A DNA stretch of 64,000 bases from an uncultured Candidatus Saccharibacteria bacterium. GTDB lineage: Bacteria; Patescibacteriota; Saccharimonadia; Saccharimonadales; SZUA-47. The position numbers were made by a program, and so were the translations under genes. Under the pieces are notes generated by a model. That model ran no database searches. It was not told the DNA's origin and saw only the letters and a program-made list of their open reading frames with translations. Location: the NCBI GenBank assembly GCA_964536485.1, contig CAZHXX010000001.1, forward strand, positions 21,643-85,642, in the 5' to 3' direction. How positions within the stretch are numbered: the first letter of the stretch is position 1; every line of letters begins with the position of its first letter. Below are positions 1 through 64,000 of this stretch, piece by piece.

Positions 1-515
1 GCTCCTTCTGGGCTAGAGTTGGCGATGATAGGCGTTGTTACTTCGGTAAAATCAAGCGATTCCATAAAGGTACGGATGCGTGAGTACATTTCGGCACGCT
101 TTTTGAGCATCATCTGCATTTTTGGGCGTCGCAAATCAAGATAGCGGTATTTTAAGCGGTTATCTTCACTGATGTTTTGGGTAGAGTTTACCTGAATCGG
201 CAACGGCTCCGACTTGTTCAAGAGTTTAATTGACTCGACAAGAAGCTCTACCTTGCCGGTAGGTATGTTAGGATTCTGCAAGTCAGTTGCACGTTCTGCT
301 ACCTTGCCTGTGGCCTGAATAACATATTCGTCGCGAAGCTCTTCTGCGATAGCAAACGCCTCGGAGCCTGTTGCAACAGTAAGTTGTACTACCCCTTTAT
401 AATCGCGTAAATCAATAAATATAAGTCCACCATGGTCACGACGTGAATGCACCCAGCCAGCAACAGTTACTGTTTCGCCAACACACTCGGTCACGTCTAA
501 AGAAAAAGTTCTCAT
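1..515 (-). CDS. aspS: aspartyl-tRNA synthetase, N-terminal part (gene runs off the window start)
   Basis: Not in the ORF track because it is open at the edge. Minus-strand translation from the ATG at 515-513 gives MRTFSLDVTECVGETVTVAGWVHSRRDHGGLIFIDLRDYKGVVQL...RLKYRYLDLRRPKMQ, which are typical AspRS N-domain and motif strings. An AAGAGGA Shine-Dalgarno (SD) sequence lies 8 nt upstream. Confidence 0.9.
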   Translation of the reverse strand, partial: MRTFSLDVTECVGETVTVAGWVHSRRDHGGLIFIDLRDYKGVVQLTVATGSEAFAIAEELRDEYVIQATGKVAERATDLQNPNIPTGKVELLVESIKLLNKSEPLPIQVNSTQNISEDNRLKYRYLDLRRPKMQMMLKKRAEMYSRIRTFMESLDFTEVTTPIIANSSPEG

Positions 516-554
516 TTTTTGTATCCTCTTATTCGTTAGGTTGTTTTGGCTGGG

Positions 555-651
555 TTCGGTCCAAAGCACAAAGCTAGCCCGCTTCCGGCTAGCGTGCGGA
601 CCGTTGATTATTATCAGAAAAACCAAAACTTTTCATTCGCATAGTATATCA
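555..651 (-). promoter_or_regulatory. candidate aspS leader: TGaTATACT -10 box, leaderless 15-codon mini-ORF (636..589, MKSFGFSDNNQRSAR) and an intrinsic terminator hairpin (593..573)
   Basis: On the minus strand, TGATATACT (651-643) is followed by 6 nt and then ATG (636-634). The mini-ORF stop codon TAG (591-589) lies inside the 5' arm of the hairpin GCTAGCC/GGCTAGC, which is followed by TTTGTGCTTT. I see no other -10 box between the hairpin and the aspS start. Confidence 0.35.
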
Positions 652-1692
652 CTTTTTCTCTGTTTTAACAGCTTTTTGACGCTTTGCCCGTTCTTTGTCA
701 GCAATGCTTGTTGCTACCGCGCGCAAATCATCATATGCGTCAAACTCGTCAACGATCTCTTTGCCAATAATCTCTTCCAAAACATCTTCTATGCTCAGCA
801 CGCCGACAAATTCTTCAAAATTATTTACTACCACAAATAAATGGTGATGGGTTTTAAGAAAGGCACGCAGTGCTTGGTCTAGCGACTCTTCTTCATGCAT
901 ATAGCGCACATCTTTACTCATGATATCGGTTACTTTTTTTAAAGTCTTTTGTCCCACGAGGTCTCGTAGGTACAGTGTCCCAACAAATTCCATATGCGTA
1001 CTATCAACCGTAACGGGGAACCGTGAATGCCCAGAACGGTGAAGTTCGTCCATGAGCAAAGGCCCTACCTCATCTCCTTGCGCGACCAGACGAACCATTC
1101 GTCTTGGTGTCATAATATCGCGTATCTTTTTGTCACCAAACCCAAGTGTCCCTTGCAGCATCAAGAGTTCGTCATTCGATACGTCACTGTCTTTTTTATG
1201 CAACGTGTTCTGAAAGAGCGCAACGAGTTGTTCTTTGGTATAGACTGCATTGTCTTGGCTCTGCATGACTTGCTCAATTTTATGAGCAATTGGCCGTAGT
1301 ACGGGTGAGCAAAAGCCGACAATTTTGCGCAGAAGTGGTGCCGAAAGCGCAATAAAAGCTAGCGCGAAATTTCTTAAAAACAACAGTGACAAAAGCTCGC
1401 ACACAAGAAGAATAAGACTCCCAAAAAGAATAGCAAAAAGTGCATCAGTCCAGCCACTTAGGAGAATAACTAGCCATGCATTACACACAAGAACAATTGC
1501 GCTCATGACGATATACAGCTCATAGCGCAACACATGCAATGGGTACACGGCTTTTGCCCGCTTATCCCCTGCCTGCGCTTTACGCTTGAGCTGGTAATGG
1601 TTCATCCCGAGCAATCCACCCTGAATAGTAAGAGCACCGGTAGACATCAAAATAAGCGCGGTAAAGAGAAGATACGAAAATAATGTATTCAC
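649..1692 (-). CDS. CNNM/DUF21 transmembrane domain plus CBS-pair protein (HlyC/CorC-type transporter, no C-terminal CorC_HlyC domain)
   Basis: 347-aa ORF with N-terminal TM helices followed by tandem CBS-like segments (IRDIMTPRRMV...VTDIMSKDVRYM...LSIEDVLEEIIGKEIVDEFD). The GTG start is uncertain. Confidence 0.8.
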   Translation of the reverse strand: MNTLFSYLLFTALILMSTGALTIQGGLLGMNHYQLKRKAQAGDKRAKAVYPLHVLRYELYIVMSAIVLVCNAWLVILLSGWTDALFAILFGSLILLVCELLSLLFLRNFALAFIALSAPLLRKIVGFCSPVLRPIAHKIEQVMQSQDNAVYTKEQLVALFQNTLHKKDSDVSNDELLMLQGTLGFGDKKIRDIMTPRRMVRLVAQGDEVGPLLMDELHRSGHSRFPVTVDSTHMEFVGTLYLRDLVGQKTLKKVTDIMSKDVRYMHEEESLDQALRAFLKTHHHLFVVVNNFEEFVGVLSIEDVLEEIIGKEIVDEFDAYDDLRAVATSIADKERAKRQKAVKTEKK

Positions 1693-1768
1693 TCCTTTAT
1701 TGTGACGCGTTTGTTAGGTAAGTACAAGCCTGTTAAGGTAAAATGTTATAGACAAAAAGGAGTGTTTC

Positions 1769-2485
1769 ATGAAACAAGTAATTATTGCCGTTCTAGCCGT
1801 TGTGGCAATTATTGGAGGCGCTGTTGTCCTTGGTAAGGATGAACAAGCAACCGGTCAAGGATCTAACTATGTATATGGGAAAGCAGACTCAACAGTCACG
1901 CTCGTCGAATATGGGGATTTTGAATGCCCTGCGTGTAAGTTCTTCTACCCTGTAGTTGCACAGGTAAAAGAGAAGTACAAAGATAAAATTGCCTTCCAGT
2001 ACAAGCACTTCCCACTCGTACAAGTACACCGTAACGCACTTGCTGCGCACCGAGCAGCCGAAGCGGCCGGAAAACAGGGCAAATTCTTCGAAATGTATGA
2101 CCTTTTGTATACCAACCAAGAAGATTGGAACGGACCATCACAAAGCGATCCAGTTGGCATCCAGACAGATAGTGCCATCCGTATTTTTGAAACCTATGCC
2201 GAGAAGCTGGGGCTAGACATGGCAAAATACAACACCGACTTAAAAGATGCCTCAACTTCAGCAACCATAAACGCAGACACCGCAGAAGGCAAAGATAAGT
2301 ACGCTATAACCGGTACTCCAACCTTCGTCTTAAACGGCAAAAAAATCGAAGACACCTCAACAATGGACACCGTCGAGGAGCTCTCCGCTCTCATCGATAA
2401 AGCACTGGGAGAAACAACTCAAACTACTCCTACGGCAACAGAAGCACAACCTGGTAGCTCAACTGAACAGACCACCGCACAATAA
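1769..2485 (+). CDS. DsbA-family thiol:disulfide oxidoreductase, membrane-anchored/secreted
   Basis: N-terminal TM segment and a thioredoxin CxxC site (GDFECPACKFFYP). AAAGGAG SD upstream. Low-complexity T/Q-rich C-terminal tail. Confidence 0.8.
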   Translation: MKQVIIAVLAVVAIIGGAVVLGKDEQATGQGSNYVYGKADSTVTLVEYGDFECPACKFFYPVVAQVKEKYKDKIAFQYKHFPLVQVHRNALAAHRAAEAAGKQGKFFEMYDLLYTNQEDWNGPSQSDPVGIQTDSAIRIFETYAEKLGLDMAKYNTDLKDASTSATINADTAEGKDKYAITGTPTFVLNGKKIEDTSTMDTVEELSALIDKALGETTQTTPTATEAQPGSSTEQTTAQ

Positions 2486-2505
2486 GAAGCGCATAAACAT
2501 CTACA

Positions 2506-2543
2506 AGCCGGCTACCTTAAGAAAGTAGTCGGCTTTTTCTTTA
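2506..2543 (+). terminator. intrinsic terminator after the DsbA-like gene
   Basis: 10-bp stem AGCCGGCTAC/GTAGTCGGCT (one G-U pair), 9-nt loop, followed by TTTTTCTTT. Confidence 0.6.
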
Positions 2544-2866
2544 TCGCACCAAAATAACATCTCTACACTAGTAAAGAATAAATGATTGCCACTGAGGCCT
2601 TAACACCGTCACTTCTATTCGTTCTTGAACAGAGGGCGCAATTGTCACGTTGACTGACATACAATATATCAGTCCTTTCTCTCGCATTTACTTTTTTTGA
2701 ATGTCTCGTTTTTATCTTTCCGTAAAGCTCATCTTCTCGCAAAGATGCTCTCAACTTACAGAAGTAATTTTATAATAGCATACCTGTTACACATTCCGTC
2801 AAGAGGCTTGTGTTTATTCTGCTTCTTCGCTACACTTAAAAATAATTACACAAAAAAACAAAAACT

Positions 2867-4558
2867 ATGCATCACGACTTATTTGCCGAACTCAGTACCG
2901 TCCTTGCCTTGACCGCAGGTGTAGCTCTGCTTGCCCGCCTTTTAAAACAACCGCTAATCATCGCGTACATTGTTACCGGCATCTTGGTTGGGCCTTCTGC
3001 TTTTAACCTCCTTGGCGACCCCGAAGCGATAGAGTCGTTTGGCAAATTTGGTATCGCCCTCCTTCTCTTTATTGTTGGGCTGGGATTAAATTATAAGGCG
3101 GTGAAAGAAGTTGGGAAAACTGCCGTATTTACCGGGGTAGGTCAAGTTGTATGCACGACCGCTATAGGATTTTTTGTTTCAAAAGTTCTTAATTACTCCG
3201 TAACAGAGAGTATCTATATTGCGGTAGCACTAGCCTTTAGTAGCACCATTATTGTGCTCAAACTTCTCAATGATAAAAAAGAGCAAAATAAACTTTATGG
3301 GAAAATATCTATTGGGTTTCTTCTTGTACAAGACGTTATCGCAACCCTTGCACTCGTTGTCGCATCTGCATCTAGTAGCGGAAGCTTACAGCTAAGTGAC
3401 TTTGCGATACTTTTCGCAAAAGGTGTTTTGCTTGCCTGTGCGTTGTATGGAGCAAACAAACTATTGCTTACTCCTATAGCAAAGTTCCTCTCGCGTTCCC
3501 AAGAACTACTCTTTTTATTCACACTTTCTTGGGGATTTGGGATTGGCGCAATATTCAAAGAAGTAGGCTTCTCTCTCGAGATAGGTGCTCTTGCGGCTGG
3601 CGTGAGTATGGCCGGCATGCATTACGCCCAAGATGTGGCCTCAAAACTTCGACCTTTGCGTGATTTTTTCATTGTTATTTTCTTTATCGTTCTTGGGGCT
3701 ACGCTTAACATCTCTTCAGTGGGGAGCGTGCTGTTGCAGGCAGTACTCTACTCTTCTATCGTGTTAGTAGGTAACCCTATTGTGGTCATGACCATCATGG
3801 GGCTCTTAGGCTATACAAAGAAAACTAGTTTTAAGGCAGGCTTAGCTGTTGCCCAGATAAGCGAATTCTCAATTATCTTTATCTTGCTTGGTGCGAGTAA
3901 CGGCCAAATCAAGGATGAGGTCGTGTCGCTTATCACGGTTGTTGCCCTTATTACTATTGCGCTTTCTTCCTATATGATTATCTACGCCGAGTCACTCTAC
4001 ACTCGACTCGAGCACTACCTCAGCCTGTTTGAAAGGCGAAAAATACGCCCCGAAAAAGCACCAAAGCGCGCTTACGAAGCGGTAGTCTTTGGCTACAAAA
4101 AAGGTGGCAGTGAATTCGTAAAAACCTTCCACTCTATGGGGAGTCGGTTTATTGTTATCGACTACGACCCAGACGTTATCGATACCCTTAACCGAGACAA
4201 CATCGAGTATCTGTATGGCGACACCAACGACTCAGAACTCTTAGAGGAACTAGATATCTCAAAGTTAAAGATGGCCGTCATATCGATTACCGATTTTTCT
4301 ACCAACACCTATATTCTTCAATTAATGAATCGGCTCAACCCCTCATGCGTAGTGATTTGCCACTCAGAAAATATTGCCGAGGCAGCGGAGCTCTACACAC
4401 TTGGCGCAAGCTACGTCATGCTTCCTCACTACATTGGAAGCGAAAAAATCAGCGCTTTCATAAAGAAAAATGGTTACAAAAAAACCGAATACAAGAAATT
4501 CCACGACAAGCACATCGCCTATATTCGCAGTCACTTTAACGCAGAGTCAGCAGAATAA
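2867..4558 (+). CDS. CPA2 cation:proton antiporter with C-terminal RCK/TrkA-N domain (Kef-type)
   Basis: 563 aa. About 12 TM helices typical of the Na+/H+ exchanger family, then a Rossmann-like segment (AVVFGYKKGGSEFVKTF...IVIDYDPDV). Confidence 0.85.
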   Translation: MHHDLFAELSTVLALTAGVALLARLLKQPLIIAYIVTGILVGPSAFNLLGDPEAIESFGKFGIALLLFIVGLGLNYKAVKEVGKTAVFTGVGQVVCTTAIGFFVSKVLNYSVTESIYIAVALAFSSTIIVLKLLNDKKEQNKLYGKISIGFLLVQDVIATLALVVASASSSGSLQLSDFAILFAKGVLLACALYGANKLLLTPIAKFLSRSQELLFLFTLSWGFGIGAIFKEVGFSLEIGALAAGVSMAGMHYAQDVASKLRPLRDFFIVIFFIVLGATLNISSVGSVLLQAVLYSSIVLVGNPIVVMTIMGLLGYTKKTSFKAGLAVAQISEFSIIFILLGASNGQIKDEVVSLITVVALITIALSSYMIIYAESLYTRLEHYLSLFERRKIRPEKAPKRAYEAVVFGYKKGGSEFVKTFHSMGSRFIVIDYDPDVIDTLNRDNIEYLYGDTNDSELLEELDISKLKMAVISITDFSTNTYILQLMNRLNPSCVVICHSENIAEAAELYTLGASYVMLPHYIGSEKISAFIKKNGYKKTEYKKFHDKHIAYIRSHFNAESAE

Positions 4559-5151
4559 AGACCGTTTTCTTTTATGTACTCATACACCGCTTTGGGTACA
4601 TCTTCAGCATAGTGATGTATGTCTTTGCGAATACGCGTAGAATTTAACTCATAATCTTGTCTTAAAGGACGATGAGTATGTACAACATCAACTCCGTGCA
4701 ATTCTTCTAAGTAAACCGAAAAATCATGATCACGCCCCATCACGACAATCTTCTTAACCCCAATATCATGAAGCTTATCGATGTCTTTCCATGACGCGAT
4801 ACCTCCTTCAACATCCTGGCCAATGAGCCAAACGAAGCTGTTATTTGGGAACTTTTCAGTAAGCCACGTAAAGGTCTCAACCACCCAGTGATTGTTCGCA
4901 GGATAATCGACTACTTCTAGAGAAGGCTCATCTTTAACAGCTATTCTTAACATGTTAAGTCTGTGTTGGTAAGGTGTCGCTCCGTGCTTATGTTGCGGTA
5001 CTCTCTCCGGTAAGAAAACTACTCTAGACCCGTAATACAGTGCTTTTCTAGCCGCAGAAAGATGGCCGTTATGTACTGGGTCAAACACCCCGGCAAAAAC
5101 GACTATTGAGCCTTGCCTGCCACCCCAACTCTTCAAAAAGTCGTTAGCCAT
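4531..5151 (-). CDS. nadD: nicotinate-nucleotide adenylyltransferase
   Basis: HxGH motif (GVFDPVHNGHL) and a C-terminal STRIR motif (LNSTRIRKDI). I place the start at ATG 5151, which overlaps the TAA of the upstream Zn-ribbon ORF (TAATG). The ORF-track start at 5175 is an alternative. Confidence 0.75.
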   Translation of the reverse strand: MANDFLKSWGGRQGSIVVFAGVFDPVHNGHLSAARKALYYGSRVVFLPERVPQHKHGATPYQHRLNMLRIAVKDEPSLEVVDYPANNHWVVETFTWLTEKFPNNSFVWLIGQDVEGGIASWKDIDKLHDIGVKKIVVMGRDHDFSVYLEELHGVDVVHTHRPLRQDYELNSTRIRKDIHHYAEDVPKAVYEYIKENGLYSADSALK

Positions 5152-5339
5152 TACAGTGCCATACCTTCGCAACATTTCGTCTTATAATGACATTGCGGGC
5201 ATTCATAGTGTCCATGTACAGGAAGCAAAGGATAAAACCCGCACAACTCACAAAAATACTCTATAGAGCACTGAGATAAATCAGAGCTATTCCTGTTTTC
5301 AGGCTGCTTTTGCAGTGAATTGTTTTCGTTTGTTACCAT
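5151..5339 (-). CDS. small Cys4 zinc-ribbon protein
   Basis: 62 aa with CELCG...(18 aa)...CPQCH. It overlaps the 3' end of the 520-aa gene by 41 nt and is stop/start-coupled to nadD. Confidence 0.45.
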   Translation of the reverse strand: MVTNENNSLQKQPENRNSSDLSQCSIEYFCELCGFYPLLPVHGHYECPQCHYKTKCCEGMAL

Positions 5340-6861
5340 GATTGTTCTCTACAAGTGTAGCAAGTTTCTTTTTCCATAGTGGTGCTGGTTTTGGTTTTTC
5401 TTCTTTTGGTGCGCACACCATGCCCTTACAACTAGAAACTTGGCACTTCTCTAATAATTCCCCTCTTTTTCTCTCGTTTCTGTGCCCTTCCGTGCAGTGA
5501 AAAACTAGGGCCCCAAAGCTGTCTTCTGCCGTATCTTCAGCATCAACATTTTCTCTAAGCTTCCCGCCAAAGATATCTTGCAATCCAAAAAGTTCATCGG
5601 TACTTTTTACTTCGCCGTTCACATCACGCGAGTGCAATGAGCTCCCGCTACACCCACCATATGATCGCTTTGCTTCTGTTCCCGCTCGTACATTTTGTAC
5701 CATCTGTCTTATTAGATCCTTTTGTTGCTGCAAAACAGCTCCATAGACAAATGTAGCCATTTGCTCTCGTCTCAAAGAAATTGGTGTAGTAAGCAATTCT
5801 GTAGAATTCGTTTCTTTATACATGTATGTTGGGAGTTCTTTTCTTAGCTCTTCAACGAGGGCGTAGGTAATCATTTCATCCATAAGACGAGCATCAGCAT
5901 CCTCAAAACTCGTTCTTTTACTAATTTGCATTAGTTGCACTCGTTTAGCCCAGTCAATAGAATCAACATGGGCAAGTGCGCGCGCTAATTCTTGCAATCT
6001 CTTGTCATTTGTTTTGGTATGAGTTGCTTCTGCAAGCTTCGGAACATATGTAGCAAAATACTTTTGCACCGTTGCATCTTGTCGTGCCAGGAAGTCAGTG
6101 ACTGAATACTCCTTACGTGCATCACCGATAAACTCTCGATGATACTTTTTAAGTTGATGCCCAAGTTGCTTAGCATCATTAATTGAACCAGCCTTTCGCA
6201 TGTGTAGAGTAAGCCACTGCTCATCTTTTACATCTTTTGGGACCAGATATCCAAGTTTCGCAAAAGCTTTTCGCATCGCTTGTGTGTCACTACGTTTTAT
6301 ACAAATCACTCCAGCTTTTAGTTCAGTTTCACTTACGCGGTAGTACCACTGCCAAATAGCCATACCTTCACGGTAATTCATGTGGTTTTCCCAAAAATCC
6401 TTGTCATCTTTAATTGCGTCTTTTGGATCCATACTGAGAGCCCCAATCATCTCACCGACTTCCAATTGGTCTACTGCTAATGCTAATAGTGTATCGTTCT
6501 TATCTCTCTCAGCTTGTATCGCCATTCTAGGGTCTGATTCTATTGCCTTGATAGAGCGCGTCTCGCCGTTTCTCACCATGTCTATCACTTGTTCCCCATG
6601 CTCTGTCACTGCATGCCCGTCAACTATCTCTAGAGTTCTCGAATTATCAAAGATGAGCTGTTCGCCATATTCCGGGTCAGTTGCAAGATGTTCCTCAAGT
6701 CGGGTGTAAAAATCATTCCATACACGTGTTAAATACCCGTTAGGTTCTTGTAAAAGCTCTGGCAGAGACCGCTCGACCGCAACACTCCCAAGCATACGGA
6801 CAGCAGAGAGCGAATGCCCATACTGCTCTCTTTCAAGTAACTGCTCAGCGCTGACTTGCAT
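5299..6861 (-). CDS. uncharacterised 520-aa protein with a C-terminal Cys/His cluster
   Basis: Long ORF with coding character. C-terminal FHCTEGH...(14 aa)...CQVSSCKGMVC. I recognise no family. Confidence 0.7.
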   Translation of the reverse strand: MQVSAEQLLEREQYGHSLSAVRMLGSVAVERSLPELLQEPNGYLTRVWNDFYTRLEEHLATDPEYGEQLIFDNSRTLEIVDGHAVTEHGEQVIDMVRNGETRSIKAIESDPRMAIQAERDKNDTLLALAVDQLEVGEMIGALSMDPKDAIKDDKDFWENHMNYREGMAIWQWYYRVSETELKAGVICIKRSDTQAMRKAFAKLGYLVPKDVKDEQWLTLHMRKAGSINDAKQLGHQLKKYHREFIGDARKEYSVTDFLARQDATVQKYFATYVPKLAEATHTKTNDKRLQELARALAHVDSIDWAKRVQLMQISKRTSFEDADARLMDEMITYALVEELRKELPTYMYKETNSTELLTTPISLRREQMATFVYGAVLQQQKDLIRQMVQNVRAGTEAKRSYGGCSGSSLHSRDVNGEVKSTDELFGLQDIFGGKLRENVDAEDTAEDSFGALVFHCTEGHRNERKRGELLEKCQVSSCKGMVCAPKEEKPKPAPLWKKKLATLVENNHGNKRKQFTAKAA

Positions 6862-6902
6862 AAATCAAAAAACCCTCTTTTTTACCTGAGCAAAAAAGAG
6901 GG
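6862..6902 (-). terminator. terminator-type hairpin 4 nt upstream of the 520-aa gene start (attenuator / SD-sequestering stem)
   Basis: On the minus strand, CCCTCTTTTTT-gctcaggt-AAAAAAGAGGG forms an 11-bp stem followed by TTTTTTGATTT and then ATG. The GAGGG in the 3' arm is the only SD-like element. Confidence 0.6.
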
Positions 6903-7065
6903 CGTGAATACAATTAATTCATGCTTGTTCTTCCTGCTCGGGAATTTATTCTGTATCGGGCTTATCAGCTTTATGGCCAAATTACCGTTGCGGCACAGCG
7001 TAGGATTCTCACCTACTTCCAGTTGTGTTACTTTTAATGGCGGTTAAACCACTAGTAGTGTAGCA
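6862..7065 (-). promoter_or_regulatory. about 190-nt 5' leader (candidate riboswitch/attenuator) with a TGcTACACT promoter at 7065-7057
   Basis: An extended -10 box on the minus strand is followed by a leader containing the hairpin GTAGG-TGAGAAT-CCTAC and ending in the terminator above. There is no upstream co-directional gene that this terminator could serve. Confidence 0.4.
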
Positions 7066-7104
7066 CTAAGTTTCTACGCTAGATATAGTATTTTTGTACA
7101 CATT

Positions 7105-7119
7105 TGGTAGAATGTCCCT
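7105..7119 (+). promoter_or_regulatory. extended -10 (TGgTAGAAT) placed 6 nt before ATG 7120 (leaderless-type promoter)
   Basis: Sequence tggtagaat-gtccct-ATG. Confidence 0.5.
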
Positions 7120-8133
7120 ATGGCTGAAGCAACAGGCTATACCCCTGTAATTTCAAGTGAGGTAACTCCTTTACGAGAAGCGTACGAAGATGCGGAGGCT
7201 GTTAGTTTGACCAAAAATCTCGATGGGCATAACGATGAAAATGACGGATTCACATTAGTAGAACCAGGCAGTTACGATTTTCAACGCCTTGATTGTATTG
7301 CGGTACACGGCAAAAACGCAACTGCTGAAGAAATCAGAAGCCTCGCAAGCGTTGTGTACCCTGCTACGGAACAAGTTATTGAGAGATTTGCCGCTCGTAA
7401 AGATTTACTAAACCATGCCGCGTCTTTACTCCTTAATGGTAAAGAACTTGCAATGATGACTGATCACTACAAAAGTGTTATCGGCATAGCAGTTGCAGGT
7501 GGTGCGTTCCTTTGTGCACTCTATGAGAACACTCCTGTCAGGCCAGAGGATATCGAAGCAAACCTATTTGCAAGTTATTTTGTGAAATATACAAAGTTGC
7601 AAGGTGCTTTCCCTACTTCTGAAGTTCTTGCTGGGATATTTTCGCAAACGACCTACACTCTACCACCTAGCCCTTCAGTAAGAGACGTAGTACCAAAAAC
7701 TGTTAGAGATGACGTAAACAAGGCAAGCATGGCTCAATTTTTGAGCCATGGTGAAAACCTGTCAGAGCCTCCTAAAGGACGATTCACAATGTTCGCTGGT
7801 AGTGGTAGCCGTGATGTCACGATATCTTCTATGAATCATACAGAGGATACAAAAAGATTTATACCTAAAGTTACACACATGGGACCGCTAGCCTTTGGCA
7901 CTGCAGACATTACAATGCGTATTCCTACTATGGCGGTGGGGATCGACATCAGCTCGGGCAAACCAAGATGCTTTATCGGTGAAATACCTCCAACCCCTTT
8001 TGATAAAACCTTTGAAGCTGACGCCGCGATGACTACCATCGCACAACAGATGTCACGTACGGGGCATCCAAGGATATATCACCCGTCTCGGCATACTTTT
8101 TATCAGGCTATCGGCAAAAACCTTGGACAGTAA
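7120..8133 (+). CDS. hypothetical protein (337 aa)
   Basis: Long ORF with a leaderless-type promoter. Only a faint and unconvincing resemblance to acyltransferase motifs (TDHYKS, FAGSGSRD). Confidence 0.65.
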   Translation: MAEATGYTPVISSEVTPLREAYEDAEAVSLTKNLDGHNDENDGFTLVEPGSYDFQRLDCIAVHGKNATAEEIRSLASVVYPATEQVIERFAARKDLLNHAASLLLNGKELAMMTDHYKSVIGIAVAGGAFLCALYENTPVRPEDIEANLFASYFVKYTKLQGAFPTSEVLAGIFSQTTYTLPPSPSVRDVVPKTVRDDVNKASMAQFLSHGENLSEPPKGRFTMFAGSGSRDVTISSMNHTEDTKRFIPKVTHMGPLAFGTADITMRIPTMAVGIDISSGKPRCFIGEIPPTPFDKTFEADAAMTTIAQQMSRTGHPRIYHPSRHTFYQAIGKNLGQ

Positions 8134-8146
8134 GAGTGTTTTAGCC

Positions 8147-8827
8147 TTACGGTTGCTGAGTTGCGGTAGTGTCTGCAGGCGTCGTCGTAGCAGTACCATT
8201 GCCAGCGACAACCACGACAATTTCTGTTTGTGCACCAGGCGTAAAACCAGTTGGGAGTGTTGTGCCAACTTCGTAAGATAGTTTCTGTGCCACGCTCGTC
8301 GTCTCATTAGCTTGATCATTATCAACGTCAAACACGAAACTCTGCGTAATGCCATCCTTCTTCGTCTTTACTACAGTAATCTGGTTCCCAAAGGCTTCGG
8401 TTGCCTTCTTCTCGACTTCTGCTATCGCAGCTTCCGAACCAACAAGTTCTAACGTAATTGGAACCGCCACGGCAGCAGTCTTTACGACACGCTTCTCTGT
8501 TTTTCGGTAGATAACATTTAAGCGATTCTTGCGATAAAACAACAGGTAGTCATCAACCCGAATGTCATCATCCTTAAAGGCATCGAACTGTTTCTTAAAC
8601 TCGTCTACATTTGTCACCTTGGCAACGACTGGCTCTTCTTCCGGCAAATCATACACCTTGTTGACTTCGGCGATAAGTCGCTTGTTTTGCTCGTCTGCCG
8701 TGAGACCAACTTGGTCTTTAAGGTCCTTGTTCTTCATAAATAGAAGTCCCGTAGAGGTACTGAGCCCTAGCAAAGCTACAATGTTTAAAATCATCAGTAC
8801 GCGTTTCGTGTTCAATTTTTTCGCCAT
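8147..8827 (-). CDS. membrane-anchored hypothetical protein
   Basis: 226 aa with an N-terminal TM segment (VLMILNIVALLGLSTSTGLLF) and a T-rich C-terminal tail. Confidence 0.65.
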   Translation of the reverse strand: MAKKLNTKRVLMILNIVALLGLSTSTGLLFMKNKDLKDQVGLTADEQNKRLIAEVNKVYDLPEEEPVVAKVTNVDEFKKQFDAFKDDDIRVDDYLLFYRKNRLNVIYRKTEKRVVKTAAVAVPITLELVGSEAAIAEVEKKATEAFGNQITVVKTKKDGITQSFVFDVDNDQANETTSVAQKLSYEVGTTLPTGFTPGAQTEIVVVVAGNGTATTTPADTTATQQP

Positions 8828-8861
8828 ATATATTCCAAATCCTTATTTCTATTGCTTATCT

Positions 8862-9608
8862 CTATTTTAACTCATAGGTAACGCTTACTGTCTGCGTATA
8901 TTCATTTTGGCCAACCAAAACAGGAAGAGAAGCCCGACTCATTTCTGCCGAACCAGCACTCACCGTCAAAGAACCACTGTCCATCGCCACAGGCGTAATA
9001 GGGCCTGAAGACTGTCCTACCTCAATCACCTTGCCAACTTTAGCGCCAAGCTTACTCGCTTGTTGTTCGGCTTTTTTCTTTGCATCTTCTATTGCTTTGT
9101 CGGTAACTTGGCTATCAAGCTCTTTCTGCTTGTCTTTGCTAAAGCTTGCTTGTGGGGTTTGTTGCCCTTTCGCATCTGTAGTCAGAAGATAATCTTGTAT
9201 CTTTTGCGTCAAATCTTTGTCGGTAATCTTGATAGTTATGCTGGCGGTTGCGGTGCCTTCTTCGTCCTTCGCCCAGTACCAATTGTCAAAACTGCTAAGA
9301 TCCAGCTTCATGTCATCGTCTTTTACACCAAGTTCTTTGAGCTTTGTAATAGCATCATTGGCTTTAGTGGTAAGCGTGTCTTTTAGTGCATCTTTATCTT
9401 TACCGGTTGCTTCAAAGTACGGGTAAAACATATATTCATCCGGTGCTGACTCTATAGTTGCTTCTCCTGTGACAGTAATCTTGCGGGTAGCACTACTCGC
9501 AGAACTCTTATTCCATGGCTGAGACCATAGCAATAACCCTAGCACCACCACCAATAACACCATCTGCGCTGCATTAAATAGTTGTTGCTTCGATACGTTA
9601 ATCGTCAT
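8862..9608 (-). CDS. SIMPL/DUF541-family secreted protein
   Basis: N-terminal TM/signal segment. ITVTGEATIESAPDEY near the start and a VSVTYELK end are typical of DUF541. GAGGGAG SD upstream. Confidence 0.7.
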   Translation of the reverse strand: MTINVSKQQLFNAAQMVLLVVVLGLLLWSQPWNKSSASSATRKITVTGEATIESAPDEYMFYPYFEATGKDKDALKDTLTTKANDAITKLKELGVKDDDMKLDLSSFDNWYWAKDEEGTATASITIKITDKDLTQKIQDYLLTTDAKGQQTPQASFSKDKQKELDSQVTDKAIEDAKKKAEQQASKLGAKVGKVIEVGQSSGPITPVAMDSGSLTVSAGSAEMSRASLPVLVGQNEYTQTVSVTYELK

Positions 9609-9638
9609 AGTAATGTAACTCCCTCGTTAGCTTAAGCA

Positions 9639-10430
9639 CTATTTTACAAGGATTATAAGCAAGAGTACAGCGGCAAACACAAATCGGTAATAGGCAAAGA
9701 CTTTCAATGAGTTACCGGCCAGATACTTAAGCAAGAAGCGTATAGCGATAAATCCACTTATCGCTGCGGTGGCAATACCTACTGCGAACAAGCTTGCCTG
9801 CCCGCTGAGCTCTCCTGGCTCCGCCCCAAGCAACGAACCGGCAATGGCCCCAAATGTAATAGGAATTGCCATAAGGAACGAAAAACGTGCTGCATCTGCT
9901 CTCTTTATATTCCGGAAAAGCCCCATAGTAATGGTGGCGCCAGAACGAGACACCCCAGGTATGAGCGCCAAAGCTTGCGCAAAACCAACTTGTAGCCCAT
10001 CTTGCATCCCAACGTCTTTTAGCTCCCGATGTGCATGTTTCTCGCCGTATTTTTCGGCCAAAAGCATCACACTGCCCATGACTAGCATAGTGACAACTAC
10101 TATTCCTGGATGGCGCAATGTTTGATCTATCCAATCAGAGGCAAGAAAGCCAATTGTCGCCGCCGGAATTGTCGCAATAACAATAACCCTTGCAAGTCTG
10201 CCCTTTTCATTTTTAGAAATGGCGTTACGAACAAGTTCTAAAATATCTCTCCAAAAGAAAATAACCAGCGCAATCAAAGTTCCTACATGTAATGCTACGT
10301 CAAATACGAGAGTGCTGTCAGTGGTGCCAAAAAGTTCATGAGCAGCCAGCAAGTGCCCCGAGCTCGAAACAGGGATAAATTCAGTAAGCCCCTGCACCAA
10401 GCCCAAAACAATTGCTTCAATAATTCCCAT
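9639..10430 (-). CDS. uppP: undecaprenyl-diphosphate phosphatase
   Basis: MGIIEAIVLGLVQGLTEFIPVSSSGHL plus the PGVSRSGATI motif. Confidence 0.9.
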   Translation of the reverse strand: MGIIEAIVLGLVQGLTEFIPVSSSGHLLAAHELFGTTDSTLVFDVALHVGTLIALVIFFWRDILELVRNAISKNEKGRLARVIVIATIPAATIGFLASDWIDQTLRHPGIVVVTMLVMGSVMLLAEKYGEKHAHRELKDVGMQDGLQVGFAQALALIPGVSRSGATITMGLFRNIKRADAARFSFLMAIPITFGAIAGSLLGAEPGELSGQASLFAVGIATAAISGFIAIRFLLKYLAGNSLKVFAYYRFVFAAVLLLIILVK

Positions 10431-10444
10431 AATGATTAAGTATA
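10431..10444 (-). promoter_or_regulatory. -10 box TATACT placed 8 nt before the uppP ATG
   Basis: On the minus strand: ggatatact-taatcatt-ATG. It sits back-to-back with the EVE-gene promoter in a 32-bp divergent gap. Confidence 0.4.
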
Positions 10445-10447
10445 TCC

Positions 10448-10462
10448 TGTTACAATGAAACT
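10448..10462 (+). promoter_or_regulatory. extended -10 (TGtTACAAT) placed 6 nt before ATG 10463
   Basis: Sequence tgttacaat-gaaact-ATG. Confidence 0.5.
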
Positions 10463-10867
10463 ATGAACTATTGGCTTGCAAAGGCAGATCCAGACCACGA
10501 TTATTCTATCGACGACCTTGCCCGGGACGGTGAAACAAACTGGGATGGTGTGCATAACAACGCCGCGATTTTACACATCCAAAAAATGCGCCCAGGCGAC
10601 AATGTTTACATTTATCACTCGCAAAAAGAAAAGTCTATTGTTGGGCTGGCCGAGGTAGTTGGTGACCCTTACGAAAATCATGAGGATCCACGAAGAAGCT
10701 GGGCGGTACGCCTAAAATTTGTAAAAAAATATGACTCACCTCTCCACCTAGCAACAATTAAAGCAGCGCCAGAATGCCAAGACTTTGCGCTTGTGAGAAT
10801 TGGCAGGTTGTCTGTCATGCCCGTGCCTGCAGGAGTACAAGGATGGTTAAAAAAATGCCTCAAGTAA
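10463..10867 (+). CDS. EVE (PUA-like) domain protein
   Basis: 134 aa. MNYWLAKADPDHDYSIDDL...WDGVHN...VYIYHS...IVGLAEVV is the typical EVE/DUF55 pattern. Confidence 0.8.
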   Translation: MNYWLAKADPDHDYSIDDLARDGETNWDGVHNNAAILHIQKMRPGDNVYIYHSQKEKSIVGLAEVVGDPYENHEDPRRSWAVRLKFVKKYDSPLHLATIKAAPECQDFALVRIGRLSVMPVPAGVQGWLKKCLK

Positions 10868-11217
10868 AACCGCCAGTCCGTCAGCATATTGCAATCCTAG
10901 AAGCCAAAGAAGCATTACGCCAGTATCGCTACATACTATTTATTACCGTTTCGGTACTTGTAATAGGAAGCGTATTTTACCATCACTTCGAGGGCTGGCG
11001 CTGGCTCGATGCCATTTATTTTTCTGTTATTAGCCTTGCCACTGTCGGCTACGGAGATTTTGCCCCGCAATCGGATGCCGGAAAAATCTTTACTATGTTT
11101 TATCTCTTTATAGGCATCGGCATTATTGCAGCGCTTCTTAACACGTTTCTAAAGAGCCGTTTTGCAAAACGCTCGCTTCGTTTGCATGCCCTTGAAGAAG
11201 AGCACGAAAAAGAGTAG
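10843..11217 (+). CDS. two-TM potassium channel
   Basis: Selectivity filter TVGYGD. I moved the start to ATG 10843 (AGGAG 7 nt upstream). It overlaps the EVE gene by 25 nt. Confidence 0.8.
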   Translation: MVKKMPQVKPPVRQHIAILEAKEALRQYRYILFITVSVLVIGSVFYHHFEGWRWLDAIYFSVISLATVGYGDFAPQSDAGKIFTMFYLFIGIGIIAALLNTFLKSRFAKRSLRLHALEEEHEKE

Positions 11218-11230
11218 ACTTTATTTTCTA

Positions 11231-11662
11231 ATGCCAACACGTTCAAGAAAAGAAGAAAAGCGTTATCGAGAATATCTCGCATCAGACGAGCCAAGAAACG
11301 GCTGTCAGTTTTGTGCTATCACCAAAGACTCGCCTCAGTTTGTGTCAGAAACAAAGTCTTTTTATGTAATTCGTAACATCTTTCCCTATTCGCACTGGGA
11401 CGGCCAAGGAGTGCTCGACCACCTCCTTCTTATCCCAAAAAAGCACACCGACACACTCTCAAACCTCTCGGCACCTGAAGCCGTAGAATACGTTGATATT
11501 ATTGGTTCGTACGAACGAAACGGCTACGATATTCATGCTCGTGGGCCGTCGTCAAATCGCAAATCAGTCGTGCATCAGCACACGCATTTTATAAAGCTCG
11601 ACCGTAAACACAACGCTTTTATGTTCTATATCAACAAGCCATATATACGCTTTACACGCTAG
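11231..11662 (+). CDS. HIT-family nucleotide hydrolase/transferase
   Basis: Histidine triad HQHTHFI. I moved the start to ATG 11231 (MPTRSRKEE...). Confidence 0.75.
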   Translation: MPTRSRKEEKRYREYLASDEPRNGCQFCAITKDSPQFVSETKSFYVIRNIFPYSHWDGQGVLDHLLLIPKKHTDTLSNLSAPEAVEYVDIIGSYERNGYDIHARGPSSNRKSVVHQHTHFIKLDRKHNAFMFYINKPYIRFTR

Positions 11663-12279
11663 TCTGCTAGCTCAAGAATCGCCAAGCTTTTTTCTACACG
11701 CATCTTTAGAGATTTTTCTTGCACCCACCAGTCAACTGCTTTTTTTGCTCCCGGCAGAGCCGCATTCTGATAATCGTCAACAATGATCACTCCGCCACGC
11801 GTGAGTTTTGGTACAACTAGTTTCATACTGTCCATGATTGATTCATAAAAATCTCCGTCCAAAAATGCAAAGCAAATTTCGCTCGGCAAGTCTTTGTCTT
11901 CCAGCTCATAAAACCAGGCTCGCTTTAGAAGCGGTGGTCGTAAACCCGCCTTATGAAAGTTTCGTTCCAGCCGTGCTTTGCTCGCTTTAAGCTCGCCGCC
12001 TTTAAACAGCTCGCCGACTGCAGACATATCTTCTGCAGTCTTTTCTGGCAAACCTTCAAAGCTGTCATAGAGCCAAAGTTTTTTTTCAGAGGCTAGTTCG
12101 TTCAGGAGGCGCTGTTCAAACAAAGCACTTGTGCCTTCGTAGCACCCGAGTTCGACTAAATCTCCTTCTACACCAGCACGTACCACTCGTTCAAGCTCAT
12201 GCAAGAGTACGCGCAGTTCATCGGCACGCATCTGCTCACTAATTATGCGGTGCTTGCGAAGCAATGTATCGGCTATCAT
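11659..12279 (-). CDS. TylF/MycF-like class I SAM-dependent methyltransferase
   Basis: DLVELGCYEGTSA (SAM-binding loop) and GGVIIVDDYQN...GAKKAVDWW. Confidence 0.7.
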   Translation of the reverse strand: MIADTLLRKHRIISEQMRADELRVLLHELERVVRAGVEGDLVELGCYEGTSALFEQRLLNELASEKKLWLYDSFEGLPEKTAEDMSAVGELFKGGELKASKARLERNFHKAGLRPPLLKRAWFYELEDKDLPSEICFAFLDGDFYESIMDSMKLVVPKLTRGGVIIVDDYQNAALPGAKKAVDWWVQEKSLKMRVEKSLAILELAD

Positions 12280-12848
12280 TTTTTTCTCAAGTATTTTACG
12301 GTAATGTATGCGCCGGTAAACGTCCCAATGGTGGAAAGCGCCAAATCTCCCATGGTATCTCGGTAAGCGGTCAGAGATTCGGTAGGGTTACTGCGCACAA
12401 AACTCAAATATTCAAGTAATTCCCACACGATATGGCTTGTTGAGCCATACGCAACCACGAGCCCAAACAATACCCACGGTGCTACTTTTTGCCCGCGCAA
12501 CATAAAGCCAGCAACAAGCACCCATGGGATGGAGAGAAGCAGATGCATAATATCGTCCCACCAAGTAATCTTGTCATACAGTGCAAGCGTGTTACCCAGT
12601 AAATCAAACGCCACCACAAATGTGAGGCAGACATCGACAATATGCGGGTACTCACTCTTTTTTGCGCTGTTTTTATTGGCTATGCGCCAGATAGTATAGG
12701 TTGCAAGCGCCGTCAGTGGATAAAAAACTACCCGCAAAGCTATCGCCTTATTTTTATACTGTGGCAAGTCACTAAAGTAGACTGCATGCACCAGCAAACC
12801 CACGAGACTGACTTTCAAAAATATATTAAATGCTTTTATCTGATTCAT
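12276..12848 (-). CDS. polytopic membrane protein, unknown function
   Basis: 190 aa with 5-6 TM helices. ATGA overlap with the methyltransferase gene. Confidence 0.6.
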   Translation of the reverse strand: MNQIKAFNIFLKVSLVGLLVHAVYFSDLPQYKNKAIALRVVFYPLTALATYTIWRIANKNSAKKSEYPHIVDVCLTFVVAFDLLGNTLALYDKITWWDDIMHLLLSIPWVLVAGFMLRGQKVAPWVLFGLVVAYGSTSHIVWELLEYLSFVRSNPTESLTAYRDTMGDLALSTIGTFTGAYITVKYLRKK

Positions 12849-12861
12849 ACCAGCAACTATA
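12849..12861 (-). promoter_or_regulatory. -10 box TATAGT placed 7 nt before ATG 12848
   Basis: On the minus strand: cggtatagt-tgctggt-ATG. Confidence 0.45.
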
Positions 12862-12954
12862 CCGTAAAATAGATTTGACGCATAACACTTTAAAATCTAT
12901 AATTACCTCTTGTAGTCATCACTTTTATAACTGATATGTAGTTTTCTGGTGCAT

Positions 12955-13029
12955 TCCCGAGTAGCTCAATGGTGGAGCAAAAAGCTGTTAACTTTGAGGT
13001 TGCCAGTTCGAGTCTGGCCTCGGGAGCCA
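12955..13029 (+). tRNA. tRNA-Asn: tRNA-Asn (anticodon GTT), CCA encoded
   Basis: Cloverleaf read by eye: acceptor TCCCGAG/CTCGGGA, D arm GCTC..GAGC, anticodon stem AAAAG/CTTTG with loop CTGTTAA, T arm GCCAG-TTCGAGT-CTGGC, discriminator G, then CCA. Confidence 0.9.
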
Positions 13030-13045
13030 GGAAACTCTATATCAG

Positions 13046-13396
13046 CTAACTCCATATCCTGGAGTGCGCCATTTGTATCGCCTTTTCATCAAGAAGACCT
13101 AGGCTTATTTGCCTATGACAATTTGCGCAGACTAGTATACACTTCTTGAGTTCTTCAACCACAGCTTCCCATGACCTCGTAATGCCACTCCCGCTAACAC
13201 CGAATGCCTTTTGTTCTGGGTATACATGATGAAAATCAAAAACGCACGGGTGATATTCAGTCTTGCATATTTCGCACTTACCTCCCATCAGCTCAACAGC
13301 ACGTCGTTTTAACTCCTGTCTTCTTTTAGTCACAGCCTGGATTAAGTACTCTCTTCTGTCGCTGTAAGAACGTGTTTCTTTTCTTGTGGTAGACAT
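13046..13396 (-). CDS. small HNH endonuclease
   Basis: CEICK...HHV...CANCH (CxxC/HH/CxxCH). I moved the start to ATG 13396 because of the TGgTACAAT-6-ATG promoter. Confidence 0.75.
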   Translation of the reverse strand: MSTTRKETRSYSDRREYLIQAVTKRRQELKRRAVELMGGKCEICKTEYHPCVFDFHHVYPEQKAFGVSGSGITRSWEAVVEELKKCILVCANCHRQISLGLLDEKAIQMAHSRIWS

Positions 13397-13411
13397 ACTC
13401 AAATTGTACCA
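13397..13411 (-). promoter_or_regulatory. extended -10 (TGgTACAAT) placed 6 nt before ATG 13396
   Basis: On the minus strand: tggtacaat-ttgagt-ATG. Confidence 0.5.
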
Positions 13412-13542
13412 CAACTATAGTAGGAGAAGTTTTAGGTCCTCCTCATTCAGTTCCCGGAACCAAGCCATGCTAGTCAAAGTCAGAACCGTTATTTAGTTCC
13501 ACCTTTTTGTATACCCAGAGCAGAGTTGAAACCGTAATATTT

Positions 13543-13558
13543 TGTTATAGTTATTAAC
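13543..13558 (+). promoter_or_regulatory. extended -10 (TGtTATAGT) placed 7 nt before ATG 13559
   Basis: Sequence tgttatagt-tattaac-ATG. Confidence 0.5.
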
Positions 13559-14113
13559 ATGCCTTTAAATGTTGGGGTCGGTCTTTTACTTGGTGTACTG
13601 CTAAGTTACCTTACGGGCTATAATTATGGCCTTTGTTTAGCATTAGGTGTTTCGGCCGCCTTGCTCCCCGATCTTGATTACGTCTGGAAAGCCATAAAGA
13701 CAAAGCGCTTACCTCATTCAGAACATAGAGACGGCCTACATTACCCAATTATTGTAATACCTGTAGTTGGATTGCTTGGCTGACTCATAAATCCTTATGT
13801 CGGACTAATTTTTGCACTTGGTACTCTTTCGCACTTTTTACATGACAGTGTAGGGATAGGGTTCGGAATCAAATGGCTTTATCCGTATAAAAAGAACTCG
13901 TATCTTTTCTTATTCCAGATAGACACACCGACAAATAAGGAAATGCCGAAGCAAAAACTGTATTCTTGGGATGATTCCGAACGAGCTGAGATGATTAGAA
14001 AATATGCTTATCCTGATTGGATTAGATATGTTTACTTTAATTTCAATCCGTTCGGTATGTTTGAGTACTCAGTGCTACTAATAGGCATGATTGTCGCTGT
14101 AATTAACAGTTAA
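13559..14113 (+). pseudogene. DUF457/YdjM-like membrane-bound metal-dependent hydrolase interrupted by an in-frame TGA (13781-13783)
   Basis: The ORF track stops at 13783. The same frame stays open to TAA 14111-14113 and encodes LINPYVGLIFALGTLSHFLHDSVGIGFGIKWLYPY..., with LPDLD and SHFLHDS motifs. Total length is 185 codons. Confidence 0.6.
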
Positions 14114-14337
14114 ATCTTGCTTGATTATAGTTATAACGTTCTCTATCGTTGTGAGCCAAATAATCAGGATCACTAAATGTGGTCCTTTTTATTTGGCGCC
14201 GGGAACTGGATATGAACCTGGCTTTTGAGAATCAAAAGTGGTTCGGCGAAGCGCAACATAGGACAGGAAGCGATAAGAAATTATTTCCTGCCATCAATTT
14301 AAGACAACTCTTTAGTACTTCTATCACTTAATAGAGT

Positions 14338-14349
14338 TATACTAAAAAT
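14338..14349 (+). promoter_or_regulatory. -10 box TATACT placed 6 nt before ATG 14350
   Basis: Sequence tatact-aaaaat-ATG. Confidence 0.45.
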
Positions 14350-14835
14350 ATGTTAATTTGTTACCGATTTGCAGGAGAAAATAGCCTTACTATAGGCATT
14401 GCCCTTTATCAATGGTTAATTAAAGGCGACCCGAGAATATATGTGCTCTTGCCAGAAGATGATAAAAAGTACTGTGAAGTAGAAGTACTATTTCCACCTG
14501 AATATGAATGGTGCCTACTAGATTCAAAAAGTGAAAAAATATTCTTTGATTCGCGAGAGGTTAAAAAAGAGGAAGCACTTATTTTAGAAGATGAAATAGA
14601 GGAAGACCTATACTTCGTGTGGGATGACGGAGCTTCCAGACATACAGAACGAGCAGCAAAATTATATGATTATTTTAAACCTATGATTGAAGAGCATAGA
14701 GAAACAGCGCTGAATATAAAAAACACTTATTTTGATGAAGAATACCAGAAGCAACTTGCTGAAGCGAAAAACAAAGGCTGGGATACAGATCTTATAACTC
14801 GCAAACAGCCGATGCAAACCTATGGCTCTAATTAA
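14350..14835 (+). CDS. hypothetical acidic protein (161 aa)
   Basis: ORF with a leaderless-type promoter. I recognise no family. Confidence 0.55.
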   Translation: MLICYRFAGENSLTIGIALYQWLIKGDPRIYVLLPEDDKKYCEVEVLFPPEYEWCLLDSKSEKIFFDSREVKKEEALILEDEIEEDLYFVWDDGASRHTERAAKLYDYFKPMIEEHRETALNIKNTYFDEEYQKQLAEAKNKGWDTDLITRKQPMQTYGSN

Positions 14836-14896
14836 TTTAGTCCAAGCCATAGAATAATATTTAAGTATTGTTACTCCTTCCACTTATTCATATCAA

Positions 14897-14927
14897 GGGA
14901 TGATAGATTATTTAGCTAAGTCATCCC
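14897..14927. terminator. hairpin between convergent genes (weak terminator candidate)
   Basis: GGGATGA/TCATCCC stem with a 17-nt loop and no clear U-tract on either side. Confidence 0.25.
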
Positions 14928-14998
14928 GTTCCATGAGTCAAAAAGAAGCTAGGAAAAAACAATAAGAAGGATTAAGTATGGATGAATATTACTTAATA

Positions 14999-15826
14999 TT
15001 ATGGTCTAGCTAGAGCTAGAAATATATTGCAATTATCACGATCATTTACACCTATATATATTCCAATCTCTTTAAATCTTTGATCCAGATAGTTATTAGT
15101 AGATGCATACCATTTATCAACAAGTTCTTTAGGCTCTAAATAACAATTAACGTCGGTAAGCGCTTGGTAAGCTGATTGCGCAGGATAGTACTCCTGACCA
15201 TTAAAATACTCCTCAAGTACTGTTTCGCCTATTGGTAGACTTGGGTTTTGATAATTAAAAATAGCTAGATTCTGAGCGATATTCTGAAGCACTGCTGAAT
15301 AATCCATAGTGCTTAGACCTTTTGAAGTTCTCCTACTATTTACTTCATTGAGAATGTCACCACTTTCTATTTCTTTTAGTTGTGACGCCGGTTGCAATGC
15401 TTGCGTATTAGTACTGGAGTTTGTGCTGGCTGTATGAGTTTGGCTCATATCAATTGATGTAGAACCTTCGTCGTTGCTAGTTAAAATTGATGCTACTATC
15501 AGAATTATAATTACTGAACACACAATTAAAATCAGACTTTTTTTACCACTCACCATCTTATTCAAGCCGGAATTTGAGCCTTGATTCAATGAGGTTTCAT
15601 TTAGTAATGAATTTGGGAATATGTAGAGTACAAGATTCTTAATAAAACCAATTGCCCCGAATACCATAGGTCCCCAAGCTAGAACGTAGGTTCCGCCATT
15701 TGACGCAAGTGAATAAGTTAGCCAAGTTATGATACCTCCCAGCAAAACTAGACCTAGGCTAACAAGCATATTTTGCTTCAGTTTTTCTCTAATTTCACTT
15801 TTTAGGGTTTTATCATTCTGATTCAT
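14999..15826 (-). CDS. membrane protein with a possible C-terminal CAP/SCP-like domain
   Basis: Three TM segments, an S/T-rich linker, and a C-terminal segment (ILNEVNSRR...ELVDKWYAS...KEIGIYIGV) loosely reminiscent of YkwD/CAP domains. Confidence 0.5.
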   Translation of the reverse strand: MNQNDKTLKSEIREKLKQNMLVSLGLVLLGGIITWLTYSLASNGGTYVLAWGPMVFGAIGFIKNLVLYIFPNSLLNETSLNQGSNSGLNKMVSGKKSLILIVCSVIIILIVASILTSNDEGSTSIDMSQTHTASTNSSTNTQALQPASQLKEIESGDILNEVNSRRTSKGLSTMDYSAVLQNIAQNLAIFNYQNPSLPIGETVLEEYFNGQEYYPAQSAYQALTDVNCYLEPKELVDKWYASTNNYLDQRFKEIGIYIGVNDRDNCNIFLALARP

Positions 15827-16195
15827 ATCTAAAGTTTACTCTCCTTGTAAAGGATAAATAAGCGATTCGGAATTATTACGAGCATAATTAACATCTGTAG
15901 AGATTTGGACAATATCTAAGCTGGTGTTTCAGCAGGGCTAATAGTTGATCTGATTGATCTCGTTGAAGGATACTGGTCCTAGCCACATATCCGTCTGTTT
16001 TTTATCGAATATAACAGGCATATGATTGCTTGGCGATACGCTGTAGTTGGTCCAGTTAGTTGCAGATCTATTGTAGGTTCAACATTATACAGATTTATAA
16101 TCACATAGCTAGAGTACTAGGTGTAGCGTCCGTACGTAAATTAATTATTGCTAAATAACTAATTTGTAAATTTTAAATTATAGTGAAAAACTATA

Positions 16196-16208
16196 TATAA
16201 TTAATTTA
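16196..16208 (+). promoter_or_regulatory. -10 box TATAAT placed 7 nt before ATG 16209
   Basis: Sequence tataat-taattta-ATG. Confidence 0.45.
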
Positions 16209-17662
16209 ATGAATGAGCAAATTTCTCTATTTTTAAACGAAGAACCAGAGGACGAAATAACTGAGTTTAAAACCGCGAGTAAAGGTAGACTGCCCGAAGA
16301 CATATGGGAATCAGTTACAGGCTTTAGTAATTCTGAAGGTGGGAGGATAATTTATGGAATTAAACCTGATAGTAAATTTCAAGGACTGAATTCACAAGAG
16401 ATAGATCTTTTGCAAAGGAGTATTATCTCAGACTGCAGTGGTTCGTATAATCATACAGTTTATCCACAAATAACAAAAACTGAAGGTACAATTCAAGTAT
16501 TTATACCACCCATCCCAGCAAACTTAAGACCTTTGTTTTCGAAAAAACGCGGATTACCAAAAGGAGCTAAAGTTCGTATAGGGTCTAGTAATGTTCAAGT
16601 TGATGATGAATGGCTTCGAAGATTCGCTATTGCAGCTAGAGGGGGCGCGGAAACACTTGAATACGATGAGGTGGCTCAGGAAGTTTTAGATGAACAATTG
16701 CTTGAAAGATATATTACACGTGTAAATAATGCCAGGGGTAACGTTTATTCTGGCTTGGTAAAAGTTGAAATTTTAAAAAAATTAAGAGTTATTTCTAAAT
16801 CTGAAAAGGTTACACTATTTGGCTTACTAGCATTTTCAAAGGGCGCTTCACTTCAGGAAATCGTAGCGCCTACTGTAAATCTTGCAATTACACACTACAG
16901 AGGAACAAACAAAGCTTCAGAAAATAATGAACGAGATCCTTTTATAGCTAACAAAGAATTCTACGGTTCAACGTCAAAAATTTTTGAAGAGTCTTTTAGA
17001 TACCTACTATCGACACTCCCCATTAAAGGTACTATAGATTCGGGTAAAAGAAACGACTATTTATTATACCCGAGGAAGCTATAAGGGAAGTTTTAGCAAA
17101 TGCTATAGCGCATAGAGATTACTCAGTTACTTCTTCGCGTGTGCAAATAGATATTTATAGTGATCGAATAGAGTTCATTAACCCTGGTAGAAGTCTAGTG
17201 CCCATAACTGAACTTGAATCTACGGCTTCCATTTCAAGAAATCCTATACTTATGAGTTTCATGAAAGATATGGGCTACACCGAGCAAAGAGCCAGAGGAA
17301 TAAAAACGATAAAAAAAGCTATAGAACAAGCTGGCTTATTAGAGCCTGATTTTAAAAATGTAAATGAGTCGTTTGTAGCAACCCTATACAGTTCAGCATT
17401 TATATCAGGAGCCGACCATGCTTGGTTGAATAAATTCTCAATTCATAGTTTAAGTGAACATTAGTTAAATGCTTTAGCCTATTTAAAAAACAATGCACAG
17501 GGTATAAACAATACCGAGTATAGAAACCTAAACGGCATGAATAAAGTAGCCGATGATAAGAAAGCAACTAGAGAATTAAATAGAATGCTAAAGTTAAAGT
17601 TAATTCTAAAAACCGGTGAAAACAAAAATCGTCGCTATTTCCTAAATCCTACTTTTAATTAG
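16209..17662 (+). pseudogene. AlbA_2 (Schlafen-like) / HATPase_c_4 / wHTH 'RecG-like' putative regulator, inactivated by one frameshift and one in-frame TAG
   Basis: Part 1 (16209..17084) has the AlbA_2-type start EDEITEFKTA...ESVTGFSNSEGGRIIYGI. The canonical IPEEAIREVLANAIAHRDY continues in another frame from about 17063. TAG at 17462-17464 interrupts ...LSEH*LNALAYLKNN..., and the wHTH-like tail runs to TAG 17660-17662. Confidence 0.75.
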
Positions 17663-17731
17663 TTCTTGGTCCTTCTCGTAATAAATTTGTAAATATTTTT
17701 TATCACCCAAATTTTCTATCTGTAATTTTAG

Positions 17732-17753
17732 TTTATCTCCGCTTTATCTCCGC
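17732..17753. repeat. tandem 11-mer (TTTATCTCCGC x2)
   Basis: Exact tandem duplication inside a roughly 500-bp non-coding stretch. Confidence 0.6.
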
Positions 17754-17863
17754 AATTAATGATTGTGGAAAAGTTTAGAATCTTCAACTTATTAAGTACT
17801 TTGCTGCAAAACAGTAGTAGTTGAGTTAGGTTAGTAAGCATAAGTACAGATTGTACAAATGAT

Positions 17864-17882
17864 AGAATATTCACAATATTCT
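17864..17882. promoter_or_regulatory. perfect inverted repeat AGAATATT-CAC-AATATTCT (operator-like)
   Basis: 8-bp arms with a 3-nt spacer. It overlaps a TAGAAT hexamer (17863-17868). Confidence 0.3.
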
Positions 17883-18150
17883 CTACCATAGGCAGAATCC
17901 CTTTCTGTTTTGTGAAACTTTCCTTGGCGTCTTTGCAAGCTGTTAGAAACAATGCTACTACTGTACAGCAAAATATTTAATGTACTGCATTGCTATTGTA
18001 TACTATTTAACTATTTCGCTGTACGTCTACAGTCGCGAGCCAAAATATACAAGTCACCATTTAGGTGGCATGTATATTTCCCATGACCTGGTATCAAACC
18101 TAAACTTTGCAAATATAGTTTTATATGTAAACACTATTTACTCCTATACT

Positions 18151-18165
18151 TGCTATACTCTAACC
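18151..18165 (+). promoter_or_regulatory. extended -10 (TGcTATACT) placed 6 nt before ATG 18166
   Basis: Sequence tgctatact-ctaacc-ATG. Confidence 0.55.
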
Positions 18166-18384
18166 ATGAAAGCTGGCGTATACCGACACAAACAACACCC
18201 AAAAGACTTATACCTTTTTATCGGGCTTGCGAGGCATCATAAGACAAATGAAGAATTTATTGTGTATGTTCCGCTTAGAGTAGAAAAAGAATGGGCTGGC
18301 ACCGCACGAATGGCCTTGCGAACAGTTCAAGATTTTGAAGAAACTTTTGAGTACGTTTCTGAGCGCTTACCTGAACAGTTATAA
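18166..18384 (+). CDS. DUF1653-like small protein (72 aa)
   Basis: MKAGVYRHKQHPKDLYLFIGLARHHKTNEEFIVYVPL... The long N-terminal extension in the ORF track (from 17980) looks non-coding. Confidence 0.65.
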   Translation: MKAGVYRHKQHPKDLYLFIGLARHHKTNEEFIVYVPLRVEKEWAGTARMALRTVQDFEETFEYVSERLPEQL

Positions 18385-18458
18385 CTGTGAGCTAACCGAG
18401 CATTAGGCTAGAGAGGCATACCCTGAGGTGTGATCACAGGCATTTTGCGCATTATATT

Positions 18459-18474
18459 TGCTATACTGCCAGCA
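18459..18474 (+). promoter_or_regulatory. extended -10 (TGcTATACT) placed 7 nt before ATG 18475
   Basis: Sequence tgctatact-gccagca-ATG. Confidence 0.55.
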
Positions 18475-18891
18475 ATGGATGCACTCAAAAGTCAGTTTCC
18501 TAAAATCGCTACACTGTTAGCTAGCCTTACCGAACAGCAGGCTACGTCTATTTGCCTCGCGGTTGCTAAGCAGGCTTTAGCGAAGACGGGCGTAGAGGAT
18601 CAGTATGCCCTTAACTCCGCTACCTTGCCAGAAGAGGCTAGTGTCGAGAAACTCAAACATATTAGCGAAGAGATCGAGCAACCATATATTGAGTCTTTAG
18701 ACTCTGGTGAGATGACAGAAACTAACAAGAAGTTGTTCTTACAAGCAAGAGCCATATACAGTTTAGCCGAAGCAGTTTCTAGGCCTGCACTTGAGCACAT
18801 AGGTATTTGTGTCTATGAAGCACTTCATGCAAACGATACGAATACTGATGAAATTGAAGAAATTATCCAGCAAATACTCAACGACAAATAG
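18475..18891 (+). CDS. hypothetical acidic helical protein (138 aa)
   Basis: I moved the start to ATG 18475 (MDALKSQFPK...). No family recognised. Confidence 0.55.
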   Translation: MDALKSQFPKIATLLASLTEQQATSICLAVAKQALAKTGVEDQYALNSATLPEEASVEKLKHISEEIEQPYIESLDSGEMTETNKKLFLQARAIYSLAEAVSRPALEHIGICVYEALHANDTNTDEIEEIIQQILNDK

Positions 18892-18925
18892 TACAAAACA
18901 TCAAGTCGGACAATAAAAATATCTC

Positions 18926-18940
18926 TGCTATACTTCAACT
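18926..18940 (+). promoter_or_regulatory. extended -10 (TGcTATACT) placed 6 nt before ATG 18941
   Basis: Sequence tgctatact-tcaact-ATG. Confidence 0.55.
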
Positions 18941-19216
18941 ATGTTTAAGAAAAAGAAAATCACTGAAGACATCATTAATTTATCTGGCAAGATTGAAATT
19001 CAAAAAGATACTGGTCAAGCAATAATCAGTGTCAACGCATCAACTGGAGACCAGTGGGTGGATTTTGGCTACTGGATGGAGGTGACAAGCTTCATGGCAA
19101 AACAAGCTATGCAGCACAAAGGTTGGAGTGAAGACGAGATGAAAAAATACATTCAATCCTACCTAGAAGAAGCGTTTGCTACCTATTCGGTTGACGAGCC
19201 TAAAGATAATAAATAA
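18941..19216 (+). CDS. hypothetical protein (91 aa)
   Basis: ORF with a leaderless-type promoter. No family recognised. Confidence 0.55.
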   Translation: MFKKKKITEDIINLSGKIEIQKDTGQAIISVNASTGDQWVDFGYWMEVTSFMAKQAMQHKGWSEDEMKKYIQSYLEEAFATYSVDEPKDNK

Positions 19217-19275
19217 CAAAATGTAACTTGTTTAATTATTAAGCTCTTCCTACTTTTTTTGCACAAACACTACTG

Positions 19276-19740
19276 CTATTTAGCAGCTTCCTGCAATTCT
19301 TTTATGTTAATCTTTTTCATTTGCATCATCGCCTGTATGGCTTCTGGCCCACTTAACAACTCTGGCATGTTTTCTGGAATAATTTGCCAGCTTAAACCAA
19401 ACTTATCTTTACACCAACCACATTGTTCGCTTTCAGGAACTGCCGAAAGCTTTTCCCAATAAAAGTCGATTTCTTCTTGATCTTTGCAAGAGACAAACAT
19501 AGAAATAGATTCATTAAACGCATACATAGGGCCCCCGTCGAGACACATGAATTGTTGCCCGTCGAGTTCGAACACGCCGGTGATCACCTTCCCACTCATA
19601 CCTTCAAAATGTTCATCGAGTGATTCATCTGGATACATATTGACGCTTAAAATTTTTGAATTGGCAAACACTTCTGTGTAGTAGTCCATTGCCTCTTTTG
19701 CATTATTGTTAAACCATAAAAATGGTGTTATTTTTGCCAT
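19276..19740 (-). CDS. PhnB/YjdN-like VOC (glyoxalase-fold) protein
   Basis: MAKITPFLWFNNNAKEAMDYYTEVF... is the typical start of the '3-demethylubiquinone-9 3-methyltransferase domain' family. Confidence 0.75.
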   Translation of the reverse strand: MAKITPFLWFNNNAKEAMDYYTEVFANSKILSVNMYPDESLDEHFEGMSGKVITGVFELDGQQFMCLDGGPMYAFNESISMFVSCKDQEEIDFYWEKLSAVPESEQCGWCKDKFGLSWQIIPENMPELLSGPEAIQAMMQMKKINIKELQEAAK

Positions 19741-19741
19741 A

Positions 19742-20176
19742 TTATTTCCCTTCTACTAATTCTGCCAAGAAGTCGTAGTGCTGGTTCCAGCCCTTTCGCT
19801 GTAATTCTTTGTCGTGTACCTGTTCTACATCGAACTCAACCCGCAAGTGTGTCATGCCATCTTTTTCTGAGAGGTCATACGTCACAAGACGGTTATCTGC
19901 ATTTATAATTTCTTCAACTTGTAGGTAATACGCCAAGCGAGTTGGCTCATTCATCTCTGAAATTATTGCACCAAACTCAAAGGTTTGGCTACCGTCAGCG
20001 CTCGAATAGCCAATTTTTATTCTGCCGCCAACTTTTGCGTCAACCTCTGCATAAGGGGTCTTCCAGCCATCGCCAGCATGATGCCACTGTACTAAATCTT
20101 CTGGTGAAATAAGCGCTTTGAACACCCGCTCTATCTGCGCGCGCAAGTCTCGCTCGATAACTATTGAATCTCTCAT
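19742..20176 (-). CDS. SRPBCC / AHSA1-domain protein
   Basis: About 145 aa. IERVFKALISPEDLVQWHH... is an Aha1-like pattern. Confidence 0.7.
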   Translation of the reverse strand: MRDSIVIERDLRAQIERVFKALISPEDLVQWHHAGDGWKTPYAEVDAKVGGRIKIGYSSADGSQTFEFGAIISEMNEPTRLAYYLQVEEIINADNRLVTYDLSEKDGMTHLRVEFDVEQVHDKELQRKGWNQHYDFLAELVEGK

Positions 20177-20199
20177 TATTTCTTTGCCTTTCCTTAATT

Positions 20200-20640
20200 T
20201 TATACACTCAGCATGGCTTCAAGTTTTGCAAAACACTGCGACCAACCGCCATTGTGCCCTTCCATTATTCCCTTATTTGCAAAACCAGTCTGCGTATATA
20301 CCATGTGTGTTTTACCGTCTCGCTCACTTAGCTCAACTGTGTAAGTAGTGGTGTCTTCACTGCCGTCGTCGTTTATCCATGTATGGGTAGACACAATCTT
20401 AGTTGGCTCAATAAGTTCGAGATACTTACCTTTAATACTCCCGTTATACCCTGGTGTGCTCGACTCCATCGTCATGTGCCATTCACCCCCTACTTTTAGC
20501 ACTCCGCCAATTTTGGTAACTTCAAATGTATCTGGGCATGACCATTTTTGAAGCATTTCTGGGTCGGTCCAGGCTTGCCACACCTTCTGTATTGGTGCGT
20601 CGAAGTCTCTTTCAATAGTTAGTGTCAGTTCTTCGTTCAT
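20200..20640 (-). CDS. SRPBCC / AHSA1-domain protein (paralogue)
   Basis: FDAPIQKVWQAWTDPEMLQKW... has the same fold pattern as the neighbouring gene. Confidence 0.7.
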   Translation of the reverse strand: MNEELTLTIERDFDAPIQKVWQAWTDPEMLQKWSCPDTFEVTKIGGVLKVGGEWHMTMESSTPGYNGSIKGKYLELIEPTKIVSTHTWINDDGSEDTTTYTVELSERDGKTHMVYTQTGFANKGIMEGHNGGWSQCFAKLEAMLSV

Positions 20641-20651
20641 TACTTTTTCTT

Positions 20652-21308
20652 TCAGATTAAGTTTGTAAAGCGTTTTGAAGTACTTTCCTCGTCCATGGAC
20701 TTTAAAATAAACGGTGCAGAGCCCGCTTGCGCGAAAGTCATTTCTTGTACCTCAATTATAGGAAGCCAGACGTGTTCGTATTCCTTATTTGACTTTAATA
20801 CTTCAGATTTTAGCGTTGCAGAATAGACGTCGATAATCCCATGAAACTGTGTCTCTTTTACGATTGTCTCTACACTAAACAAAAATTCATCCGCTAAAAG
20901 CCCGCGAGATTTGGCAACAGACTGCGCACTACTCCGACTTGATGATAGGAAAAAATGGTTTCCTCCTGGAAGCATGAATTCGTTTAAATTTTTACTCAGA
21001 GCGGTAGTTCGTCGTGATAGCAACACCTTCCCGTCTTGTATTACCAGAAACTGTACGAGAAGATTGGGCTGGCGCAATGGCTCACGCATGCGATAACGAC
21101 TATTGTAGTGCTGGGCACCAACGAGTGTTAGCTCATAAAACTGATCATCTTTCGTGACAAACCCCTCTTTGATCAGCTTCTTCATATGATACATAAACAA
21201 GCTATGCTCAAGACCTTCCGGAACTAACTCAGAGAAACGTTTTTTACCATCGACAAGTGAAGCAATAATTTTGTCTTGCAAATGATGGTCGGTAAATGGC
21301 ATCGTCAT
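20652..21308 (-). CDS. wHTH regulator fused to a degenerate Nudix-like domain
   Basis: The N-terminus is ArsR/MarR-like (KRFSELVPEGLEHSLFMYHMKKLIKEGFV). The C-terminus has Nudix-fold strands (FLVIQDGKVLLSRRT...LPGGNHF...EHVWLP), but the Nudix box lacks the catalytic Glu residues. Confidence 0.55.
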   Translation of the reverse strand: MTMPFTDHHLQDKIIASLVDGKKRFSELVPEGLEHSLFMYHMKKLIKEGFVTKDDQFYELTLVGAQHYNSRYRMREPLRQPNLLVQFLVIQDGKVLLSRRTTALSKNLNEFMLPGGNHFFLSSSRSSAQSVAKSRGLLADEFLFSVETIVKETQFHGIIDVYSATLKSEVLKSNKEYEHVWLPIIEVQEMTFAQAGSAPFILKSMDEESTSKRFTNLI

Positions 21309-21321
21309 ACGCCGTAGTATA
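21309..21321 (-). promoter_or_regulatory. -10 box TATACT placed 7 nt before ATG 21308
   Basis: On the minus strand: gctatact-acggcgt-ATG. Confidence 0.45.
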
Positions 21322-21410
21322 GCGCAAAAAACTACTGTTCGCTTGTAGGTAAAAAAGCTTTTACTAGTTTTTTATTTTGACGAACACTATGCTGATGATA
21401 GTAGCGCGGC

Positions 21411-21592
21411 TGAAGTACACAAACACACCTAAGTGTTGTGCCAAGTAAGCGGTTACCTATTACCTTCGACAGGTACCATTACCTCGGATGTAACATGTGC
21501 TGTCTGGAGCTTTATGGTCTGCAGATATGAGGTTTTGACAGGTAGTCAAAACTTACACCTCCCCAAAGGGCTCACTCACAGACAGCACAAAC
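21411..21592 (+). ncRNA. candidate structured RNA upstream of SPFH-rtcB (boundaries approximate)
   Basis: Contains a T-loop-like hairpin TACC-TTCGACA-GGTA (21461-21475), a hairpin TTTTGAC-AGGTA-GTCAAAA (21533-21551), and an 11-bp long-range helix (21496-21506 with 21579-21589) extended by GAGC/GCTC. TACCT and AGGTA pentamers are repeated. See findings. Confidence 0.3.
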
Positions 21593-21632
21593 CTAGAATT
21601 GAATCTAAGAATAATTTATAAAAGGAGACAAC

Positions 21633-22271
21633 ATGTTAACTAAAACAACCATCTACGAAACCCAGCGAGGGCTCATGGTTATGAACGGAAAAATTGTAAG
21701 GGAGTTGGGGCCTGGCGTTTATCGAACGTTTAAGCGCTCTTCCCGAGAATTTTTCATCTATCCTAAGACCGCCCAGGCATACGTTGTGCCAAACAACTGT
21801 AGGTCAAAGGACAGCGCCAGCTTTATCGTAGACGTACCGACGATGATATCTATCGTAGACATACGTACCTACTTCTTAAGTAGTGTCACTTACTATCAGG
21901 AAGTAGCTCGGGTATGCACAAAACATATCCAGGAAATAACCGGAACCTTAACTCTTGCTGAGATTCTAGCAGAACCATTAAAACTAGACGGAGCAACGCT
22001 TAACGAAGAGCTTGCCAAGTGTGGGCTTGCGATAACAATTGAAGGTCCTATTGAAACGCGTCTTCCAAGAAACCTCCAGAATGCGATAGATGCACAGGAA
22101 GTTGCGCGCCAGAAGGCAAAGGCAGAAATAGAAGAAGCGCGCGGGCGGACCGCAGTGTTGCGCCACTATGCAAATGCCGCCAAACTAACAAAAGATAATC
22201 CGGACGTCCTTCGTTTGTTGCTTGGCCAAAAGGCAAAGTCTATAAACGTCGCGTTTGATGCAAGGAACTAA
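21633..22271 (+). CDS. SPFH/Band-7 (slipin-like) domain protein
   Basis: RGLMVMNGKIVRELGPGVY...CRSKDSASFIVDVPTMISIVD...LAITIEGPIETRLPRNLQNAIDAQEVARQKAKAEIEEARG is the SPFH core followed by a coiled coil. AAGGAG SD upstream. Confidence 0.75.
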   Translation: MLTKTTIYETQRGLMVMNGKIVRELGPGVYRTFKRSSREFFIYPKTAQAYVVPNNCRSKDSASFIVDVPTMISIVDIRTYFLSSVTYYQEVARVCTKHIQEITGTLTLAEILAEPLKLDGATLNEELAKCGLAITIEGPIETRLPRNLQNAIDAQEVARQKAKAEIEEARGRTAVLRHYANAAKLTKDNPDVLRLLLGQKAKSINVAFDARN

Positions 22272-22274
22272 TCT

Positions 22275-23447
22275 ATGGAAATAATAACCAAAAAACTCTA
22301 TAACTGGGCTTCAATAATTGATGAGAACACGAGAGAACAGGCAGAAAGAACCGCCAGCATGCCGTTTGTCTTGCCTCATCTAGCACTTATGCCAGATGCC
22401 CACATGGGCGCAGGCGCTACGGTAGGCTCTGTCATCCCGACAATTGGTGCCATAATGCCAGCAGCCGTGGGCGTAGACATTGGATGTGGGATGATTGCCG
22501 TAAAAACACAGTTTAGCGCTACAGATATTGCAAACAAGGACCTGAAGAAATTACGACACGCTATAGAGCGCTCAATACCTTTGTCTGCCGGACGCTTTAA
22601 TTCTCGGCTGACTGATTCTGTAAAGCCACGTGTCGAAGAACTAAGTGAAATGGCTGGCGAACGAAAAGCTTTCTACGACAAGCTTACCCGTGCACACTGG
22701 TCCTTGCAGCTTGGCACTCTTGGCTCTGGGAACCACTTTATTGAGGTAACAGTCGACGAAAATGACAGCATTTGGCTGTTTTTGCATAGCGGGAGTCGCG
22801 GGATTGGGAATGCTATTGCGATGTACCACATAAAAATAGCTCAGGAATATGCTAAGAAACACTATATTGCACTTGCGGACACTGACCTTGCATATCTTGT
22901 TGAAGGTACAGCTGAATTTGATGCATATATAACAGATCTTCAGTGGGCGCAGCACTTTGCCCTGCTTAACCGTGAAGAAATGATGGATAGAGTGGTAAAA
23001 GATTTTGAGCACTTTATGGAAGCTGAGGTTGAGGAGCAAGAACGCATTAACTGCCACCACAACTTTACTCAAAGAGAGCACCACATGGGACGTGATGTAT
23101 GGCTAAGTCGTAAAGGAGCAATACAGGCAAACAAAGGACAAAAAGGCCTTATCCCTGGTTCTATGGGAACCGCGAGCTATGTTGTTGAGGGCAAAGGATT
23201 CGCTCCTGCATACAACTCGGCACCACACGGTGCTGGAAGAGTGTGGGCACGGCGTGCCGCTTCTCGACACTTCACTATTGAGGACATGGACAAGGCAATG
23301 AAAGGGATAGAATACAACCGTTCCGAGAAATTCTTAGACGAGATACCCGCTGCCTATAAGGACATTGACGTTGTCATGGATGATGCAAAAGACTTAGTCG
23401 AAATACTTCATACCTTCCACCAAATTGTGAACGTAAAGGGAGAGTAA
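22275..23447 (+). CDS. rtcB: RtcB RNA 3'-phosphate/5'-OH ligase
   Basis: MPDAHMGAG, GSGNHF, HSGSRG, PGSMGT, CHHN and APHGAGR motifs. Starts 3 nt after the SPFH stop codon. Confidence 0.92.
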   Translation: MEIITKKLYNWASIIDENTREQAERTASMPFVLPHLALMPDAHMGAGATVGSVIPTIGAIMPAAVGVDIGCGMIAVKTQFSATDIANKDLKKLRHAIERSIPLSAGRFNSRLTDSVKPRVEELSEMAGERKAFYDKLTRAHWSLQLGTLGSGNHFIEVTVDENDSIWLFLHSGSRGIGNAIAMYHIKIAQEYAKKHYIALADTDLAYLVEGTAEFDAYITDLQWAQHFALLNREEMMDRVVKDFEHFMEAEVEEQERINCHHNFTQREHHMGRDVWLSRKGAIQANKGQKGLIPGSMGTASYVVEGKGFAPAYNSAPHGAGRVWARRAASRHFTIEDMDKAMKGIEYNRSEKFLDEIPAAYKDIDVVMDDAKDLVEILHTFHQIVNVKGE

Positions 23448-23461
23448 CGAAAGTTCTCTGC

Positions 23462-23492
23462 AAGATACGAAGCCACATCTGCTTCGTATCTT
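23462..23492 (+). terminator. intrinsic terminator after rtcB
   Basis: 12-bp stem AAGATACGAAGC/GCTTCGTATCTT with a 7-nt loop. Its T-rich tail runs into the next promoter. Confidence 0.6.
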
Positions 23493-23507
23493 TGCTATTA
23501 TGGCTCT
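23493..23507 (+). promoter_or_regulatory. extended -10 (TGcTATTAT) placed 6 nt before ATG 23508
   Basis: Sequence tgctattat-ggctct-ATG. Confidence 0.5.
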
Positions 23508-24155
23508 ATGGCTTATACCACAATTTTGTTTGATGTAGACGGAACGCTGTGCGACCCAGGCGAGTCAATGTTAGAGTGCGCTCGTTACGCGCTGAGTAAA
23601 TGTGGTGTTACCGAAACAGACAACTCCCGTCTTCAACGACTTATCGGCCCACCGCTCGAACATGCTTTTATGGACTATTACGGCTTTTCTGAATCGCTAG
23701 CTGTTGAGGCAACTGGCTACTTTCGCGACATGATGAAGCGTGACGGAATAGCCCTCTACAAGGCATACCCTGGCATAGCCGAGTTACTCGATGAACTGCA
23801 AAAGTCCGGCAAACAACTTGCCGTTGTGACATCAAAGCTCAACACAATCGCAAACGAGACGCTAGCTAAAACGAATCTTCTTAATTACTTTGTGTTTATA
23901 AGCGCTCAACAACCCGAAGTGGTCGTAAAGAAAGAGGCAATTCTCAGGGATGCCCTCACCCACTTACACACAACCGACATGTCTCATGCGGTAATGATAG
24001 GAGACAGAAAGCACGATGTTGAAGCTGCTAAAGCACTCGGGATTGATTCTATTGGCGTACTGTGGGGGTACGGCGATAAAGCAGAACTACAGGATGAAGG
24101 TGCGACACATATAGTCGCAACAATGGATGAATTACGAAAGCTTGTTTTAGGCTAA
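23508..24155 (+). CDS. HAD-superfamily phosphatase (phosphoglycolate-phosphatase-like)
   Basis: FDVDGTL motif I, VVTSK motif II, GDRKHD motif IV. Confidence 0.8.
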   Translation: MAYTTILFDVDGTLCDPGESMLECARYALSKCGVTETDNSRLQRLIGPPLEHAFMDYYGFSESLAVEATGYFRDMMKRDGIALYKAYPGIAELLDELQKSGKQLAVVTSKLNTIANETLAKTNLLNYFVFISAQQPEVVVKKEAILRDALTHLHTTDMSHAVMIGDRKHDVEAAKALGIDSIGVLWGYGDKAELQDEGATHIVATMDELRKLVLG

Positions 24156-24216
24156 AAGACATTTTTGCAGTTTTATAAGCGTGCTATACTTCTGCTATAA
24201 AAGTGGGCTTCTATTT

Positions 24217-25071
24217 ATGAAAACGTTTAAAAAAAATAATCAACATGGATTCACTCATATTATTCTCCTTGTGTTGTTAGTTGTGGTGGTAGTTGTAGGC
24301 TTTCTAGCTTTTAGACAAGTAAGAGAAAAAACTGGGCTTTTCGTAAAAGTTGACGTTAATAACCCACCTAAGTTTATCCAGGCTGACTTCATTGATCTTT
24401 CAAAGATCTACAGTATTTCTAAATTTCGGTCTGGTGAAGGACACGACTTTTCTGGCAACGGCGAGACATGTCGCAGTATGAAGCACTATTTTACGCCACA
24501 GATTGATGTAACTATTAAGCCAGAGAAGGATGCCGATGGCCGAAGCCTGCCACCAAAGCCTGATGGTACCCATGATATAGATATATTTAGCCCAGTAGAT
24601 GGAAAAATTACAGATATTATCTCAGAAAGAGTACCTATTGGTGAGCAAATTTACATTGAACCAACCAATGCTAAAGATTTTACTATTCGTTTATTCCATA
24701 TTTATAAAGTGGATGGAATAGAAAAAGGTACTACAGTTAAAGCTGGTCAAAAAATAGGTGTCATAAGTGGCTATTCGGCAACCGATATCTCAGTTGAGGG
24801 CGGCAAATATCAGTTTGTTTCGTACTTCCAGGTAATGCCTGACGATTTATTTGTAAATTACCAGAAACGTGGAGTTAATACTCGCGATGATGTAATTATC
24901 TCTAAAGAATATAGAGATGCCCACCCAATTCCTTGCAATCAAGATGACAAGGGTGACCAAGCGTTCTATTACCCTAGTGGATACGATCACGAAGCTGACA
25001 GTATTTATTTGTCCGGCTATATAAAGCCCGACTATAAAAAGGCACAAGAAGGTCAGCACAACCTTAACTAA
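24217..25071 (+). CDS. membrane-anchored M23/LytM-like domain protein (possibly non-catalytic)
   Basis: Start moved to MKTFKKNN followed by a TM helix. GEGHDFSG, SPVDGKITDI and VKAGQKIGVISG resemble M23 motifs, but the terminal HxH is absent. Confidence 0.45.
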   Translation: MKTFKKNNQHGFTHIILLVLLVVVVVVGFLAFRQVREKTGLFVKVDVNNPPKFIQADFIDLSKIYSISKFRSGEGHDFSGNGETCRSMKHYFTPQIDVTIKPEKDADGRSLPPKPDGTHDIDIFSPVDGKITDIISERVPIGEQIYIEPTNAKDFTIRLFHIYKVDGIEKGTTVKAGQKIGVISGYSATDISVEGGKYQFVSYFQVMPDDLFVNYQKRGVNTRDDVIISKEYRDAHPIPCNQDDKGDQAFYYPSGYDHEADSIYLSGYIKPDYKKAQEGQHNLN

Positions 25072-25110
25072 AAACGTGAGGTCTATTTTGGTATAGCGGA
25101 TTTTTAAAGT

Positions 25111-25125
25111 TGCTATACTTAAAGT
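25111..25125 (+). promoter_or_regulatory. extended -10 (TGcTATACT) placed 6 nt before ATG 25126
   Basis: Sequence tgctatact-taaagt-ATG. Confidence 0.55.
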
Positions 25126-25335
25126 ATGCAAAAAATAGCTACACGAGTATTTATTTACGCTTCTGTCGGATTTGGGCTTACCGGGATAACACTCATTCTT
25201 ACCGCACCTGGACCAGACACGCCTGACACTGACTTAAACGAATTCCTCATAAAACTTCTTTTTGTGCACGTATTCATCATCTTGCCCTCATTTGCATTAA
25301 GTATTGCTGGCAAATACCTAAGTGGTAAGTCTTAA
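25126..25335 (+). CDS. small two-TM membrane protein (69 aa)
   Basis: Leaderless-type promoter and two hydrophobic helices. Confidence 0.5.
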   Translation: MQKIATRVFIYASVGFGLTGITLILTAPGPDTPDTDLNEFLIKLLFVHVFIILPSFALSIAGKYLSGKS

Positions 25336-25350
25336 AACAGTATTAGCTCA

Positions 25351-25773
25351 ATGAAATACTGGATTAACGTTGTAAGCAAAGATCATGTCATGCGCGGTGT
25401 GACAGGTGGTTTTACGCAAGCGAATCACGGAAAACCGTCTGCACTTCGAAAGATGCAAAAAGGTGATTTGATAGTTTTTTATTCTCCAAAAACTCAGTTT
25501 ATCGACGGTGAGCCACTTCAAGCTTTTACTGCGTTGTGTGAAGTCATTGACACAGAACCTTATCAAGCTGAAATGACCGTGGATTTTCATCCATGGCGCC
25601 GTAATGTGCGATTCGAGAAGACCAAAGACGTGCCCATAAAACCACTCATCCCACTACTTGAATTCATAGAGAATAAAGTCCAGTGGGGGTATAGATTTCG
25701 CTTTGGCGTGATTGAGATTGGTAAAACGGATTTTACTCTAATAAGAAAAAGTATGATCGACAGTAAAAAATGA
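25351..25773 (+). CDS. EVE (PUA-like) domain protein, second copy
   Basis: MKYWINVVSKDHV...GDLIVFYSPK... is the EVE pattern. Ends with TGA. Confidence 0.8.
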   Translation: MKYWINVVSKDHVMRGVTGGFTQANHGKPSALRKMQKGDLIVFYSPKTQFIDGEPLQAFTALCEVIDTEPYQAEMTVDFHPWRRNVRFEKTKDVPIKPLIPLLEFIENKVQWGYRFRFGVIEIGKTDFTLIRKSMIDSKK

Positions 25774-25774
25774 C

Positions 25775-25789
25775 TGTTATTATAAATTC
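25775..25789 (+). promoter_or_regulatory. extended -10 (TGtTATTAT) placed 6 nt before ATG 25790
   Basis: Sequence tgttattat-aaattc-ATG. Confidence 0.5.
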
Positions 25790-26173
25790 ATGAGCTTGCT
25801 TCCTGATACAAAGCCAAAAGAAACAGTAGTTCAGCTTAACAAACTCCTTGCGAGTGGCGAAGACAGTGTTTTTGATAAAGCAGTAGCTGAGCGGTACTTT
25901 GAAGCATTTAAAAATATTTTTAATGATTTTTTAATAATTGCAGAACAAGTCCAATCCTCAACACTACTCTTACCCTACTTTGAAGAGTTGTGTGAGCTAA
26001 ACTATTTGTATGCTTTTCAGATAAAATTCAGGCACCCTCTTCCCGAGGAACTAGAGCAAATCGCCTATGATTTTGATAATCCAGAATACCCCGGAGTGAA
26101 GTATAATGGGATACTATTATGGCTAATGGCTACAAACTTCAGAACAAAAGTTAACTACTTTAAGTGCTACTAA
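25790..26173 (+). CDS. hypothetical protein (127 aa)
   Basis: ORF with a leaderless-type promoter. No family recognised. Confidence 0.5.
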   Translation: MSLLPDTKPKETVVQLNKLLASGEDSVFDKAVAERYFEAFKNIFNDFLIIAEQVQSSTLLLPYFEELCELNYLYAFQIKFRHPLPEELEQIAYDFDNPEYPGVKYNGILLWLMATNFRTKVNYFKCY

Positions 26174-26275
26174 AATACATGAGAAGAAAGAAAAATTAAC
26201 TACAGCTGTTTTGATAAAAACAGACTTATGCTTATACTGTAATCATAGGCTAAAAAACTTTAAGAGGGCGCAATA

Positions 26276-28096
26276 ATGAAAATAAAAGGTGGAGCAGTTT
26301 CACGTTTCTTAACAAGTATCTTATTGAGTTTTGTAATTGTTGCAGTTCAGGCAATGCCTGCTCATGCAACACCCATACCAACAGAGACTATTTACGAAGG
26401 AACCTTGGCAGAATCTAGTGAATCATGCGGGGATTCTAATTGCAAAGTGCAGGGCGATGATGATGTTTCTACTCCTATTGACATCGGTTTTGATTTTGAC
26501 TTTTTTGGGCATACCTTCTCGCAAACACAGATGAACATAAATGGTGTCCTGCACTTTGGCTGTGCATCAAGTGACTATTCGAACACCGAACTGCCTACAA
26601 ACTTTGATGGTTCCTGTGATCTAGAAGGATCTGACGAAACACTACCATTCGCAATTCTCGCATTCTGGGACGACATTATTACGGCACCAAAAGGGTTGTA
26701 TTGTACCGATGACCCTGCACCGGCTGAAGGCGAAGAATGCTCTGACTGGGACTGGGATAGCAGTTACCCTACGCTTCTTTACAAAACTATTGGCACTCCT
26801 GGAAGCAGAAAGTTTATTGCACAGTGGACAAACATGTACCTCTATAGCAACCCAAATATTCCACTTGGAACATTCCAGGTAATTCTCTACGAAGGGTCTA
26901 ACGAGTTCCAGATTCAGTATCGTAACCTACTTGGGGACCCAGATCGGTCTTCTGGGTCTGATGCGACAATTGGCGTTCAGATGAACGCTTCTAATACCTA
27001 TCAGTACTCTTTTGAGGGCAACAATCCGATTCATGCAGGCATGGCTATACGCTATACCCTAGGCGAAGGCTACATGACTAACGACGAAGCAAGCTACGAT
27101 CCTGTCTACCTTGCAATGCCAGGTGCACCAACTCGACCCGAACTCACCTACCCAGAGAATGAAAGTGACGATGTGGAACGTCTGCCTAACTTTGAGTGGG
27201 ACGAAGTAACAAATCCTGACACTTATACGTTAACAATAGCAACTGACAGTAACATGGCTGATGTCGTACAGCAGACAACAGACATAGAAGAGACATCATT
27301 CCAACAAGTAACAGAACTTGATGAAAACACCACCTACTACTGGACAGTAAAAGCGGTGAACGAAGTTGGTGAGGAGACATCTGAAGTTCATTCGTTTACA
27401 ACCGGTACGCACGAATCTGTAGAACCCGAGGAAGACACCCCTTCAGAAGACGAAGATGATGATGACGGTGTAGACATGAGCGTTGAGCAAGAGGCACCAA
27501 ACGACGGAGACGCAAACGATGATGGTACACCTGACAGTCAGCAACCTAAAGTAACGGCTATAAAAAGCACAGTTAGCAATGACTACGTTGTATTAGAGTC
27601 AAGTTCTTGCACGGCAAACACCGCAGTGAGCATAGACAAAGAAACAACAGTTGATACGCAAGACGATGACAGTTACCAATACCCTGCAGGCCTTTTGAAC
27701 TTTACCCTTACTGGGTGTAGCGTTGGAGGCAACGAAACAATCACGCAGTACTACTATGGTGACTACGACATTTCTAAGCTGGCACTTCGAAAATACAACA
27801 GCACAACCCACACCTATACCACCATCAATAATGCAGTCCTCTCGCAAGTGACCATTGGCGGGAAGAAGGCAGTGAAAGCCGTTTACACCGTAACAGACGG
27901 GGGCATATTAGACGCAGACGGAACAGCAAACGGTACTATTGTCGACCCTGCTGGACTTGGGGTTATCGCTGTCACTGCACCAAATACTGGTCTTGCGCAA
28001 GCGACAACTCCTGTAAGCTACTTGTTGCTTATGAGTGGTGGCTTAGTGGTTTGGATGAGCTACGATGACAAAAAAAGCTACGCTAAGAAAAAATAG
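26276..28096 (+). CDS. secreted, sortase-anchored surface protein (NIDO-like domain, Fn3-like domain, acidic linker, C-terminal beta module)
   Basis: Signal peptide. FAILAFWDDI...AQWTNMY...FQVILYEG is NIDO-like. An Fn3-like segment is followed by a D/E-rich linker and a DGGILDADGTANGTIVDPAG module. The C-terminal sorting signal is APNTG (27977-27991) followed by a TM helix and a KK-rich tail. Confidence 0.8.
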   Translation: MKIKGGAVSRFLTSILLSFVIVAVQAMPAHATPIPTETIYEGTLAESSESCGDSNCKVQGDDDVSTPIDIGFDFDFFGHTFSQTQMNINGVLHFGCASSDYSNTELPTNFDGSCDLEGSDETLPFAILAFWDDIITAPKGLYCTDDPAPAEGEECSDWDWDSSYPTLLYKTIGTPGSRKFIAQWTNMYLYSNPNIPLGTFQVILYEGSNEFQIQYRNLLGDPDRSSGSDATIGVQMNASNTYQYSFEGNNPIHAGMAIRYTLGEGYMTNDEASYDPVYLAMPGAPTRPELTYPENESDDVERLPNFEWDEVTNPDTYTLTIATDSNMADVVQQTTDIEETSFQQVTELDENTTYYWTVKAVNEVGEETSEVHSFTTGTHESVEPEEDTPSEDEDDDDGVDMSVEQEAPNDGDANDDGTPDSQQPKVTAIKSTVSNDYVVLESSSCTANTAVSIDKETTVDTQDDDSYQYPAGLLNFTLTGCSVGGNETITQYYYGDYDISKLALRKYNSTTHTYTTINNAVLSQVTIGGKKAVKAVYTVTDGGILDADGTANGTIVDPAGLGVIAVTAPNTGLAQATTPVSYLLLMSGGLVVWMSYDDKKSYAKKK

Positions 28097-28745
28097 TCCA
28101 GTCATTCCCCTGCTATCGTTGCCGTTTGGTCGAGCACTTGGTGTTGTCATGATTGTTGCTGGGTGTCTTATGCTTATGGGTGGCGACAAGCCAGTCCCCT
28201 TTTCTTTGCCAAATTCAGATGAATCTCTTTCTGTCTACGTGGATACTCCTAGCGAAGTAAAGCCAACACCCGAACAAGAGCAGTCCTACAAAGTAAGCGC
28301 TAGAGAACCAAGAACGATAGACATTCCCTCTATTAGTAGTCATGGCCTTATCCAAAAAGTAGGGATTTTGGCCGATGCTACTATGGCAGTGCCGGGTAAT
28401 GTACACTTTGCAGGCTGGTACACTTCCAGCTCACTTCCTGGTGAGCCGGGCGTAAGTATTTTAGATGGCCATGTGTCTGGCAAAAAGTCTGATGGAATTT
28501 TTAGGCACCTGGACGCTCTCAATGAGGGTGACCGATTTACTGTAGAATATGGTGACATGTCTAAAAAAGAATTTGAGGTGAAATCTGTAAAGACTATGGA
28601 TGAGGCAGATGCCACAGGGTATCTATTTGAAGCAGACCCTGCAATAACCTCCCAACTAAATCTCATTACCTGCGGAGGAACTTACGACAGAAAACAACAG
28701 ACCTATACGAAGCGAACAATAGTTGTCAGTTCCCTAGTTAACTAA
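28065..28745 (+). CDS. sortase (class-F-like)
   Basis: N-terminal TM helix, then AGWY, ILDGHV and LNLITCGG (catalytic Cys). Overlaps the substrate gene by 32 nt. Confidence 0.85.
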   Translation: MTKKATLRKNSPVIPLLSLPFGRALGVVMIVAGCLMLMGGDKPVPFSLPNSDESLSVYVDTPSEVKPTPEQEQSYKVSAREPRTIDIPSISSHGLIQKVGILADATMAVPGNVHFAGWYTSSSLPGEPGVSILDGHVSGKKSDGIFRHLDALNEGDRFTVEYGDMSKKEFEVKSVKTMDEADATGYLFEADPAITSQLNLITCGGTYDRKQQTYTKRTIVVSSLVN

Positions 28746-28835
28746 GTTGCAGGCTGGGACTTTGTTTTAGCCGATGTGTCGCTATATTAGTAAAAGTGTA
28801 GTAAGCTGTTGTTAACAACCATAAGCACTATAGAT

Positions 28836-30224
28836 ATGACAAAAAAACTGAGCGGATTCGCAAAGACTGAACGTCGCCTGAGCAGAAAAATCAGCAAAAC
28901 TGAAAAGCAGGTGTACAACCTTGGTAAAGGAGTGCTTAATCACAAAAGATTTAACCGCTTTTTGCGTGTTTTAGGCCCTGGACTTGTTACTGGTGCGGCG
29001 GATGACGATCCGTCAGGCATTGCCACCTACTCACAAGCTGGTGCTAGCTTTGGGCTCGGTCTGCTGTGGGCATTCCCTCTGATGTACCCACTCCTTCTCG
29101 CTGTGCAGGAGAGTTGCGCGCGCATTGGCGCTATTACCGGGAAGGGGCTCGCTGCCGTCATAAAAGAAAACTACAGTAAAAAACTCCTCTATGCATCGGT
29201 ATTCCTGGTGGTAGTTGCGAATACTATCAATATAGGTGCCGACCTCGGCGCTATGGCAGCAACCACACAACTTTTCTTCGATATCCCTTTTGCACTACTT
29301 GTCTTCTTTTACGCTTTTATTATCATTTTGTTAGTAATATTTGTGCGCTACAAATCGTACGCAAAAATACTAAAATGGCTGGCGCTCACATTGCTTGCCT
29401 ATCCGATCACTGCACTACTCGTAGACCAAGACTGGTCAACGATCGCTAAGAGCACCTTCACACAAACAGCCCATCTAAATTTTGAGACTATCTATATTTT
29501 TGTGGGCATGCTTGGTACCACCATCTCACCTTACCTCTTTTTCTGGGATACTTCTGAGCAAGTTGAGGAAGAGGTCGCGAAGCATAATCTTAAAAAAATT
29601 GGTGAAGACCCAAAAAGTACCAAAAGATTCTTGCATAATTTACGTGTCGATAATTTTGTTGGCATGACGCTTGCCAGCGTAACGGCGTGGTTTATCGTTA
29701 TTGCCTGTGCTGCTACCTTAAACCGCAGTGGTATCACCGAGATAAACACTGCAGCGGACGCTGCGCGTGCACTAGAACCGCTTGTGAATGGCTTCCCGAA
29801 TGCAGGGCTTATTGCAAAGCTAATTTTTTCGGTTGGGATAATAGGCCTCGGGCTTTTGGCGGTACCGGTTCTTGCAGGTTCATCGTCTTATGCAATTAGC
29901 GAAACATTTGGATGGAAAGAAGGCCTGTACCGACGCTTTAAGCGCGCTCTTGGCTTTTATGTCGTTATCATCCTAGCGACGGTTGCTGGTGTGGGAATAA
30001 ACTTCTTAGGAATCGACCCAATAAAAGCACTCGTTTTCACCGCCGTCTTTAACGGGATTGCTGCCGTTCCGCTTCTTGTACTCATTGCACGCGTTGGAAA
30101 CAATGCAAAAATTATGGGAACATACAAAAATAACAGAATCTCCAACACCATGATACGCATTGCCATTGTGCTCATGAGCATTGCAATACTTCTTCTGTTC
30201 TACTCGTTTATTCGAGGTGTATAA
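28836..30224 (+). CDS. mntH: NRAMP-family divalent metal transporter
   Basis: GPGLVTGAADDDPSGIATYSQAGA followed by about 11 TM helices. Start moved to ATG 28836. Confidence 0.85.
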   Translation: MTKKLSGFAKTERRLSRKISKTEKQVYNLGKGVLNHKRFNRFLRVLGPGLVTGAADDDPSGIATYSQAGASFGLGLLWAFPLMYPLLLAVQESCARIGAITGKGLAAVIKENYSKKLLYASVFLVVVANTINIGADLGAMAATTQLFFDIPFALLVFFYAFIIILLVIFVRYKSYAKILKWLALTLLAYPITALLVDQDWSTIAKSTFTQTAHLNFETIYIFVGMLGTTISPYLFFWDTSEQVEEEVAKHNLKKIGEDPKSTKRFLHNLRVDNFVGMTLASVTAWFIVIACAATLNRSGITEINTAADAARALEPLVNGFPNAGLIAKLIFSVGIIGLGLLAVPVLAGSSSYAISETFGWKEGLYRRFKRALGFYVVIILATVAGVGINFLGIDPIKALVFTAVFNGIAAVPLLVLIARVGNNAKIMGTYKNNRISNTMIRIAIVLMSIAILLLFYSFIRGV

Positions 30225-30246
30225 ACCGAATAGGTCTTGCGTGCTC

Positions 30247-30258
30247 TATACTGTAGGT
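30247..30258 (+). promoter_or_regulatory. -10 box TATACT placed 6 nt before ATG 30259
   Basis: Sequence tatact-gtaggt-ATG. Confidence 0.45.
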
Positions 30259-31302
30259 ATGGGCCATCACAAAAATCATGACACACAGCAAGCAAAAAGC
30301 CTGCTAAAAAAGCGCTGGACAGAGTGGATACCTCTCGCCATTGTGTTTGGCTTTATACTCATGCTCAGTTTTCTGACAATGAGCATTACACAGACCACTC
30401 AAAGAAACTTCCTCAGCTACAGCATGGGCTACTTTTTTCTGCTGTTTTCTTTATTTAAGCTCATCGATCTAAAAGCCTTTGTGGCGGGCTACCAGGAATA
30501 CGATATTCTTAGCAAAGCCTGGCCTTCGTGGGCATATTTTTACCCATTTTTGGAACTATGGCTTGGGGCGCTTTATTTATCTCGTAAGGATTCTCTGCTC
30601 ATCAATCTCATTACTATAGCAACATCACTTATTACCTGTCTCAGCGTTGGATTGTCGTTAAGAAAGAAGGAAGCGCTTCATTGTGTTTGCCTTGGCACGG
30701 TGCTTAAAGTTCCGCTGACCACAATTAGCTTCGCTGAATATGGGCTTATGGCTATCATGGCTGTTTTTATGATACTGAGCTCGCCTAAGACTTCTAGCCC
30801 GGTTTCTGCCCATCGTAATTACGACACTTATAGACAGCTTTACGGTGAAGCGTACGACAAAGCATATCTCCATGAAATGACAGAACATCATCAAGGTGCT
30901 TTGGATATGGCGGAGTTGGTCAGTACAAGAACTGCTCACCCACAACTTACTGAATTTGCAGCTTCTATTGATAAGGCACAGCGTAGCGAAATAGCGCAAA
31001 TGAACACCTGGCAACATGATTGGGGATATCATGAGGAACATATGCATGATGGCATGTCCATGCATGATCATATGGACCATATGACAAATGCGCTAAAAGA
31101 TTTAGAGGGCGATGACTTTGACAAGAGGTTTTTAGAGCTCATGATTGAGCACCATCAGGATGCTATTGATATGTCGGTGAGTGGCAGTTCAAATGCATCG
31201 CGAGACGAGCTCCGCAAACTCACTCGAGACATTGTAAGTGCTCAGACAAAAGAAATCGCTCAGATGCGCCAGTGGCAACATGACTGGGGATACATAGAGT
31301 AG
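30259..31302 (+). CDS. fusion of a MauE/DoxX-like membrane domain with two DUF305 (four-helix, His-rich) domains
   Basis: The N-terminal 4-5 TM segment (FSLFKLIDLKAF...FLELWLGALYL) is followed by two copies of D(K)xFLxxMxEHHQxAxDM. Confidence 0.7.
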   Translation: MGHHKNHDTQQAKSLLKKRWTEWIPLAIVFGFILMLSFLTMSITQTTQRNFLSYSMGYFFLLFSLFKLIDLKAFVAGYQEYDILSKAWPSWAYFYPFLELWLGALYLSRKDSLLINLITIATSLITCLSVGLSLRKKEALHCVCLGTVLKVPLTTISFAEYGLMAIMAVFMILSSPKTSSPVSAHRNYDTYRQLYGEAYDKAYLHEMTEHHQGALDMAELVSTRTAHPQLTEFAASIDKAQRSEIAQMNTWQHDWGYHEEHMHDGMSMHDHMDHMTNALKDLEGDDFDKRFLELMIEHHQDAIDMSVSGSSNASRDELRKLTRDIVSAQTKEIAQMRQWQHDWGYIE

Positions 31303-31515
31303 TTAACGGCTTCCATCATCGACACCATCGGGGCCAGTATCAAGTCCTCGCTCGGCACTGTCAGTAGCTTTTTGTACTTGGTTCGCTATACGGTCTTCAA
31401 GATCTGTGCCCGTGCGGTTGTACGCCATCCACGCCACAACAAGTGCTGCAACAGCAATTATAAAAGCAAGCCACGCAAGCCCACTTGCGCCTCTATATCG
31501 AACTTCGGTTTCCAT
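31303..31515 (-). CDS. small single-TM protein (70 aa)
   Basis: AAGGAG SD upstream and one TM helix (LAWLAFIIAVAALVVAWMAY). Confidence 0.55.
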   Translation of the reverse strand: METEVRYRGASGLAWLAFIIAVAALVVAWMAYNRTGTDLEDRIANQVQKATDSAERGLDTGPDGVDDGSR

Positions 31516-31595
31516 ACGTACTCCTTTATTTCTACAGTATGAATACTACTGCATAATCAGAAGTATATATGTAAGGAATATTACGAAGAAGCTCG

Positions 31596-31964
31596 CTACT
31601 TTTTCGCTGCTGCTTTCACTGTTTTCATAAATAATATGGTACTAAGAAGTAAAGCAGTTCCGCCCCCAACTCGCATCATGAGAAACGTCGTGTCGTAGTT
31701 TGAAGTGTCTTTAAGCATAATGCCAGAAAGCCCCGCTACGAAGGTAGCGGCTAATGATGCCCAGGCGAGAATCTTCCATGATTTTGGTGTTTTTAGTTGC
31801 ATTACCCTCACCGCAACGACTATACCCGCAATCCCAGCGAGCTGGCCACTGAGACGATGGATCATCCTCGGCCCCTCAGAGAGGTCATTCTTCAACATAA
31901 CACCGGCTAGTACTGCAATAAGGACTAAGAACCACTGTACCGATACGATTCTTTCAAGTTTCAT
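31596..31964 (-). CDS. four-TM membrane protein (122 aa)
   Basis: Starts 4 nt after the stop codon of the giant surface-protein gene, so it is probably co-transcribed. Confidence 0.55.
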   Translation of the reverse strand: MKLERIVSVQWFLVLIAVLAGVMLKNDLSEGPRMIHRLSGQLAGIAGIVVAVRVMQLKTPKSWKILAWASLAATFVAGLSGIMLKDTSNYDTTFLMMRVGGGTALLLSTILFMKTVKAAAKK

Positions 31965-31968
31965 TTTC

Positions 31969-34900
31969 TTACTTATCTTCTTTCTTTCTCTTTGAGAGAA
32001 TTATTACTATTCCACCTAGGCTACATCCAACAATTAATGAAAGTGCTATCGAACGCCCCGTTGAAACAAGTGACGATACAACTTTATTGTTAGTAGTTAC
32101 CTCTACCCCAATTGCCGTACTATTAGTCGTATCAGGATCATATTCATTAAGGGTCGAAGAAACCGAGTTGGTCGCTTTGCCTGCTGAGAGGACTTTTGTG
32201 CGCATAGTTATCACTACTGTCTGGCCATTTAGAAGCGTCCCTAACGGGCAGGTAATGGTCCTACTACCACTACAGAATCCTTGACTCAAGGAAGTAGATT
32301 GTAGATCAAATAGTGAAGGGAGCGTGTCAGTAATCACCACATTTGTCGCAGTATCGGGGCCGTTATTTTTTACTGTGATAGTAAAGGTGACAATATCTCC
32401 TACTGTAGCATTTGTCTTATCTGCAGTTTTTGTCAGTACAATATCTGCGGGGTCAACAAGCGTATGCTCTGAATCCTGATTATTGTCTAGATTAGGGTCT
32501 TGTTGATCGTGCACTAAGCTAGCAGTGTTGAGCTTATCGCCAGGTGTGTCGCCTGTGACGTCGATAAGGATAGTTTCAGTAGCTCCATTTGCCAAACTTG
32601 TAACAGTACACGTAACCATAGGGTCAGCATAAACACACGTCGCTGTATCAGAGCTGTAGGCTCGATACAATACGCCTTCAGGTAACGGGTCTGAGACGAC
32701 AATGTTTGTGGCATTATCTGGGCCATTGTTGGTAATGACGAGTTCGTAACTATAGTCGTGGTCGAGGTAGACAGGATCAACCGTGTCATTCTTTACTATA
32801 CTCACATCAGAAACACGAAGTGGTGTATGCTCTGTGTAACTGTTATTCGTAAGGTCAGCATCAATACCATCACCATCTGGAGAGCTTATGGTCACTATAT
32901 TTTCTAGCTCTGTGACATCGCGTGGCAAAGTCTCTGTATCGTCAGCTTGTACCGCAAAATCTATTTGCAACACCTCAAGAGGCATAACTGCTCCGCCAGC
33001 AAATGTACATGTTGTTCCTGCTAGCGAGCCATCAGCACAAGACCATCCAGCAGTTGAGTTTGTCGCATCAAACACCGTGTTCTCGGGCACGACTTCAGTT
33101 ATTGTTGTGTCGCTTACTGTTTCATTGCCATAATTTGAGTAGCTTATTTTGTAGACAATTGTATCCGTAGGATTTGCTGCTGCCACCTGATCATCTTTGC
33201 TTACTCGCACATCGACACCACTTACCGATACATCAGTACTATCTGAAGTGGCGTAATCATTAATCCCTCCAGTGCCTAAGCGTTCGCCAGTCACCGTGCC
33301 ACTCATCGACGACCAGATTGTATTTAATTGAGTAGAGAGAATATCGCCAAGAATAGCAAGACTTGGTGTCACCGAAAGTTGCGCTTCATACGTAATTGAA
33401 GGTGTCTCTCCGATAGCGAAAGAACTCTTTGTAAAGATGAGCGATTGTCCACTTTGACTGACTGACCAGCCACTCGGGAGCACTGCACTTCCTGCCACAT
33501 AGGTCATTTCACTTGGGATAACTGCAGTTACCGATAACTCGTAAGCCGTAGCAGTGCTAGCTACTGCATGAGCAACATCGATAGTAAACAGTACTGTTTC
33601 ACCAAATCGAGGTGTAGCATTATTATTGACGATAGTGCTTGTAACAACTGGTTCTTTTATAGTAAACGAGTCCGAAGAAGTTGCCGTAACCGGCGTACTA
33701 AGTTCTGGAGTGAATGAGACTTCTGCACCGTTTGTAATAACCGTAGCGTTCTGTGCACCACTTACATTAGCCACTTTTGCAGTATAAGTAATAACGATTT
33801 GAGTCCCATCATGCGCGATAGTGCCAAAATCCCACTCTACCGTCGTTGCTGAGTTGCCATCATTGTCACCTGTTACTGTCGGGGTCACCGAGCCTGTGCC
33901 CGTAATGACACTTGCGCCCGTGTAGATAAGTCCCTCCGGCAAGGTGTCGGTGACGGTAAAGTCAGCGAGGGTAGCATTAGGTGCCCCAATCGTAAGCGTG
34001 TAGTTAATAGTATCGCCGACGACTGCGGTTGTTCGACCATTATCAGTCTTCGTTATGCCAATTTCATCCATCGTAAACGTAGCGGTGTCGGTGTCTTGGC
34101 TTCCGTCGTTAAGCGTCGCTACAGCATCTGCGTAAGAACGCCCATAGCCGGTGGAGGCAAACATACTTCGCCAATCTGCATCGGCTGTATTAGTGTACGT
34201 GCTACCAGCTACGGCTGTTGAAAGTATTTCAAGCTCATAGCTACAGTGTACTGTTTCTCCTACAGGAAGAGTGCTCCCTGCCAGAGGATTTGGAGCTATA
34301 TGTAATACGCCACTAGAAACACTTTGAGATATAGCGACTGGCACGCTCACATTAGTACATACTGGAGCAGTAAGAAGACTCGTATGACTAGGGAGTGTGT
34401 CGTCTATGCTCCACTCACTCGCCGCGATCGAGCCGTCACTTGTGACATCTACTGCATAGCTCAACGTATCACCAACAACTCGTGGGTCACCACTAGCAAG
34501 TGCTTTGCTCAAAGAAAGACGAGGCTCTCGGATGGTAATATTCACCGGCCCATCATTTATGTTGGTGGTAAATGATGTATTTGGGTTGGTATAAGCAAGC
34601 GTTGCTGAGTTTGCGAGCACTTGGCCATCGTAGTTGCCTGCAACATCTAGTACCCGCGCCGTGACATTCACGATAAAGGAGTCATTGGTGAGGAGTGTGC
34701 CTGGTGTGCTTATGTTGCCAAAATCAAGGACAAGGTCTTCGCCATTCGCTCCAGGAACAGTGGCAGGTGAAACGAGAAGTGGTGGGTCGTTGACAAAAGT
34801 CCCACTAAAACCGGTCAGATCGAGACTATACGATTCGTAACGCAAGCCTGCCGGAAGTTGGTCGACAATAGTAACGTTCTGCACGACGCCTTCTGGGACT

Positions 34901-37900
34901 GTGACTAAAATTGGGTACACCACCGTTTGACCAATCGTGTAATCGGTGCCGGCTAGTGGAGCCTGCTTATCTATGGAAGGTGTTCCAAGTGTTGTATTGA
35001 CCGAACTGTTAGAGCTGTAGCTTTCTTCGCCTGTGGTCGCATTGGTAGCGCCAGGAGTAGAAGAGCCCGTTGCATTAGAGGTAGTCCCATTTGCACCCGG
35101 CAAAGAAGTTGTTGTTACACTCCCCGTGTTTGGCACGATAAAGTTAGCCGGCGCCGTATTCTTTACGGTGGCATTTATTCTGAAACTTACGCTGTCACCT
35201 GGATCAATGCGGGAGATAATTGCCGACACATTTTGCCCAGCTGTTGCAGAACTGTCGAGGGTTGCATAACCAGGGAGCGAAATATTACTAATTGAGTCAA
35301 ATTGCAGGTGCGTATTAAGCGTGTCGGTAAAGGCCCATTCATACCCACTCTCGACATTTGTGCCTGACGTGTTGGTTATCGTAATGGTATAGACAACTGG
35401 ATCTCCTGCGTCGACCGGGGCTGTCGTCACTACCTTTGAAATGGCTACTTGAGGCTCTTGAACTGTAACCCCGCTGTTTGCGCTCGTCGTGCCAGTTATA
35501 GCAGCACCATTGATGCGAGTCGAGAAGTTGTTATTAAGAATGGTTCCCCGAGTATTTGATGACTCATTACGTATCAATGCATTAAATTCAACCACTATAT
35601 ATTCAAAGTTAGCATCGTTATCAGTATTTGTAATAGTACCGAAGTTAAAGTCTACGTCAGTCCCGTTTACGTTTGCCCCTGCAGAGATTGCTCCACCCGT
35701 AAGAACATAGGTCGGCACGACTCCTGATACAGTTGTCTCGTCGCCAATGGAATTGAGGCTTGGGTCGGTAAGAGTTGAGGAAGTAAAGCTTGAGGAGTAG
35801 ACAAAAGATGCTTTTGTCGTGCCATCATTCATATAGCTCATGCCGTTAGGGATAGCGTCGCGGAGAACATAGTTTGTCTGCGTCCCCTCTGGTATACGTG
35901 AGACCAAACGGTATCGTACAATTTCACCAATAGCTACTCCACTGCCGGATGTGTGAGCTTCGCTGGTTGAGACTTGTGTTTTTGTATTTGAGACATTGGT
36001 GATAGTGAGGTTAGCGGTAGAGGTCGTTGTGTAATCATTCTCGGTTGTTCCACAATCTGCGGTATTCCCTGTGCGTTCACATCCAAGTGCATTGTACGTC
36101 GTCAGACCCGAAGGAGTACCAAGCATACTCGTAAATTTGCTTGTTGCGGTGTTTGGCTGAGTTGAGTTTGCTTGTACTGTCTGCTTTACACGAACATCAA
36201 ATCGAACAGTAGACGTCTGTCCGGGGTTTAACTGGTCGTAGTTAAATGTAACAACTCCACCAATTTCACCAGAGCTTGTTGGAGAAACTCCGCTCACATA
36301 GGATATATTCCCCACATAATCAAAACCAGATCCGGTAAGCGTATCAGTCGTAACGACATTATACGCAGGGCTGTAGTTTGAGCCAGATGTGGCACTTATA
36401 ACAAGTTGCACAGTCTTTACATCATCAGCATCACCGCCAGCCACAGTAAAGGTTTTTGTTGTCGTTACCGCAGGTTCTTGAATAATAACAGGGCTGGAAG
36501 TAACGGAAGCTGTCGACGTCGTATCCCAAGTAAGCGTTGCACTATTAGTTCTCGAGTTACCCCGTGCACATGCCGATGAGTTTACTGCTACCGCACGATA
36601 TACGAGAGTTATGGTCTCATCGACACCATTTGAGCTGTTTGTATTGGCAATGTCACCAAAGTCTAAAGTAAATTGTCTGCCGTTATTTGACGCACCGCCC
36701 CCAACATTTGCCACGCTCACCGCTCCCAATACAGTTGCAAAACTACCATTTGTCGCAGTGACATTACTACTTGCGGTCAGACTATCGAAGCCGGTAACTG
36801 CAAGACATGCGTCCATTGTATCTACAAGAGTTGCTCCAGTTAACTTTCCTTCCGGAACGGTAGTGGTCAGCGTGTAAGTAATCTCTTCCCCGACAGCAAC
36901 ATTATTCCCGCTAGTGTCTGCGTTATTAGTAGAGGTCACTACTTTCGTAAGTGTAGGTGAGGCTAGTGTCACATCTGCGCTATCTTGATAGCTCGCCTGA
37001 TTATTCATGTAGTTAACACCTGCTGGCTTTGCAGTAAACTTCGTAATCTGAGCATTGTTGGTGTAGGTTTGATTCAGTTCCGCGGTTGAGGCAATTTGCA
37101 AGTCATACGTGATAATAATAATATTTGTTCCGCTAGCAGAGAGACCGTCGTTTATTGCTGGCGTGAGTTCAATACCTTGATCAAATAAACCACTCCCACC
37201 TCCGACATTCGTGTAAGCCACAGAACTTCCTGTGCCGTTACTTACGTTAAGATTGATGCCGCCGCCAGGAACAGTAAACCCTGCAGGCATTGTATCCTTA
37301 ATACGCGTCTCGTAAGAGTCGCCCTTACCACTATTCTCGACAGCAACAGCAAACGTCACCACGTCGCCTGCATCGAGACCACTTACATCACTATGCACTG
37401 GGGTGCTAGCAAGCGTAGCACTGCTTACGGTCCCAGAAAATCTTACCCCTGCTGTCCCAGGAGCAGAAATACCAAATGGGAACGATGGAATTGGGCTGTA
37501 GAGATCATTAGTATTATCGCTGTTTACAGCCCCTTTCGTTATAGAGAGCTCAGGGATCTCAAGCTCAATCTGCTGGACAGAATTGCTCGCAAAACTTGTC
37601 TGGATATTGTTCTCTGTTACAGTTGCTTGGTTGGTTATGTAGAGACCCGGCGCATAAGCCGCATCATTTATCGTCACGGTAAACAAAATATCTATCGTAC
37701 GGGAGATGTTTGAAGGGTCATGCGTAGCTGCCCACTCAAAACGTGCAACATTACCAGCTTGAGTAGAGAGGGTTGGCGCCGTTAAAAGATAAGAATAGAG
37801 AGTTTCATTTGTGCCAAAATTTGCTTCACCAGCGGCCGGAATTGTCCCAAGGGGATCTGTTGCGTTAAACGTCGTAAGTTCTGCTGAGCTAAACATTGGC

Positions 37901-39696
37901 AACGGCAAGTAGTCATCCATTCGGATAGAGCTAAAGTCGGTGCTTGGAACCGCATACTGAAGCCGGTAGGTCACTTCATCCCCTGGCTGTAAACGAGGAG
38001 GGAGTGTTGTTGACCCATTCACGGCATAGATAGTCTTTGTAAAGTTCCCGCTAACAATAGTGAGCGATGCTGAGCTGCTGTCGTTAGCTGAGACAGCAGT
38101 AGATGCTAAGGTCGTAGGAGTAAGCTTTGTAGCATTTGAATAAATTGAGTTACTAATGGTGTCTTTGTGCTCTACTCTATCTCCATCACTATAGCTATCA
38201 TTGATAGTCGCTCTAAACGTTGTACGTATTCTTGTACGTCCGTCATTATGCGTAGAGCAATTTGGATCAATCCCTACTCCCGTGCCACCACTCTGAACAC
38301 ATCCACCTCTTATGGTGCCTTCACTACTCAAATCCCAGTCGATGTATACTTCCCCAGGCCCTGGGCCAGCCGAAGTTGTTGGCGTAACGGAGCTTGTGTA
38401 AGTACTTCCGTTAGCGATGATACTCACCTGGGATGAGCCAGGAACATATGTCAGACCATCTGGCAATGTATCGGTAAGCCCCATAGAAGTAACGACTTGA
38501 TAATCCCCTACATACGTGTCAATAGTGTACTGAACAGTGTCTCCCGGAGAATAGCCAGAGGCATTTGTATCGCTATACATTGAGACTGTCTTTTGGGCTA
38601 CAAGAGGCTTGATTTCAAGGTTATTATCAAGTGAGGCAGTTGAAGGAGAAAGTGCTATAGAGTTATAGACACCGTTTGCTGTAGCGGTGTTTGCTACTGA
38701 GACGTATCCGCCTGCGGTTTCGTCGAGTATCTTTGTGCTTGTCTGGATATTCCGATAGGGTGCCTCAAAACGTATAGTAAGTACCGCATCGCTTGAGCCT
38801 GAACCTCCTGTCACAGAAGCCCATGTAGCAGAGACGCTATTGCCGACAAGACTTGTGCTCGTTGGCGTTGGACTTGTTGACTCAATACCAGTTACTAATA
38901 AATTATTGTTAATGACATCAGATAAGACCAGATTTGTTACCGTTGCTCCGTTCGCCACATCCGCAGTAATACGGAAAAGCTGGGAGTTATTTGGGCCAGG
39001 TGCAATCTCGTGCTCACTTGCCCCTTTTAGATAATCAGCAACGTACTGCTTTGTCAGTCTAATCACGGAAGGCGTTACATTGGTTGTGGTGAGCCCACCA
39101 GTAAAACTTGGATCAGTTGTCGGGTTATCTAGAGCGTCGGTTCCTAGATAAAATCCACCTTGTGAGCGAATTGTTTCAGCCACTCCTATAGATGCTGCTG
39201 AGTCCATGTGAGCCGAGACAACAATGTCTGCGACTGTTTGTGTATCGACGAAAGAACCAAAAGGAAGCTTTACTGCGTAGAGTCGTACATTCGTCCCTGG
39301 GTTTGGGCTTAAGCAAACGGTCTCAAGTGCACCTGTGTTATCACGCGCAAAAGGATGCGTCACACACGAAGGATCGCCAGCTGGAAAAACACCACCAGAC
39401 TCATATGAGAGTGAAGTCCCTAGATGGGTCATAGAGTTTATAGTCACATGTTCTGGCACAATTACATCAACGTACGGCCCATATCCAACGCTGTTTCCTG
39501 TATTATCGAAGCGTACCGTAAAACTAAAGTCCTCACCAACAAACGGCGAAGACTGTGTGTCTTGAAAAGAAACTAAGGGGATAGGAGCTGCAAAGAGTTT
39601 ATCTTTTCCGTAAAAACTCAGTATGGCAACTACCGTGACTATACCAAGCAAAGCTACTCGCTTGGAGGTTTTAATTCCCCTCACATTTATCTCCAT
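31969..39696 (-). CDS. giant (2575 aa) DUF11-repeat surface protein with a sortase-type anchor
   Basis: N-terminal signal/TM segment. Many Ig-like repeats with the DUF11 signature (e.g. ITNNGPDNATNIVVSDPLPEG and VKNNGPDTATNVVITDTLP). C-terminal LVSTG (32056-32070) followed by a TM helix and KRKKEDK. Confidence 0.85.
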   Translation of the reverse strand: MEINVRGIKTSKRVALLGIVTVVAILSFYGKDKLFAAPIPLVSFQDTQSSPFVGEDFSFTVRFDNTGNSVGYGPYVDVIVPEHVTINSMTHLGTSLSYESGGVFPAGDPSCVTHPFARDNTGALETVCLSPNPGTNVRLYAVKLPFGSFVDTQTVADIVVSAHMDSAASIGVAETIRSQGGFYLGTDALDNPTTDPSFTGGLTTTNVTPSVIRLTKQYVADYLKGASEHEIAPGPNNSQLFRITADVANGATVTNLVLSDVINNNLLVTGIESTSPTPTSTSLVGNSVSATWASVTGGSGSSDAVLTIRFEAPYRNIQTSTKILDETAGGYVSVANTATANGVYNSIALSPSTASLDNNLEIKPLVAQKTVSMYSDTNASGYSPGDTVQYTIDTYVGDYQVVTSMGLTDTLPDGLTYVPGSSQVSIIANGSTYTSSVTPTTSAGPGPGEVYIDWDLSSEGTIRGGCVQSGGTGVGIDPNCSTHNDGRTRIRTTFRATINDSYSDGDRVEHKDTISNSIYSNATKLTPTTLASTAVSANDSSSASLTIVSGNFTKTIYAVNGSTTLPPRLQPGDEVTYRLQYAVPSTDFSSIRMDDYLPLPMFSSAELTTFNATDPLGTIPAAGEANFGTNETLYSYLLTAPTLSTQAGNVARFEWAATHDPSNISRTIDILFTVTINDAAYAPGLYITNQATVTENNIQTSFASNSVQQIELEIPELSITKGAVNSDNTNDLYSPIPSFPFGISAPGTAGVRFSGTVSSATLASTPVHSDVSGLDAGDVVTFAVAVENSGKGDSYETRIKDTMPAGFTVPGGGINLNVSNGTGSSVAYTNVGGGSGLFDQGIELTPAINDGLSASGTNIIIITYDLQIASTAELNQTYTNNAQITKFTAKPAGVNYMNNQASYQDSADVTLASPTLTKVVTSTNNADTSGNNVAVGEEITYTLTTTVPEGKLTGATLVDTMDACLAVTGFDSLTASSNVTATNGSFATVLGAVSVANVGGGASNNGRQFTLDFGDIANTNSSNGVDETITLVYRAVAVNSSACARGNSRTNSATLTWDTTSTASVTSSPVIIQEPAVTTTKTFTVAGGDADDVKTVQLVISATSGSNYSPAYNVVTTDTLTGSGFDYVGNISYVSGVSPTSSGEIGGVVTFNYDQLNPGQTSTVRFDVRVKQTVQANSTQPNTATSKFTSMLGTPSGLTTYNALGCERTGNTADCGTTENDYTTTSTANLTITNVSNTKTQVSTSEAHTSGSGVAIGEIVRYRLVSRIPEGTQTNYVLRDAIPNGMSYMNDGTTKASFVYSSSFTSSTLTDPSLNSIGDETTVSGVVPTYVLTGGAISAGANVNGTDVDFNFGTITNTDNDANFEYIVVEFNALIRNESSNTRGTILNNNFSTRINGAAITGTTSANSGVTVQEPQVAISKVVTTAPVDAGDPVVYTITITNTSGTNVESGYEWAFTDTLNTHLQFDSISNISLPGYATLDSSATAGQNVSAIISRIDPGDSVSFRINATVKNTAPANFIVPNTGSVTTTSLPGANGTTSNATGSSTPGATNATTGEESYSSNSSVNTTLGTPSIDKQAPLAGTDYTIGQTVVYPILVTVPEGVVQNVTIVDQLPAGLRYESYSLDLTGFSGTFVNDPPLLVSPATVPGANGEDLVLDFGNISTPGTLLTNDSFIVNVTARVLDVAGNYDGQVLANSATLAYTNPNTSFTTNINDGPVNITIREPRLSLSKALASGDPRVVGDTLSYAVDVTSDGSIAASEWSIDDTLPSHTSLLTAPVCTNVSVPVAISQSVSSGVLHIAPNPLAGSTLPVGETVHCSYELEILSTAVAGSTYTNTADADWRSMFASTGYGRSYADAVATLNDGSQDTDTATFTMDEIGITKTDNGRTTAVVGDTINYTLTIGAPNATLADFTVTDTLPEGLIYTGASVITGTGSVTPTVTGDNDGNSATTVEWDFGTIAHDGTQIVITYTAKVANVSGAQNATVITNGAEVSFTPELSTPVTATSSDSFTIKEPVVTSTIVNNNATPRFGETVLFTIDVAHAVASTATAYELSVTAVIPSEMTYVAGSAVLPSGWSVSQSGQSLIFTKSSFAIGETPSITYEAQLSVTPSLAILGDILSTQLNTIWSSMSGTVTGERLGTGGINDYATSDSTDVSVSGVDVRVSKDDQVAAANPTDTIVYKISYSNYGNETVSDTTITEVVPENTVFDATNSTAGWSCADGSLAGTTCTFAGGAVMPLEVLQIDFAVQADDTETLPRDVTELENIVTISSPDGDGIDADLTNNSYTEHTPLRVSDVSIVKNDTVDPVYLDHDYSYELVITNNGPDNATNIVVSDPLPEGVLYRAYSSDTATCVYADPMVTCTVTSLANGATETILIDVTGDTPGDKLNTASLVHDQQDPNLDNNQDSEHTLVDPADIVLTKTADKTNATVGDIVTFTITVKNNGPDTATNVVITDTLPSLFDLQSTSLSQGFCSGSRTITCPLGTLLNGQTVVITMRTKVLSAGKATNSVSSTLNEYDPDTTNSTAIGVEVTTNNKVVSSLVSTGRSIALSLIVGCSLGGIVIILSKRKKEDK

Positions 39697-39752
39697 TTTC
39701 TTGAGATAAGTATAACCAATATATCTTTTGCTACAAAACGGTTTATGTATTT

Positions 39753-41345
39753 TTAATGATTTGAACGGACAATATGGTCTTTTGCGTACTCAAATGTTCC
39801 GCCCACCTTTTTACCAGGGTTAAAAATATTGAGTGGGTCAAACAGCTCTTTTACTTTTGCCATGAGTGTATACATCTCTGGCCCAAAGAATTGCTCTAGA
39901 TAGGGAGTCCTGATGATACCATCATTGTGATCAACGCTTATTGAGCCGCCAAAAGCTATAACAAGGTCATTTACTTTTGTTTCAAGCATCAAGACTATAT
40001 CAGCCGCTCCTTCTGCCTCCATATTTATTAATGGAACGAGTCGAATGCTTCCATCACCAATATGCCCAGCATAGGTGTAGACGAGATTATATTCGCTTAG
40101 GATAGCTTCAAGTGCTGCCAAAAACTCCCCATAATGTTCAAGTGGGACAATCGTATCTTCTAAGAAAGCCATGGCTCGCATATCTGGTCGTGGGTGTTCA
40201 AGCAACATTCGGAAGCTCTTGCGTCGAATCAAAAGGAAGCTTTCTAGCACCGCCTGGTCATCGACCCACAGTACTTCTCTCCCCATCTGCTCAAGTGCTT
40301 CTTTAGCTTTTCCTGTGGCTGTATCGGCTTGCTCCTGTGAATCACCATCAAATACTGCCAAAACAACCATATGTTTACCGCGTGCAAGGTTAGCACGCTC
40401 TGCATCTTCAGGATGATATTGTTCTGCCAGCTCGTACGTGTGGTGGTCAAATGTCTCGCACGTAACAGGATGATGTGCCATGAGCTCCTTCACCACAGGT
40501 GTTAGTTCACTTAATGTCTGTATAGGAACCACTATCATACGGTTAGCCTTCGGTAGTGGCACAAGCTTAAGCTCTGCTTCTGTCACTATCCCGAGTGTCC
40601 CCTGGGAACCAATAAACAGTCGGGCCATATTAAAATGAGCGCGTTGTTTGTCCCAAAGTTCCCAAAGTGGATAGCCCGCTGCGTTCTTAATAGTCCGTGG
40701 ATGATTGCGATCAATCAGATTCCAGTTTTCATCAATTAGCCGAGTTACTTCACGGTAGAGCTTGCCTTCAAAGCTTGGCAAATGCTTCTTTTGCTCCACC
40801 TGGCGAGCAGTAAGAGGACCAAATTCGTATATCTCACCATCGCTGAGCATAACTTTTAGTTTTTTTACGTTATCACTCGTTGGGCCATATTTTACTGACT
40901 TTTCACCAGAAGCGTTGTTACCAATCATGCCACCTATTCCACAAATATCACGCGAAGATGTATATGGAGCAAAAAACAGCCCAGCCTCTTTTGCCTTGCT
41001 TTCGGCATCGATGTGCATAACACCACCTTGCACCCACATAGTACGACCCGCTGTATCAACCGCTCCTATGTGATTAAAATATCGACTCATGCTCACGACA
41101 TAGCTTTCTGTTAATGGACCACCCGACATACATGTTCCGCCGTTTCTTGCAGTGATTGAAACATCCGCACCTTCCATTTTTCGCTCAGTAATGTAGTGTA
41201 CAAGCTTGCTGAGGTCTGCATCGTTCTTCGGAGAGATAACAGCAGAAGGAGTTACCTCAAATATAGAAGCATCATGGCTATACGCCTTCAATGCAGCGCT
41301 TGATATGTCGACATCACCACGTAGTACTTTTTTTAGATCTTCCAT
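39753..41345 (-). CDS. FAD-linked oxidase (GlcD / D-lactate dehydrogenase-like)
   Basis: 530 aa with a PCMH-type FAD-binding N-domain (ARNGGTCMSGG...GGMIGNNASG) and a C-terminal FAD-oxidase domain. Confidence 0.85.
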   Translation of the reverse strand: MEDLKKVLRGDVDISSAALKAYSHDASIFEVTPSAVISPKNDADLSKLVHYITERKMEGADVSITARNGGTCMSGGPLTESYVVSMSRYFNHIGAVDTAGRTMWVQGGVMHIDAESKAKEAGLFFAPYTSSRDICGIGGMIGNNASGEKSVKYGPTSDNVKKLKVMLSDGEIYEFGPLTARQVEQKKHLPSFEGKLYREVTRLIDENWNLIDRNHPRTIKNAAGYPLWELWDKQRAHFNMARLFIGSQGTLGIVTEAELKLVPLPKANRMIVVPIQTLSELTPVVKELMAHHPVTCETFDHHTYELAEQYHPEDAERANLARGKHMVVLAVFDGDSQEQADTATGKAKEALEQMGREVLWVDDQAVLESFLLIRRKSFRMLLEHPRPDMRAMAFLEDTIVPLEHYGEFLAALEAILSEYNLVYTYAGHIGDGSIRLVPLINMEAEGAADIVLMLETKVNDLVIAFGGSISVDHNDGIIRTPYLEQFFGPEMYTLMAKVKELFDPLNIFNPGKKVGGTFEYAKDHIVRSNH

Positions 41346-41388
41346 TTTTATGCTCCTATAGCGCTTATGGTATTATTCTACTATTGAT

Positions 41389-42576
41389 ATGAGCAGTGCA
41401 CAAACACAAAAGAAACATATTATTGCAGTTGGTGGTGGATTTGCCAGCGTGAAGCTCGCTTTAGAGCTCGCCAATCATCCCGACTACGACGTGACCCTTA
41501 TTTCTCCGCATGACCAATTGGAGTACCACGGCGCCCTCTATAGAAGTGCGACGGGCCGGTCGCCACTTGAAGTCGTCCTTCCGTTTCGTGAAATTTTTGC
41601 AGGAACGAATGTCACTATTGTGAATGATTATGTAACTGAACTACGTGCACAGACTAAAGAAATAAGGGGTCAAAGTGGTCGCACCTATTCCTATGACGCA
41701 ATCGTTCTTGGCTTAGGATACGAAATAGAATACTACGGTATACGCGGCATGCGAGAGCACGCTCAGTCAATCTACACCATTTTTGACACGATAAAGTTAC
41801 GCAACACTATGCGTGACAAATTCATTGAGAAGCAAGGGCAAAAATTAAATATTGTTATGGTCGGTGCTGGTCCTACAGGAGTCGAAGTTGCGAGCGATAT
41901 TGCGTTCTTTACGCATGTCGTTGCACAACGCTACAACATCCAGCCTGTTGTCCCTACCGTCACCATTCTAGATCGTGCTCCTCGAATTCTGCCTACGCTC
42001 CTTCCAGAAGTTTCTGAGATAGCAACAAAACGGCTCGAAGAACTTGGCGTAATGACTCAACTTGGCGTCGAAGTTGACCATTGCGCTGCAAAACATATCT
42101 CTCTCAAAGACGGCCAAGTTATCCCTGCAGATGTCATTGTTTGGTCAGCCGGTAGCCGCGCAAACTCATTCTTTGAAAGGTATCCAGACATATTTTCACT
42201 CGATGCAAAAAAGAGAGTTATCGTTAATGAATTCTTGCAAGCTAACAGCCCAGACATTTATGTCCTTGGCGACTCAGCATCGACCAAGTATTCCGGCATG
42301 GCGCAAACTGCAATCACCGATGCCGTCCAGCTAGCAGAGAATTTTAAGCGACTAGCGTGTAACGAACAGCTGCTTGAATATACTGAGAGCCAGCCGATTT
42401 ACGTTGTGCCTATTGGGCTTGCATGGGCTGTTGCACAAGTTGGCGATAAAATTAGTATTGACGATGAAGGATGGAAAATACGCCGTGATGCCGACTATTT
42501 CGTACTATCCAACTTTCTTCCTGATGCAAAAGCAAAAGAACACTGGGAAGCTGCCTTTCAAATCGCGCAAATCTAG
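41389..42576 (+). CDS. ndh: type II NADH dehydrogenase-like FAD/NAD(P) oxidoreductase
   Basis: Two dinucleotide-binding motifs (IIAVGGGFAS and IVMVGAGPTGVE) plus a GD motif (YVLGDSA). Confidence 0.8.
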   Translation: MSSAQTQKKHIIAVGGGFASVKLALELANHPDYDVTLISPHDQLEYHGALYRSATGRSPLEVVLPFREIFAGTNVTIVNDYVTELRAQTKEIRGQSGRTYSYDAIVLGLGYEIEYYGIRGMREHAQSIYTIFDTIKLRNTMRDKFIEKQGQKLNIVMVGAGPTGVEVASDIAFFTHVVAQRYNIQPVVPTVTILDRAPRILPTLLPEVSEIATKRLEELGVMTQLGVEVDHCAAKHISLKDGQVIPADVIVWSAGSRANSFFERYPDIFSLDAKKRVIVNEFLQANSPDIYVLGDSASTKYSGMAQTAITDAVQLAENFKRLACNEQLLEYTESQPIYVVPIGLAWAVAQVGDKISIDDEGWKIRRDADYFVLSNFLPDAKAKEHWEAAFQIAQI

Positions 42577-42652
42577 CACTCAAAAAAATTATCAACAAAA
42601 ATTCTTTTCTAAATAGAAAAATAACCTACACTATATTTATAAGGAGAATAAA

Positions 42653-43072
42653 ATGAGTAGTGATGTCATGACGGTTATAGTAGCAACAGTTGCAATGTTT
42701 GCGGTTGGGGGCGCCTGGTATATGGGATTGTTCGCAAAACAATGGGGCGAAATGTTTGACTTCGATAAGCTAAGCAAAAAAGAACAAAAAGCGATGCAAG
42801 CAAAGATGGGGCCATTTTATGCTATCCAAGTGCTGGTTACTGTCTTTAGCGCGTTCTCTCTTGCAAAATTACACACCCTACTTCCTGACTATTCAGTCTA
42901 CACGCTTGCCTTCCTCTTGTGGTTTGGTTTTGTGCTACCTGCGCAAGTCTCGGCAGTTATCTTCGGTGGGGTAGAGCCAAAGTGGATTCCCCGCCGTATC
43001 ACTCTCATGGCTGGCGAGGCACTTGCTCACCTCCTTTTTGCGAGTTGGATAATACAACTGATGGAGAAATAA
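42653..43072 (+). CDS. DUF1761 membrane protein
   Basis: 139 aa with 4 TM helices and GGAWYMGLFAKQW. AAGGAG SD upstream. Confidence 0.65.
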   Translation: MSSDVMTVIVATVAMFAVGGAWYMGLFAKQWGEMFDFDKLSKKEQKAMQAKMGPFYAIQVLVTVFSAFSLAKLHTLLPDYSVYTLAFLLWFGFVLPAQVSAVIFGGVEPKWIPRRITLMAGEALAHLLFASWIIQLMEK

Positions 43073-43078
43073 CCCGAA

Positions 43079-43474
43079 ATGACTTCAGACATACAAGCAT
43101 ACAATTCACGACAAACTCCTGACTATGAGGCTATTTGCCGTACACTAGCGCAAGAAATTGAAAAATTCATACCTGAAAAGAATGCAAAAGTCTGGCATGC
43201 TCATCCTGCTTGGTTTCTGGAAGATAACCCGATTGTTGGCTATTCAGTACTAAAAGCAGGGGTAAATCTCATGTTTTGGAGTGGGCGATCTTTTAACGAA
43301 CCTGAGCTAACAGGCACGAGTCGTTTTAAGGACGCATCTATCTACTACAAAAGCGTTGATGAAATTGATACGCAAAAATTAGCAAAGTGGCTTGAAAAAG
43401 CGAAAGAGATTCAGTGGGACTACAAAAATATCGTAAAGAAAAAAGGCGTACTAGAACCCCTAAAAGGTTTATAG
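43079..43474 (+). CDS. DUF1801 (YdhG-like) domain protein
   Basis: 131 aa with a pattern similar to the clearer paralogue at 46110. Confidence 0.6.
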   Translation: MTSDIQAYNSRQTPDYEAICRTLAQEIEKFIPEKNAKVWHAHPAWFLEDNPIVGYSVLKAGVNLMFWSGRSFNEPELTGTSRFKDASIYYKSVDEIDTQKLAKWLEKAKEIQWDYKNIVKKKGVLEPLKGL

Positions 43475-43494
43475 AATCCTAGTTTATCAACTTA

Positions 43495-46014
43495 TCAAGA
43501 CCAGAAATACTTATGCGCATCGATATCAAAGCCGTTTCCATACCCTCCAAAAAGCATAATTGAGCGTCTTTTGCGAATTGCGTAGGTAGTCCAGATTATC
43601 CCTGCAATCGCAAGGATAGACAGTGTTATTCCGGCAGGGATGAGCTTTCGCTTTAGGCTTGCGTACTTATCTTCTACTGTGACATAGCTTGAACTCAACA
43701 CCGAGCTCCCATCCTTAAAAGTAATTCGCTCAGTCACCTCATAAGTCCCAGGCTTTAATTTTGAAGTATCAAGAGCCGTGTCGGCGTTCGTCCCATTAGT
43801 AACAGGGGCCTCTTCTCCATTCACCAGGATTAGGACCGATTCAATATTTTCTTGTTCTTCAGTCAAAAAGCGATCAGTATTTACCGCAACAGGCGTTCCT
43901 GTCGCAGTTTTAATAGGGCTCACAGTAGTCGTGGTCGTTACAGCAGGCTTAGTAACTTGGACCGTTGTTCCAGTGCTTGTTTTAGGAGGTGTTACCGGCG
44001 AAGGAGAAGCTGGAGATGTTGCGGTAGCAGGGATAGTGAGAGTAAGTGTAATTTTGTCAATGTTAAGCCACCCATTTGCAGGAAAGCTGCTATCTGAAAT
44101 AATATCAATTGTATTTTGACCTTTTACGAGTGCAACATTAATCTTATCCATATCTGCCCATGAATCCCAACTTGAGGTCTTTGGGAATGAATAGGTAACT
44201 GTTGTGGAGTTAGCCTTAATCTTTTTTTGTGGAATGTCTGCTGCGCTGGCCGTGTATCGAATAACCATTTTGTAGGTCCCTGCCGTGAAAGCATTGAAGG
44301 TGAAGCGCACCCCAGCACCTGAAGTTGTAGGTGCCCAGTTATAGACATACCCTCCATCAGACCCAGTATGTCCTGCGCCGTATTGACTTGTATCTTGGTT
44401 TGATGCTTTTGTGCCTCCAAGTAGCTGAGCTGATTCTGCTTGTAGAACGTTTGTTGGGTTAGGAGTCGGCGTCGGTGATGGGGTTGGCGTAGGGCTAGGA
44501 GATGGTGAAGGAGTCGGCGTCGGTGATGGGGTTGGCGTAGGGCTAGGGCTTGGAGTTGATGATGCAGGAGAGCTCAATAGCATTTTTGTATAGCTTGGGT
44601 CGTACTTTATCCACGGATCAGTATCTGTAGCTGTCGCTCCTGCGCTTGCATAGCTAACGAAGCTATTACCGCTAAGTGTATTGCTTGAGGAAGCGATACA
44701 TCCATCGATGTAATTTGTAGAAACTGCAATGATTTTATTATTACTTATTGTATTCCCAGAGTTAGCGCATGTCTGCTTCGCTGCATGCATTGCGCTAAAA
44801 CCAGAGGCATTCCCAAAGACAAGGGTATTTGAATCAATAACTGTGTTTGTTACATTCGCGTAAAATCCGCCGTTTTCTCCGTTGTGTAACACCATAGGGC
44901 CAGCCCCATACCATCCTTCTCCTCCGGGCTTTACACGAATATAGTTGTACTTAATAGTATGACCAGAGCCCATGACATCAAGTGCTCCATTATCGATAAA
45001 GTTTCCAATTACTTTATTGTTGTTTGGGTTGCGCACGTTCCAGTACTGACGAGAATTGCCCGATATCTTGTTATAGGAGAACCACGTACTATCTGCTTTT
45101 GAAGAACCCACATACGGGTCAGCCCCATCCCAATTTAAGATAGTATTAAACTGAAAGACGGTAGGTATTTGACTGTGCTTATTATCGCAACAGCCAATTT
45201 TGATAGCTTCTGTCTCTCGAGGGGCACTCATATCCCAAGGCCCTATAACAGTGTTATGTGAAAAAATGTTACCAAAAGAGCCATCAACTACTGAAAATGC
45301 GATGCCTTTCGGACGGTCAATATAGTTTCTGTCGATGAGATTATAATGCTCTCCTGGAACAATAGAGTTGATGAGCGCGTACCCTTGGTACGAGCCTTCA
45401 TGCCTATCTCCAGCGCCGGATAAGTAGTTATCGTAAACCCTATTTTTAAACCCCTCAACACGGAATACAGATGTTCCACCGTTGTCTTGCACTTTAAATT
45501 GCATAACAACAACGTAACTACTCTCTATATTCCAGCACGGACTATTCAGCCCACCACAACTAGTTATCACCGCTCCATGTCTCACTTTTGAACGGATAAT
45601 AATCGGGTTTGTCTCTGTACCTTTCACCGATGCCGGAATGTTGACGTTCCCACTATAATTACCGGGATTTACCTCAAAGACTGTACCAGGGGTAAGTTGT
45701 CCCGCGTTAATTGCTCCTCGTAAATCATCGAGGCTTCCGGAACGAGTAGCAGGCCTCCCCAATTTTGTTGTATCGATAAGGTTATAGTTTGCTTCAGCTC
45801 CAGCCTTTACATTGGCTGGCGCACTTTGCGCGGACGTGCCTTCGTTCTTACTAGACAGCCCATAGATAAACGCTGTTGAAACCCCAGCAAAAAGTAACAG
45901 CGCTATGTTCGTAAGCAAAAATACCCTGTGGCTTATCGAAAGCTCATGATGAAATGATTTATCCTGAGAGCTATGGACATAGGTTGGATGCTTTAACTTT
46001 TTCGGTGCCTTCAT
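43495..46014 (-). CDS. surface polysaccharide-active enzyme: right-handed beta-helix (PL6/pectate-lyase-like), Pro/Thr/Ser linker, CBM6/35-like module, C-terminal TM anchor
   Basis: N-terminal TM helix and beta-helix repeats (NxxxGN... and NTVIGPW...). PSPTPTP linker. The CBM segment has LQAESAQLLGG...GGYVYNW...AGTYKMVIRYT...GQNTIDI. A C-terminal TM helix is followed by RKRRS and a 24-aa tail. An alternative TTG start lies at 46020. Confidence 0.7.
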   Translation of the reverse strand: MKAPKKLKHPTYVHSSQDKSFHHELSISHRVFLLTNIALLLFAGVSTAFIYGLSSKNEGTSAQSAPANVKAGAEANYNLIDTTKLGRPATRSGSLDDLRGAINAGQLTPGTVFEVNPGNYSGNVNIPASVKGTETNPIIIRSKVRHGAVITSCGGLNSPCWNIESSYVVVMQFKVQDNGGTSVFRVEGFKNRVYDNYLSGAGDRHEGSYQGYALINSIVPGEHYNLIDRNYIDRPKGIAFSVVDGSFGNIFSHNTVIGPWDMSAPRETEAIKIGCCDNKHSQIPTVFQFNTILNWDGADPYVGSSKADSTWFSYNKISGNSRQYWNVRNPNNNKVIGNFIDNGALDVMGSGHTIKYNYIRVKPGGEGWYGAGPMVLHNGENGGFYANVTNTVIDSNTLVFGNASGFSAMHAAKQTCANSGNTISNNKIIAVSTNYIDGCIASSSNTLSGNSFVSYASAGATATDTDPWIKYDPSYTKMLLSSPASSTPSPSPTPTPSPTPTPSPSPSPTPTPSPTPTPNPTNVLQAESAQLLGGTKASNQDTSQYGAGHTGSDGGYVYNWAPTTSGAGVRFTFNAFTAGTYKMVIRYTASAADIPQKKIKANSTTVTYSFPKTSSWDSWADMDKINVALVKGQNTIDIISDSSFPANGWLNIDKITLTLTIPATATSPASPSPVTPPKTSTGTTVQVTKPAVTTTTTVSPIKTATGTPVAVNTDRFLTEEQENIESVLILVNGEEAPVTNGTNADTALDTSKLKPGTYEVTERITFKDGSSVLSSSYVTVEDKYASLKRKLIPAGITLSILAIAGIIWTTYAIRKRRSIMLFGGYGNGFDIDAHKYFWS
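44462..44547. repeat. 38-nt perfect direct repeat with 48-nt period inside the Pro/Thr/Ser linker coding region
   Basis: GGAGTCGGCGTCGGTGATGGGGTTGGCGTAGGGCTAGG occurs at 44462-44499 and again at 44510-44547. Confidence 0.85.
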
Positions 46015-46096
46015 TGACAATTTTTTGAGTTATTAGTTAAGTTTATAACCATAAGTACTAGTATACGAAATTACACTTTTAAACCGAACTGTGTTT

Positions 46097-46109
46097 TATA
46101 CTATTCATC
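46097..46109 (+). promoter_or_regulatory. -10 box TATACT placed 7 nt before ATG 46110
   Basis: Sequence tatact-attcatc-ATG. Confidence 0.45.
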
Positions 46110-46469
46110 ATGGATGCACGAAAAAAATATCTTACAGTTGACAGCTACGTATCAGACTTTAGCGGTGAAACTCGAGAACGTATCGACACCATCAGAAAAT
46201 TGATTCACGAACTTGAGCCAGAAATAATAGAGAAGATTAGTTACAATATCCCTGCTTTCTTCATAGGAAAAACAATGGTGGTCTACTTTGCAGGTTATGT
46301 CAACCATGTCAGCCTATACCCACTGCATCTTATTGAAAAAGAACAGCAATCGCTCTTTAAAAAGTACTCCTCAGGTAAAGCAACGTTCAAACTTCCAAAT
46401 AGTGAAGCGCTTCCGATTGAACTTATCGAAAAATTCATAACTTTACGCCTCGAAGCGGTACGTTCATAA
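46110..46469 (+). CDS. DUF1801 (YdhG-like) domain protein
   Basis: TVDSYVSDFSGETRERIDTIRKLIHELEPEIIEKISYNIPAFF... Confidence 0.7.
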   Translation: MDARKKYLTVDSYVSDFSGETRERIDTIRKLIHELEPEIIEKISYNIPAFFIGKTMVVYFAGYVNHVSLYPLHLIEKEQQSLFKKYSSGKATFKLPNSEALPIELIEKFITLRLEAVRS

Positions 46470-46477
46470 TAATCTGC

Positions 46478-48082
46478 TTAGTGCAGTCTGAATTTTCTGC
46501 GTATTTCATTTCTCCACTCGTATAGCATGTAACCACCGGTGAGGCCTACGACTGCAGTCATTGAGGGCCAGTTTATTGTCCCGCCTGTTTGCTGAGACGG
46601 CACGTCCACAACATTTGCAAGCTCATCTTGCGAACTTGCTACTATACTCACTTTTCTACATCTATTTGTTTCTACGTTTCGTTCTTCACCTTCGTCACAA
46701 GGTTTTAAGGAAGAGGTGGTACTTACAAGTTTTCGGCAACGATTTGTCTCTGGGCTTCTGTACTCATCTTCATCACAAGGCGCTAACGTTGCAACTGCTG
46801 TCTCTATCGTTCGACATCGACGAGTTTCTGGGTTCCGATATTTTCCTGCTGGACATGGAGCAAGAACTGTCGTTACACCCAACACTTCCTCTTCAGCTTT
46901 CTGTATATACGGCTTGTTTGCACCCGTTCGAGTCACTTGATTCGTGACAATCCACATATCATCAACAACCGCCCAGCTCTCTGTGTCTGCGAGTTCTGGA
47001 TATAGAGGAGCTTCGCTCACAAGCATCCCAGCAGGCGTCTTTAAGCGTAGGGCAACTCCGCTTGAGTTGGGGAGCACAATACCCGTTTCCGAATCAGTCA
47101 CGACAATATAGGCACCCGGTTTTATCTCTCCGCTTTTAAAGGTAAAATCATCATCGAAATCTGGCCCGACTTGCAAGACATAACCTTTGAGAAGAACAGT
47201 TTCATCGTTCGGGTTGTACAGTTCAATAAATTCTTTACCTGTATCATAGCTTGGTGCATTTGCGTATAGCTCGGTAATGACAAGTGGGCGATTTTCAAGC
47301 GGGATGAGTGTGCATACCCCGTTATCGATTCTGTAACCATCAGGTATAGTTTTTTGTAACTCATCCAAGTTTGGGCACACATCACTAAAGCAATCCCCTG
47401 CTTCATCCTGCAACATACCGTCGGGCAGGCTTGCTTGCACGTCATCAATATTAGGGCACAGATCAACGGGCACCACGACTTCATATAGCCCGCTTGATAA
47501 GACGGCGAGCCTTTCGATGGACAAAAAGTCTACGCTGTTATTATCAGTATCAATCGCTAGAGCACTATCATCTCTGCCTAGTACTTTGCCACTCGTATGT
47601 ACTGGTGCCGCCGTAGTTTCCGGATGAACAGCCGTCCCCCAGCCAACTTTGTCAATCTCGTTATTATTCGCATCAAGCAACCGCAGATGCCCACCCGTTG
47701 ATGCCATACCGGCAGAGAATATTTTATCGGGTACAAATAACGGGTTTACGCTTATAAATTCTGTAGATGAAAAACTTATTAATTCACCAGCAGTAAGCCA
47801 AAGCTCTACTTGTGAAGTGCTCCCTAGACAACTCTTAAAGCCAACATTGTCTGCGGAGGAGCTGTATTGCAGACACCAATTAGTAATATTCACGTCTGTG
47901 AGAGAAGTATTCTTTATCAGAATAAGTTCTTGCGATGAAGTACCCGTGCCGTTGCCACCAGTTTGCACCTGATAGATTACAATATGCGGAGAAACTGCTG
48001 ACACTGGTGAGAGGGCATAAAAGCACTTGAAAATACTGCCCAAGAAACCAATAAGGAGTAGTCTACGCAAATGACACTTCAC
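46478..48082 (-). CDS. surface protein with two lamin-tail domains (LTD), Cys-rich repeats and a sortase-type anchor
   Basis: Signal peptide. LTD-like segments (IVIYQVQTGG...ELILIKNTS...NITNW and LVITELYANAP...EFIELYNPND). Three copies of C-x6-R-x-(P/V)ET-x-RCR. C-terminal SQQTG (46583-46597) followed by a TM helix and a basic tail. GTG start with AAGAGGG SD. Confidence 0.75.
   Translation of the reverse strand: MKCHLRRLLLIGFLGSIFKCFYALSPVSAVSPHIVIYQVQTGGNGTGTSSQELILIKNTSLTDVNITNWCLQYSSSADNVGFKSCLGSTSQVELWLTAGELISFSSTEFISVNPLFVPDKIFSAGMASTGGHLRLLDANNNEIDKVGWGTAVHPETTAAPVHTSGKVLGRDDSALAIDTDNNSVDFLSIERLAVLSSGLYEVVVPVDLCPNIDDVQASLPDGMLQDEAGDCFSDVCPNLDELQKTIPDGYRIDNGVCTLIPLENRPLVITELYANAPSYDTGKEFIELYNPNDETVLLKGYVLQVGPDFDDDFTFKSGEIKPGAYIVVTDSETGIVLPNSSGVALRLKTPAGMLVSEAPLYPELADTESWAVVDDMWIVTNQVTRTGANKPYIQKAEEEVLGVTTVLAPCPAGKYRNPETRRCRTIETAVATLAPCDEDEYRSPETNRCRKLVSTTSSLKPCDEGEERNVETNRCRKVSIVASSQDELANVVDVPSQQTGGTINWPSMTAVVGLTGGYMLYEWRNEIRRKFRLH
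46649..46855 (-). repeat. three tandem ~26-aa Cys-rich repeats within the LTD protein
   Basis: CPAGKYRNPETRRCR / CDEDEYRSPETNRCR / CDEGEERNVETNRCR, separated by S/T-rich spacers. Confidence 0.7.
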
Positions 48083-48104
48083 TTGTTAACCCTCTTATTT
48101 TTAC

Positions 48105-48132
48105 ATCATACACCTTATGGTTGGCGTGTCAA
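48105..48132 (-). promoter_or_regulatory. canonical sigma70-type promoter for the LTD gene (TTGACA-16 nt-TATGAT)
   Basis: On the minus strand: TTGACA (48132-48127), a 16-nt spacer, then TATGAT (48110-48105). This is followed by a 22-nt leader containing AAGAGGG. Confidence 0.5.
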
Positions 48133-48134
48133 CG

Positions 48135-49598
48135 TTATTCTATGACTGAGTAGCTTCTAAACCGATACCGTGTCCTTCGCCACAAAAATATACAGCCAAT
48201 TACAATACCCGTATAACTTAAAAGAAGAGCGCTAGCTGAAAAACCTACAGTAGCAGATGCTTGTGGGAGTACCGACATTCTCCCGACAACTGCCGTGATG
48301 TACGTAAGTAACAGCTGTGCTGGATATCCAACAACAAAAGCTCCCGCCGTAAAGACCAAACCATAGAGCCCTGCGATAAAACTAAGCATCATTGCGACTG
48401 GGATAAGCGGAACGACCAGCACATTTGCTATCAATGAGAGTGGTGAAAATGCATTAAAAACAAAAAGTACTAGCGGCAAAGTCATTATTTGCGCAGACAA
48501 TGTCTCGATTACCACTTGCCTAATACTATGAGACTCTTGGTCTCCCCAAAAATAAGCATTAAGGAGTGGCCCGACTATCATAACCCCGATAAAAGACGTG
48601 AACGATAGGAGCCAGCCGATATCACCCGCACCAAACGTTGGGTTTATGAGAAGGGTAACTGCAGCAGAGAAAGTAATCAGCATAAATGGGTGAATCTTAC
48701 GCCCAAAGTACCAAGCCACAAGACTGAGTAGTGCGATGAAGGCCGCTCGGCTCATTGATGGGCTGAAGCCTGTCATCTGAGTAAAAAGAACTACTAATAA
48801 ACTCGACATCGCGAGAGCCGTAAAACGCGACACCCTGTTAAACAAACGGCGTGCGAAACGGACAAGTACGGTCAGGTTGTAGCCACTTGCAACGACGATA
48901 TGTGTGAGCCCCAGCAAGCGAAGTTCGTTTTGTAGCTTTTCTGGAAGTGCCGTCTTTTGGCCAAGTAAAAAACCCGCTCCCAACGAGGCTTGAGGTTCTT
49001 TGACACCTTTTCTTACCGCGTCACCAAACTCATCCCTTGCCGAGCCTGCTATATCTGCATAATCTTGGCGCACTATTTTTGCAATGTCGGCACGATACAT
49101 ACTCGCGACCAATGGTCCAAAACCCGAGCTGAGCTGTCCTTCTGCACTGACAGTATCTGCGCGCTTAACATCTAGTTTCTTTGTCGTCACTACCCAGACA
49201 TCTCCCGGAAGCGACGTCTCTCCAATGTGTATGTTTGTTAAACGTAGCCGAGTCTCTTCCTCAACACCTAAAGATGGGTCTTCCTTTACTACCCCATGCA
49301 AAAGTACTGTTTTCCCCATGAGTTGCTGATAGTACATCTTTGCCTGTGGTACTGCGTTACCACGCGCCAGTCCAATAATAATCCCAGCAAGAAACACCAA
49401 CACAACCGCTCGTCTATCTCGCTTAAAAAAACCTATAGAAGTGAGGCAAAATGCGCAAACAAGCATTTCCAAACGGATAAAAATCGCATGCCTAACTGCA
49501 AAGAAAACACCAAGAGTAATCCCACACGATACCGCACAAATAAGCCAGGAGCTATGAATGTTACGTTTCAACGGGGACCTTCTGTTCCCCACACCCAT
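48135..49598 (-). CDS. comEC: ComEC/Rec2 DNA-uptake channel, short form without the metallo-beta-lactamase domain
   Basis: 487 aa. N-terminal DUF4131-like region followed by the Competence domain (LLGLTHIVVASGYNLTVL...). The protein ends right after the last TM helix. Confidence 0.8.
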   Translation of the reverse strand: MGVGNRRSPLKRNIHSSWLICAVSCGITLGVFFAVRHAIFIRLEMLVCAFCLTSIGFFKRDRRAVVLVFLAGIIIGLARGNAVPQAKMYYQQLMGKTVLLHGVVKEDPSLGVEEETRLRLTNIHIGETSLPGDVWVVTTKKLDVKRADTVSAEGQLSSGFGPLVASMYRADIAKIVRQDYADIAGSARDEFGDAVRKGVKEPQASLGAGFLLGQKTALPEKLQNELRLLGLTHIVVASGYNLTVLVRFARRLFNRVSRFTALAMSSLLVVLFTQMTGFSPSMSRAAFIALLSLVAWYFGRKIHPFMLITFSAAVTLLINPTFGAGDIGWLLSFTSFIGVMIVGPLLNAYFWGDQESHSIRQVVIETLSAQIMTLPLVLFVFNAFSPLSLIANVLVVPLIPVAMMLSFIAGLYGLVFTAGAFVVGYPAQLLLTYITAVVGRMSVLPQASATVGFSASALLLSYTGIVIGCIFLWRRTRYRFRSYSVIE

Positions 49599-50286
49599 TT
49601 AAAACTCGTTTCATAGCAGACTTCTCTGCGTCAGTAACCCATAAACCATATTTAGATTTTACTGCAATTTGTCTTGCAACATATTGGCATCGATAATTTT
49701 TGTTAGGTGGAAGCCAGCTTGCCGCATCGCTATCACCTTTTTTCTGGTTAGCCGGCCCGTCAACAGGAAGCAGATTAAGCGGGTCATTCGCCAGTTGCAC
49801 GCGTTGTTCAAAACTCAGTAACTGCGCACCTTTTTGCCAAGCATCACTCAAGGCTACTACATGATCTATTTGTACTCTGTCACTCGTGGTCTGCCCGCGA
49901 GTAAATACTATGGTGGTTGCTGTATACGGGTCGTCCAGTGTTCCTGAGAGCACGACACAACCATCATCAGAAAGCTTCACTTCCCTCATTGCTCGAGCAA
50001 GCATAATATTGCGCATGTCACAGTTTCCAACCTGCGCCCACCCATCTCCAAACTGCGTTCGCTTATAGCCAGTCTTTGGCGCTCGCCCTTTAACGGCGAT
50101 CTTTTCCAAAATATCTTGAGCTAGCGGACTATCTGCATCCCTGCTCGTCACCGACAAAACACTCGGAGTGTCAGCCTTTGGGCTATTGATGCTTACTACA
50201 AACTGTGTCGCTAACAACACTCCCATTATCAGTAAAACAGCAAAGCTGCGTCGTGCTTTAAATACTCTCGCCCTAGGCAGTTCCAT
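49561..50286 (-). CDS. secreted DUF1524 / GmrSD-C-type HNH nuclease
   Basis: N-terminal TM/signal segment. IDHVVALSDAWQKGA and GPANQKKGDSDAASWLPP motifs. Overlaps the comEC start by 38 nt. Confidence 0.75.
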   Translation of the reverse strand: MELPRARVFKARRSFAVLLIMGVLLATQFVVSINSPKADTPSVLSVTSRDADSPLAQDILEKIAVKGRAPKTGYKRTQFGDGWAQVGNCDMRNIMLARAMREVKLSDDGCVVLSGTLDDPYTATTIVFTRGQTTSDRVQIDHVVALSDAWQKGAQLLSFEQRVQLANDPLNLLPVDGPANQKKGDSDAASWLPPNKNYRCQYVARQIAVKSKYGLWVTDAEKSAMKRVLNGCGEQKVPVET

Positions 50287-50299
50287 AAAATCTATTGTA
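50287..50299 (-). promoter_or_regulatory. -10 box TACAAT placed 7 nt before ATG 50286
   Basis: On the minus strand: tctacaat-agatttt-ATG. Confidence 0.45.
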
Positions 50300-50320
50300 G
50301 ACTGCCACGCACGTCTTGTA

Positions 50321-50749
50321 CTACTGATTTGTATCGAGCTGATTAAGCCGGCCGGCGTAGGCCATAGCTATTTCTTGATGACCTAAAATTTTTAACGCAC
50401 CAACCAATACATACACTTCGTCGAGTATCTCTTGAGAAACCTCTTGTTCTAAGCGACTAAACCGCTGTTCTATTTCCGCCACAAGTTCATGTTTGTGGTT
50501 ACTGACAGCTTGGGCTACTTCTTTAATGCCAGATACTACCTCAAGCGAGCGAGCTGACTTATCCCGCTTCACCACATGGCCTCTTTTGATAAGATTATTT
50601 ATATGTAAGGCGACAGTAGCAACAGAGGTGTAGTTACAGCCGGTCATAATCTCTCGATAACTAGGACTGTAGCCATGCTCAGCGATAAACTCGCGCAAAA
50701 AAGCGAGAAGTTCGTGTTGTTTCTTGGTTGGTCGGGTAGTGTCGCTCAT
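50321..50749 (-). CDS. LexA-type winged-helix DNA-binding protein without the S24 peptidase domain
   Basis: PTKKQHELLAFLREFIAEHGYSPSYREIMTGCNYTSVATVALHINNLIKRGHV matches the LexA N-terminal domain pattern. The remaining roughly 70 aa are helical, with no Ser/Lys dyad region. Confidence 0.65.
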   Translation of the reverse strand: MSDTTRPTKKQHELLAFLREFIAEHGYSPSYREIMTGCNYTSVATVALHINNLIKRGHVVKRDKSARSLEVVSGIKEVAQAVSNHKHELVAEIEQRFSRLEQEVSQEILDEVYVLVGALKILGHQEIAMAYAGRLNQLDTNQ

Positions 50750-51240
50750 TTCTTTGCCTTTCGTTGCTTAGTTGGGGTGCTCTTCTTTTGTATATGATGC
50801 TTGGGACCATAGATATGCTGCGGAGAGGACTTCTTTTTTTTCTTAAACACCCAGTTGCTGTACCACAACCAATTCCACACGGTGAAGAATCCACTCGATA
50901 CAAACTGCCCAATATACGGAGTAATGCCAACAGCGCGCAATCCTCCAACAATAACTTGGTCGAGCAAGAAATTCACCACCATCAATATGTAGTAGCGCTT
51001 TGCCGCATCGCCTAGCTGTTTTTTATTTGATTTTCCTTGTCGGAACACCCAGTAGTGTTGCAAGGCAAAGTTAAAACTTGCACCAATAACATAGCTTCCT
51101 AGCTTTGTAGGCCAAAATGGCACATGAAAGACTTTGTCCAAAATTGCGAAACTTGCATATCCTACCCAAAACCATGCACCACCAGACACCATATACTCAG
51201 CAAACTGGATAAGAAGTTTTCGTGATTTTTTTGCGCTCAT
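50746..51240 (-). CDS. GtrA-family membrane protein
   Basis: Four TM helices and QFAEYMVSGGAWFWVGY...HYWVF. Basic C-terminal tail. ATGA overlap with the LexA-like gene. Confidence 0.7.
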   Translation of the reverse strand: MSAKKSRKLLIQFAEYMVSGGAWFWVGYASFAILDKVFHVPFWPTKLGSYVIGASFNFALQHYWVFRQGKSNKKQLGDAAKRYYILMVVNFLLDQVIVGGLRAVGITPYIGQFVSSGFFTVWNWLWYSNWVFKKKKKSSPQHIYGPKHHIQKKSTPTKQRKAKK

Positions 51241-51302
51241 GCTTACTTATAAGCATAGCCTCTACCCAAACAAAAAGCAAACAAGAACATTACAGAAAAC
51301 AG

Positions 51303-51317
51303 TGTTAAAATGGAGCC
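51303..51317 (+). promoter_or_regulatory. extended -10 (TGtTAAAAT) placed 6 nt before ATG 51318
   Basis: Sequence tgttaaaat-ggagcc-ATG. Confidence 0.5.
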
Positions 51318-52757
51318 ATGAAGCACACTGCGTCGCTCTTGTTCAGCTTTATCCTACTAGTGGGCGACTTTCTAGCGCTGGTTGGAGCGTTCACCCTCGC
51401 CTATATCGTTCGTGTAAAGCTCGACGACCGCCCTTTGCTAGAACCTCTTACGGCAGCTGGCTATATCGGCGTTATTGCAGTCCTACTGGTTTTCTGGCTT
51501 ATTATCCACGCTCTGCTTGGGCTCTATCGTTCGAATGTCTACGAAAACCGCTTTAAAGAGTTCTTTATGCTCTTTGTTGGGTCGTTTATCGGTATTCTAT
51601 TTTTAATTGGGAGCGAATACGTGCTCAATCGTGCGATCTTCCCTGCGCGACTCGTGACAGCCTATGGGTTCTTGTTTGCCTTTTTACTTACCCTTCTGTT
51701 TCGCACACTTGCTCGGGCAGTTCGAAGAATCCTCTTCCGCTATAACGTCGGTGTAAACAATGTCCTTATCGTTGGCTCTACAAATGTTACTTACGAACTA
51801 GCCGAGCGCCTGAGCCTTCCACAACTTGGCTATAAAGTTATCGGCATCGTAGGGGATAGGCGAGCCAAATACACACATATTCCTTCAGAGCTTCAGTTTA
51901 AAGATTTTGCTGGAGCAGCACAGAAAATCAAAATAAAAGATGTGCATAGTATTGTCCAAACTGAGCTTTTTGCCGAACAAGAAAGAAACGATGAGATACT
52001 TGCGTTTGCGCAGGAACATCATATTGCCTACCGTTTTGTGCCCGGAAATAGTACGCTTTTTGTCGGAAATATAGATGTTAGTCTTTTTGAAGGCATTCCA
52101 ACTATAGCAGTTCATCAAACGGCACTTATTGGCTGGGGGCGTGTTGTAAAGCGCTTGTTCGATTATGTCTTAAGTGCGCTATCACTTGTTGTTCTCAGCC
52201 CTATTTTTATTGCAATTATATGCTTAATGAAATTATCTGACCCAAAGAGTTCTGTATTCTTTAAGCAAAAACGGCTAACTCGCTTCAATCGTAAGTTTAC
52301 TATCTATAAGTTTCGCTCTCAGTACCAAAAATACGATGGCACAACGCCAGAAGAAGCTTTTACGAAAATGGGGTCACCGGAACTCATTAAGGAATATCGT
52401 GCTAACGGAGACTTTCTTGAAAATGACCCTCGAATTACACGGATAGGTAAGTTTCTTAGAGCAACAAGTCTTGATGAGCTCCCACAAATTTATAACGTAT
52501 TTAGAGGCGACATAAGTATAGTTGGTCCACGACCCCTTATCCCAGAAGAAATGGAAAAATTTTCTAAACACAATATTATCCTTAGTGTTAAGCCCGGCAT
52601 GACGGGCCTTGCAACTGTTTCAGGACGAAGAGATATCCCGTTTGAAGAACGTCGAAAAATTGATATGTTTTACGTGCAAAATTGGAGCTTTTGGCTTGAT
52701 ATAGTTATCATTCTTCGTACGTTTGTTATGGTACTAAGAAGAGATGGAGCTCGATAA
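51318..52757 (+). CDS. polyprenyl-phosphate hexose-1-phosphate transferase (WbaP/EpsB-type initiating sugar transferase)
   Basis: N-terminal TM helices and a Rossmann-like middle region. C-terminal bacterial sugar transferase domain (RATSLDELPQIYNVFRGDISIVGPRP...PGMTGLA). Confidence 0.9.
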   Translation: MKHTASLLFSFILLVGDFLALVGAFTLAYIVRVKLDDRPLLEPLTAAGYIGVIAVLLVFWLIIHALLGLYRSNVYENRFKEFFMLFVGSFIGILFLIGSEYVLNRAIFPARLVTAYGFLFAFLLTLLFRTLARAVRRILFRYNVGVNNVLIVGSTNVTYELAERLSLPQLGYKVIGIVGDRRAKYTHIPSELQFKDFAGAAQKIKIKDVHSIVQTELFAEQERNDEILAFAQEHHIAYRFVPGNSTLFVGNIDVSLFEGIPTIAVHQTALIGWGRVVKRLFDYVLSALSLVVLSPIFIAIICLMKLSDPKSSVFFKQKRLTRFNRKFTIYKFRSQYQKYDGTTPEEAFTKMGSPELIKEYRANGDFLENDPRITRIGKFLRATSLDELPQIYNVFRGDISIVGPRPLIPEEMEKFSKHNIILSVKPGMTGLATVSGRRDIPFEERRKIDMFYVQNWSFWLDIVIILRTFVMVLRRDGAR

Positions 52758-52781
52758 AAAGTGAGTTATAAGAATCAATAG

Positions 52782-53159
52782 ATGAAAGATGAGGCAGTAA
52801 AAACACTATTAAGATTCGAAGACGCCGAAGTCTGGAGATGTTCGATAAACCTATCGAAATCAATCTACAATCTCACAAGAACATTCCCATCAGCTGAACA
52901 GTTCGGGCTAACCTCACAGATAAAGCGAGCAGTTAACTCAGTTAGCGCTAACTTTGCTGAAGGCTTTGGTAGATACTCACGAAAAGATAAGCACCATTTT
53001 TATACCATTGCTTACGGTTCACTTCTTGAAACAAAGAATTTTCTATATTTAGCGAAAGAGTTAGAATTTTGTGAAGATGAATCAATATACCCGATTATTA
53101 GGGAAATTGAATCGGTACAGAAACAATTTAACGCCTTAATGAAAGTGCTCCGCACATGA
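52782..53159 (+). CDS. four-helix-bundle protein ('23S rRNA intervening-sequence protein' family)
   Basis: QIKRAVNSVSANFAEGFGRYSRKDKHHFYTIAYGSLLE is the hallmark string. Confidence 0.75.
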   Translation: MKDEAVKTLLRFEDAEVWRCSINLSKSIYNLTRTFPSAEQFGLTSQIKRAVNSVSANFAEGFGRYSRKDKHHFYTIAYGSLLETKNFLYLAKELEFCEDESIYPIIREIESVQKQFNALMKVLRT

Positions 53160-54289
53160 AAACTTTAAACCTCAACCCCCCTTCCTCAAACCTAAGCTAT
53201 AGCAATCAAAGAATTGCTATAGTTTGTGACTGGATAGATGCAGTAGGCGGCGCTGAACGCGTTATAAAAGCACTCCATGACATTTACCCCGATGCACCAA
53301 TTATCACTTCGACATGCGATGAAACAGCGCGCAAAACCCTATTTAAAGATGCAGATGTACGCACAGCGTGGTTCCAAAAACTTCCAAGATCTTTACGAAA
53401 ACGCCAACTACTTACCTTGCCTCGCCAATGGTATTTTGGACATATGAAATTGCGTGATTATGATGTAATTATTAGCGCCGGAAGCGCAGAGGCGAAAGCA
53501 GTACGCGCTGTAAATGGAAAACATATAAATATCTGCTACACCCCTACCTTATACTATTGGGTCAAGCCGGAAAACTATCTCAATAAATCGACCGACGGCG
53601 TGAATATTTTGTGGCGCACAGGCTTACGCTTGCTAATGCCTTATGCCAAAAAATGGGACTTAAAAGCCAGTAAACGACCTGACGTCATGCTAGCGATTTC
53701 AACTGCCGTGCAACAAAGAATAAAGAAGTATTATGGCAGGGATTCGCAGATACTTCATCCACCAGCAGACATTGAGCGGTTTATACACGACGGACGCGCG
53801 CCCCGCGAAGGTTTCGTTGTATTTGGAAGACAAGTTGCACACAAGCGAATAGACTTAGCGGTGCAGGCTTGCAATGAGATAGGCGCAAAGCTTGTCGTTA
53901 TTGGCAACGGCCCAGAACACGAACGATTAGAGCGAATGGCAGGTCCGACAATTACCTTCAAAACTCATGTTGCCGACAACGAGATGAAGGACCATCTCGC
54001 ACGCGCAGAAGCATTTATTTTTCCGAATGAAGAGGATTTCGGTATAGTGTCCGTGGAAGCACAGGCAACAGGGCTACCAGTAATTGCTTACCGTGCAGGT
54101 GGTGCACTCGACACTGTAAAGGAAGGTGTTACGGGAGAATTCTTTGACAAACAGACCATTGCTTCTCTCGCAGAAAAGCTAAAGACCTTTAACTACAAAC
54201 TCTACAACCGCCAAGCAATCATCGAAAACGCAAACCAGTTTTCATATCAGGTTTTTTCTGAAAAGATAAAAAAAGTGATAGAAGTATAG
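53156..54289 (+). CDS. GT4-family glycosyltransferase
   Basis: EX7E-type C-terminus (FPNEEDFGIVSVEAQATGLPVIAYRAGG). ATGA overlap with the upstream gene. Confidence 0.85.
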   Translation: MKTLNLNPPSSNLSYSNQRIAIVCDWIDAVGGAERVIKALHDIYPDAPIITSTCDETARKTLFKDADVRTAWFQKLPRSLRKRQLLTLPRQWYFGHMKLRDYDVIISAGSAEAKAVRAVNGKHINICYTPTLYYWVKPENYLNKSTDGVNILWRTGLRLLMPYAKKWDLKASKRPDVMLAISTAVQQRIKKYYGRDSQILHPPADIERFIHDGRAPREGFVVFGRQVAHKRIDLAVQACNEIGAKLVVIGNGPEHERLERMAGPTITFKTHVADNEMKDHLARAEAFIFPNEEDFGIVSVEAQATGLPVIAYRAGGALDTVKEGVTGEFFDKQTIASLAEKLKTFNYKLYNRQAIIENANQFSYQVFSEKIKKVIEV

Positions 54290-54310
54290 ATACTCAAAGC
54301 CTGTCTTGTT

Positions 54311-54766
54311 TCAGTCTTGAAAACCACTAGCCTGATTAATGCGTGTTGAAGAATCGCGCTTTTCAACTTCATGACTCCCGACACCAAAAACAGTCTGGAT
54401 ATTACAGTCAATGCATGACTGAGTTTCATTTTCGGGCAACGCGTGCTTAGATGGGTCTCGATCACCACCATTTGCAAAGATTAGTTGATCCTCTGGATAA
54501 AGTGCTCTGATCTTTCGCAACGTATTTGCTTGTCCAAGATCTTCATCTACAGAAAGAATGACTTCATCGACAAGCCTTAGCGACCTCATAAGCCTCATTC
54601 GATTTTCTTCATCAAGGATAATCTTGCCTTTTTTTAAAAGTTGGGCCTTATCATTATTTATGACAACAATGAGCTTGTCTCCAAGTGCGGCTGCGGCCTC
54701 AATCATGTCTAGATGCCCACCATGAAGGGGGTTAAAATATCCACTTACGATTACGATTTTCATCAT
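54311..54766 (-). CDS. cytidylyltransferase-like (HxGH) nucleotidyltransferase
   Basis: VSGYFNPLHGGHLDMI. Size and pattern match TagD/RfaE-domain-II-type enzymes. Substrate not determinable. Confidence 0.7.
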   Translation of the reverse strand: MMKIVIVSGYFNPLHGGHLDMIEAAAALGDKLIVVINNDKAQLLKKGKIILDEENRMRLMRSLRLVDEVILSVDEDLGQANTLRKIRALYPEDQLIFANGGDRDPSKHALPENETQSCIDCNIQTVFGVGSHEVEKRDSSTRINQASGFQD

Positions 54767-54813
54767 ACTATGGTATCAGAACGATATACTATTACATATA
54801 ACTAGGAGTCGCT

Positions 54814-56154
54814 ATGTCATCAATAAGTGAAATATTCAAAGCATACGATATACGTGGGCGTGTAGGAGATCAGCTTAATACGGCATTCGTTCATACTATT
54901 GGGCAAGCATTTGCAGACTGGTTGCCTGAAGAAGGTGCTATTGCGGTCGGGCACGACATGCGTCCTGACTCAGAAGAGCTCGCCAAGGCATTCATGGATG
55001 GCCTTCAGCAACAAGGGAGAGAAGTTTGGGACATAGGCCTAGTGACAAGTGACATGATTTACTTTGCAATTGGCAAGTGGGATCTAGCAGGAGGCGCAGT
55101 TATTACTGCAAGTCACAATCCAGGTGCTGATAATGGTATAAAACTTTACCGCGATAAAGTGACACCTGTTGGTTTGGATAGTGGGCTGGACGAGATACGG
55201 GACAGGGCACTATCGGGTGAGCCCTTTTTAGCCACACAACATGGTTCTTCAACAAAAAAAAGCATCACACAAGAGTGGGTTGAGCACTGTCTTACTTTCA
55301 TCGAAAACCTAAAACCTTTTAGCATAGCAATAGACGCAGGAAATGGTATGGCTGGAGCAATTCTACCTGAGATTCTTCCGCTCCTGCCTATAAAAGCTGA
55401 GTGCCTGTACTTTGACCTTGATGGCACCTTTCCAAACCACGAAGCTAACCCACAAAAACCAGAGAATCTTCAAGATCTTGCAAAGGTTGTCGTAGATAAT
55501 AAACTTGATTTTGGAATTGCATTTGATGGCGATGGGGACAGGGCTGGCTTCGTGGATGACAAAGGACGACCAGTCCTTGGTACTGATTTGCTTACTCTAG
55601 TATCAAAATTATACTTAGGCAAAAACGGTGGAAGAGGCGAAATTGTCCATGACGTACGTACAAGTCGAGCAACACAAGAATATATTCGTGAATGGGGCGG
55701 TACACCTTACAGAACAAAGGCTGGCAGAGTTAATATTGGTGCGGTGATGCGAGAAAGACAAGCCATTTTCGGAGGCGAAACTACAGGGCACCTATTTTTC
55801 AAAGAAAATTTTGATGCGGACTCAGGTTTAATCGCAGCTTTAGTAGCAATGCAAGCTCTATCAAATGAAGAAGAGAAGCTATCGGTTCTTATCGATAAGT
55901 ACCGAAAATACAGTATGAATCCTGAGAAAAACTTTAAGACTGACAGAAAAAAAGAGGAAGTCTTTGAATCTATAAAAGATGCATTCCCTGATGGAGAGCT
56001 TGATATGTTAGACGGTCTAACCATAAACTACCCTACATTCTGGTTTAATCTAAGAGCAAGCAACACAGAACCTCTTATGAGACTAAATGCCGAAGCAAAA
56101 AGTGAAGCTGAACTTGCCTCGATCATAGACAAAATTACAGAAGTTATAGAGTAA
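54814..56154 (+). CDS. phosphomannomutase/phosphoglucomutase
   Basis: Active-site TASHNPGADNGIK, metal loop FDGDGDR, AGGAG SD upstream. Confidence 0.9.
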   Translation: MSSISEIFKAYDIRGRVGDQLNTAFVHTIGQAFADWLPEEGAIAVGHDMRPDSEELAKAFMDGLQQQGREVWDIGLVTSDMIYFAIGKWDLAGGAVITASHNPGADNGIKLYRDKVTPVGLDSGLDEIRDRALSGEPFLATQHGSSTKKSITQEWVEHCLTFIENLKPFSIAIDAGNGMAGAILPEILPLLPIKAECLYFDLDGTFPNHEANPQKPENLQDLAKVVVDNKLDFGIAFDGDGDRAGFVDDKGRPVLGTDLLTLVSKLYLGKNGGRGEIVHDVRTSRATQEYIREWGGTPYRTKAGRVNIGAVMRERQAIFGGETTGHLFFKENFDADSGLIAALVAMQALSNEEEKLSVLIDKYRKYSMNPEKNFKTDRKKEEVFESIKDAFPDGELDMLDGLTINYPTFWFNLRASNTEPLMRLNAEAKSEAELASIIDKITEVIE

Positions 56155-56223
56155 CATACGTTGTAATTATTTCTTCATACATAGAATGATGATTTCACAA
56201 TGATTAATCAGTGCCGAAAGTTA

Positions 56224-57779
<1,556 letters not shown>

Positions 57780-57781
57780 AT

Positions 57782-58633
57782 ATGGACGATTCAAAAATAT
57801 TTATAATCGGAGCAAAGGGTCAGCTTGGTCTCGCACTTCAAAAACAATATCCCAACGCACAGTGGGCCGATATCGACGAGCTTGACATCACTAACCGTGA
57901 GTCAGTCATGTCTTTTGACTGGTCGAACATCGAATATATCTTGAACGCTGCAGCTTTTACTAATGTTGATGGTGCTGAGACTCCAGAGGGGCGAAGTGTC
58001 GCCTGGAAAGTAAATGCAACAGCAGTTGCTTACCTTGCTGAGATTGCACAAAAAAATGACTGCACGCTTTTGCATGTTTCAACCGACTACGTTTTTGACG
58101 GAACGGCGAAGACACACACCGAGTCAGAAGATTTTTCTCCCCTGTCAGTCTACGGAGCTTCTAAGGCTGCTGGAGATATAGCAGTGTCTCTCACCACAAA
58201 GCACTATATTTTACGCACAAGCTGGGTAATCGGCGAAGGCAAAAACTTTGTACGAACCATGTTAGGTCTTGCCGAAAAGAACATCTCTCCAACTGTCGTA
58301 AGCGACCAAATAGGGCGTCTCACTTTTACCTCAGAGCTTGTTCGAGCAATCGATCATCTCTTACAAACTACTGCTCCTTATGGAACCTACAACCTAAGCA
58401 ACCAAGGTGATTCGGTAAGTTGGGCAGATATTACGCGTGAGATATTTAAACAAGCCGGACGAGAAGATTTAACAGTTACTGACATAACTACAGCGGAATA
58501 CTATAAAAATAAAGAGGGTATCGCCCCTCGTCCGTTACAGAGTACTCTATCGCTCGAAAAAATTAGTGCAACAGGTTTTAAGAGCAACGACTGGCGAGAA
58601 GAATTGCGCAAATACATTACAGCCATTAATTAA
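57782..58633 (+). CDS. rfbD: dTDP-4-dehydrorhamnose reductase
   Basis: IIGAKGQLG, NAAAFTNVD, VSTDYVFDG, YGASKAAGD. Confidence 0.9.
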   Translation: MDDSKIFIIGAKGQLGLALQKQYPNAQWADIDELDITNRESVMSFDWSNIEYILNAAAFTNVDGAETPEGRSVAWKVNATAVAYLAEIAQKNDCTLLHVSTDYVFDGTAKTHTESEDFSPLSVYGASKAAGDIAVSLTTKHYILRTSWVIGEGKNFVRTMLGLAEKNISPTVVSDQIGRLTFTSELVRAIDHLLQTTAPYGTYNLSNQGDSVSWADITREIFKQAGREDLTVTDITTAEYYKNKEGIAPRPLQSTLSLEKISATGFKSNDWREELRKYITAIN

Positions 58634-58658
58634 CCATCCAGCAAACTACTGGCGTTGT

Positions 58659-59180
58659 CTAAAATACGTCCCAGGCCTTTAGGGCAAGGTAATACACACC
58701 TGGCCATGCGAAATCTTCTATTCTTAGCTCGCTCTTTTTAAACGCTCTAATCTCAACTATATCGTCGCTGGGAGTCATCAGGTTCGGTTCATCAATCTTA
58801 GTTGCAAAGTATGCAGAACTAACTGGGTACTTATCTCCTTGCCAGTCGTAAAGCTCGATATTACTACCAATATAGACCAAATCATCCTTATCTATATTCC
58901 TAAAACCAGTCTCTTCTTCAAGCTCTCTCACGACCGCATCCTCTAGCGTTTCATCCGTGTCTAAAAAACCTCCAAAAACATCAAGCTTACCAATCCGAGG
59001 TTCTTTTCCTCTAACAGAGAGATATATCCTCTTTCCATCGCCGATTCCTGATACCACGAAGGTGCCTGCCGAGGTTTTTGGACATACATAATGTACCTTT
59101 TTGCAGCCTGTGCAAACATATCTGTCCTTAGATGTAAAAAGCAACGGTGCACCGCACCAAAGGCAGAACTGACAATTCAT
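58659..59180 (-). CDS. Nudix hydrolase with N-terminal zinc ribbon
   Basis: CQFCLWCG...CTGCK, then the Nudix box GGFLDTDETLEDAVVRELEEETG. Confidence 0.8.
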   Translation of the reverse strand: MNCQFCLWCGAPLLFTSKDRYVCTGCKKVHYVCPKTSAGTFVVSGIGDGKRIYLSVRGKEPRIGKLDVFGGFLDTDETLEDAVVRELEEETGFRNIDKDDLVYIGSNIELYDWQGDKYPVSSAYFATKIDEPNLMTPSDDIVEIRAFKKSELRIEDFAWPGVYYLALKAWDVF

Positions 59181-59263
59181 AGTACTGTATAATACAATAA
59201 AAGACAGAAAAAATCATAACAAAATATTTTTTTGATTTAGCAACATTCGTTTGAAGGAGTTTT

Positions 59264-60130
59264 ATGAAGGGCATTATATTAGCAGGTGGGTCAGGAACAA
59301 GATTGTATCCTATTACCAAAGGCATTTCTAAACAACTTATGCCTATCTATGATAAACCTATGATTTACTATCCGTTGAGCACCCTTATGCAAGCTGGCAT
59401 TAAAGATATTCTTATTATTACTACGCCACACGACCAGGAACAATTTAAAAGACTTCTGGGAGACGGGAGTGGCTTCGGCGTCTCACTGAGCTACGAAGTA
59501 CAGCCTGACCCGGGTGGGCTCGCGCAAGCATACATAATTGGTGCAGATTTTATTGGCAACGATAAAGTTGCCATGATTCTCGGCGATAACCTCTTTCACG
59601 GAACAAGCATGGGTGAAAAACTTAAAGAATACACCGACGTCGATGGTGCCGTTGGATTTGCAGCACAAGTTCAAGATCCGGAAAGATACGGCGTCTACGA
59701 GTTTGACGAAAACATGAAAGTTATGAGCATCGAGGAAAAGCCAAAACATCCCAAATCTAACTACGCAAATGCTGGGTTGTATTTTACTGACAATGATGTC
59801 GTGGAGATTGCAAAAAATGTACAACCTAGCGAAAGAGGTGAAGTAGAAATTACCTCAGTACTTGACGAATATCTGCAAAGGGGCAAGCTTAAAGTTTCAC
59901 TACTTGATCAAGGAACCGCTTGGCTTGATACCGGTACTTTCACCTCAATGAATGATGCAAGTGAATACATACGTGTCATTGAAGCTCGTACAGGCATTAA
60001 GATTGGTTGCCCAGAAGAGATTGCCTATGAGCAGGGCTTCATATCTAAACAACAGCTTATCGAAATCGCTGAGCCCTTAAGAAAATCAGGCTACGGCGAA
60101 TACCTTATAAGGATCGCTGATCAAAGATGA
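59264..60130 (+). CDS. rfbA: glucose-1-phosphate thymidylyltransferase
   Basis: MKGIILAGGSGTRLYPIT...KQLMPIYDKPMIYYPLS. AAGGAG SD upstream. Confidence 0.92.
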   Translation: MKGIILAGGSGTRLYPITKGISKQLMPIYDKPMIYYPLSTLMQAGIKDILIITTPHDQEQFKRLLGDGSGFGVSLSYEVQPDPGGLAQAYIIGADFIGNDKVAMILGDNLFHGTSMGEKLKEYTDVDGAVGFAAQVQDPERYGVYEFDENMKVMSIEEKPKHPKSNYANAGLYFTDNDVVEIAKNVQPSERGEVEITSVLDEYLQRGKLKVSLLDQGTAWLDTGTFTSMNDASEYIRVIEARTGIKIGCPEEIAYEQGFISKQQLIEIAEPLRKSGYGEYLIRIADQR

Positions 60131-60549
60131 AAAAACGCATTGAACACCTCTCAAAAAAAAGTGTTGAACTCGTTAAAGAACAGAGTTTTCAACGTTATTT
60201 ATTTGTCGGCGTTTCAACCGTCTTCATAGATGTTGCGCTTTTAGCGCTTCTACGAGAACGTTTCAAAGGTGGCCTACTTTCGGCCGTATCGCTCGCTTAT
60301 TGGTCATCTATAGTCTATAACTTCTTTTTGAACCGACACTGGACTTTTGAAGCCCAGAAAGGCATGGTCCCTAAACAGATTGCACAATATGGAATTCTAC
60401 TTTTTTGCAATTACATCGTCACGTTGCTTATTGTCTCGGGAGTTGAATCAATGGGTATCAGTGAGTACATAGGAAAAATGCTTGCACTTGGCGTCACAAT
60501 AAGCTGGACATACTTCATCTACAAGAAGATTGTTTTCACTACTGACTAG
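60127..60549 (+). CDS. GtrA-family membrane protein (second copy)
   Basis: FQRYLFVGVSTVFIDVALL...NRHWTF. ATGA overlap with rfbA. Confidence 0.75.
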   Translation: MKKRIEHLSKKSVELVKEQSFQRYLFVGVSTVFIDVALLALLRERFKGGLLSAVSLAYWSSIVYNFFLNRHWTFEAQKGMVPKQIAQYGILLFCNYIVTLLIVSGVESMGISEYIGKMLALGVTISWTYFIYKKIVFTTD

Positions 60550-60562
60550 ATATAAATTCCAC

Positions 60563-61501
60563 CTACTTGCTTCTAAAGTACTCAGTCGTCTTCTCTAATC
60601 CCGTCTTCAATGCAATTTTTGGCTCCCAGCCAAGCGCACTTTTTGCCTTGGTAATATCTGGCTTTCGTTGCGTTGGGTCGTCACCAGGCAGAGGAGCATA
60701 CACTATTTTGGAAGCACTTGGTATCATTTCTTGTACTATTGTTGCTAGCTCTTTTATCGTAAATTCTGTTGGGTTGCCAAGATTAATAGGCCCTTCTTCT
60801 TGAGAGTTAATGAGCAGAATAATTGCTTCTACTAAATCATCAACATAACAAAAACTACGCGTCTGACTTCCGTCTCCATAGATGGTAATATCTCTTCCTT
60901 CTATGGCTTGATTGATAAAGTTCGACACGACTCTGCCATCATTCTTATCCATACGTGGACCGTACGTATTAAAGAATCGTGCCACTACCGTATCTACTTT
61001 ATATGTGTTCTTATAGACATAGATGAGAGCTTCAGCATAACGCTTTGCCTCGTCATACATGCTCCTTGGGCCGTAACAATTAACGCTACCCTTGTATTCT
61101 TCTGTTTGTGGATGAACCTCTGGGTCGCCATATACCTCGCTCGTAGATGCTTGGAAAAATCGAGCATTATCTCGTTTTGCTAGTTCGAGAAGGTTCTTTG
61201 TCCCTATGGAGCCCGCTTCAAGTGTCTCTACAGCAAGTCGTTGATAGTGTGGTGGACTAGCTGGCGATGCCATATTGATAACTACTGCATATTTTTTTTG
61301 TAAGATTGTTTCGGGCAAGGACGAAACTATGTCTGCCTCTACAAAATGGAATCCTTTAGTTCCTTCAAGGTGAGCAATATTTTCTCTTGAACCTGTTGAA
61401 AGATTGTCTATACACACGACTTCATGAGTCTTTATATAGCTATCACACAGATGAGAGCCCAGAAAGCCTGCACCACCGGCAATTAACACTACTTCTTTCA
61501 T
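60563..61501 (-). CDS. UDP-glucuronate decarboxylase (UDP-xylose synthase)-like SDR
   Basis: IAGGAGFLGSHL, STSEVYGDP and YDEAKR motifs. Overlaps ugd by 4 nt. Confidence 0.85.
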   Translation of the reverse strand: MKEVVLIAGGAGFLGSHLCDSYIKTHEVVCIDNLSTGSRENIAHLEGTKGFHFVEADIVSSLPETILQKKYAVVINMASPASPPHYQRLAVETLEAGSIGTKNLLELAKRDNARFFQASTSEVYGDPEVHPQTEEYKGSVNCYGPRSMYDEAKRYAEALIYVYKNTYKVDTVVARFFNTYGPRMDKNDGRVVSNFINQAIEGRDITIYGDGSQTRSFCYVDDLVEAIILLINSQEEGPINLGNPTEFTIKELATIVQEMIPSASKIVYAPLPGDDPTQRKPDITKAKSALGWEPKIALKTGLEKTTEYFRSK

Positions 61502-62817
61502 GGTCGTACGGTCCGTCTACCAACACTAAAGTACTCAAAGCCGTGCTCATTCATCGTTCCAAGGTCATAAAGATTGCGCCCATCAAAAACAGTCGCTCCT
61601 GCCATGAGCTTTTTCATTTTAATAAAATCTGGGTTTTTAAAGGTATTCCACTCGGTAGCGATAATCAAAATTTCTGCTTCCTTTAGTGCATCATACTGAT
61701 TATCTGCAAAGAAGAGATTTTTTTCATCAGGAAAATACTTTTTAACATTTTCGCTCGCCTCGGGGTCATAAGCAGCAATTATTGCACCTTCGCGTAACAG
61801 TCCTGCGATAATCTCTAATGAAGGCGCCTCTCTTATGTCATCGGTCTCCGCTTTAAATGCGAGACCCCAGAGAGCGATTTTTCTCCCCTCAATTTTGCCG
61901 TCAAAATACTCTTCAACTTTATTGAGTATTCGACGTTTCTGGAAGTTATTAACATCGGTTACTGCATCAAGAATCTTAAAATCGTAGTCATTTTCCATAG
62001 CTGTTCTATGGAGCGCCATGACATCCTTTGGAAAACAACTTCCGCCATATCCAATTCCCGGGTAGAGAAACTTCTTGCCAATCCTTGTATCAGAACCGAT
62101 ACCAAGCCGAACATTATCAACATCTGCCCCAACAAGCTCACACAAGTTAGCTACTTCGTTCATAAAAGAAATTTTTGTGGCGAGAAATGCATTAGCTGCA
62201 TACTTTGTCATCTCTGCAGACTTCTCGTCCATTAAAAACATTTCACTCCCTTTAGAAGTGAGTGGCTCATAAAGTCGCAACATAATATCGCGTGCTCGCG
62301 CACGCTTAGTTCCTATAACAATTCTGTCTGGGTTCATGAAGTCTGCAACTGCAAAACCTTCCTTCAAAAACTCCGGGTTCGAAACAACGTCAAATTCTAT
62401 TTTTGAATTCTCAAGGACTGCATTTCTTACTTTATCTGCGGTTCCGACAGGCACCGTACTTTTGTTTACAACTACTGCATAGTGATCTAGCTTCTTTCCT
62501 AAGTCTTCTGCAACCCCCAAGATGTATTTCAGATCTGCAGAACCATCTTCAGCGGGGGGAGTCGGCAAAGCCAAAAAAATTACCTCTGCCTCGTTGATAC
62601 CTTCCTTCAGACTCGTAGTAAAACTTAGGCGTTTTTCTTCAATATTCTTCTTAAACAGCTCTTCTAAACCTGGCTCGTAGATGGGGACTTTGCCAGCCTT
62701 CATACGCTCAATTTTTTTCTCGTCTATGTCGACGCAGGTGACAGTGTTCCCCATTTCTGCAAAACACGTGCCACTCACAAGACCTACATATCCAGTACCA
62801 ACTACAGCTACTTTCAT
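61498..62817 (-). CDS. ugd: UDP-glucose 6-dehydrogenase
   Basis: VVGTGYVGLV, GGSCFPKD (catalytic Cys), GLAFKAETDDIREAP. Confidence 0.9.
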   Translation of the reverse strand: MKVAVVGTGYVGLVSGTCFAEMGNTVTCVDIDEKKIERMKAGKVPIYEPGLEELFKKNIEEKRLSFTTSLKEGINEAEVIFLALPTPPAEDGSADLKYILGVAEDLGKKLDHYAVVVNKSTVPVGTADKVRNAVLENSKIEFDVVSNPEFLKEGFAVADFMNPDRIVIGTKRARARDIMLRLYEPLTSKGSEMFLMDEKSAEMTKYAANAFLATKISFMNEVANLCELVGADVDNVRLGIGSDTRIGKKFLYPGIGYGGSCFPKDVMALHRTAMENDYDFKILDAVTDVNNFQKRRILNKVEEYFDGKIEGRKIALWGLAFKAETDDIREAPSLEIIAGLLREGAIIAAYDPEASENVKKYFPDEKNLFFADNQYDALKEAEILIIATEWNTFKNPDFIKMKKLMAGATVFDGRNLYDLGTMNEHGFEYFSVGRRTVRP

Positions 62818-62919
62818 AATAGCTAAAATTTTAACAGGCAGGAGGATATTTTTGAAATTTTATCTCATTGACGAGTGCTTATAACAAAACATATAGTAGT
62901 AGCAAAGGGAGTATTAATC

Positions 62920-63981
62920 ATGAAAGCACTAGTTACCGGTTCAGGTGGTCTTATTGGATCAGAAGCCGCCAAGTTTTTTGCAGATAAAGGTTTCGACATT
63001 GTTGGTATTGATAATAATATGCGTAGTTATTTCTTTGGAGAAGAGGCAAGCACTGAATGGAACCGAAAAAAAGTAGAAGACCAGCTGAAAGGAAAATACA
63101 CTCACTACCAAGCTGATATTCGTGACGACGCTGCAATTGAAAAGATTTTTAAAGAACACAAATTTGATCTTATTATCCACACTGCTGCACAGCCGTCACA
63201 CGACTGGGCTGCGAAAGAACCTTACACTGACTTTAGTGTTAACGCTACGGGTACTTTGGTTATGCTTGAAAACATGCGTAAACACTGTCCAGAAGCGGTA
63301 TTTATTTTTACAAGCACGAATAAGGTTTATGGCGACACCCCCAACACATTACCATTGATAGAAAAGGAGAAACGCTGGGAATTGCCAGAAGACCACAAAT
63401 TCCATATTGGTATTGATGAATCTATGAGCATAGACCAGACAAAGCACTCAATCTTTGGAGCTTCAAAAGTTGCCGCAGACGTAATGGTCCAGGAATATGG
63501 ACGTTACTTTGGCTTTAAAACAGCTGTATTCCGCGGTGGATGCTTAACCGGCCCTTCACACTCTGGCGCTGAACTCCATGGCTTTTTAGCTTACCTCATC
63601 AAGTGTATCTACTCGGGCAAGAAATACACCATCTTTGGATATAAAGGTAAACAAGTACGAGACAACATTCACTCACACGACCTCGTAAATGCATTCTGGC
63701 ATTTCTACCAAAACCCTCGCTCAGGAGAAGTTTACAATATCGGTGGAGCTCGTAACTCAAACATATCAATGCTAGAAGCCATCGACGCTATAGAGAAACG
63801 ACTTGGCAAAAAAGCAAATTACGAGCTAGGGACCGAAAACAGAATTGGAGACCACATCTGGTACATTTCAGACGTCTCTAAATTTAAATCACACTACCCA
63901 GAATGGGATTTTGAATATGATATTGATGCCATTCTTGATGAGATGTGCGCCGCAGTTCAAAAGGGTACAAATGGAGTTTAA
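62920..63981 (+). CDS. NAD-dependent sugar epimerase/dehydratase (CDP-paratose-2-epimerase-like)
   Basis: I moved the start to [14 protein letters not shown] (GGGAG SD upstream). [10 protein letters not shown] and FGASKVAAD motifs. Confidence 0.8.
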
Positions 63982-64000
63982 AAATATTCTTATTACTGGT
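63971..64000 (+). CDS. start of another Rossmann-fold (SDR-like) gene, truncated by the window end
   Basis: ATG at 63971 gives [10 protein letters not shown]. Only 10 codons are visible. Confidence 0.35.

What the first reader, a model, noticed from the sequence alone, without database searches (positions are those of the whole stretch)
6862..7065. About 190-nt leader ending in a terminator/SD-sequestering hairpin 4 nt before the start of an uncharacterised operon (candidate riboswitch)
On the minus strand, an extended -10 box TGCTACACT (7065-7057) is followed by a leader of about 190 nt. Most first genes in this window have essentially no leader, so this one stands out.

The leader ends with an 11-bp hairpin CCCTCTTTTTT/AAAAAAGAGGG plus TTTTTTGATTT, directly abutting the ATG at 6861. 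The 3' arm of the hairpin contains the only SD-like GAGGG.

There is no upstream co-directional gene for this terminator to serve, because the neighbouring gene is divergent. It is therefore either a cis-regulatory attenuator or the 3' end of a separate small RNA.

The body of the leader contains the hairpin GTAGG-TGAGAAT-CCTAC and several short G/C segments. By eye I could not match it to TPP, FMN, SAM, purine, preQ1, glycine, cobalamin, guanidine, fluoride or T-box consensus elements, nor to SRP, 6S, RNase P or tmRNA.
Basis: seen in the sequence. Interest (0 to 1): 0.55.

Follow-up and report, generated by a model that had tools for sequence, protein, structure and literature searches.

The report
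Vitamin B12 riboswitch before unknown operon
The long leader is a compact vitamin B12-sensing riboswitch in a tiny-genome Saccharibacteria bacterium, and it controls a protein family of unknown function found only in relatives whose DNA-precursor enzyme needs B12.

Summary
An extended -10 (7065-7057), a ~190-nt leader and a 14-bp terminator (6903-6872) abut the ATG at 6861.

The leader matches the Rfam Cobalamin core just under threshold (28.7 vs 31.5 bits). The same element occurs, nearly always once per genome, in 32 of 41 relatives, 5 above threshold.

A hand-drawn structure on 23 orthologous leaders is 95.4% paired, with covariation 0.357 against 0.130 in shuffles (0 of 500). It comprises P3-P6, regulatory hairpin P13 and an L5-L13 kissing loop.

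In the nascent RNA, L13/P13 can instead pair with the terminator's 5' arm (-17.3 vs -2.5 kcal/mol). That fits a B12-dependent OFF switch.

An NrdR-box-like palindrome overlies the promoter.

The genome's only ribonucleotide reductase is B12-dependent NrdJ. All 32 riboswitch-bearing genomes of 151 sampled have NrdJ.

The 520-aa product has no family or fold match. In the genomes searched it occurs only behind this riboswitch.

The RNA is a new member of a known class. Its cargo is the open question.

The parts
7076..7091 (-). NrdR-box-like 16-bp partial palindrome ATACTATATCTAGCGT, 10 bp upstream of the TG of the extended -10 (14 bp upstream of a conserved ACACTAC half-site that overlaps the -10)
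   Evidence: Unique in the window. It fits the six highly conserved NrdR-box positions C4, A6, A8, T9, T11 and G13 given in PMC13584703. 34 of 57 orthologous loci score 12 or more of 16, against 2% of random windows. It scores 26.4 bits with a matrix built from 33 other loci, the best site in the genome; the next scores 16.6.
7057..7065 (-). Extended -10 promoter element TGCTACACT. The transcript start is inferred near 7050.
   Evidence: The TGnTAnnnT pattern is kept in most orthologous loci. No start-site data are available.
7035..7054 (-). Optional 5' hairpin UAGUGGU-UUAACC-GCCAUUA
   Evidence: Predicted. Some loci have a hairpin of variable sequence and length here and others have none. It was not included in the tested structure.
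6951..7022 (-). Cobalamin aptamer core:
- P3: 7022-7020 with 6953-6951
- J3/4: GAA
- P4: 7016-7000
- P5/L5: 6997-6989, with L5 UGCCG at 6995-6991
- short P6: 6987-6957
- J6/3: AAGCCCGAUAC, 6963-6953
   Evidence: RF00174 gives 28.7 bits at 7020-6953. Covariation in P3, P4, P5 and the P6 base. The own-model R1 match is 97 bits, spanning 7044-6929.
6931..6944 (-). Regulatory hairpin P13 (UUCC-CGAGCA-GGAA). Loop L13 (6940-6935) is complementary to L5, with one unpaired base.
   Evidence: The P13 stem covaries. L5 is UGCCG in 57 of 57 loci. L13 is CG-N-GCA, and only the middle base or bases vary. [quoted passage not shown]
6888..6939 (-). Span of the alternative (antiterminator) pairing: GAGCAGGAAG (6939-6930) with UUUUUUGCUC (6897-6888)
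   Evidence: The nascent leader, folded up to the terminator loop, reaches -17.3 kcal/mol with this pairing, against -2.5 for P13 alone. Across 49 loci the duplex averages -10.6 against -7.0 kcal/mol for shuffles.
6867..6903 (-). Intrinsic terminator (stem 6903-6872, U tract to 6867). Its 3' arm holds the Shine-Dalgarno GAGGG (6877-6873).
   Evidence: The same layout was called in 49 of 57 orthologous loci.
5299..6861 (-). First gene: 520-aa soluble protein P0001 of an uncharacterised family. Motifs: RSYGGCSG, QDxFGG and a C-terminal Cys-rich zinc-ribbon-like end.
   Evidence: No Pfam or NCBIfam match. No fold match. No hydrophobic segment in any of 65 members.
5151..5339 (-). Conserved 62-aa Cys-rich (two CxxC) small protein P0019
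   Evidence: tblastn finds it between the P0001 homologue and nadD in 4 of 10 syntenic loci (L062, L068, L069, L071), at 44-74% identity.
4531..5175 (-). nadD-like nucleotidyltransferase, last gene of the presumed operon
   Evidence: PF01467 matches at 2.5e-17. NadD equivalogs match, but all below their cut-offs. It is the only copy in the genome. It lies downstream of the riboswitch cargo in 8 of 10 syntenic loci.

Best explanation
The leader is a cobalamin (vitamin B12) riboswitch of the short type, without the large P6 extension. It is a lineage-specific form that scores just under Rfam's threshold.

**Inferred mechanism**
- *With B12.* Corrinoid binds in the four-way junction P3-P6. This stabilises a kissing contact between loop L5 (UGCCG) and loop L13 (CG-A-GCA) of hairpin P13. 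With P13 locked, the hairpin 6903-6872 forms. It terminates transcription at the U tract and buries the Shine-Dalgarno sequence, so the operon is off.
- *Without B12.* P13 is weak. Its loop and 3' strand pair with the terminator's 5' arm and loop, and the polymerase reads through into the 520-aa gene, the 62-aa Cys-rich gene and nadD.

Transcription initiation is probably also repressed by NrdR, through a box on the promoter.

**What is shown and what is inferred**
- Shown: sequence and structure conservation, covariation, alternative pairing energies, and genomic association.
- Inferred: ligand binding, the direction of the switch, and NrdR binding.
For: **Match to the known family**
- RF00174 matches at 28.7 bits, E 1.3e-5 on the 401 nt searched, and E 7.3e-6 as the only match in the whole genome.
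- Orthologous elements were found in 32 of 41 relatives. Five are above the gathering score, up to 41.9 bits.

**Structure**
- On 23 leaders, 95.4% of cells are paired, against 82.8% in shuffles.
- 11 pairs change on both sides.
- The covariation score is 0.357, against 0.130 in shuffles (0 of 500 reach it) and 0.06-0.10 for slid partners.
- P5 also covaries among 57 sequences.

**Kissing loop**
- L5 is invariant in 57 of 57 loci. L13 varies only at the predicted unpaired position.
- This matches the published rule for the loop (PMC5028336 passages).

**Antiterminator**
- Own leader: -17.3 against -2.5 kcal/mol.
- In 21 of 49 loci, at most 5% of shuffles reach the observed duplex energy.

**B12 context**
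- NrdJ is the sole ribonucleotide reductase, and a CobA-type adenosyltransferase is present.
- 32 of 32 riboswitch-bearing genomes have NrdJ above cut-off, against 39 of 119 without the riboswitch.
- In other lineages the same riboswitch precedes one of two gene pairs:
  - DUF4430 plus DUF6580 genes;
  - DUF4430 plus alpha-toroid genes.
- DUF4430 is the C-terminal domain of transcobalamins (PMC4350170 passage).

**NrdR**
Against: - The window's own element is below Rfam's gathering score, and only model positions 47-167 align.
- The five kissing-loop pairs never vary, so they carry no covariation.
- For this locus alone the antiterminator duplex is not significant: -11.8 against -8.7 +/- 2.2, with 9% of shuffles as good.
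- At equilibrium the terminator fold wins regardless (-26.8 kcal/mol), so the switch has to be kinetic.
- The 7 loci with DUF4430 cargo show no such complementarity.
- The NrdR site lacks a canonical second box at 15-16 bp. There is only a half-site at 14 bp.
- There are no transcript, binding or expression data.
- The related genomes are kin, so the counts across them are not independent.
Confidence: 0.85

Rival explanations
1. The aptamer fold is cobalamin-like, but in this lineage it senses another ligand. This could be a different corrinoid form or an unrelated metabolite such as an NAD precursor.
For: The element is below Rfam's threshold and lacks the P6 extension. A nadD-like gene lies in the operon.
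Against: - The core junction sequences match the cobalamin model.
- The element occurs only in genomes with B12-dependent NrdJ: 32 of 32.
- Elsewhere it drives transcobalamin-like DUF4430 genes.
- nadD follows whatever the cargo is.
Confidence: 0.06
2. The region encodes a separate small RNA that ends at the terminator. The 520-aa gene has its own start close to 6861.
For: A strong terminator sits 5 nt before the ATG. No transcript data exist.
Against: - There is no room for a promoter between the U tract and the ATG.
- The only Shine-Dalgarno sequence lies in the terminator arm.
- The same aptamer-P13-terminator-start layout is kept in 49 of 57 loci. Complementarity between P13 and the terminator is enriched there.
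Confidence: 0.03
3. The leader is only an NrdR-controlled leader or a protein-dependent attenuator, and the Rfam similarity is chance.
For: There is an NrdR-box-like site on the promoter. The Rfam match is sub-threshold.
Against: Covariation supports the cobalamin helices. Five orthologues pass the Rfam threshold. The own model finds one copy in nearly every carrier (31 of 32; G048 has two) in 32 of 151 genomes, with E down to 6e-19.
Confidence: 0.02

Closest known systems
Short (class II-type) cobalamin riboswitches such as env8HyCbl, and the Rfam Cobalamin clan CL00101
   Same: - The four-way junction P3-P6.
- GGAA and GGUG...AAUCC in P4/L4, and GCCGCAAC-GUAA.
- No P6 extension.
- A ligand-dependent L5-L13 kissing loop with an unpaired nucleotide (PMC5028336 passages).
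   Different: - Here L13 does not hold the ribosome-binding site. P13 instead competes with a downstream terminator that holds it.
- The score is below Rfam's gathering value.
- L5 and L13 sequences are fixed across the lineage.
- Some orthologues carry a long P6 insert.
- Ligand form preference is unknown.
Streptomyces coelicolor nrdABS: a class Ia reductase operon under both a B12 riboswitch and NrdR, beside B12-dependent nrdRJ
   Same: The same regulatory logic: a B12 riboswitch plus an NrdR site, in an organism that has nrdR-nrdJ.

Basis:
- the titles of Borovok 2006 and Grinberg 2006, seen in the reference list of PMC13584703;
- the operon names, from that paper's introduction;
- the rest is recalled.
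   Different: - The regulated gene here is not a recognisable reductase.
- The second NrdR box is not canonical.
- The Borovok paper itself could not be read.
B12-riboswitch-controlled uptake operons with DUF4430 (transcobalamin-like) proteins
   Same: In 11 of 57 related loci the same riboswitch drives DUF4430 genes, paired with either DUF6580 membrane proteins or alpha-toroid proteins (L053 and L059 by likeness only). These sit at the same genomic position before nadD.
   Different: The window's genome has no DUF4430, DUF6580 or FecCD match. It carries a soluble protein without hydrophobic segments instead.
Class I adenosylcobalamin riboswitch (E. coli btuB type)
   Same: The ligand family and the core junction.
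   Different: btuB-type elements have the P6 extension, about 60 nt in the model. In the window 11 nt replace it. That the btuB type acts mainly on translation is recalled.

Membership tests
Cobalamin riboswitch (Rfam RF00174, clan CL00101) | Score at or above the family's gathering threshold (31.5 bits) | tested here: not met
   The window scores 28.7 bits. Orthologous elements in 5 of 41 related genomes do pass, at 31.6-41.9 bits.
Cobalamin riboswitch (Rfam RF00174, clan CL00101) | Four-way junction of P3, P4, P5 and P6, with conserved junction and loop sequences | tested here: met
   The model alignment covers positions 47-167. On 23 sequences 95.4% of cells are paired, and P3, P4, P5 and the P6 base all change on both sides. 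P5 covaries further in 57 sequences.
Cobalamin riboswitch (Rfam RF00174, clan CL00101) | B12 box / J6/3 consensus | tested here: inconclusive
   AAGCCC-GAUAC aligns to the model's gAGCCAGGAGAC with one deletion and two changes. AAGYCNGAYAC is conserved across loci.
Cobalamin riboswitch (Rfam RF00174, clan CL00101) | L5-L13 kissing loop with at least one unpaired nucleotide | tested here: met
   Five complementary pairs are present in 23 of 23 sequences but never vary. L5 is UGCCG in 57 of 57. L13 is CG-N(1-2)-GCA, and only N varies. The rule comes from PMC5028336. This is complementarity only, with no covariation.
Cobalamin riboswitch (Rfam RF00174, clan CL00101) | Binds a cobalamin | not testable with these tools
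   Needs in-line probing or calorimetry.
Cobalamin riboswitch (Rfam RF00174, clan CL00101) | Association with B12-related genes | tested here: met
   32 of 32 carriers have NrdJ above cut-off, against 39 of 119 non-carriers. Alternative cargo is DUF4430, DUF6580 or alpha-toroid genes.
Class I (adenosylcobalamin) subtype | Peripheral P6 extension | tested here: not met
   62 model positions are replaced by 11 nt. Some orthologues (L012, L014, L017, L018, L019, L026) do carry long inserts.
NrdR operator | 16-bp partly palindromic box with C4, A6, A8, T9, T11 and G13 | tested here: met
   ATACTATATCTAGCGT has all six. Across 43 loci each position is kept in 36-42. The positions are taken from PMC13584703.
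NrdR operator | Two boxes separated by 15-16 bp | tested here: not met
   At this locus there is only a half-site-like ACACTAC after a 14-bp linker; the matrix score is -0.5 and 4 of 6 key positions match. Canonical tandem sites exist upstream of nrdR-nrdJ (15-bp linker, read by eye). Another lies upstream of a CxxC redoxin gene (16-bp linker).
NrdR operator | NrdR encoded in the genome | tested here: met
   TIGR00244 scores 190.2 bits (cut-off 124.65), directly upstream of nrdJ.
Intrinsic terminator | G+C-containing stem-loop followed by a U tract | tested here: met
   14 pairs, 5 of them G-C, loop of 4, then TTTTT. The stem is -19.5 kcal/mol.
Ribonucleotide reductase (any class), considered for the 520-aa protein | Sequence or fold likeness to the reductase or glycyl-radical barrel | tested here: inconclusive
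   - No Pfam or NCBIfam match.
- No PDB profile match.
- Foldseek best E is 0.02 with TM about 0.1.
- VIA best Z is 4.8, and no reductase is listed.

A missing match does not exclude a family.

The most novel reading that the evidence does not exclude
The 520-aa protein, with its small Cys-rich partner, is a previously unknown kind of enzyme or carrier that keeps deoxyribonucleotide supply going when B12 runs short. It could be a B12-independent stand-in for NrdJ, or a new cytoplasmic corrinoid-capture or activation factor for it.

Support: it sits under the same dual NrdR plus B12-riboswitch control that marks back-up reductases in other bacteria. In the genomes searched it occurs only where NrdJ occurs.

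The probability given is for the bolder half, a B12-independent substitute. The broader reading, some B12-handling role, I put near 0.45.
Probability: 0.13. Interest if true: 0.9.

Novelty: new member of a known kind. Interest (0 to 1): 0.55.

Why it matters
Saccharibacteria are ultrasmall epibionts with genomes of about 1 Mb. In this genome the only ribonucleotide reductase needs adenosylcobalamin, yet no known B12 transporter was found.

The single riboswitch in the genome therefore points at the genes that manage this dependency. Three consequences follow:

- It gives a natural, ligand-controlled expression element for a group that lacks genetic tools. A 2024 perspective names riboswitches as promising for that purpose (PMC11665869, passages).
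- It shows that Rfam's threshold misses most members of this lineage: only 5 of 41 genomes pass.
- It singles out a protein family of at least 335 sequence clusters. The family has no known fold or function and sits under B12 and probably NrdR control. That makes it a concrete candidate for the missing step in B12 or deoxynucleotide economy.

My searches of the paper library found no report of a cobalamin riboswitch in Saccharibacteria or Patescibacteria. Subscription papers and supplementary files were not searchable.

Tried and rejected
**Rfam**
- At gathering thresholds Rfam finds only a tRNA in the window.
- Other sub-threshold Rfam rows (PyrG leader, PyrR, L10 leader) match only the terminator hairpin, with E 0.27-0.62. 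I rejected them.

**The 520-aa protein**
- Pfam and NCBIfam find nothing.
- Of 65 family members scanned against Pfam, only 7 single-member hits appear, at E 0.002-0.01.
- A profile search against PDB sequences gives a best E of 0.33. It includes a short likeness of the GRSYGGC motif to serine hydroxymethyltransferase at E 0.87, which I did not take further.
- Foldseek against PDB and viral models gives nothing at E <= 0.001.
- VIA-align against 48,161 chains gives a best Z of 4.8 and none at 5 or above. Residues about 71-250 weakly resemble PAS/LOV-like domains (Z 3.2-4.5). This is below what the tool regards as meaningful, so it is only a lead. The C-terminal third was barely tested.
- The ESM Atlas gave only zinc-knuckle-like neighbours at 0.87 or less.

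**Other searches**
- The search for related loci with alignment A3 failed because no stretch was conserved enough. I used the genome search instead.
- No RNA holder was listed for window 5200-7200.
- DUF6580 was not found in the own genome, but the control rang nowhere, so that blank is weak.
- The divergent 337-aa gene has no family. It is not syntenic in 10 related loci, so I dropped it as a partner.
- A canonical second NrdR box at 15-16 bp was sought and not found in most loci.
- Supplementary files of papers were not opened. The NrdR-box logo and the kissing-loop alignment tables of the cited papers may bear on the box and loop claims.

**Unpublished genome.** Genome G010 is unpublished. 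Its locus L014 is:
- 1 of the 41 genomes;
- 1 of the 57 sequences;
- 1 of the 49 loci;
- 1 of the 33 boxes in the matrix.

It is not in alignment A1, model R1 or the covariation test. No conclusion depends on it.

Full report
**What is there.** On the minus strand, the extended -10 TGCTACACT lies at 7065-7057. The ATG of a 520-aa ORF lies at 6861, and a 14-bp hairpin with a U tract lies at 6903-6867. The terminator scan calls the hairpin independently. The leader folds better than 199 of 200 shuffles, with z = -3.1.

**Identity of the RNA.** At curated thresholds Rfam reports only a tRNA in the window. A permissive scan of 6780-7180 aligns 7020-6953 to positions 47-167 of the Cobalamin model. 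The score is 28.7 bits against a gathering score of 31.5, with E 1.3e-5. In that alignment 11 nt stand in place of 62 model positions, the P6 extension.

It is the only such match in the 962-kb, 98.8%-complete genome. Names attached to homologues of the downstream protein place the organism in Candidatus Saccharibacteria.

Among 41 genomes (the own genome plus 40 relatives), 32 have one match at E <= 1, and 5 are above the gathering score. Reading the 30 fetched loci shows one shared layout:
- a promoter palindrome and an extended -10;
- a variable 5' hairpin and the segment UUAACAA;
- P3, GGAA and P4;
- GCUGUGCCGCAAC;
- a short or long P6, then AAGYCNGAUAC and the P3 return strand;
- a hairpin with loop CGAGCA;
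- a terminator directly before the start codon.

**Structure test.** I aligned the 23 leaders with a short P6 and wrote the structure by hand: P3, P4, P5, the base of P6, P13 and the L5-L13 pseudoknot.
- 95.4% of 524 cells pair, against 82.8% in shuffles.
- 11 of 23 pairs change on both sides.
- The covariation score is 0.357, against 0.130 in shuffles (0 of 500 reach it) and 0.06-0.10 when partners are slid.
- RNAalifold on its own recovers P4, the P6 base and P13.

A covariance model built from this alignment (R1) finds the element in 32 of 151 genomes sampled across the class, one copy in all but G048, which has two. It aligns 57 loci, in which both P5 pairs also covary.

L5 is UGCCG in 57 of 57 loci. 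L13 is CGAGCA in 52, counting L022 and L026, which I read. Otherwise it is CGCGCA, CGUGCA, CGGGCA or CGUAGCA. Only the nucleotide or nucleotides predicted to be unpaired in the kissing complex vary.

Polaski et al. report that the L5-L13 kissing loop is cobalamin-dependent. [quoted passage not shown] The kissing pairs themselves are invariant, so they are supported by complementarity and not by covariation.

**Expression platform.** My script found a terminator-like hairpin in 52 of 57 loci. Three calls (L028, L029, L057) were wrong hairpins and were dropped. Five loci had none, and one of those ends at a contig edge.

In the remaining 49 loci, the strand from P13 through its 3' side pairs with the terminator's 5' arm and loop at a mean of -10.6 kcal/mol, against -7.0 for shuffled partners. 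In 21 of 49 loci, at most 5% of shuffles reach the observed value. For the window itself the value is -11.8 against -8.7 +/- 2.2, and 9% of shuffles are as good. None of 9 other terminators in the window reaches it. The 7 loci with DUF4430 cargo show no such complementarity.

Folding the window's nascent RNA up to the terminator loop gives the antiterminator at -17.3 kcal/mol, against -2.5 for P13 alone. Once the 3' arm is added, the terminator fold wins at -26.8.

This fits a kinetic OFF switch. B12 locks P13 through the kissing loop, and the terminator then forms; that terminator also buries the only Shine-Dalgarno sequence. Without B12 the antiterminator forms first. The direction of the switch is inferred.

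**Promoter.** The palindrome ATACTATATCTAGCGT (7091-7076) is unique in the window. It carries all six positions that a 2026 study calls highly conserved in NrdR boxes: C4, A6, A8, T9, T11 and G13 (PMC13584703, passages).
- 34 of 57 loci score 12 or more of 16 against my template, against 2% of random windows.
- With a matrix from 33 other loci, the window's box scores 26.4 bits, the best in the genome. The next scores 16.6.
- The genome encodes NrdR directly upstream of nrdJ.
- Two boxes 15 bp apart lie in front of nrdR (read by eye).
- Two boxes 16 bp apart lie in front of a CxxC redoxin and a thioredoxin-reductase-like gene on contig 2.
- At the riboswitch promoter, however, the second box is only a half-site-like ACACTAC after 14 bp.

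NrdR control is therefore likely but unproven.

**B12 context.**
- The only reductase large subunit found is a vitamin B12-dependent class II enzyme (NF005122, 1378.6 bits). No class III enzyme was found.
- A CobA-type adenosyltransferase is present.
- No PduO-type enzyme, B12-binding domain, DUF4430, DUF6580 or FecCD permease was found. The DUF6580 control rang nowhere.
- Across the class sample, all 32 riboswitch carriers have NrdJ above its cut-off, while 39 of the 119 non-carriers do.
- In family f18, the 3 carriers are 3 of the 4 genomes with a true NrdJ.
- These genomes are kin, so the association is descriptive.

**Cargo.** The 520-aa product has no family, no solved relative and no fold match. 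The model is confident for residues 20-350 (mean pLDDT 74.8, pTM 0.70).

None of 65 members has a hydrophobic segment. The family counts 335 clusters at E <= 0.001 among 1.84 billion representatives. It shares the motif RSYGGCSG, the motif QDxFGG and a C-terminal Cys-rich end.

Of the 55 ORFs of at least 100 aa that follow the riboswitch, 25 match the family profile directly and 41 match after iteration. Post-iteration E-values are inflated because the hits enter the model.

A wider profile finds the family in 15 of 151 genomes. All 15 are riboswitch carriers, and each hit lies within about 1.6 kb downstream of the riboswitch.

Synteny is conserved: uppP, then the riboswitch, cargo, a 62-aa Cys-rich protein and nadD, then the Na/H exchanger, Trx-like and CBS genes.

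In other lineages the cargo is one of two gene pairs:
- DUF4430 plus DUF6580;
- DUF4430 plus a prenyltransferase-like alpha-toroid protein. Together these resemble the two domains of transcobalamin. The DUF4430 part is supported by a passage in PMC4350170; the two-domain comparison is recalled.

How the two kinds of cargo combine in individual genomes:
- G007 (99% complete) has NrdJ and the DUF4430-DUF6580 cargo, but no member of the 520-aa family.
- G062 has both kinds of cargo in one operon.
- G028 has two riboswitches, one for each kind. The second carries a large P4 insert and was missed by Rfam.

Replacement at the same position favours a role in B12 acquisition or handling. The NrdR plus B12 logic also allows a B12-independent back-up for deoxynucleotide supply. 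Neither reading is shown.

**Verdict.** The RNA is a new, sub-threshold member of the known cobalamin riboswitch class. The finding's remaining interest lies in the unknown protein family the riboswitch controls and in the probable dual control with NrdR.

Three searches of the paper library found no report of this element in Saccharibacteria or Patescibacteria. I read passages of two hits and they were irrelevant. Locus L014 comes from the unpublished genome G010, and no conclusion depends on it.

Noticed in passing
G000 contig C2:44016-44063 (outside the window): Two NrdR-box-like sites 16 bp apart lie upstream of an 82-aa CxxC redoxin (NrdH/glutaredoxin-like) and a 313-aa thioredoxin-reductase-like gene. 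This suggests that the NrdR regulon here includes the reductase's electron donors.
   Followed up: partly
L061:354-400 (G000 contig C9, upstream of nrdR-nrdJ): Two palindromic boxes (GCGCTAGCTATAGCGG and AGCGCTAAATGTAGGA) with a 15-bp linker lie in front of nrdR, which directly precedes the B12-dependent reductase gene.
   Followed up: partly
window 7120-8133 (+): The divergent 337-aa gene has no Pfam or NCBIfam match. Its -10 (TGGTAGAAT) ends 6 nt before the ATG, so its mRNA is likely leaderless. It is absent from the same position in 10 related loci.
   Followed up: partly
window 5151-5339 (-): A 62-aa protein with two CxxC motifs and a terminal CC is conserved between the 520-aa gene and nadD in several relatives. 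It has a zinc-ribbon or rubredoxin-like look and no family match.
   Followed up: partly
L081:3039-3260 (-) (G028 contig C13): A second riboswitch copy has an insert of about 60 nt inside P4. The Rfam scan missed it and the own model found it at 54 bits. It precedes that genome's homologue of the 520-aa protein.
   Followed up: partly
L052, L053, L058, L059 (downstream of the riboswitch): A membrane-anchored DUF4430 protein is followed by a secreted protein with a prenyltransferase-like alpha-toroid domain. Together these look like a split transcobalamin-type B12 binder. L052 and L058 were scanned with Pfam; L053 and L059 only look alike.
   Followed up: partly
class-wide sample: The NrdJ model splits the class into two groups. 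71 of 151 genomes score above the cut-off (about 408-640 bits). About 56 score just below it (about 349-397 bits, matching model positions 3-592), probably a different reductase subclass. Four more matches are weaker or partial.
   Followed up: no
window 12955-13026 (+): A tRNA gene, the only Rfam match in the window at gathering thresholds.
   Followed up: no
window 7022-7040 (-), and the equivalent in most loci: The segment UUAACAA (GUAACACAA in the window) just 5' of P3 is conserved across loci, but I could not assign it a partner.
   Followed up: no

Follow-up and report, generated by a model that had tools for sequence, protein, structure and literature searches.

Within the window analyzed here, a 64-kb stretch (64,000 nucleotides) of DNA from an uncultured Saccharibacteria bacterium, a gap of 324 bp (21309-21632) separates a regulator gene on the minus strand from two plus-strand genes, one for an SPFH/Band-7 protein and the other for an RtcB RNA ligase. 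An initial annotation, made from the sequence alone and correct in all of its coordinates, proposed that the plus strand of this gap encodes a structured RNA bearing a tRNA-type T-loop and belonging with the SPFH-ligase pair. The genes and the main features of the gap are as follows:

20652..21308, minus strand: divergent regulator, 218 aa, N-terminal winged helix and C-terminal Nudix fold
21349..21364, palindrome: operator GTAAAAAAGCTTTTAC, family consensus GTAAAAA-NN-TTTTTAC
21388..21393, plus strand: -10-like box TATGCT, family consensus CTATNCT
21397-21593, plus strand: structured RNA, extent of the full-length covariance-model hit (103 bits, E 1.6e-26)
21633..22271, plus strand: SPFH/Band-7 protein, 212 aa, Pfam Band_7 E 3e-16
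22275..23447, plus strand: RtcB RNA ligase, 390 aa, Pfam PF01139 E 2e-116 over residues 22-389

The operator has a single match in the window. One copy is found at a constant distance ahead of the RNA in every locus that bears the regulator, and it is missing where the regulator is missing (L015, L017, and L020); operator and regulator are linked. In locus L002, a second copy lies beside the regulator gene, in front of a gene for a CCA-adding-type enzyme. The RNA is placed between the SPFH start codon and the operator and -10-like box. The latter lies 22-23 nt past the operator and ~7 nt before the first base pair of the RNA (in helix P1), and is conserved in both alignments (A1 and A2); no canonical -35 was found at this site, and a sigma-70 consensus promoter scan missed the promoter. 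It is from conservation only that the box would be assigned as a promoter element, with transcription predicted to start near 21400. No terminator-like site was found in 21100-21800, and the sequence shows neither a 3' end signal nor a processing site for the RNA. Note that the 5'-untranslated position of the RNA fits a cis-acting leader equally well.

Structure and conservation of the RNA

The RNA is ~190 nt long and has a GC content of 47%, compared with 43% for the window and 25-35% for the remainder of the gap. Its parts, all on the plus strand, are:

21401..21456: 5' domain, in which P1 encloses an internal loop and hairpin P2
21401-11 with 21448-56: outer helix P1, formed in 17/17 family members from differing sequences
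21409-18 and 21440-50: invariant internal loop inside P1, GCUGAAGUAC and GCCAAGUAAGC
21418-26 with 21433-40: hairpin P2, CACAAACAC/GTGTTGTG, pairs covary
21461..21475: hairpin P3, UACC-UUCGACA-GGUA, 7-nt loop
21496..21589: 3' domain, a long arm of P4, its extension, a conserved core, and a variable tip
21496-506 with 21579-89: P4, 11-bp helix, 11/11 pairs covary
21507-17 with 21563-73: P4 extension
21515-24 opposite 21559-64: conserved core of the long arm, UGGUCUGCAG opposite CUCCCC
21528-57: variable tip of the long arm, differing in length and sequence between members

What decides in favor of a structured RNA is comparison: Saccharibacteria loci can be aligned over the element, with covariation, but not over the flanking gap sequence. 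In the covariance-model alignment of 17 sequences, which is biased towards the modeled structure, compensatory changes occur at 28 of the 35 pairs, 88.7% of cells form pairs (only 29-43% after shifting the partners by 1-3 columns), and the covariation values were reached by none of 500 shuffles. A plain MAFFT alignment, not fitted to the structure, gave compensatory changes in 19 of 26 RNAalifold pairs. Folding z-scores were -3.6 for 21400-21632 and -4.3 for 21400-21592, and none of 200 shuffles was as stable. An alignment search found no covarying stacks or pseudoknots beyond the modeled helices. Pairings outside those helices are among invariant bases only and are uninformative. The gap thus encodes a structured non-coding RNA with a conserved fold on the strand initially proposed, and the family to which it belongs, which is missing from Rfam, is strongly supported.

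Three of the elements originally described, the hairpins at 21418-40 and 21461-75 and the 11-bp helix with its GAGC/GCTC extension, are the conserved helices P2, P3, and P4; P1 had not been listed. About 20 nucleotides of the internal loop are invariant over the 16 sequences compared, and AGUA opposite GAA, flanked by GCU and AGC, carries at the sequence level the signature of a putative loop-E/sarcin-ricin module. P3 has compensatory changes in all three of its modeled pairs, with 96% of cells paired; its stem is 3-5 bp with a C-G closing pair, and its loop is almost always 7 nt, U-rich on the 5' side and ending in A. The core of the long arm (GG-YYU-G-C-AG / CU-C-C-CC) is kept even in the distant members L015 and L017. 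Other elements are present in the window but do not characterize the family. The pentamer TACCT (21454, 21461, and 21480), its complement AGGTA (21471 and 21540), and the octamer GACAGGTA (21468 and 21537) occur only in the window and partly in L010, and the AGGUA/UACCU loop-loop pairing suggested from them is not conserved past these two. Similarly, TTTTGAC/GTCAAAA (21533-39 / 21545-51) exists but is the variable tip of the long arm and is not conserved, and the GAGGT/ACCTC helix (21529-33 / 21557-61) is in competition with three pairs found across the family, G21521-C21561, A21523-U21560, and G21524-C21559.

The initial annotation had also pointed to a link between RtcB, SPFH proteins, and a tRNA-like RNA. 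Such a link exists: bioRxiv 10.1101/312249 describes b7a-tRNA, a band-7-associated tRNA-like RNA that Burroughs and Aravind (2016) predicted, and there are examples in Burkholderia and Photobacterium. The RNA of the window is not recognized as one of these. At the gathering threshold, Rfam 15 placed no family on it (the sole hit in the window is a tRNA-Asn at 12955-13026), and at permissive E-values nothing overlapped the RNA in the window gap or in 10 relatives. ARAGORN found no tRNA gene in the gaps of the window and 17 related loci, the Rfam tRNA model was negative in the window gap at E up to 10 and in 10 relatives at E up to 5, and the YrlA model (RF02553) matched neither the window gap nor the 10 relatives; the neighboring genes contain no TROVE (Ro60) domain. 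As a positive control, both ARAGORN and the Rfam tRNA model find the Burkholderia and Photobacterium b7a-tRNAs, at 44-54 bits. The TACC-TTCGACA-GGTA hairpin itself is real and conserved as P3, but its T-loop is not a family feature: the strict UUCRA pattern is found only in the window and L010, and L003 and L004 have UUUGA, for a total of 4 of 16 sequences. Across the family, P3 does not show the combination that defines a T-arm, a G-C-closed stem of 5 bp with a UUCRANN loop. Neither a T-loop nor a tRNA-like identity is therefore supported for the family.

The RNA was found upstream of every SPFH orthologue examined, over 17 distinct loci with SPFH identities of 31-100%; in all 17, it is on the same strand and 17-45 nt ahead of the SPFH start codon. 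RNA and SPFH strictly co-occur, and the proposed association with the SPFH-ligase pair is thus borne out, as is the conservation of structure, with compensatory changes, that was to be looked for upstream of related SPFH loci. The loci sampled represent a single lineage, Saccharibacteria with their relatives, and metagenome contigs make up many of them. Two loci held out of model building were recovered, L015 with 33 bits (E 2.5e-7) and L017 with 14.6 bits with filters off. Scanning metagenome contigs for the exact pattern of the invariant loop gave three matches, two of which adjoin SPFH genes. The third, in L007, is partial and antisense within an RNase Y gene, and was judged to be due to chance. 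Viral contigs contained neither the RNA pattern nor an SPFH relative, blastn found no match to the RNA in the plasmid and phage collections, and tblastn found none to SPFH in phages.

The SPFH protein, the ligases, and the regulator

The AlphaFold2 model of the SPFH protein (pLDDT 86) consists of an SPFH domain followed by a 43-residue helix, and the Arg/Lys-rich C-terminal helix is the most conserved part of the protein. The top Foldseek hits of the model are stomatin, prohibitin, HflK/C, QmcA, erlin, flotillin, and the major vault protein, all of which form rings or cages. An N-terminal membrane anchor is typical of stomatin, HflK/C, and flotillin; none was found here, the first beta strand starting at residue 2 with no hydrophobic segment. 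The protein is soluble and, by this similarity of fold, probably assembles into a ring or cage. Its sequence aligns colinearly with Band-7 proteins from b7a-tRNA loci (26% identity) and from YrlA-like loci (22%), and in a comparison with 72,556 plasmid records, only Band-7 proteins of b7a-tRNA-type or YrlA-type loci matched.

RtcB is the ligase in the clade of the window; elsewhere, it is replaced by a fused kinase-phosphatase-Rnl1-type ligase (RNA_lig_T4_1), and three loci have no ligase. The ligase is thus interchangeable within the cassette. In L020, L015, and L017, the RNA persists without an adjacent ligase or regulator. Because the downstream ligase is swapped or lost between loci while the RNA and SPFH stay together, it is the RNA and SPFH that form the conserved pair, and the RNA is tied to SPFH rather than to the ligase. 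L002 also has an RlaP gene divergent from the RNA.

The regulator is 51-79% identical across loci, and all 12 of its orthologues matched the winged-helix families DUF7347 and HTH_45. Its AlphaFold2 model, built with database homologues, has a pLDDT of 84; Foldseek against the PDB retrieved Nudix hydrolases at E about 1e-7 (395 hits at <=1e-3), and a profile search against PDB sequences gave Nudix at E 0.11. The catalytic Nudix box sought was GX5EX7REUXEEXGU. The corresponding segment of the regulator, LPGGNHFFLSSSRSSAQSVAKSRG, is degenerate, without Glu and without the GX5E or REUXEE residues, and the Nudix-fold domain is therefore probably a ligand-binding domain and not an enzyme.

Role of the RNA

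We give an even chance to the idea that the RNA is a dedicated non-coding partner of SPFH in an inducible RNA-repair module. By analogy, the best reading is that it may be the functional counterpart of the tRNA-like b7a RNA, and of the YrlA/Y RNA that other phyla carry beside Band-7 or Ro60. The regulator would bind the palindrome, centered ~43 nt upstream of the predicted start, and control the promoter; one transcript would carry the RNA first, then the SPFH gene, and then the ligase gene. The RNA would fold into a 5' arm with the invariant internal loop, a hairpin with a 7-nt loop, and a long 3' arm with a bulged core, and, processed or not, it would join the soluble SPFH protein, itself probably a ring or cage. 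The resulting particle may aid or direct whichever ligase is available, RtcB or the kinase-phosphatase-Rnl1-type enzyme, in sealing broken RNAs, of which tRNAs would be the likeliest. We infer that SPFH binds the RNA and oligomerizes, and that the module acts in repair; the repair context comes from the ligase partner (RtcB or the kinase-phosphatase-RNA_lig_T4_1 fusion) and, in L002, from RlaP and the CCA-adding-type enzyme.

As the main rival, we consider a 5' leader that binds protein: the RNA would act only in cis, bound by SPFH, the ligase, or a small molecule, and feed back on the translation or stability of the SPFH-ligase mRNA, with no RNA working in trans. We regard this as possible, though on balance we do not favor it. 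The RNA always lies between promoter and SPFH start, on the same strand and without a terminator of its own, loci lacking a ligase still have it next to SPFH, and the strong conservation of its unpaired nucleotides is also typical of protein-binding leaders. However, there is no terminator/antiterminator pair, as an attenuation or riboswitch expression platform would have, the ribosome-binding site was not seen to take part in any conserved pairing, and the 17-45 nt between RNA and start codon differ among loci in both length and sequence and are unpaired in folds of 15 sequences; a switch of the terminator type or one sequestering the ribosome-binding site is disfavored on these grounds. In addition, no Rfam riboswitch or leader family matches, and in other phyla the same slot holds tRNA-like or Y-RNA-like genes, which are RNA genes and not switches. 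That there is no functional RNA at all, only chance inverted repeats in a long promoter or the 62-aa ORF listed at 21433-21621, is a reading effectively refuted by the covariation described above. A lone 11-bp inverted repeat could indeed arise by chance, as the initial annotation cautioned, but compensatory changes affect 28 of 35 pairs, indel lengths are not multiples of three, the gene callers of relatives put short ORFs on the opposite strand, and the alignable region is that of the RNA and not of its flanks.

Two further explanations are, in our judgment, improbable. The RNA might be a decoy or sensor substrate whose hairpins mimic the targets of RNA-cutting toxins (anticodon-type 7-nt loops and loop-E/sarcin-ricin-like loops), its cleavage and resealing reporting or absorbing damage. 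The conserved 7-nt loop of P3, which ends in A and mostly has U as its second base, would suit this, as would AGUA opposite GAA in the invariant loop and the second hairpin of the kinase-ligase clade, with loops such as CUGAAAA and UUGUUAA. The alternative ligase is also of the T4 Rnl1 type, and T4 Rnl1 classically acts on a tRNA with a break in its anticodon loop. On the other side, an RNA that shares its promoter with the repair genes could hardly be the first sensor, loop sequences differ among relatives, position 37 is often a pyrimidine, and the clade of the window is without the extra hairpin. An equally slim chance attaches to the RNA being a true but highly diverged homologue of b7a-tRNA or YrlA, tRNA-like in three dimensions and invisible to sequence tools. 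It occupies the same genomic slot beside a homologous Band-7 partner, and the P3 loop of the window, UUCGACA, fits the T-loop pattern; yet ARAGORN and the tRNA and YrlA models were negative at E up to 5-10 in the window and 10 relatives, although the proteobacterial RNAs are picked up by these tools, a four-way junction is missing from the consensus structure, only 4 of 16 sequences show the T-loop pattern, and P3 is closed by C-G, not by G-C.

A bolder proposal can be made, one we consider doubtful: Saccharibacteria would possess a soluble, vault-like particle, in which a minimal SPFH protein forms the ring or cage and carries its own RNA of ~190 nt, in fold unrelated to tRNA, recruiting either of two unrelated ligases to mend toxin-cut RNAs. 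Were this true, the pairing of SPFH with RNA would be a general principle of ancient origin, in which b7a-tRNA, YrlA-like RNA, and the Saccharibacteria RNA can stand in for one another as cargo, and the SPFH family would have a new mode of RNA binding. The role of Band-7/SPFH proteins and their partner RNAs in bacterial RNA-repair loci has stayed at the prediction stage since 2016. The present locus indicates that the RNA partner need not be tRNA-like, another well-defined fold taking the same slot in a deeply branching lineage with small genomes. It also adds a strongly supported family outside Rfam and offers a compact experimental system: a soluble SPFH protein of 212 aa, an RNA of ~190 nt, a single ligase, and a single regulator whose operator is defined.

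Comparison with known systems

The regulator resembles NrtR in combining a catalytically degenerate Nudix domain with a winged-helix DNA-binding domain and a palindromic operator, but the domain order is reversed, the winged helix coming first here, and there is no significant sequence match. As in RtcR-regulated rtcBA operons, a divergent regulator with a nucleotide-binding sensor domain controls the RtcB operon; here, however, the sensor is an inactive Nudix domain on a winged-helix protein rather than CARF on a sigma-54 activator, RtcA is absent, and the RNA and SPFH gene stand ahead of the ligase.

Vaults provide a likeness in being soluble cages with a shoulder domain of SPFH fold and a small structured RNA, and Foldseek matched the SPFH model to the major vault protein, among others, although the cage in our case is a prediction only. 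Vaults are eukaryotic, and their sequences are unrelated to the SPFH-RNA cassette. Vault RNA is bound via TEP1, a TROVE protein, and not via the SPFH-like domain. YrlA and Y RNAs with Ro60 (Rsr), in rsr-yrlBA-rtcBA operons (RF02553), likewise combine on one transcript, as predicted for our locus, a structured non-coding RNA, a ring or oligomeric scaffold, and RtcB, and the RNA is a proposed cofactor that tethers or specializes an RNA enzyme. A YrlA-like RNA also precedes Band-7 in locus L006; the order in a Flavobacteriaceae genome is WYL regulator, YrlA-like RNA, Band-7, and RlaP. In contrast, there is no Ro60/TROVE gene at the present locus, the YrlA model is negative, and the Saccharibacteria RNA has neither a stem joining its 5' and 3' ends nor a tRNA-like domain.

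The closest arrangement is that of the b7a-tRNA loci, which in Burkholderia and Photobacterium read RtcR, a sigma-54-like box, one or more tRNA-like genes, Band-7, and RtcB. These loci differ in having RtcR, a sigma-54 activator, where ours has a winged-helix and Nudix-fold protein, and their Band-7 proteins carry an N-terminal extension of ~200 aa that the window SPFH is without. Their RNAs are cloverleaves of 65-72 nt, whereas the Saccharibacteria RNA is ~190 nt with three arms and no cloverleaf. In both systems, the RNA is directly 5' of the Band-7/SPFH gene on the same strand (as in loci L030 and L031, whose position in an RNA-repair locus the window matches), the SPFH proteins are homologous and colinear, and the promoter ahead of the RNA answers to a divergent, ligand-sensing regulator, with an RNA ligase gene further downstream. 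The Saccharibacteria RNA thus fills the genomic slot of b7a-tRNA with a different fold.

The RNA between the regulator and SPFH genes

An intergenic gap of 324 bp separates the divergent 218-aa regulator gene (start 21308, -) from the SPFH gene (start 21633), and all of the sequence features listed there by the initial annotation are present in the sequence at the coordinates given. The fold of 21400-21592 (z = -4.3) is more stable than 200 of 200 dinucleotide-preserving shuffles; that of 21400-21632 has z = -3.6. The structured RNA proposed for the gap is borne out by these values together with covariation across related loci. Seventeen distinct SPFH loci were gathered from a genome collection, by looking up exact proteins, and by a single scan for a DNA pattern. 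SPFH relatives belong to Saccharibacteria/Saccharimonadales genomes and metagenomes, which makes this lineage very probable for the window too. The regions upstream of the SPFH genes align over ~250 nt, and no alignment was possible farther upstream. The RNAalifold consensus on a MAFFT alignment of 15 sequences had compensatory changes in 19 of 26 pairs. When the 17 distinct sequences were aligned to a covariance model (183 positions, 35 pairs), 88.7% of cells were standard pairs, against 29-43% with the 3' partners slid by 1-3 columns; compensatory changes on both sides occurred in 28 of the 35 modelled pairs, and none of 500 shuffles of this alignment reached any observed measure. Chance inverted repeats or a small ORF, as explanations of the gap, are excluded by the covariation.

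Searching 220 kb with the covariance model gave one match per locus, always just 5' of SPFH and on the same strand, and elsewhere only a partial match on a short metagenome contig (L007, 1347-1401). The latter comprises the invariant P1/P2 motif alone, antisense within an RNase Y gene (KH and HD domains); as the remainder of the RNA is absent, it is probably a chance match to a 22-base pattern. The RNA was also recovered in two loci outside the training set: L015, whose SPFH is 39% identical (33 bits, E 2.5e-7), and L017, whose SPFH is 31% identical (14.6 bits in an unfiltered search of 651 nt, E 8e-5). In 17/17 loci the RNA is more GC-rich than the locus average, and the window gap outside it is AT-rich. 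The listed helices contain many G-U pairs, consistent with the + strand.

Features of the RNA in the window
21401-11 with 21448-56, +: P1, in every family member, with differing sequences
21409-18 (GCUGAAGUAC) and 21440-50 (GCCAAGUAAGC), +: internal loop enclosed by P1, ~20 nt invariant
21418-26 / 21433-40, +: P2 hairpin, covaries
21461-64 / 21472-75, +: P3 hairpin with 7-nt loop, covaries at 3/3 modelled pairs
21496-506 / 21579-89, +: P4, base of a long arm that continues as extension, conserved core, and variable tip; 11/11 pairs covary
21516-24 opposite 21559-64, +: conserved long-arm core (GG, 3-nt YYU bulge, G, C, AG vs CU-C-C-CC)

The internal loop, with AGUA opposite GAA and flanks GCU/AGC, matches a loop-E/sarcin-ricin module in its sequence signature; it is a candidate for such a module, which covariation cannot confirm because the loop bases never vary. 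Between P1 and P3, RNAs of the kinase-ligase clade have an additional GC-rich hairpin (L001 ~2850-2870; equivalents in L002-L005, L021, and L022) with anticodon-loop-like 6-8-nt loops (CUGAAAA, CUGAACC, UUGUUAA); the window's clade is without it.

Some features first noted in the window do not extend to the family. The T-loop pattern fits only 4 of 16 sequences, and the proposed GAGGT/ACCTC pairing clashes with conserved core pairs. TACCT/AGGTA repeats and the GACAGGTA octamer do occur in the window, but outside it they are limited to its closest relative, L010. In these two, the repeats (UACCU, window 21454-21484) let another pairing replace P3; the minimum-free-energy fold takes this pairing, which is not conserved in the next relatives. 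In the window, AGGUA also makes the tip loop (21537-21544).

Operator, regulator, and neighboring genes

A conserved CTATNCT box lies ~7 nt 5' of P1, from which we infer a -10 element and an RNA start near 21400. The palindrome GTAAAAA-NN-TTTTTAC, found once in the window (21349-64), is present as one copy at a fixed 22-23 nt 5' of the box in every locus with the divergent 218-aa gene and is missing from the three loci lacking that gene. Centered near -43 relative to the predicted start, it would suit an activator that stands in for a poor -35 or a repressor that occludes it; the start codon of the regulator itself is 40 nt away, which makes autoregulation likely. The regulator, 51-79% identical across loci, gave a weak winged-helix match by family search, and its AlphaFold2 model (pLDDT 84) places a winged helix ahead of a Nudix fold (Foldseek E ~1e-7). 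Because its sequence lacks the catalytic Nudix box, the Nudix domain is probably a nucleotide-type ligand sensor, by analogy with NrtR-type regulators. In L002, a kinase-ligase locus, the regulator gene (141-806, -) and a gene for a CCA-adding-type enzyme (865-1920; PolyA_pol and HD domains) have a second operator copy between them (831-846), and the gene divergent from the RNA encodes an RlaP nucleotidyltransferase (1923-2693, -); the regulator may thus control a small RNA-end-repair regulon.

In the window, the genes 3' of the RNA gave family matches to SPFH/Band-7 (E 3e-16) and then RtcB (22275-23447; E 2e-116). A HAD hydrolase gene follows (23508-24155, +); a HAD gene is also near SPFH in L017, and several cassettes have NUDIX or HAD genes as neighbors. 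Two AHSA1/SRPBCC-type genes and one 3-dmu-9_3-mt-family gene lie 3' of the regulator gene (19276-20640, -). The window's sole tRNA and sole Rfam gathering-level match is tRNA-Asn (GUU) at 12955-13029. Another Saccharibacteria contig (L013) has a SAM riboswitch (RF00162, 50.8 bits) at 5289-5410, ahead of its S-adenosylmethionine synthetase gene.

Partner genes and the possible role of the RNA

The RNA-SPFH pair is constant across loci of three kinds.

Ligase genes accompanying the RNA-SPFH pair
RtcB downstream: window, L010, L012, L013, L024
Fused AAA_33 kinase, metallophosphatase, and RNA_lig_T4_1 (Rnl1-type) ligase downstream: L001-L005, L018, L021, L022, L023
No adjacent ligase: L020, L015, L017

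RtcB and the kinase-phosphatase-Rnl1-type enzymes are two unrelated routes for sealing 2',3'-cyclic-phosphate/5'-OH breaks. The regulator-operator-RNA-SPFH cassette carries either RtcB or the T4 Rnl1-type fusion; the ligase has therefore been displaced within one cassette and is interchangeable. The window SPFH protein is free of membrane segments; in its model (pLDDT 86), the SPFH domain leads into a 43-residue helix, and the most conserved stretch of SPFH is the Arg/Lys-rich C-terminal helix. Its Foldseek neighbors (stomatin, prohibitin, HflK/C, QmcA, erlin, flotillin, and major vault protein) are all ring or cage builders.

The reading we find most likely, at about an even chance, is that the RNA would pair with an SPFH oligomer and that the resulting particle would support the ligase, much as in the Ro60-Y RNA analogue. 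Its main rival, possible though clearly less probable, is that the RNA serves in cis as a 5' leader bound by protein, but no expression platform was seen, and the linker to the SPFH start codon is variable. That the RNA is a decoy or sensor seems improbable, even with anticodon-like 7-nt loops and an Rnl1-type ligase in part of the cassettes in its favor; we give a similarly slim chance to cryptic homology with tRNA-like RNAs.

Comparison with Band-7-associated RNAs

Burroughs and Aravind reportedly predicted, in 2016, a Band-7-associated RNA in RNA-repair loci, and the kind of system is thus already predicted. What appears undescribed is the RNA family with its fold, together with the winged-helix/Nudix regulator, the operator, and the minimal soluble form of SPFH. 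Rfam matched no family to the window gap at gathering or permissive thresholds, and full-text literature searches found nothing relevant. A 2026 paper notes an SPFH gene within the Pseudomonas rtc locus and makes no mention of an RNA. As described in a citing preprint, b7a-tRNA (the Band-7-associated tRNA-like RNA) is an unvalidated prediction with strong resemblance to real tRNA, encoded beside Band-7 and RtcB, and YrlA occasionally adjoins Band-7 in its place (bioRxiv 10.1101/312249).

Among 72,556 plasmid records, tblastn with the window SPFH matched two replicons and no others. The order in Burkholderia multivorans and Photobacterium sp. is divergent RtcR, a sigma-54-like box (identified by eye), tRNA-like genes numbering one or two (44-54 bits with the Rfam tRNA model and also found by ARAGORN), Band-7 (424-459 aa), and RtcB, the last being Pfam-confirmed in Photobacterium only; the 407-aa Burkholderia ORF in this position matched no Pfam family. 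Just 5' of the Burkholderia b7a-tRNA is a tRNA-minihelix-like element (L030, 3190-3236) with a GC-rich stem, a GGTTCGACTCC T-arm, and the end CCACC. A Flavobacteriaceae locus (L006, 874-5497), a third version of the regulator-RNA-Band-7 order, has a divergent WYL+WCX regulator, a YrlA-like/tRNA-like RNA (2178-2278; 42.7 bits, under the Rfam gathering score), Band-7, and two RlaP genes. The window SPFH aligns full length with the Band-7 proteins of these loci, sharing their C-terminal motif; from these alignments and the retrieved loci, Band-7 as a rule has an RNA gene immediately 5' of it.

The suggestion that the window's RNA is itself of the tRNA-like b7a type is not supported: ARAGORN found no tRNA in the window gap, and the tRNA and YrlA models did not recognize the Saccharibacteria RNA in 11 loci. 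Compared with b7a-tRNA and YrlA, this RNA differs in size and fold but occupies the same slot.
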